Positions 1 through 64,000 of a stretch of 64,000 nucleotides of DNA are shown here, piece after piece. Positions within the stretch are counted from its first letter, which is position 1. Each line of letters opens with the position of its first letter. Under the pieces are notes generated by a model. The model was not told the DNA's origin and searched no databases. It saw only the letters and a program-made list of their open reading frames with translations. The position numbers were made by a program, and so were the translations under genes. Origin of the DNA: Pavona decussata (Eukaryota); NCBI GenBank assembly GCA_977016875.1, contig CDRNST010000250.1, positions 1,116,001 to 1,180,000 on the forward strand. The letters run 5' to 3'.

Positions 1-11655: not shown

Positions 11656-12684
11656 TAATCCATTAAGCAAAAATTTCCGATAAGACCTTTCGAAAATTTC
11701 TTTGCTAAAAGGAACGGTAATTTCCACTTGACTGAACCAGTCTTGCTCCATGCCCGCGCGGGCCAAATTTCCCGTCAGGATTCAAAATGGCGGATGTGCA
11801 GTCGTTCTTGTTTGCTTTAGAGTTAAGTCGACGATTTTGCTTTAACTATTGCTAACGATATGTTAGAGGACAACGACGACGACATGGTTGTGTTAGCTGC
11901 CGTTAGCTGCTTCATGCGAAGAAAATTAACCCGTATACACCACATGACGATCAGTAGTGTCAACAGGGTGTTTCGTAGGGTCGTGAAGGCAGTTGTTTCC
12001 ATGTCTGGTCAGTACATCAGATGGCAGAATGGTGAGTCGTGACGTGTAAGATAAAATAAACAAACATTATCAATGTGAACGCTTGCATTTGTAATGGATT
12101 GGTATAAACCGTTCTTTGTATGCACAAATTTACAGTGAATCAAGTTCAAGAGATAAAGTTGTCTTCTGAGGAGGACGGGGGATTCCCTGGCATAATTGGG
12201 TTAATGGATTGCACTCATATTCGAATTCGCGCCCCAGAACACGAACCAGAAGCCTATATCTGCAGGAAGAAACACCAATCAATAAATGTCCAGGTGATTG
12301 TTTGATACCAGTTAGATATATTACACAGAGATAATATTCTGGTAAACTACGTGTGAATGGGCTATTGCACTAAAAATTCTGGACTGGCCTTTTGTTGAAA
12401 TCCATTAGATCCATTAAATGTGTTTAACTGGTGTTGATACCCTTTCTATGGCCCAAACCCGAAAAATGACACCCTATTCAAGGGGAAAAACAAAACCTAA
12501 GAATGGCATGAATGGGTTAACTTTGTTCCATTTCTGTTAGTAATGGAAGATAAGCATCAAGCATGGAATACTAGACTAATCCTAGATTCGTTTAGCTGGG
12601 CGTTTATGCACTCTACTGATTGGGAACCTCAAAAACCATACCCTATCCCGCGGCACGTGCCTATATAGCCCATATATAGAAGAA

Positions 12685-12889
12685 CTTTACTCAATATTGT
12701 CTCCCTTCACGCAGGTGTATGAATCGGTACCAGTGCCCATTAGGTTAACCTAACAAAATGCTGGGGGGGGGGGGGGGCAACCCTGCTATGGACTAGCATC
12801 CCATCTAGGAGGGAGTGGTGATGCTCCTAGTTGCTTCATACTACAAAAAACTGGGCTAAGCTCCGGCACAGATGAGCCACCTGGGCTCA
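12685..12889 (+). mobile_element. SINE (V-domain-like) 3' part in intron
   Basis: AACCCTGCTATGGACTAGCATCCCATCTAGG...CTCCTAGTTGCTTCATACTAC...AAGCTCCGGC motif, common in cnidarian SINEs. Confidence 0.6.
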
Positions 12890-13679
12890 TTGAATTTGTT
12901 GGACACAGACTGGCACATTATTTGTGATAAATAGAGACAGCTTTTTAAAGATTTTTAGAAACAATTTGCCATCGTTGTATGGTAATATATAGTTCGATCG
13001 TTGATGTAACAGTTCCCTCCTCCAAATGCTAACGGTAAAGTGACAAAAAAAAAACGTACCAGTGTGTCCCATGGTTAAAGTAGGAATTGAGTATGCAAAA
13101 ACACAAGCATTAGCTTTGTTTTCAGCTCGTATGTGATGACAATATGGTGTTTACTGATGTTCTGGCCGGTTGGCCCGGCTCAGTGCATGACTCGCGGGTC
13201 CTTCGCAATTCAGTGCTGTGGAACAATGCTGCCAACAAGTTTCCTGGCGATACTCATTTACTTGGGGATGGTGGATACCCATTATTAAGGTATCACAAGG
13301 CAATGTTGTGTTTAGCCTGTTCCACATTCTTCACACCTTTTCACATTATCTGAACACCTGGAACAAGCTGTGTTTCAAGTAGTTTCCACTGCCTTACTTC
13401 CCAGGCTGGACAATTTGATATATTCTTCTCACTGAGTTCCTTGCATTTAGCGTTTTTTTTTTATGAGAAGTTGACTTCTTTGAAGTTAAGGCAGGTCATG
13501 TTTGATAATAAATTTTTTCCTCAATTCTCATGACCTGCATCATTAATAATAATAATTAAACCAATAATATTAAATAATGTAAATAAATCTTTTGAAAAGA
13601 TGTTTTCAAGAGGGTGATTGAACTTTAATACAATACAGCGATTAGACTTGATTATGCATTAATGATCTTCACCTTGGGT

Positions 13680-13890
13680 TAGTCACCTTGTCATGGTGGT
13701 GAAGCTTGTGAGTCTTGATAATACCAAGAGCTATGCCAGCGGGGGCTTATGCTCCCAGTATACAGTCCAACAATGCTGGATTGGTCAAGGGTGAGAGCCT
13801 TGACTAAGAACAACCACCTGGCCCTCCAGGTTTGGGCTTTGATGTGAGGATAATCTCCCCACCCTGTAAAAATCATATTGATTACGGAAA
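13680..13890 (+). mobile_element. RTE-clade LINE 5'-end-like fragment in intron
   Basis: CACCTTGTCATGGTGG...AGAGCTATGCC...CCTGGCCCTCCAGGTTTGGG...CCACCCTGTAAAAA pattern, as in RTE 5' UTRs. Confidence 0.5.
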
Positions 13891-14717
13891 CAGGAAATTA
13901 TCTAATCTACATTCAACAATATGCAGGGATGGAAATTTGCCCAGGCGAGTGTCAATCCTGTTGGACGAGTAGAAATTCAAGATTTTTTGGTGTATTTTTG
14001 GGGTACTTGCCCAATGGTGAGTACTATCAAAATTACCGGTAAGTTTCAAACCCTAAACATTTATATTTTTCTCCTCTAGGTGGCTTATAACACCTTACAG
14101 AGACAATGGGCATTTGACAGTGCATGAACAAAGGTTCAATAACGCCCTTTCTTCGATTCGACAGACAATAGAGAGGGCAATAGGACTTCTCAAGGGAAGA
14201 TGGAGAAAACCTCTCTTCCTGGATCATTTTGATGTAAAATTGGAAGTAAATGTCATAATTGCTGCATGTGTCCTGCACAATTTCTGTTTACTGCATGATG
14301 ATTTTGAGGGAGGATACATCCTTGAAGGGGAACACAACGATGATCATGATGCTGAAGAGCCTCCATTCCCAGATGGACGAGCTAACCAGAAAAGAACCCA
14401 TCTCATGAACGTTGTCTGTGGTCTGTGAACTTCAGAAAAACACGCCAAACACAATAATAACACAGTTTATTTTTCTGTCAATATAAATTCAGTTTTATTT
14501 AACTGACCAAGTGTATAACGGCTGAATTAATTTAGACTCCAAACTGCTGGCATTGTTTTAGATAAAGGTATTAAAAATGAATACATTGCTTTACAACAAC
14601 TGACTAAATTGTCCAAACTGGTGGCCTTTTTTTTTAAATAAATGTATATATTTTAAGAATAAACACATTGGTTTACAACAAACTCATAGACCAAAGGGTC
14701 TTAACGAAACGGTAGCA

Positions 14718-14919
14718 AATTCCCACACGGTTATTGTGAGTCCCCTACCCCCTCAGGGGCTAAGGACAAGTAGCTTAATAGACTTAAATAGGCCTAATAG
14801 ACTTAATGGACCTAATAGGCTTAATAGTCCTAACAGGCTTAATAGTTCTAATAGGAAACTAATAGGCTTAATAGACTTAATAGATTTTGGAAGAAACTCA
14901 CAATAACCGTGTGGGAATT
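14718..14919. mobile_element. MITE with 24-bp perfect TIR and internal ~11-bp tandem repeats
   Basis: AATTCCCACACGGTTATTGTGAGT at 14718-14741, reverse complement at 14896-14919. The interior has TAATAGRCTTAA-like repeats. Confidence 0.8.
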
Positions 14920-14969
14920 CATTTTCCTCAACGAGAGGCTTTTAGCTAACATAATTATATATTTTACAT

Positions 14970-15540
14970 CTACTTGTTTCTCAGTATATCCAGAAACTCA
15001 CTGTTAAATTTATCTTTTTTCTCTTGCACGTCTCGTAGAAATTTAAGTCTCTCCCCCTCTGCTTTCTCTCTCTTTTCTGTCCAATCATGGAGGAAGGTCA
15101 ACATTTCAGCTGCTGACAAGTAGCTCTTTCTTTTTCGTTTCTTGTTCCTCAGGGTCTTTCCCCTTTTGCCTTTTGTGGCCACATCGTCATCATCATCATT
15201 GCAGTCATCATCCTCAGAGTCAACATCGTTGTTGTAGTCATCATCCTTCTCTGATTGATCACTGTTGGCACTACTTGAAGAAGATCTCCCAGTGTCAAAG
15301 GTATAGCTGGGGTGCACTTTCGGGCTATCCCCAATCACCTCATCCATGAGATCATGAAATTTCCATGACTTGTTTGCGCTCCCAGTTTTCTTGTTATTAT
15401 CCTCGATCTTCTTGAATTGGCCCTCCAGCTTAAACCACTTTTGCATACATTGTTCCCCAGTCACAACAACATCTGCAGCTTCGTTAAATTTTGCTGCAAT
15501 TTTATCGAAGACCTCTTTCTTTTTGGTCTTCGGTTGTTTT
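14970..15540 (-). pseudogene. Myb/SANT-like (trihelix) DNA-binding protein of the second Harbinger, convergent with its transposase
   Basis: KKEVFDKIAAKF...TGEQCMQKWFKL...NNKKTG...WKFHDLMDEV, then an acidic linker and coiled-coil tail. The 5' end appears missing. Confidence 0.85.
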
Positions 15541-15870
15541 GACAAATGACAAATAGTGACCATTTCTAAACTTTTTAAAAATATATATATTTCAGATTTC
15601 ATTGCGGGCAATCCTGACCAAGACCTTTCTGATAAAAAATACTGGCGTTTTGGTTGACCATGAACACCTCAAAACTAAAGGAATACCACCGATCGCAAAA
15701 CTTTGACAATCGATGTCACAGAAGATTTTTTGTCTTACACTTGAAGCAGGCCAATAAAAACAGTAACAAAGAATTGCACCTGTTAAGTAATTTAGAGAAT
15801 GCACCCATTTTGAATAAATGGTAAGCAGTTCTGCCTTCCCTTTTGAACCTGGATGACATCTCGGTCGGCA

Positions 15871-17895
15871 GGTCTATTCCAGGGGTGAGGGGTGGGGGGT
15901 GGTGTGTGAGGGGTGGGGGGTGAGTTTAACAGACGTGGATCTAGACTCTCATATACGTGATAAACGAACATCCTGCAATCTCACATGAAATCACGAGTTC
16001 GGGGGTGAGGGTACGTTTAATTTGTTCATGGCGCGAGCTGTGGGGATCTGCGATCCACCTTAACATTATTGAGTTGGACAAACACATAAAAGTAATCCAA
16101 ACTGTGGCTATCGTTTATTGTATTTCTTCTTTGTTTGAGACTCGTAAGATCTTGGATCTTGGATCGACTAAATGATACAACTGACGTCATATTGGTTTTG
16201 ATTCTTCAAACTGTAACAAAACTGTAACTTTATATATACAAATAAACTAGATTAACTTTCCCTGGTTAATCATTTACCATATGGCCTTCGAAAAACCGGT
16301 TGTTAGACTGGTTTGTCAATGATACTAAGTGGAGCAAGCGTCAATACTACTAAATGTAGCTATTGTCATGATACAATTACAAATGTCGTTATTGTCATTA
16401 CACAAACAAACGTTCTTCTCCTGAGATATGAACCCTCTACTCTCATATTAATTCAGAATCTTAAAACTGCAACACAACTGTAACTGTAAATAATCTGGAT
16501 TAACCTTCATGAATTTGCCAAAGTGGCTTGTGAAAAACCGGAATCTAGACTGGTTTTGTTGAATCATTACTTTAACTAGCGAGCAGTTTCCTTCCTACAC
16601 CCCCCCCCCCCTTTTTTTTTGGTGGGCAGGGAAAAAATGTTTTTCCCTTTTCTCGTTTGTATTTGGGATTTGAGCATGTTACATTTCGAATCTTCATTTC
16701 TAATCCTCTCTAGGGTCAGAGAAAAAAGAAAGAAAAAAGTTCTCTGCCTTCAGTTTATAATTTCTTTCAATTTCAGATTTCCGTTTTTCTCTTCCTTGTA
16801 ATCAGAGTTCCATTAATAGAAAACGGAACATGAAAATTAACAAAACATGTTTTTAGTAACTAAAATATGCTGGTATCACTTATATTCGAGAGATAACTCA
16901 CACGACAATAAGCTCTAGTGTATTTGCCGTTGCCGATTAGGGCATTTCAATGGTCGAATCGTCCAACTGAGTAAAGCTTGAGGTTGGCCACTGATAAGAT
17001 TGGTCCTTAAAATTTTTAACGGACGTGCGTAAATAAAGCTGAAGTAACGTGTACTGGGACTTCAGTGGCACAAACAAATACAGCTGACGATAAAATTATC
17101 AATTCAATTCGAAAAACAAACTTAGCACATAAATTTTTTTTGACACTTTCTAATTTTGCATATTTCGTGAAAACGGGAAAATTCAGTCACGCAAATTAAA
17201 TTAAGTGACTTGCCGTGCAAGCCTTTAGAAAATTGGCCAAAGTGAAGTGCTGCGATGTACACTTCGAAATCTCGAAATTCACGTGTCGCACAAAATTCAT
17301 TTAATAATGTACACAAGCCAACGAATCTCATGTTAGTATTCACTGTAGTCATGTTGGTGCTTACAAGCGGAACTATACTGAACGAGGATGCACAGGGGGA
17401 AACTTCCGTCCTTTGCTGCATGCAATTACGATGTCATTTCTATTTTTATGTAGTTTTTTTTTTCAGTTTTCGCTCGCACCAATATGATACCGTGAAAATA
17501 ACCTGCATGGATTACATCTTGACTTGTATCCCCCTCAATAAAAATTAAGCCATGGGTCTCTAGTTATTTACTTGAAAAAATAAGGGGGTGGCCTATCATC
17601 TGAAGATTTAGCCGTAACTTCGTGAGACTTTGGCAGAGTAACATGGTTGCAAATGTCAAAGTATTGACATACACGATGTATGTAAATTGAGTTACGTGTT
17701 ACGGCCGTAATGTCGTGAGACTTTGGAGAGTAACATGGTTGCAAATGTCAACATATATGAGAGTCTATGAGAGTATATGAGAGTCTAGATCCACGTCTGT
17801 TAAACTCACCCCTCACCCCTCACCCCCCACCCCTTATCCCTCACTCCTCACACCTCACCCCCACCACCCCCACCACCCACCCCCCACCCCTCATT
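15871..17895. mobile_element. Non-autonomous element with inverted termini carrying G-rich (GGGGTGA/GGGGGT)n tracts
   Basis: GGGTGAGTTTAACAGACGTGGATCTAGACTCTCATATAC at about 15918-15956 is inverted at about 17772-17810. G-rich and C-rich tracts lie outside these arms. Confidence 0.7.
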
Positions 17896-17977
17896 CAGTT
17901 TATTTGGAGTTAAATAAAATTCGGCTTTTGCATTTATGCTTTCCTTCACCTTAGTTTAAATGTTCGCATTGTAATTT

Positions 17978-18325
17978 GTCAAATTGATGCTGTCCGGGTG
18001 CTACTGAAACAGACCTGAAGTTTTTACAGGACCAGTAATAACAGAGTCTACTTGTGTCAGACACAAGACAAAAACAACGATCATCTCTGGTACTAACTTT
18101 AATTGAGAAAAGAGTGTTCCCCTCAAAAGAACACAGAGCGACAGCTGATGGATTATCTAATTTCCTCTTCTTACTGGTGGTTTCTTTGGGGACATACTTT
18201 CCACCAAGGAAAAAATTGCAGTTAAAACAATTTGCAGGTTTTTGAAATTTTGAATATGCAAAACTGCAGTTACTACATTTGCCTGTTCTTCTGGAAGTCC
18301 ATTTTTCTTTTCCTGATGACTTTGC
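17978..18325 (-). pseudogene. HMGXB3 / KDZ-transposase-like Cys-rich exon
   Basis: ATG-less open frame after an AG acceptor: AKSSGKEKWTSRRTGKCSNCSFAYSKFQKPANCFNCNFFLGGKYVPK...FSIKVSTRDDRCFCLV...CYYWSC. Confidence 0.5.
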
Positions 18326-21144
18326 CTATGACGAAAAAAATTAATAAGTTGGATTCAATAATAATCTTCCGTTTTTTGGTTCTACTATCAGTGAGCAATC
18401 TATATCAGTTTAAAATTGTCATGAATTTCATATCACAGTTGTGGGCAATTTATCGTTTTCAGTTGTGGCGCAAAACATCTCTGTAAGGGTGGGAGAGGGA
18501 GATTTTTGCTCTTGATGGTGCATAAATCGATCTAGACTGTGCCAAGGTAACTGTCCCAAGTACAGTGTGGCATGAACACAGATTTTGCTTCATGGCCAGC
18601 TGCTAAGGCTTTCAGTTGGACTGCATCCATAACAGCATTAAGAAAATGATGAAAGGTGCTCTTGCATCGATCTGGAAAAAATGAAGTTCATTATGTTTTG
18701 GAAAACATAATATCAACATATGGATAGAGCCGGTATATATCTGTTAATAACTACAACAAGAGACTTTTCTTCGAACTATTGCACATGACTTAAGATAGTG
18801 ACACCTAAACAAATGAAAGATGTGCCCTTGCACTTATGTGCCTCTAATTTGAATACAAAGACAAGTAACACACAAGTTGGTAGCACGAATAGCATTCCTT
18901 TGGTGAAGGTGCCAATGGAAATTTATTTACAAAAAACATTACCAATCACTTCAAAGAACTTTTTATTTTCATTTGCATGGTAGGTTAATGTTACTATTTC
19001 ACTCCCCTTTTCCTCAAGTAGGAAAATGTCAATCACGGAAGATTACTGCCTTACATAAGGTATATCATTCAGTATTTAAGAATCAAAACAGTAGGCATTT
19101 TGGCTTGTTGTGATGTAATAGTGGTATGGATATTTAAGTTTGTATCTGAATTGAGATGCGTTTTTATGCTTCAATAAGGAGGGTGTGGAATTTGGACCTT
19201 TTTTTAGGTGGATAAAGGGCAGGGAATATACAATATATTGGTCTAAACAAAAAAAGTATTTTATAAAAGAACCCCCAACCCCCTGCCACGACCTGCATTT
19301 AGAACGGAAGAAATTATAATGAAATAAAATAAGTAAGTAATATCATTTACATACATACTAGATATTTCAGTTAAGGTAGCACTGTAGGTTTGATGTGTGA
19401 TGAAAGTAATACAACATACATTTCTTTTAATGAATTTTCACTAATGGATTGCAATTTACAAATGTTTTACTCATTTCTTGGACATGCAAATAATATAAGT
19501 TCTTACCAGTTGGCAGGACAATGGATATCCATAAAATAAATGGTTCGCACCAGAAGTCATTAACCGATGTTGATGTGTGCCCCAAACAAAAACTAATCAT
19601 TGCCAGGATACCTAGCAGGACTGTGGTCTCTCGTTGCTTCATGCCTTTACCAAATAGCCGACAAATCTGTAGAAAAAATTTGTGTTGAATACGTATATCA
19701 ATCTACCAACACAAGTGTTATTAACAGCAAACACAACCTTCTAGCCTATTATGATGCCATTATATTTATGAATTGCTGGGTGAATAACATATAAGCCTGT
19801 TGTCCACAACCAAATGCAAGCAGAAATCCCAGGACAAGCGCAATTTCTCTATAGAACTGGCATGAATGCTGACACTGAATGCAGGAGCAAAACAGGTAGT
19901 GTACAAAATGAGATGTATTAATTTTTTCCTTTTTGAGGTTTCGTCATCTTTCACTCAGGTTATGCCACGTTAAAGCAGGTAACAGTAAATAGCATAAGCA
20001 CGAGGTGATCTAATTTTAAGATGTCTACTTTTTATTACAGTCAAAGCGCTTCACCCATGAATGCTTGTTAACCTAAGGTTCAAATATTTGTAACGACTCT
20101 CCTTTGATCAATGAGCTTGATTTAGATGACTTGACCACACAATTGAAAGGTAAGGACCATGCCTGTTTTTCTATTAATCATATATTTTGGTGCTAAATTT
20201 CACACTAAAGGATGTTTGCCCAGAAATGGCCATAAGTTGTACCAACATCGACAATATTGAAAACAATCCTCTTGATTCGTTAATAGAGACAAAGGGTTTC
20301 TGTGCAAAAGGTATATTAAAGAAAATTGGAGTTCCACAGGTCGCAAATTTTTTTTGGATTATTTACCTTGGTTACATTCTATACTTTGAAGAGCTGCCAG
20401 AACTAGCAAATCTTTGGAAATTTTATTGATGTCAAAGTTTTGCCCAAAATGTGCTAAGAAGCAGCATGCCTCTGGGCATGCTGAAAAAAAAAACTGAGAG
20501 GGTGAATTCATGTTTTAATTTCACTGCCACTCATGACTGTCCTTGAATCCCTTGAATGCCTTTTGCTTGTTTTACGGTGATGTAGGTGTCATAATTCCTT
20601 CATGATTTACCCTTGGTTCATGGCAAATTACTGGTAAGGTTTGGAGTCGCAACTCGCAAAGCAGCGAGTCCTTCTTTATTTGTATTGACTTGGGTTGCGT
20701 AAGAAAAGTCATTACACTGGCTTCCCAATTGTTGTTTCGGGGAAATTTGTGATAGCCCTAATCCTTAATCAAAAACCAGCGGCTGAAACAAATCCGTCTG
20801 TAACAACATCTTTTTTTTTTTCAACATAAATATAGAAAGTATATTGACTGTAAGCTACCCAAGGTAATTCCTCTGAAATTGTGACTGCTTAAGGCTTTTC
20901 CCATTCATTTCCTATATGTTATTCCATATCTTACAGTTGTTTGAAAATACCATACCATACCATTTTTGTATAGTATTTTATATACCCGAGTTAAATTTGT
21001 CCATGAGAGCCTGTGCTACATAATATTATATTCAGGAGAACCTGAGCCTATTAATCTCAATAATCACGTTTGAGGTATTGGAGCCCTAAAATTTCTGAAC
21101 TGACGACAGCAAACGACTGTGTTAATTTATAAAGAGCATCAGAA

Positions 21145-21288
21145 AAAAATTATTAAAACCCATGGACTCTGTAAAGAATGGTAAAAAAGTACTTTCACCC
21201 AAGGAAATCTGTAAACGAAGTCTATTTACAGTAAATGTCTACCTTAATACATTATTGTTGTTAATTACCTTTGTTTTAATGCCCCTTG

Positions 21289-21352
<64 letters not shown>

Positions 21353-22981
21353 GTTGTTGTTTTATGTGGGAGCGCCATTTGTTTGGTGCACCTCTGTTAT
21401 GGCGCCTGGGAGTGGGACACATAGCCTTTTTGTGTCCCCTACCCCCACAGGAGTAACATGTAATGTTATCATCTATCAAAGAGTACAAAACTTAAAAGTT
21501 CATAACTAATGAAAAATTATTAAAACCCATGGACTCTGTAAAGAATGGTAAAAAAGTTTACCCAAGGAAACCTGTAAATGAAGTTTATTCACAGTAAATG
21601 TCTACCTTAATACAATATTGTTGTTAATTATCTTTGTTTTGATGCCCTTGTTTTTTGTGGGTGCACCATTTGTTTGGTGCCCCTCTGTTATGGCGCCTTG
21701 GAGTGGGACACATAGTCTTTTTGTGTCCCCTACCCCCACAGGAGTAACATGTAATGTTATCATCTATCAAAGAGTACAAAACTTAAAAGTACATAACTAT
21801 TGTGTTTCTGTGTGGGGATCGACATATTAGTCTAATACTCCCAAATTATTTTCGTGATATGTTTACTCTTGCAAGCCAAATACATTCTTATAAAGCAAGA
21901 AATTCCAACCTTTTCTATATATCTTATTGTCGAACTAATCTTCGAAAATTCTCAATTCGATTTCAAGGTCCTACGCTTCTCAACTCGCTAAGTCGTGAAA
22001 TTCAAAACAGTGAAAGTATCAGTTTGTTTGGCAAAAGACTTAAAAAATTCCTTCTTTCTAAGTTAAATTGACTCTTTGTTGAGCTACACACCTTTTCTTT
22101 ACCTTTTCTTTTTCTTCTTCTTTTAAAAAAAAATTAATTGGAATTTTCTATCAGTACCCTTAACTTCTATGGTTTATCCTATAGTTCTAGGAAGCCTATA
22201 GTTAATAAGCCCCGGGCTTCTATATAGGCTTCCTAGCCTTTAACAAATTTAATATTGTAAATAGTTAGGTATGAACATTGTAATAGTAAGAATATTGTAA
22301 TAGTAAGACACATAGCCTTTTTATGCCCCCTACCCTACAGGAGTAACATGTAATGTTATCATCTATCAAAGAGTACAAAACTTAAAAGTAAATAACTTAT
22401 GAAAAATTATGAAAACCCATGGACCCTGTAAAGAATGGTAAAAAGTACTTTCACCCAAGCAAACGTGTAAATGAAGTCTATTCACAGTAAATGTCTACCT
22501 TGATACATTATTGTTGATAATTACTTTTGTTTTGATGCCCTTGTCTTATGTGGGAGCGCCATTTGTTTGGTGCCCCTCTGTTATGGTGCCTGGGAGTGGG
22601 ACACATAGCTTTTTTGTGCCCCCTACCCCACAGGAGAAACCTGTAATGTTAGCATCTATCAAAGAGTACAAAACTTAAAAGTACATAACTAATGGAAAAC
22701 AATTAAAACCCATGGACTCTGTAAAGAATGGTAAAAAAGTACTTTCACCCAAGGAAACCTGTAAATGAAGTCTATTCACAGTAAATGTCTACCTAATACA
22801 TTATTGTCGTTAATTACCTTTGATTTGATGCCCTTGTTTTGTGTGAGTGCACCATTTGTTTGGTGCCCCTCTGTAATGGTGCCTGCGGGTGGGGCACATA
22901 GCGTTTTTTTGTCCCCTACCCCTACAGGAGTAACATGTAATGTTATCATCTATCAAAAAGTACAAAAGGTGCATAACGATT
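21145..22981 (-). repeat. About 290-bp tandem repeat (four full copies, one partial); each unit is an intron plus a 132-bp CCHC zinc-knuckle exon
   Basis: The minus strand reads ag|xDNITCYSCGGRGHKKAMCPTP...NK G|gtaatt (CX2CX4HX4C), a phase 1-1 exon. Confidence 0.85.
21830..22307 (+). mobile_element. CR1/L2-like LINE 3' fragment inserted in the tandem array
   Basis: LPNYFRDMF...HSYKARN...RTNLRKFSIRFQGPTLLNSL...FGKRLKKFLL, followed by a 3' UTR with a short tandem tail. Confidence 0.8.
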
Positions 22982-23037
22982 AACATATTTTTCTGTAGTA
23001 TATACAGTTATATAGGCGACTTAAATTGCAGTTCCAC

Positions 23038-23097
23038 CTTCATCTCTTGACTTGCAGGCCTTGGCCTTCTGGCCATAACCATGACATGTATAGCATC
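23038..23097 (-). pseudogene. Additional zinc-knuckle exon (60 bp, phase 1-1)
   Basis: ag|xCYTCHGYGQKAKACKSRDE G|gt, with the His position changed to Gln. Confidence 0.6.
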
Positions 23098-23849
23098 CTG
23101 TAAAGAGGTACAATAGGAAGTTAAACTGCCTAAAGAGTGTTTGGTTATGAGCAAGGTAAATAAATATACAGTGAAATTTAACATTGTAATAAATTTGCTG
23201 TCTTTTAGTTATGACAGTAGTTTAACACACAAACATATCGCTGAGTATTACCTCTTGGAAAAACAAGACTTTGGAACAAACAGTAAAAGTATACCAACAG
23301 CTGGTATTGAGTATGCCTCTCTTTAACACTTTCACTCAATCAGCAGTTACCTTTTTAATTCATATGCAAAAAATCAATTGCCAGTTACTTTTTCATCTCT
23401 TGTGAACCTTATCCCCGATTGTGATCATTACCCCACTAGACAACAATCGCTCATTTATTTCACTTACATGTAGTGAGGGTTTCAAGGTCCTCACATTTTG
23501 AACAATATCTCGATTTCGCTATGGAATTGACCTATATCCATCCAAGTATAAACAACTTTATGTTAAAATGTGCAAATAACTTGATGCACTATGATTGACG
23601 AAATCAAGTGCATTAAGTAACTATTGTGCCAAGGTGATGTAACAGGCTGTACAAGCACAAGCGGCAATCCTGAAAGGTAGTCTAGGAAATATATTTCTCG
23701 CCATCTCAAGTCTTTGCTGTATGGTTGAAGCATTATGGATTCTGAGCTTTTATTGGAATTTATTTGGAATTTTCCAGACTACCTTTTGGCATTGATTTTT
23801 TTAAAAATATTTATTGCTTTTTTACATTATTTTTTTACGAGGTGTGATC

Positions 23850-24599
23850 TAATTGTAGACATTGTAGACTTTAGAGCCTGCACCAAGCTTCTTCTCGAGA
23901 TATTTCTTTACTGGGGCAATCGCTTTTCGTTCCTCTTCGGTTTTCTTTCCGAAATCTTCACTTATACCAATGAGCTTCCCCCCAATGGGTTGTCCTTTAA
24001 TCCAGCAGCGGCATTTGAGAGCACTTTCATTTTATCAGAGTAGCGCAGGAAGGCCACATGTATCGGTCTCGGTCTTTGTTTACCTCCGTTGTCGTTCCGT
24101 AGCTTTGTAAGCGTTCGATGCGCTCGTTCGATTTCCACCTCCCATCCGCAGAGTGTTTCCAAACCCATGTGCGTTGATACAAAATTCTGAAAAAAGCCTA
24201 TACAATCGTCTCCTTCAGCTTTCTCTGGCACATTATAAAACACAAGATTGCTCCTCCGTGACCTGTTGCGCAGTTCTTGGACCTCCTTTTCTAGCGCTTC
24301 AACCTTGCTTTTATCGGCTTTTTGCTCGGTAGCCATCTTTGCATCTTCAACATCTTTCCTCATAGAGTTCAAGTCAATTTTAATTTTGGCACAGTATCTT
24401 TGAGCTCTTTGGATTCAGTTTCAATTTTCTTTAGCCTCACGTGGATTTGATCCTTCAAGTCAAGCTTCTCTAGTTTCTTTAGCTTCTCAAGGATAGATTT
24501 TATCATGGCGTTGCCCGCTTCATCGCCCACTTGCATCCCTTCTTCGTCTTTGCTACTTGGAACGCGAAAGCGCTTTTCGCTCGGTTTCTTTGAGCTCAT
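23850..24599 (-). pseudogene. L1/Tx1-clade ORF1 (Transposase_22 type)
   Basis: Coiled coil, then RNRSRRSNLVFYNVPE...IERAHR...PRPIHVAFLRYSDK...SEDF. Frameshifted, with no ORF2 following. Confidence 0.88.
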
Positions 24600-37879: not shown

Positions 37880-40594
37880 ATGGAGGAAATAAACAGCATC
37901 GACGACCTTGTGTCAAAAGTCATGAATGTTTCCCTTCCATGGGAAGATTTCTGCCCTGCAGAAATCACTGAGTGGCTAGATGTATTCTCGCGTGCTCATG
38001 GCACCAGAAAAGAATTAGTATTTTTCGGAGTACTATCCACCATTGGTGCCCTTTTGGGCAAATCTGAGTTAAAGCTGTTTTCCACATACAAGGAGAGAGC
38101 GAACCTCTTCTTTGTAGCCCTTGCACCATCAGGGGCAGGAAAAACCCCAGCAGCCCAAATAAGCTGCAGTAACCCAATTATGAAATATCTTGAGCCTAAG
38201 ATTGGAAGTGAAAAGCAGTTGTTGGTAGACAACTCCTCTTCATCCGGACTGTTTAACTACTTTTTAAATGAACAGTCGGTACCAATAATGTGTATCGATG
38301 AGTGCCAAGCATTCTTCAGTAAAATGGTTTACCCTTCTAAGGGTGTCAACGATCAGGCACTCACTATGGAGCGTGTCTGTAAACTTTATGACGGAGATGC
38401 CTGGTATTGTGTAAAAGGCAGCAAGGGGAAAAGAAGTGGAACACAGTTTGCAGCTTTGTCCCTTATTGGTAACACGACCCCAAAGTTATTCCTGAAGAAA
38501 ATCTGGGGAAAGGCTGTGGACAGTAAAAATGGGTTCGCGGACAGATTTCTGCTGTATTGCTGCGACCGAGAAAATGTTTCAATTGAAGAGAAAGAAAGTT
38601 TCTCAGAAAGGCTGGATGAATTTCCAGTTACATCATTAGATGTTGTCTACGAGAAAATTTATGCCGAGCACAACACTTCGGACCATGCAGAGTATAAACT
38701 TAGCCAGTCCGCGAAAGAATGCTATCAGAAGTTTGCCAGGGCAACTCCAGAAAGTGGCACAGAGAAATCAAACTCCAAAGCTGGGAAAAATGTTTTAAAG
38801 TTGGCTCTTGTGCTCCATGTTTTCTACGACCGTCTCAAGAAAGCCCTGGATTCCTCTGTTGGTACGACACCCAGAGTTATCACAGAGGACCTAATGAAGA
38901 AGGCAATCAGTCTATGTTCAACACTTTCACATGTCAAGGCATTGATGGATCTGGTAAGGATTTCACTGACAGTTCAATAGCAATATTATTCTAATCATAT
39001 AGTTCAATAAAATATCCATACCTCCCTATAGAAGGTGTTAACCCACTCATCTTTAAAGTACGATGAGGCTTCTTACATTTCTTTATCATTTGTATCTTAA
39101 AAAAACCTTGGAATTTCCACTCTCTTCTTTTTTTTGGGGGGGGGGGAGGGGTGGTGGGGAGTATGGAGCTAACACCCCTTTGTATTTGACAAGAATGCTA
39201 AGTTCTGAACTTAGAGCACTTCAGTATTTCTTGTAGGTTGCTGATGTACTGTATTATTGTAGTCATACAGGGTACAAAGAAGGGCCAGTGGATTTTGCTG
39301 TCAGGCTTGGGGATTTTACCCATCTTCTTGCCCAAAGGGCAAGTGAAAGTTTTTTGGGGAAGTTTCTTAAGGAATTAATTCGGTCAAGCTGGAAAATGGA
39401 ACTTCTTTGACAGTATTACATTGTGTGGTCCAGGAATAATCATACCTCCCCCATGGAAGGTGTTTTCTTTTGAACCTCCCACCCCCTGGAATTTCCAGTT
39501 CAGCTTCATACTTTTCTTTAAACAATTTGGCTGTTGAGACCCCCCCCCCCCCCCTCCCCTTGGAATTTCCATTGACCTTCCATGAGGAGAGTATGGATAT
39601 TTGTGGGAACCACACATTTGTATTGTAAGTTTCCATATAAGCAACAACAACCTTTATTGGCTCTTTAAACTGAATTTTTTTTATTTTATTTGTAAATAAC
39701 ATCAAGAGAGTCTAGGGGGTAAAAGATCCACATTTTTTTTTCGCGTTAGCCCCCATACCTGTTTATACTATTATTTTTTTTTTAAAAAGAGAAGAAGCAG
39801 AACATGGAGCTGTAAGAGATGAAACTGGAAACATGGATTTTAAATTAATATGCGGGCCACATTTTGATTAAAAAAAAAAAATCACTCCTTGGAAGAAGTA
39901 TAATTGTATGCATTGGATGTATGGAGACCCTGTTAAAATACAAGCCTTTATGTTTGTGTTGTATTTTTTTGGGAAGTAGAGCCTACAACGACACTCTTAT
40001 GCTTTTATTCAGGCCAACTGTACTTGGGTAATAGGTCCCCTGAGCTGGCCGGTCCACCCTTTTTACCTTTTTTTTTTTTGAAGTTTTTTTATCATGATGA
40101 TGATCATCAGTAGTAGTTATTCTTCATTACAATTAATATCATTACGATTTTAGGCTGCCACACTGAAGGAAGGGGAGCACACTATTCGAACTGGTGCATC
40201 AGCTGATGAAATAAAGCAGAGGGCTTTAGGTGAAACAGCTGACATGTTCACGACAGCGAAGAGAGTATACACCAGTTTCTCTTCAATTCGTCGCCCATCA
40301 CCTTCTTTTGTAGTTGACCAGTTCAATGAATTGGAGAGAGAGGGTCTTGGAGTTTTTAAGAACATCCACCGCTCTAAAGTCTTTTTCAAGAAGGTACCTG
40401 AATTATTCATCAACGAAGAATACAAGCTTGGTAAACACAATACCACATTCCAGACTTACAAACAATTCTTTGAGAAAACTGATGAATTCTATGACGACAA
40501 TCAGCGCCTGGAGCTCGTAAGGCAGTACCCATGGAAAGAGGATGCCCAAAGGTGGAAATACCTCCCTGTCCCTGAACTAACCCAACAGCAATAA
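37880..40594 (+). CDS. DUF3987/YfjI-like P-loop ATPase (putative helicase), two coding exons 37880-38953 and 40154-40594, 504 aa
   Basis: NLFFVALAPSGAGKT (Walker A), IMCIDE (Walker B), LYDG, SLIGNTTP, NGFADRFL (Arg finger). A phase-0 GT-AG intron joins in frame to the 40244 ORF with no disablements. Confidence 0.85.
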
Positions 40595-42450
40595 GATTTA
40601 GTGCCCCTTTAGTCTGAAACACTAAAGTATGGTTGTTGACATTATCATCAAAAATTATAAATATATAATAATACTGCTCCCATAAATACTTGCATCTGAT
40701 TGGCCGACAGTAGAACAATTTATCATTGTATCACTGCTGAACAATTGAAAATTAATTGTATGACTGTCGTTCAGAGTTTCGCGCCAAAAACGGCGGCTGC
40801 ACCACTGTCACAACTAGTTTCTAGTCTACTTCAAGGGTATTCATTTTGAGAAATTGTCATAAAGGCTAGATTTTAAGTAGACTCATAAAATCAAAGTAAA
40901 CTCATCATCATCAACTTTCAAAGCCAAAATAAGCAAATCAATTCAAAAAGACCGCCTGGCACATTTTTTAATCTGTTTAAACCTGATCTTGCTGTGCTCG
41001 ATTGGATGCTTGTATTTATGGTAGCATTATTATCAATAGGAGAACTGTACTTTTTCTCAAAACAATTAGGGATTAATTGTAGTCATGAACAAATTGGTCT
41101 GATCTTTTTACTCATACAATTAATCCCTAAAAATTTTTATTATTGTTTCTCGAATAGACCGTTTTCCTATACAAATTGATTTTCAAATTATATTCTTCAC
41201 AAAAATTGATGATGCTTCACCATTATTTAAAATAAATATGAAATTTTAAAACCTTGCCCATGCAACATTTACTTTCATGGTGAAAACATATTTGTTTTAA
41301 TCACAATTATCATTGTTACCCCCTTGCTTATCATGTTTTGTTTATCGTGTTGAAGATGTTTCAAAATTGTTAGGGTTGTCAGTGGCACTGCCATTGTTAT
41401 AATAACTACATTTATTTCAGATAATTATAAATTCTTAAATTCTATAATAAAAACTATTGTATAGCTATATGAACTGGAACAAAATAATAAACATTTATAT
41501 GTTAAACTAAAATCACTACATTTCAGATTACCGGTATTATAAGTTCTTAATTTTTATTTATATGTATTTTCTCTGAATTTCAATCTATAGTTATTAATAG
41601 AAATTATTATCATAATAAAAATTATTGTATGACTACATGAACTGGAACAAAATAATGAACATTTAATATATGTTACACTAAAATTAGATTATTATATAAA
41701 TTATCAAAATAATAAACATTGATATTACGAGGAATATACATGTGGTAGTTTATTTCAACTGTGTTATCATGAACAAGCCATAGTCAACTGACACATCCTT
41801 AAAAAAATCATGGAATTCCCTGCTTTTCATGAACAATCTATAAAATTCAAACGATTTTTTCTTCCACATTGATTTGAATCAAATGAATACTTTTGGAATC
41901 ACATAATAATCATTATTAATTAATTATTATATGGCCATGTCTCATAAGGACTGGGGACTACTGAATTGACAAATTTGATTGCCTGAAATCAATATTGACT
42001 GTGGTCTAGATCCTCCCATCCAGACCAGTTAAATTTTACGGTAAAAAAGTTGCAAACTAAAATGCCAAATATTGACTATTTTCTACTAAAAGTGCCAAAA
42101 AGCCTAACAAGAAAAAAAAAAGAGTAAAGAGGGAGGACAAGCAAACTTTGGCAGATTTAGGTTCAGCTCATTGCCATTCCCAATCAAAAAGGTCAGCCTG
42201 TACGAACCAGTTTCATTGAACAAATTACATTGTAGTTTTCTTGTTTGGCCATATAGTAAACATCTTATTAACCGAGCTTGGTCGGTCTGTATGGGAGAAT
42301 CTTGACCTCAGCCGTGAGTACAGGCCTCACTGCATTCGGTATGTACTCATCTCTTAATCTCTTATGATTTTCAAGGTCCTAATAATGATTACAGTACTAA
42401 GATGTTACATTTTTTGTGTTGGCTGCATACAGGAGTTCCATTTCCTTTTT

Positions 42451-45400
42451 TTACCCACTTAAAGCTGCAACCTCTTTCTTCATCATGAGAGAAAAAAGGT
42501 TTTTTTGTCTGATGATCTTGTCCACCCACCTTTTTACTTTTTCATATGAGGGAATGCTAGTGACTCCAGCAGTTGTGATAACTTGCTTAAAGAGCTTAAA
42601 AATGTTTTCATAGTCAGGAGCGGCATTTTCTTGAGATCCCATCAGGCCATTGACCAGCTGCTGAAGGACAAAAATCTCAAAGTCGCCCAGTTTTTCAGGT
42701 GCCAGTGGCTCATTCTTTCTCTCCAAGTACTCCAATGAAGACAATGTGATGTCATCATGTTTCCTTCGTTTTCTGGTCTGCCCTTCTTTGACGGCTGCAT
42801 TTTTAGGTCCATATGGGTTACCACAATTAAAGCATCTACATGATGGACTGCATCCTTGCAATGCTTGAAAGCATTTGCATCGTGAACCAAAGTTGCTGCA
42901 AAATGACCTTTCTTTGTCTTTTGCACCTCCTCGTCCACAAGAACAACACTGTGTCCTGACTTTGTCTGGACTTGCCTTGTTTAAGTCTTGGCATACTGCT
43001 CTCTCTTTTGGGAATACAGGGTCATAGTGACCTTTTCCTGACTGGTTAAAGGCCACGTATAGGGGTACACTGGTGAGTGGGCTCACCCTTGGCAGCAAGG
43101 GTATCACAGGGTAGCTGACGATAGACGAGAACACTACTATTGGGAGTTTTAGTATGTTCGTCAGGGCAAGCAAAACACTGTTTCCAAGTTCATAATCGAA
43201 GATGCCTGGTTCCAAGAATGATTGTGCAGTGTCTTCCAATGAAGATTTCTCAGAACTGGTTAAAAAACATGCATATTCCTCACTGTTAATCCCTAGCCAT
43301 TCAACTACCACCAACTCTCTCAGTACAATGTTCCTGTTAGAGAGGTCTTGGTTCCTGTATATGTTTAAGGACTGTAAATGTTGCTTAACTGCATCATTAT
43401 CACACTCAAGCATTTTATCAAGTGCAAAGGAGATTGAAGTGAAGCAGCAGTCACCATCACCAGGAACTGACATTTTCTCAAAACCATGGTTAGATACAAT
43501 TTCGTCTAGTTTTTTCTCTGCCACCAAATATTCACTCTGTTCATGACAATCAGTGTGGGAGAAAAGGAGAAGTGTTGAGGGAGCATGAATCCAGGAATAT
43601 TTGTTTGCAAGTAGTGGACTTTGTTCCTTTGAGAAAGTATGTGATGTAATTTTAGTCATAGCAACAGCTCTGTTTATGATTGTTTCTTGTGATTCCATAG
43701 TTAAATTTTCATTGTCATCATCTGAATCAGATTCATAACTGGATGAGGCACTTTCCTCCTCGAGATCAATGTCGAGGTTGTCACATAACATACTTAGGCT
43801 TTCACTTTCTTCTCCAAGGGCAGAAAAACAAGGAATATTATTACCAATGCCAAACTTTTCACGAGACATTTGTTCCCCCAAAGTAAGAAATGTCTGAAAC
43901 CATTGACTCACAGACTTGCATATTCTGTGTTCTCTTCCTTTTTGTTTTGCATCACAAACATTTAGTTTGTAAAATGCAGTGGTTAGAAGTGCAACTGCTA
44001 AAGCAACACCAATGCGGTCTTTCTTAAGCCATTTACGCAACCTCTTGTGGATATTCTCGTTGCGGTTTGTTCCAACTCCTGGTGGAATACCTGATAAGCA
44101 GCCCAATCTAACATGCTTCATAACTTTGTTTATTTCAGCTACAGCTTTATCTGGTAGCACCCTTAAGTCATTTACGAGCTCAGTTGACCATTTTCTCAAG
44201 AAGTCCTGCAAGTTTTTTTCCATCTTGTCTGGTGGGGGTGTTGATCTTTTCCTAGAATGTCCAAAATCATTGTCATCCCGAAAACATAATCTCAAATTTT
44301 TAATCATAGCTTGTCTGACTCCTCTCAAGTCAGCTGTAACACCTTTTCTTGGTATTTGATCCAAAATACGTTTGAGGGCGTGGAATAAATCTAGTTTGAT
44401 GGGGACATTAGATCCAAATATGGCATTGATCTTTTTCTTAACAGAACAGCTATTGTCAATTATAATACCTTCCAACTCTTTTTGGGCAATTTGATGCCGT
44501 TCCTTCAGCCCAGTTAGAAGGGACTCCACTGTGTCAATAGATGTACCTCTCGCAAGCTGCCATGCAAGTACCTTATTCTCCTCATTCATGACAATAAACA
44601 CGGAATTATACAGCTTGACCCACCGCTTGTTTTGCCAATAGCCAATGTTAGCAGATATTTTGAACGTGTGGTCTGCTGATAGCCACTTACCATACTGACT
44701 AGCCATATGCTGAGTGTACATATTCTCACAGTCACTAAAAGCTCGCAAGAATGCCCTTGTGATTAACATTCTTCCAATGAAATCCTTCTTTGGATTGAAA
44801 AGGGGAAAATTAGCTGCTGCATTTTGGCGTTGTGAATAGTACAAGAAAGCTCTGCTGCAGTGGTAAGAATTGTGCAAATTCAAAAGCATGTTCTCAATGT
44901 CCTGTATACAAAGCCCAGCCTGAGTACTGCTTGAAATAAAATCAAAAAGTTCCTTTGTCATCCCAGACTTGTGAAACAGAATAAACGGAATTCTAATACC
45001 TGCCTCACGGATTGCCTTCAACAGCTCAGGGTCATGTGCAACAACCTGGTGATGTTTACCACTGCAGAGATACACACATGAGACAAGAAGGACTTGCTGC
45101 TGAATCGAGAATATGGTGCGAGGCGATGTATGGGAGCTTGTTCCATCATTCCATCTCCACATGCGAAGAGACGACTGACAATATGGACAGGCTAGATCGC
45201 ATTCTGTTTGGACCAGGGGATTCCATAGAATAACCGGTGGAATCATATAAGCCTCCGGGTCGTCACTGGGCGCGTGTTGCCCGCCAGATGGATTAAACAC
45301 ATTGCTGAAGCATCGTTTCGCAGCCGATGACTTTGAGGAAGCAATACAATTTTGTATGAACTCTCGCCACGTTTGCGGAATATTAATTGGAACTACCACC

Positions 45401-45462
45401 AGCAAAGAAATACTTAGAAAAAGCACGCAAAAAATGACAAAACTAAGGTTGGTGGACGCCAT
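42451..45462 (-). CDS. Intact 1003-aa DDE transposase (DUF6729/MULE-like) fused to an OTU-like cysteine protease and a CXC-like domain
   Basis: CPYC...YLC...H zinc module; SADHTFK, IIDNSC, KLDLFH, GTNRNENIH; VPGDGDCCF...GHYD; CSCGRG...C...CKC...C...CRCFNCGNP. Confidence 0.82.
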   Translation of the reverse strand: MASTNLSFVIFCVLFLSISLLVVVPINIPQTWREFIQNCIASSKSSAAKRCFSNVFNPSGGQHAPSDDPEAYMIPPVILWNPLVQTECDLACPYCQSSLRMWRWNDGTSSHTSPRTIFSIQQQVLLVSCVYLCSGKHHQVVAHDPELLKAIREAGIRIPFILFHKSGMTKELFDFISSSTQAGLCIQDIENMLLNLHNSYHCSRAFLYYSQRQNAAANFPLFNPKKDFIGRMLITRAFLRAFSDCENMYTQHMASQYGKWLSADHTFKISANIGYWQNKRWVKLYNSVFIVMNEENKVLAWQLARGTSIDTVESLLTGLKERHQIAQKELEGIIIDNSCSVKKKINAIFGSNVPIKLDLFHALKRILDQIPRKGVTADLRGVRQAMIKNLRLCFRDDNDFGHSRKRSTPPPDKMEKNLQDFLRKWSTELVNDLRVLPDKAVAEINKVMKHVRLGCLSGIPPGVGTNRNENIHKRLRKWLKKDRIGVALAVALLTTAFYKLNVCDAKQKGREHRICKSVSQWFQTFLTLGEQMSREKFGIGNNIPCFSALGEESESLSMLCDNLDIDLEEESASSSYESDSDDDNENLTMESQETIINRAVAMTKITSHTFSKEQSPLLANKYSWIHAPSTLLLFSHTDCHEQSEYLVAEKKLDEIVSNHGFEKMSVPGDGDCCFTSISFALDKMLECDNDAVKQHLQSLNIYRNQDLSNRNIVLRELVVVEWLGINSEEYACFLTSSEKSSLEDTAQSFLEPGIFDYELGNSVLLALTNILKLPIVVFSSIVSYPVIPLLPRVSPLTSVPLYVAFNQSGKGHYDPVFPKERAVCQDLNKASPDKVRTQCCSCGRGGAKDKERSFCSNFGSRCKCFQALQGCSPSCRCFNCGNPYGPKNAAVKEGQTRKRRKHDDITLSSLEYLERKNEPLAPEKLGDFEIFVLQQLVNGLMGSQENAAPDYENIFKLFKQVITTAGVTSIPSYEKVKRWVDKIIRQKNLFSLMMKKEVAALSG

Positions 45463-45535
45463 TTTTTGAGACCGCAAGTTAGCAAAACAGCGGATTAAAA
45501 CCATACGTCAAGTATGTGCTCTTTTGTGTGACATC

Positions 45536-45871
45536 GAGCCATCGAACCATCGAACCAACGATCCAACAATTCACCGAACCAACGATCCACCGAACCAACG
45601 ATCTATCGAACCAACGAACCACCGAACCAAAGATCCACCGAACCAACGATCTATCGAACCAACGAACCAACGATCCACCGCACCAACGATCTATCGAACC
45701 AACGAACCACCGAACCAAAGATCCACCGAACCAACGATCTATCGAACCAACGATCCACCGAACCAATGATCTACCGGACCAACGATCTATCGAACCAACG
45801 ATCTATCGAACCAACGATCCACCGAAGCAACGATCCATTGAACTAACGAGCCGCCGATCCGTTAGACCACC
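45536..45871. repeat. 8/16-bp tandem array (CCAACGAT/CTATCGAA/CCACCGAA), probable foldback-type terminal repeat of the transposase-OTU element
   Basis: The array lies immediately 5' of the ORF and ends with ...CCGTTAGACCACC (GG-starting on the minus strand). Confidence 0.75.
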
Positions 45872-45934
45872 AATCATCAGTCTCTCGTTACGGAGTGACG
45901 TCACTGGTGACTTGGTATATGGTGCACCAGCCCA

Positions 45935-46756
45935 ACTTCCACCACCAGCTGTCTTACCATCAAGTCTCTGTTGGGGCATGCACATGTGTCTATACTGTTG
46001 TGTGGACAAATGATTGGACCTTATGCTGTCAAAGTTATCAACTGATGGGAACATGTCACTCAGAAGCTTGACCAGTGTACCTATGGAGTTACAGAGATTG
46101 CCTGGTGGGGAAAGTTTAAGACCATCATCATACCATACAGTCATCATTGGTAGGTCAACACAGACAAGTCCCCAGTGATGTTTGTCTGGCATATGTAGTG
46201 GCATAAGGATAAATTTAAGTTCAGTGGGATGGTGGAGCTCCTTTTGAATGATGGTTTTGATGGGATCCAAATCTTGATTCTTCAACCATGACAAGGCTTC
46301 AGGTGGCAAACACAGAATTGAACAACTCTTTGTTTGTTTCTGCTTATTAATTAGTGACTTTTTCAAGCAATAATTGATGATGACGTTGTCAATGTAGCGC
46401 TCTCCTACCAATGTAGAAAATGATTTAAAATCTACACAAATTCCATCAAGAGAACCAACAACATGCAGTGGGTCATGGTGGCTACTTTCAAAATAGCTGC
46501 AGAGGAATTTGATTTCAGTTTCTCTGAGAGTATACTTGTCAGGGTTGAAATGCAGCCACGCCATTTCTTCTTTAAAGTTGTGTTGCATGTTGGCAATGGA
46601 ACAATATCTCAAAAGGACATCAATGCCACTGGTATTAAAATTTCCCAATGTACCAATTTTGACTCCACTTGGACCATCACTATCATCCAACTGTAAGGTG
46701 TTTGCATCTATCACCTGGGAAGAGCATGTGCTAATGATCTTGTGTGCTATCATCAT
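45935..46756 (-). pseudogene. ULP1/SENP (peptidase C48) domain, broken at the catalytic Cys
   Basis: ERYIDNVIIN...LMPLH...HHWGL...YDDG...PQQ...GGGS[W]. The expected SCG is replaced where foreign sequence begins. Confidence 0.82.
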
Positions 46757-47935
46757 TGTGTGTTCTGATGGGCGACTCTTAGCAAGTAAGGACTATCCTC
46801 TTGAAATTTACCAAAAATAGGGACAACCTCTGTCTCATGGATTAGATTTGCTACTGGAGGAAGCTTAATTTGTGATAACTCTAGCCTTGTTGCAGTTTGT
46901 GACATGCAAAACTTGAGTGGTTTTTCAACAGGTTTTAGAGATTCTGGTGTGCTGCTACAATAATATTATTTATGGATATACATATAAGGATCTACTGTTC
47001 ACACAATGACTTCTAATGGTCTGTGTCTCTCAAATACAAATTTTAGCAATGAATATAATCAAAAGTGCCTCTGAATGCATCAAACTTTAGAGTTAAACAA
47101 ACCTCTTTTCTTTCTTCACAGTAAGATATTTTTCCAAGAATACTATCATCAGCAGATTCCTTGTCTGGAAAAAGGTTCATGACCTTTTGAATTGGCAAGG
47201 AACACTCCACTGTCTTCACAGTTGTTTATGAAAGCCTGTTCAGTGTTGCCTGCACATTAAAAAATAATTAGTTCAAGTCTTTGGATGCTATAACCATTAG
47301 AACAATTAATTAAACTAGGACGGGTGACCATAATATAATAGGGTTTACCTAAAACACGGAATCCGGAAACCGGAATCCGGAATCCGGAAAAAAAAAAAAA
47401 CAAAAATGGAAATTCGGCGACATGAAAATTTCAAAGAAGGCTAAAGTCACTTGGGAAACAGTTTTTATAGCTCTTGAAAAATTGTAATATCAGTCAGGAG
47501 CCCAGTGAAATTTTCAAAAGTTTTCCGTAGATTTCAATAATTGCTTAGGCAGTTGAGCCACTCATTTGGAATAAAGGATCCCAAACTTCAAACGTACCCT
47601 TAAATACCCCCACACCTCTTCCTACTCGATAACATTTCCTCCTGCCATAGCACGTAGATAGACAATGAAACGTAACCAGAGAAAAGAGTCAGTGTTGCGT
47701 TTATCCCTCATCAACTCTTCGCAAGACTCACTGCCTTTGCATAATAATATAAATGGGGGTGGCTTAGGTTTCATCTAAAAAAAAGAGTTTCGAATTGGCA
47801 CCGACCCAGGATAGACAGCAGGCAATGTTATTTATTTATCCGTCCGTCCGTCCGTCTGTTCGATCGTTCGTTCGGTCGTTCATTCATTCATTCCCTTCGT
47901 TCCTTTGCTCACTCACTCACTCTGCCGGCATACAT

Positions 47936-49039
47936 CGTAGTTACTAAAACAAGGAATGACCTAAAATGACCTAAAATAAATCTGAAATATTCTTAAATGA
48001 TCTAAATGAAGGGAAACCAAGCTAAAATTACAGAATTACAACTGAGTGCTTACGAAAAGCGCCGATGGTTAGACGTAAGCCAATTCGATGACAGAGTTGC
48101 GTAAACAAACCGCACTAGAGCGAATCTTTTTTTTTGGTAAAAGTATCGGCACTGACCAATTTTTTTCGAGTTCGTTTACCGGTCGCACATTAAAAGCCAC
48201 ACGACAAGGCTAAATACTTCTGTAAACACTGATAAAACGCTTTTGAAAACAATGTAAAGGCATATCTGTGCATCAATAGGCCTTATCACGGTTTTCGGTA
48301 TTTTTTCCCGCGAACTATTTTTAGTAGCAGTACATGGCTGGTTCGCTTTGCAGACAAATGTATGAAAAATTCAAAACACGACTGGACGCTTTCTGGCACA
48401 GCTACGTCCCTCCAATTTTTTTTCTTAATCCTCTTTCTAGTGCCAAAAGTTTCCAATTCATGAATTTTTTAGAAGCAATGTTTTATCAAAATTATTTGAC
48501 ATTGGATTTCCATACAAACACTGTTTTTTCAAGCCTGTTTGCCTACTCGTCAAAATAACGCCGAAAACCGTGATAAGGACACGCAGTTAACAAGTTAAGG
48601 GTAGCGCATGAATAAAAGATAACTCTGTGCCAGTTCCATATGAAATAGCTGCATCAATCAATACCGCGTTGCTGGGCGAAACATAGAACTTCGCTTCGTA
48701 CCAATAAAAAACCGCGTTGCTGGGAAAAAACTAGGCACTTCGAACCAAGCAAAACCATGTTGCTGAGCGAAACTTGGAACTTCGCACAAATCAAAACCAC
48801 GTTGCTGGGGAAAAACTAGACACTTTGCATCAATCAAAGCCTGTTGTGATACAGTAATTATCGGGAATTTCCTTGCAGAAGTCTCCGGTAGAGACGAAAC
48901 GCGTCGGAAATAAACTACAAGAAGTCTTCTGTTGGGCTGCTCACTAGTCTTTGCTATAAAATTAAAAAAATAAAATCATTTTAGGTCATTTTAGGTCATT
49001 TTAGATCATTTTAGGTCATTCCTTGTTTTAGTAACTACG
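47936..49039. mobile_element. Nested MULE-like MITE, 10-bp TSD CGGCATACAT
   Basis: CGTAGTTACTAAAACAAGGAATGACCTAAAAT... and its reverse complement; identical 10-bp flanks. Confidence 0.93.
48281..48578. mobile_element. Third-level nested MITE
   Basis: CCTTATCACGGTTTTCGG / CCGAAAACCGTGATAAGG. An end of the same family occurs at about 34610-34655. Confidence 0.75.
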
Positions 49040-50539
49040 CGGCATACATTCGTACATTCAATCATGTATGCATGTATTCATTTATGCACCTTTTTACAAA
49101 AGAATGTCGAGCTGCCGGTATAAAGGAAACGTTTTATGTCGATAGCCTTTTTTCAAATACAGTAAGAACTACAGGAGCCTGTGAACGATTTCCCATAATT
49201 TAGTAATCTTAATAGCAGGATTTAGATAACAAATTATTTTATATCCTCTAATTCCAGATACCTTGGAAGCCGTAGATCTATTGATTTTGATTTAGAGGTA
49301 ATAAGTCTAAATATTTTAAGCCCCATTCCCAGCCTTATGCCCAAACAATTTGTTGAGCCGTAATATACGTTAGTCACAATGTCATGACACGTGCAAAGAT
49401 ATATTTCCATCGTCACCATTGTGAATGCGCTAATTTGCCTACTGTACCTGTCAAAACACCACCAATCGTACACATCTCTTTCTCCCCTAGCTTTTCCGAA
49501 AGAACGAAAATCCCCTACTCACAAGCCAATCAGCATCCGGCAAGTTACACAGAAAAAGAAAAATAGAAAGAAAAGAAAGTCTTTCCTGATTTACGGATTC
49601 CGTGTATTTGATTTGATAAACATAGATAGGTGTCGTTCTGGTGTGTTTTAAAGTTTTACGCTTTTAATTTGAAATCTTCGGCAAACTTTTGAAAATTTCA
49701 CTGGGCTCCTGACTGATATTATAATTTTTCGAGAGCTATAAAAACTGTTTCCCAAGTGACTTTAACCTTCTTTGAAATTTTCATGTCGACGAATTTTCAT
49801 TTTTATTTATTCCAGATTCCGCATTCCGGATTCCGTGTTTTAGGTAAACCCATATAATATTATGTCAGCTTTTCCTTTAGATCTCATTAGTCAATCAAAA
49901 AAAAAAAAAAAAGAACAATGATATTACTACGACTACAAACTAAGACCTTAATTTAAAGGGGTACAAGCTAGGCTGAATTTCAATTCCCTTCTATTTCTAG
50001 TGTAAATGAGGGAACCAAATCCCTGTCGGTTGTTTGCTACTTAACTGTATAGAGTGAAACCTTTTTTCAGTGAAAATCTATGGGACAAAAAAAATGCTTT
50101 GTTTATAGTGGAAATACACTTATATGTAGCTACCCATCGCTAATTTACAGGCTTTCCACTCAGAAGTAACTGGAAACAAATAATAATCGAATCAAACAAT
50201 CGACCCTCGAATGGACCCTCACAACTGTCCACTTAATGCAGGGGTCTGGTTATATAGGGTTCATTTTACAGAAAATATGGGGAAAAGGTCTGGATTTGGA
50301 ACTTAAGGTCACATTGCTTCGTGGATTTTTGCCCTAATGGCATTTTTGCATTTTTGAGTGTTTTAACCTTCATTCACACAACATGTATCTATTAATAGTA
50401 ATGGCTCTCCAGGCTAGGCCCTTGATTGAAGGCTATTAGTACATAATTTATTCAAGAAACAGACTCCTTACAATTAAGTTACGTGCTTTGAAGAGAATAG
50501 TTATGAGGATGAACATATGCCGTGTATTAAACTTAACAA

Positions 50540-64000: not shown

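Follow-up and report, generated by a model that had tools for sequence, protein, structure and literature searches.

The window, a 64,000 bp stretch of the Pavona decussata genome, was found to encode a transposase-OTU-CXC fusion in a single-exon open reading frame (ORF) between 42451 bp and 45504 bp on the reverse strand. The initial annotation had described an open frame of 1003 amino acids; this is the length from Met15 (45460–45462 bp), and the frame comprises 1017 codons from its first ATG, has no internal stops and is separated by just one codon from an upstream stop. Contigs from sequencing runs over the locus ran colinearly through coding and spacer sequence without distinction, were shallow in depth and showed no splice joints in the ORF; these runs, which had been guessed to be RNA, may therefore be low-coverage DNA. 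Comparison of the ORF with a 70% identical homologue gave a dN/dS of 0.16, and by domain the ratio was 0.11 in the DDE core, 0.15 in OTU and 0.20 in CXC.

The region between 43825 bp and 44724 bp (reverse strand) was assigned, on the basis of a structural model, motifs and conservation, to a DDE core whose insertion domain is entirely helical. The D/D/DxxH/E motifs read from the sequence by the initial annotation were all present, as D278 (DHTFK), D350 (IDNSC), D372xxH375 (LDLFH) and E483xxH486 (NENIH). They were conserved among 48 relatives of 21–31% identity (D278 in 42/47, D350 in 43/48, D372 in 47/48, H375 in 43/48, E483 in 45/48 and H486 in 44/48), with the acidic triad D278/D350/E483 kept in 89–94% of them. 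The core model (pLDDT 92.3, pTM 0.90) found its best structural match in the ISCth4 transposase of the IS256 family (Foldseek E 4e-9). A structure comparison gave a Z of 16.6 over 269 residues for ISCth4 and lower values for the PFV integrase (10.5), Hermes (10.1) and the P element (9.6). The core is predicted with high confidence to adopt an RNase H-like DDE fold, and its nearest solved neighbour belongs to IS256, the bacterial kin of Mutator/MULE.

Upstream of the core, amino acids 85–260 (44725 bp–45252 bp, reverse strand) were modelled with a pLDDT above 90 as an N-terminal domain that is beta-rich and then helical, with conserved residues Cys106, His/Cys109 and Cys147. This is preceded by a hydrophobic stretch at amino acids 20–38 (45391 bp–45447 bp, reverse strand) which, as had been noted before, resembles a signal peptide or membrane anchor and which recurs across the family; a hydrophobic N-terminus was seen in 14 of the 39 relatives with an N-terminal extension, compared with 3.6% of internal control windows. 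We rejected the explanation that this stretch is an artefact of an over-extended gene call. Amino acids 41–84 are constrained (dN/dS 0.21) and can be reached only from Met1 or Met15, the sole in-frame ATGs upstream of them, and the ten-fold enrichment of the feature among relatives also opposes an artefact. A non-ATG start or a splice may provide another route to amino acids 41–84. A hydrophobic, signal-like N-terminus is difficult to reconcile with an enzyme that acts in the nucleus.

The OTU cysteine-protease domain was located between 43000 bp and 43524 bp (reverse strand). The Cys and His motifs that had been reported for it were confirmed as D683-G-D-C686 (GDGDC) and H826-Y-D828 (GHYD), so that the catalytic positions are filled; Cys686, His826 and Asp828 are presumably the triad, by comparison with yeast Otu1. 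These residues were kept in 29/41 (Cys), 26/44 (His) and 21/44 (Asp) relatives. The Pfam OTU and C65 models, the only ones to match the window protein, did so below their cut-offs, with no transposase family among the matches, and reached E values down to 2e-8 in relatives. Profile matches were to OTUD3 and A20. The predicted model has an OTU fold and superposed on OTUD1, OTUD3 and Otu2 (Foldseek TM 0.73–0.80, probability 1.00). This likeness to bona fide deubiquitinases speaks against the OTU domain being a self-processing protease that would, for example, cut the transposase free of the hydrophobic N-terminus or the CXC tail, as does, more weakly, the lack of a conserved Gly-Gly-like cleavage motif in the alignments. 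Self-processing has been proposed for OTU-fused Medicago MULE transposases (PMC1702500), and the linkers at amino acids 561–660 and ~835–853, where conservation is poor or the model less confident, would agree with it, but we consider it unlikely here.

The Cys-rich tail described by the initial annotation was identified as a nine-Cys CXC domain of the MSL2/tesmin type (42814 bp–42948 bp, reverse strand). The nine Cys lie at amino acids 854–894, in columns that are ~100% conserved in the relatives having this domain. The family profile matched the MSL2 CXC structure (PDB 2LUA, E 1.9e-5) and Pfam MSL2-CXC matched 17/48 relatives; there was no match of MSL2-CXC to the window protein alone at E≤0.1, the limit of that Pfam scan.

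Two further conserved genes, both missed when the feature was delimited as 42451–45871, are encoded on the forward strand. The first, convergent with the transposase, is a P-loop gene of 366 amino acids between 37880 bp and 38980 bp that matched Pfam DUF3987 (PF13148; E 5.6e-22; score 78.9 bits, cut-off 27), although over profile positions 116–355 of 364 only. Walker A (GAGKT) and Walker B (IDEC) motifs were found at amino acids 85 and 139 respectively. The gene was linked to the transposase at five other loci (L021, L034, L035, C90 and C8), showed 69% identity to the L021 copy with dS saturated, and had its closest named relatives in stony corals. A PDB sequence search with the protein found nothing, and no paper was found that links DUF3987 to eukaryotic transposons. 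The DUF3987 protein of a bacterial element (AgaPH) is a demonstrated 5′-3′ helicase (PMC11724360). The second gene, ORF3 (40244 bp–40594 bp, 116 amino acids), is conserved and belongs to no recognisable family; Pfam gave no match, and the ESM Atlas gave only matches below 0.9 with few shared features, which we treated as chance. In L021, ORF3 was 59% identical with the same start, and tblastn matches to it lie in the elements C90, C88 and L034 (E values from 2e-9 to 7e-5). The module of transposase, DUF3987 gene, ORF3 and inverted arrays recurred in L021, L034 and C90. Its identity in other lineages and assemblies was 36–70%.

Termini, target site duplications and related copies

Alignment of the window with a complete copy on contig C166 showed 99% nucleotide identity over 9013 bp and delimited an element of ~9.0 kb between 36931 bp and 45932 bp (reverse strand), of which the right end is complete and the left array and terminus are missing; the complete transposon is ~9.5 kb. 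The terminus ...CACCAGCC at 45932 bp was common to all copies and the flanks diverged beyond it. The right terminal 75 bp (45858 bp–45932 bp) are non-repetitive, start inwards with 5′-GGCTGGTGCACC and carry a subterminal ..AAGTCAC..GTGACGTCA motif. The termini start with 5′-GGCT, and the conserved terminal region of ~40 bp contains TGACGTCA; the GG..T start and the TGACGTCA motif were also found in lineages whose transposases were 37% and 44% identical. Inside the terminus lies the array that had been reported upstream of the ORF, which TRF resolved into 20 copies of a 16-bp unit with an 8-bp sub-period (45535 bp–45857 bp) and whose near edge is ~30 bp from the transposase ATG, on the upstream side.

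That only one end is visible holds for the window copy. The search for other copies advised by the initial annotation recovered both inverted ends and target site duplications (TSDs): the copies on C166, C186 and C20 have an inverted array at their other end, as does L021, such that complete copies carry mutually inverted arrays of 8/16-bp repeats, 400–480 bp in length, inside their termini. Ten such termini were present in the genome at six loci, with copies 97–99% alike. The copies on C20 and C186 are internally deleted derivatives. A tblastn search of the genome gave at least 45 matches, two of which were full-length open copies 99% alike; these are the window copy and that on contig C195, and each is one-ended. 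The TSDs were CGAAACGG on C166 and AACAGTAC on C186, GAAATTTT in the lineage whose transposase was 37% identical and, for the transposase of 44% identity from another assembly, CAAAATTA, giving a length of 8 bp in 4/4 elements of three lineages. The gene is multicopy and has inverted ends and 8-bp target duplications, and is therefore not a syntenic host gene. Dispersed copies, inverted termini and TSDs of fixed length are, together with an RNase H-like core bearing an acidic triad, the marks of a class II cut-and-paste TIR transposon, and the family shows all of them. Like Foldback elements, the complete copies bear inverted arrays of 8–27-bp units at both ends (400–790 bp); unlike in Foldback, these arrays lie subterminally, the outermost 40–75 bp being a unique terminal sequence that is conserved, and a full coding module is present.

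Affinities of the transposase

The nearest Pfam relative of the transposase was DUF6729, a set of uncharacterised eukaryotic proteins, whose model matched 11/48 relatives, with scores from weak to good, over the N-terminal domain region (amino acids 85–260; best E 1.3e-12). An hhalign comparison with a true DUF6729 protein gave a probability of 98.9% (E 1.4e-17) over a span that takes in the N-terminal domain and the core as far as DxxH, and the nearest ESM Atlas clusters of the transposase were DUF6729 (score 0.96). The DUF6729 model did not match the window protein, and a genome scan with it found other loci only, some of them grouped in tandem on C195 and C13. One DUF6729 example (L026) is a 543-amino acid frame that stops shortly past the core and, unlike the window family, has no OTU or CXC domain that we could see. 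The family is widespread, comprising 1765 clusters at 50% identity, and the clusters of transposase relatives had no informative names. It is unnamed among Pfam models and may already carry a name in Repbase or Dfam. The initial annotation called the lineage poorly characterised, which seems fair given that Pfam yielded no transposase match and that no literature was found on DUF6729 or PF20499.

The MULE-like affinity suggested earlier was supported by the ISCth4 fold match and by weak matches to the NCBIfam IS256 model in 13/48 relatives (best E 1.8e-6); ISLre2 matched 6/48. One relative matched the MULE-derived RNaseH-like model of ZSWIM1-3 (E 3.5e-4), and Mutator/MULE clusters of the ESM Atlas scored 0.82–0.84, which serves as a lead only. 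The Pfam models MULE (PF10551), Transposase_mut (PF00872) and Mutator (PF20700) matched none of 65 relatives (17 searched at E≤1 and 48 at E≤0.01), so the IS256/Mutator placement rests on the fold and on weak but recurrent sequence matches, and we call the family Mutator-like rather than file it as a member. Long TIRs and TSDs of ~8–10 bp are expected for MULEs; an 8-bp TSD does not discriminate, being shared by hAT, P and some MULEs. Like IS256 and MULE transposases (ISCth4, PDB 6XGX), the family has a DDE core whose catalytic Glu is preceded by an all-helical insertion and whose second Asp is followed by a D/CxxH motif, as well as a zinc-type N-terminal domain, long TIRs and an 8-bp TSD. Unlike MULEs, it has no detected SWIM finger, carries OTU and CXC at the C-terminus, and possesses a DUF3987 ATPase, ORF3 and a signal-like N-terminus.

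The possibility was also examined that the element belongs to the KDZ (Kyakuja-Dileera-Zisupton) group, whose members show 8-bp TSDs, Cys clusters and, in Zisupton, a ubiquitin-like protease; OTU would then take the place of Ulp1. Elements of that group exist in the genome, Cys-rich domains and a papain-like protease are fused to the transposase, and the 8-bp TSDs agree with those made by Zisupton (PMC12730594). However, the Pfam KDZ transposase model PF18758 matched 21 other places in the genome (counted with multi-exon KDZ matches unjoined) and none of the family's loci, and neither PF18758 nor CxC1-7 matched any of the 65 relatives. The CXC domain is C-terminal and MSL2-type, unlike the CxC clusters associated with KDZ, and IS256 gave the best matches in both sequence and fold. 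Membership of KDZ is thus quite improbable.

OTU proteases are either carried with the transposase or fused to it in Ginger1 and animal Helitrons, as is Ulp1 in Mutator KI-MULEs and Zisupton (PMC2836005), and in Medicago MULEs OTU is fused to the transposase (PMC1702500). The family resembles all of these in having a papain-like ubiquitin or SUMO protease with its transposase; it differs from Ginger1, which has a retroviral-type integrase, and from Helitrons, which have Rep/helicase. To our knowledge, no CXC domain, DUF3987 gene or arrayed ends have been reported for Ginger1, Helitrons, OTU/Ulp1 MULEs or Zisupton, and what the protease does in these elements has never been established.

State of the window copy and its flanks

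No inverted copy of the array was found in an inverted self-comparison of 34000 bp–48000 bp, and the array of a complete copy matched the whole window only between 45503 bp and 45936 bp. An 85-bp satellite (36264 bp–36932 bp) abuts the truncated left side and belongs to the flank, outside the element. The initial annotation had placed the ORF beside a broken ULP1 gene, and a ULP1 segment does flank the right end, but it is foreign to the element. ULP1 as a part of the element, as in Zisupton, was rejected as it was absent from the flanks of other copies; the fragment belongs to a separate repeat family of 39 matches which the element abuts. In a paralogous repeat on C54, the satellite lies ~150 bp from the same ULP1 segment. 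This spacing indicates that the element sits inside that repeat and that a deletion took its left end.

The window copy encodes Ser at position 352, beside the catalytic D350. This was unique among 48 relatives, of which 45 have Cys, and the C195 sister copy retains Cys352. The description of the fusion as intact therefore holds for the reading frame but not for the element: with its left terminus deleted and C352S beside D350, the copy is defective and cannot move alone. Since three loci (C166, C20 and C186) keep both ends, mobilisation in trans is conceivable. That the 1017-amino acid frame is instead a domesticated host gene (a transposase-derived deubiquitinase or chromatin protein) retained after loss of one end is very improbable indeed: both full-length open frames sit in one-ended copies and an identical 1017-amino acid product occurs in several assemblies, but the flanks of the window and C195 copies are unrelated, and the counts of 11 nonsynonymous and 2 synonymous changes between these two copies indicate no constraint or purifying selection since insertion. 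The copies are also 99% alike and hence very young, and one of the two has lost the near-invariant Cys. We read the locus, with a probability of about 85%, as a young defective copy of a ~9.5-kb DDE transposon of the cut-and-paste type, from a lineage that is related to IS256/Mutator and forms a sister to DUF6729.

Proposed mechanism and significance

In the mechanism that we propose, the zinc domains of the transposase would bind the repeat units and the terminal motif. The transposase would then pair the ends, and its DDE site would cut and join DNA, with target cuts staggered by 8 bp. At the break, chromatin or repair factors, or else the transposase itself, might be stripped of ubiquitin or a ubiquitin-like modifier by the OTU domain; the anti-silencing role that the initial annotation suggested for this domain is pure conjecture. 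By analogy, the DUF3987 ATPase may help to handle the DNA, whether it unwinds it or acts as a helper of the MuB/IstB kind. Mu (MuA/MuB), IS21 (IstA/IstB) and Tn7 (TnsB/TnsC) each combine a DDE transposase with a helper ATPase, and like them the family encodes its DDE transposase beside a Walker A/B ATPase. Unlike bacterial DUF3987 elements, it resides in an animal host and has no primase-polymerase partner.

A bolder reading, which we regard as doubtful, is that the family is the first dissected representative of a superfamily-level, IS256/Mutator-related lineage which moves as a three-gene module with a helper ATPase of bacterial or phage type, and whose transposase has a genuine ER-type signal or anchor. 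If true, this would imply an ATPase-assisted mechanism, MuB/IstB-like or by IS256-like copy-out; we know of no such mechanism for any eukaryotic TIR transposon. If the ER-type signal were true, nuclear delivery would be membrane-controlled, perhaps with help from the transposase's OTU domain.

For annotation, the 1017-amino acid 'gene' is a transposon gene within a dead copy. The family gives a mobile-element context and function to 1765 unannotated clusters and to the sister DUF6729. With its single-exon genes and defined ends, TSDs of 8 bp, young copies and a conserved partner ATPase, it offers a clean system in which to address what the protease does. Neither a helicase-like helper ATPase in an animal cut-and-paste transposon nor a recurrent signal-like N-terminus on a transposase was to be expected; if both are real, they would have implications for the regulation of transposition in animals.

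Extent, termini and copies of the element

Comparison of flanks revealed the window copy (36931–45933, minus strand) to share 99% identity across 9013 bp with a copy on contig C166 of the same assembly. This confirmed the transposon reported by the initial annotation but showed its extent to be larger than described. The C166 copy had an array at each end and these were mutually inverted. All copies had a common end, 5′-GGCTGGTGCACC when read inward, beyond which their flanks were dissimilar; the final base of the window copy was 45932. As CGAAACGG flanked both sides of the C166 copy and AACAGTAC both sides of the copy on contig C186, the target duplication is 8 bp. The upstream 8/16-bp array described previously was found between 45535 and 45857, where a 16-bp unit with an 8-bp sub-period was repeated 20 times and ended approximately 30 bp upstream of the transposase ATG.

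When the window's own assembly (602 Mb) was searched in six frames, at least 45 matches to the transposase were returned. A second full-length open copy was present on contig C195 (99% identical) and fragments were present on C166, C20 and C186 (97–98% identical); many diverged lineages (23–41% identical) were encoded by the same assembly. The interior of the C20 and C186 copies was deleted and both ends were retained. Ten occurrences of the terminal 88 bp were spread over six loci, one of them a mini-element on C318, and the left internal 525 bp occurred four times in the assembly. At C318:939522-939880 approximately 360 bp separated a left terminus (99% identical) from a right terminus that was partial; this pair may be a miniature derivative without almost all of the internal sequence. 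Additionally, the filler DNA that replaced the deleted interior in C20 and C186 was 85% identical to 9835–10239 of the window, which is therefore itself a repeat.

The transposase, its fold and its appended domains

The transposase gene was a single open reading frame of 1017 codons (42451–45504, minus strand), or 1003 codons when counted from Met15, which agreed with the length first annotated. A stop codon two codons 5′ of Met1 means that the frame does not extend further 5′. Each motif named by the initial annotation was found in the window protein where expected: D278, D350, D372xxH375 and E483xxH486 of the catalytic core, GDGDC (Cys686) and GHYD (His826) of the OTU domain, a Cys-rich tail (aa 854–894, nine Cys) and a hydrophobic stretch (aa 20–38). 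Among 48 relatives sharing 21–31% identity with the window transposase, the aspartates were conserved in 42/47 (D278), 43/48 (D350) and 47/48 (D372), H375 in 43/48 and E483 in 45/48, and the cysteines following D350 in 45/48 (Cys352) and 48/48 (Cys353).

Pfam contained no transposase family matching the window protein or any of 65 relatives. A phmmer search of 1.84 billion cluster representatives with the core (aa 85–575) returned 1765 clusters at E<=1e-3, which shows the family to be large, and 845 at E<=1e-10. The RNase H-like fold anticipated by the initial annotation was predicted by a confident AlphaFold model of the core built from 66 sequences (pLDDT 92.3, pTM 0.90). In this model the N-terminal domain was beta-rich, with Cys106, His/Cys109 and Cys147 conserved, and was followed by an RNase H-like sheet and helices, broken by an all-helical insertion of approximately 100 residues that preceded the helix bearing E483. 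The top Foldseek match was an IS256-family transposase, that of ISCth4 (E 4e-9), which on re-alignment gave a Z of 16.6 across 269 residues; values were much lower for the PFV integrase (10.5), Hermes (10.1) and the P element transposase (9.6).

The NCBIfam IS256 model matched 13/48 relatives (best 1.8e-6) and the ISLre2 model 6/48, and Pfam added faint matches to DDE_Tnp_ISL3 and to the RNase H-like model of ZSWIM1-3, which is MULE-derived. Pfam DUF6729 matched the N-terminal domain in 11/48 relatives and DUF6729 clusters were the closest in the ESM Atlas (0.96). When the family profile was aligned to L026, a true DUF6729 protein from the window's genome, the probability was 98.9% across 336 columns, and the motifs of this protein were in the same order. 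The KDZ model matched other multi-exon loci in the genome and none of those of the studied family. We concluded that the family is Mutator/IS256-like and a sister of DUF6729, and that it is not a recognisable member of KDZ; the ISCth4 and IS256 matches support the earlier MULE-like placement.

Genuine DUF6729 genes, with E values as low as 1e-90, were located at C195:2679262-2711050 and C13:1452307-1459277 (L026 and L027). These were tandem clusters, with five genes in a 32-kb stretch of C195 and two on C13; they had the motif order D / DxCC / DxFH / ExxH seen in the studied transposase, and look like a gene cluster rather than dispersed transposon copies. The Pfam KDZ transposase model had multi-exon matches at 21 places in the genome (such as loci L022–L025), which indicates that Zisupton/KDZ-type elements are present apart from the studied family.

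An OTU fold, also expected from the initial annotation, was predicted for aa 640–1017 (pLDDT 85.5); the model superposed on OTUD1, OTUD3 and yeast Otu2 (target-normalised TM 0.73–0.80, probability 1.00), with Cys686 at the OTU Cys position and His826 and Asp828 at the His-x-Asp positions. The family profile matched OTUD3 and A20 in sequence comparison, and also the solved MSL2 CXC domain (E 1.9e-5); the nine cysteines of the family were essentially invariant in members having the domain. Relative to the 70% identical homologue on L021, a contig from another sample, dN/dS was 0.11 (DDE core), 0.15 (OTU) and 0.20 (CXC); selection has maintained all three parts in the lineage.

The hydrophobic N-terminal stretch noted previously was a recurring feature. 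Among the 39 relatives in which 35 or more residues preceded the core, 14 had a strongly hydrophobic 12-residue stretch within the first 45 residues, compared to 3.6% of internal control windows, and many of these N-termini resembled classical signal peptides, in which a short, charged beginning gives way to a hydrophobic run and then to small residues. In the window protein aa 41–84 were constrained (dN/dS 0.21) whereas aa 1–40 were unconserved in sequence (0.6), a contrast consistent with the pattern shown by signal peptides. Met1 and Met15 were the only ATGs reaching the constrained segment.

Partner genes and a recurring module

Gene 2 (37880–38980, plus strand), convergent with the transposase gene, encoded a DUF3987 protein of 366 aa (E 5.6e-22) bearing the Walker motifs A and B, the closest named relatives of which belong to two stony corals, Desmophyllum pertusum and Acropora millepora; a coral is therefore the probable host. 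The literature searched otherwise treated DUF3987 solely in the context of bacterial and phage elements, and the DUF3987 protein of a bacterial element is a demonstrated 5'-3' helicase (PMC11724360). Gene 3, ORF3 (40244–40594, plus strand), encoded 116 aa, matched no known family in Pfam or the ESM Atlas, and was 59% identical in L021 with an identical start; it was detectable in three further elements.

L021 carried the transposase, ORF3 and DUF3987 genes, and each end of the contig held an 8/16-bp array, the two being mutually inverted. The same genes were present on L034 of another assembly (44% identical), with inverted 27-bp arrays and the target duplication CAAAATTA. In a 19-kb element (37% identical) at C90:1874131-1893382, 17-bp units repeated 46 and 38 times formed the inverted arrays; this element also carried DUF3987 and ORF3 and had the target duplication GAAATTTT. 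The DUF3987 and transposase genes were also linked on contig C8 and at locus L035. The terminal 40 bp of the window, C90 and L034 lineages all began with GG..T and shared the motif ..GTCAC..GTGACGTCA.

A perfect TGACGTCA palindrome (CRE/ATF-type site) was located 30–45 bp inward of the terminus in three lineages whose transposases are 37–44% identical (window 45858–45932, the ends of the C90 element, and L034 8650–8700 and 17600–17650); it could be a transposase-binding, host-factor or promoter site. Near the L034 element, DNA_pol_B_2 and rve integrase genes (2952–3599 and 21524–22390 of the contig) suggest Polinton/Maverick-like neighbours.

The missing left end and the state of the window copy

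Only one end had been visible to the initial annotation, and no inverted array copy was found in an inverted self-comparison of window 34000–48000; the C166 array matched the whole window only at 45503–45936. Left of 36931 was a tandem satellite of approximately 85-bp units (36264–36932). The same satellite was present approximately 150 bp from the ULP1 segment of a paralogous repeat on contig C54, and this segment is the one flanking the right end of the element in the window. The element therefore sits within the ULP1-bearing repeat, of which the satellite appears to be part. The left array and terminus of the window copy were lost by a later deletion spanning the left junction. The C195 copy likewise had a single end, its truncation falling at the equivalent of 38655. 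The ULP1-bearing repeat is a separate family with 39 genomic matches, many in open frames of 500–600 aa. The neighbouring broken ULP1 gene first reported proved to be a 274-aa Peptidase_C48 fragment of this multicopy family (45934–46756, minus strand), its frame interrupted by the right terminus of the element; its closest copy, on C54, was 81% identical.

Of the changes separating the window and C195 frames, 11 were nonsynonymous and 2 synonymous, so constraint has been absent since insertion. Ser352, two residues past the catalytic D350, was unique to the window copy; with the missing left end, it renders this copy non-autonomous and probably inactive. Complementation in trans is possible in principle. 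C166 retained both ends and an open DUF3987 frame, with a transposase interrupted by stops, and no copy in the assembly was complete in every respect. Contigs from sequencing runs (RNA only by guess) covered coding and spacer sequence alike at low depth, with no splice joints in the ORF.

Ginger1 transposases are known with fused OTU or Ulp1 domains and animal Helitrons with OTU (PMC2836005), an OTU fusion with suggested self-processing occurs in Medicago MULE transposases (PMC1702500), and Zisupton carries Ulp1 and has 8-bp target duplications (PMC12730594). The combination of an IS256-like core, OTU, MSL2-type CXC, DUF3987, ORF3 and arrayed ends was not found in the literature searched. The overall observation of the initial annotation was upheld and its interpretation supported by a multicopy element with inverted ends, an 8-bp target duplication, and predicted DDE and OTU folds. 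The window element is a defective copy from a Mutator-like transposon lineage that is coherent, widespread and essentially undescribed in the literature searched, and its features most worth experiment are the putative helper ATPase and the signal-like N-terminus.
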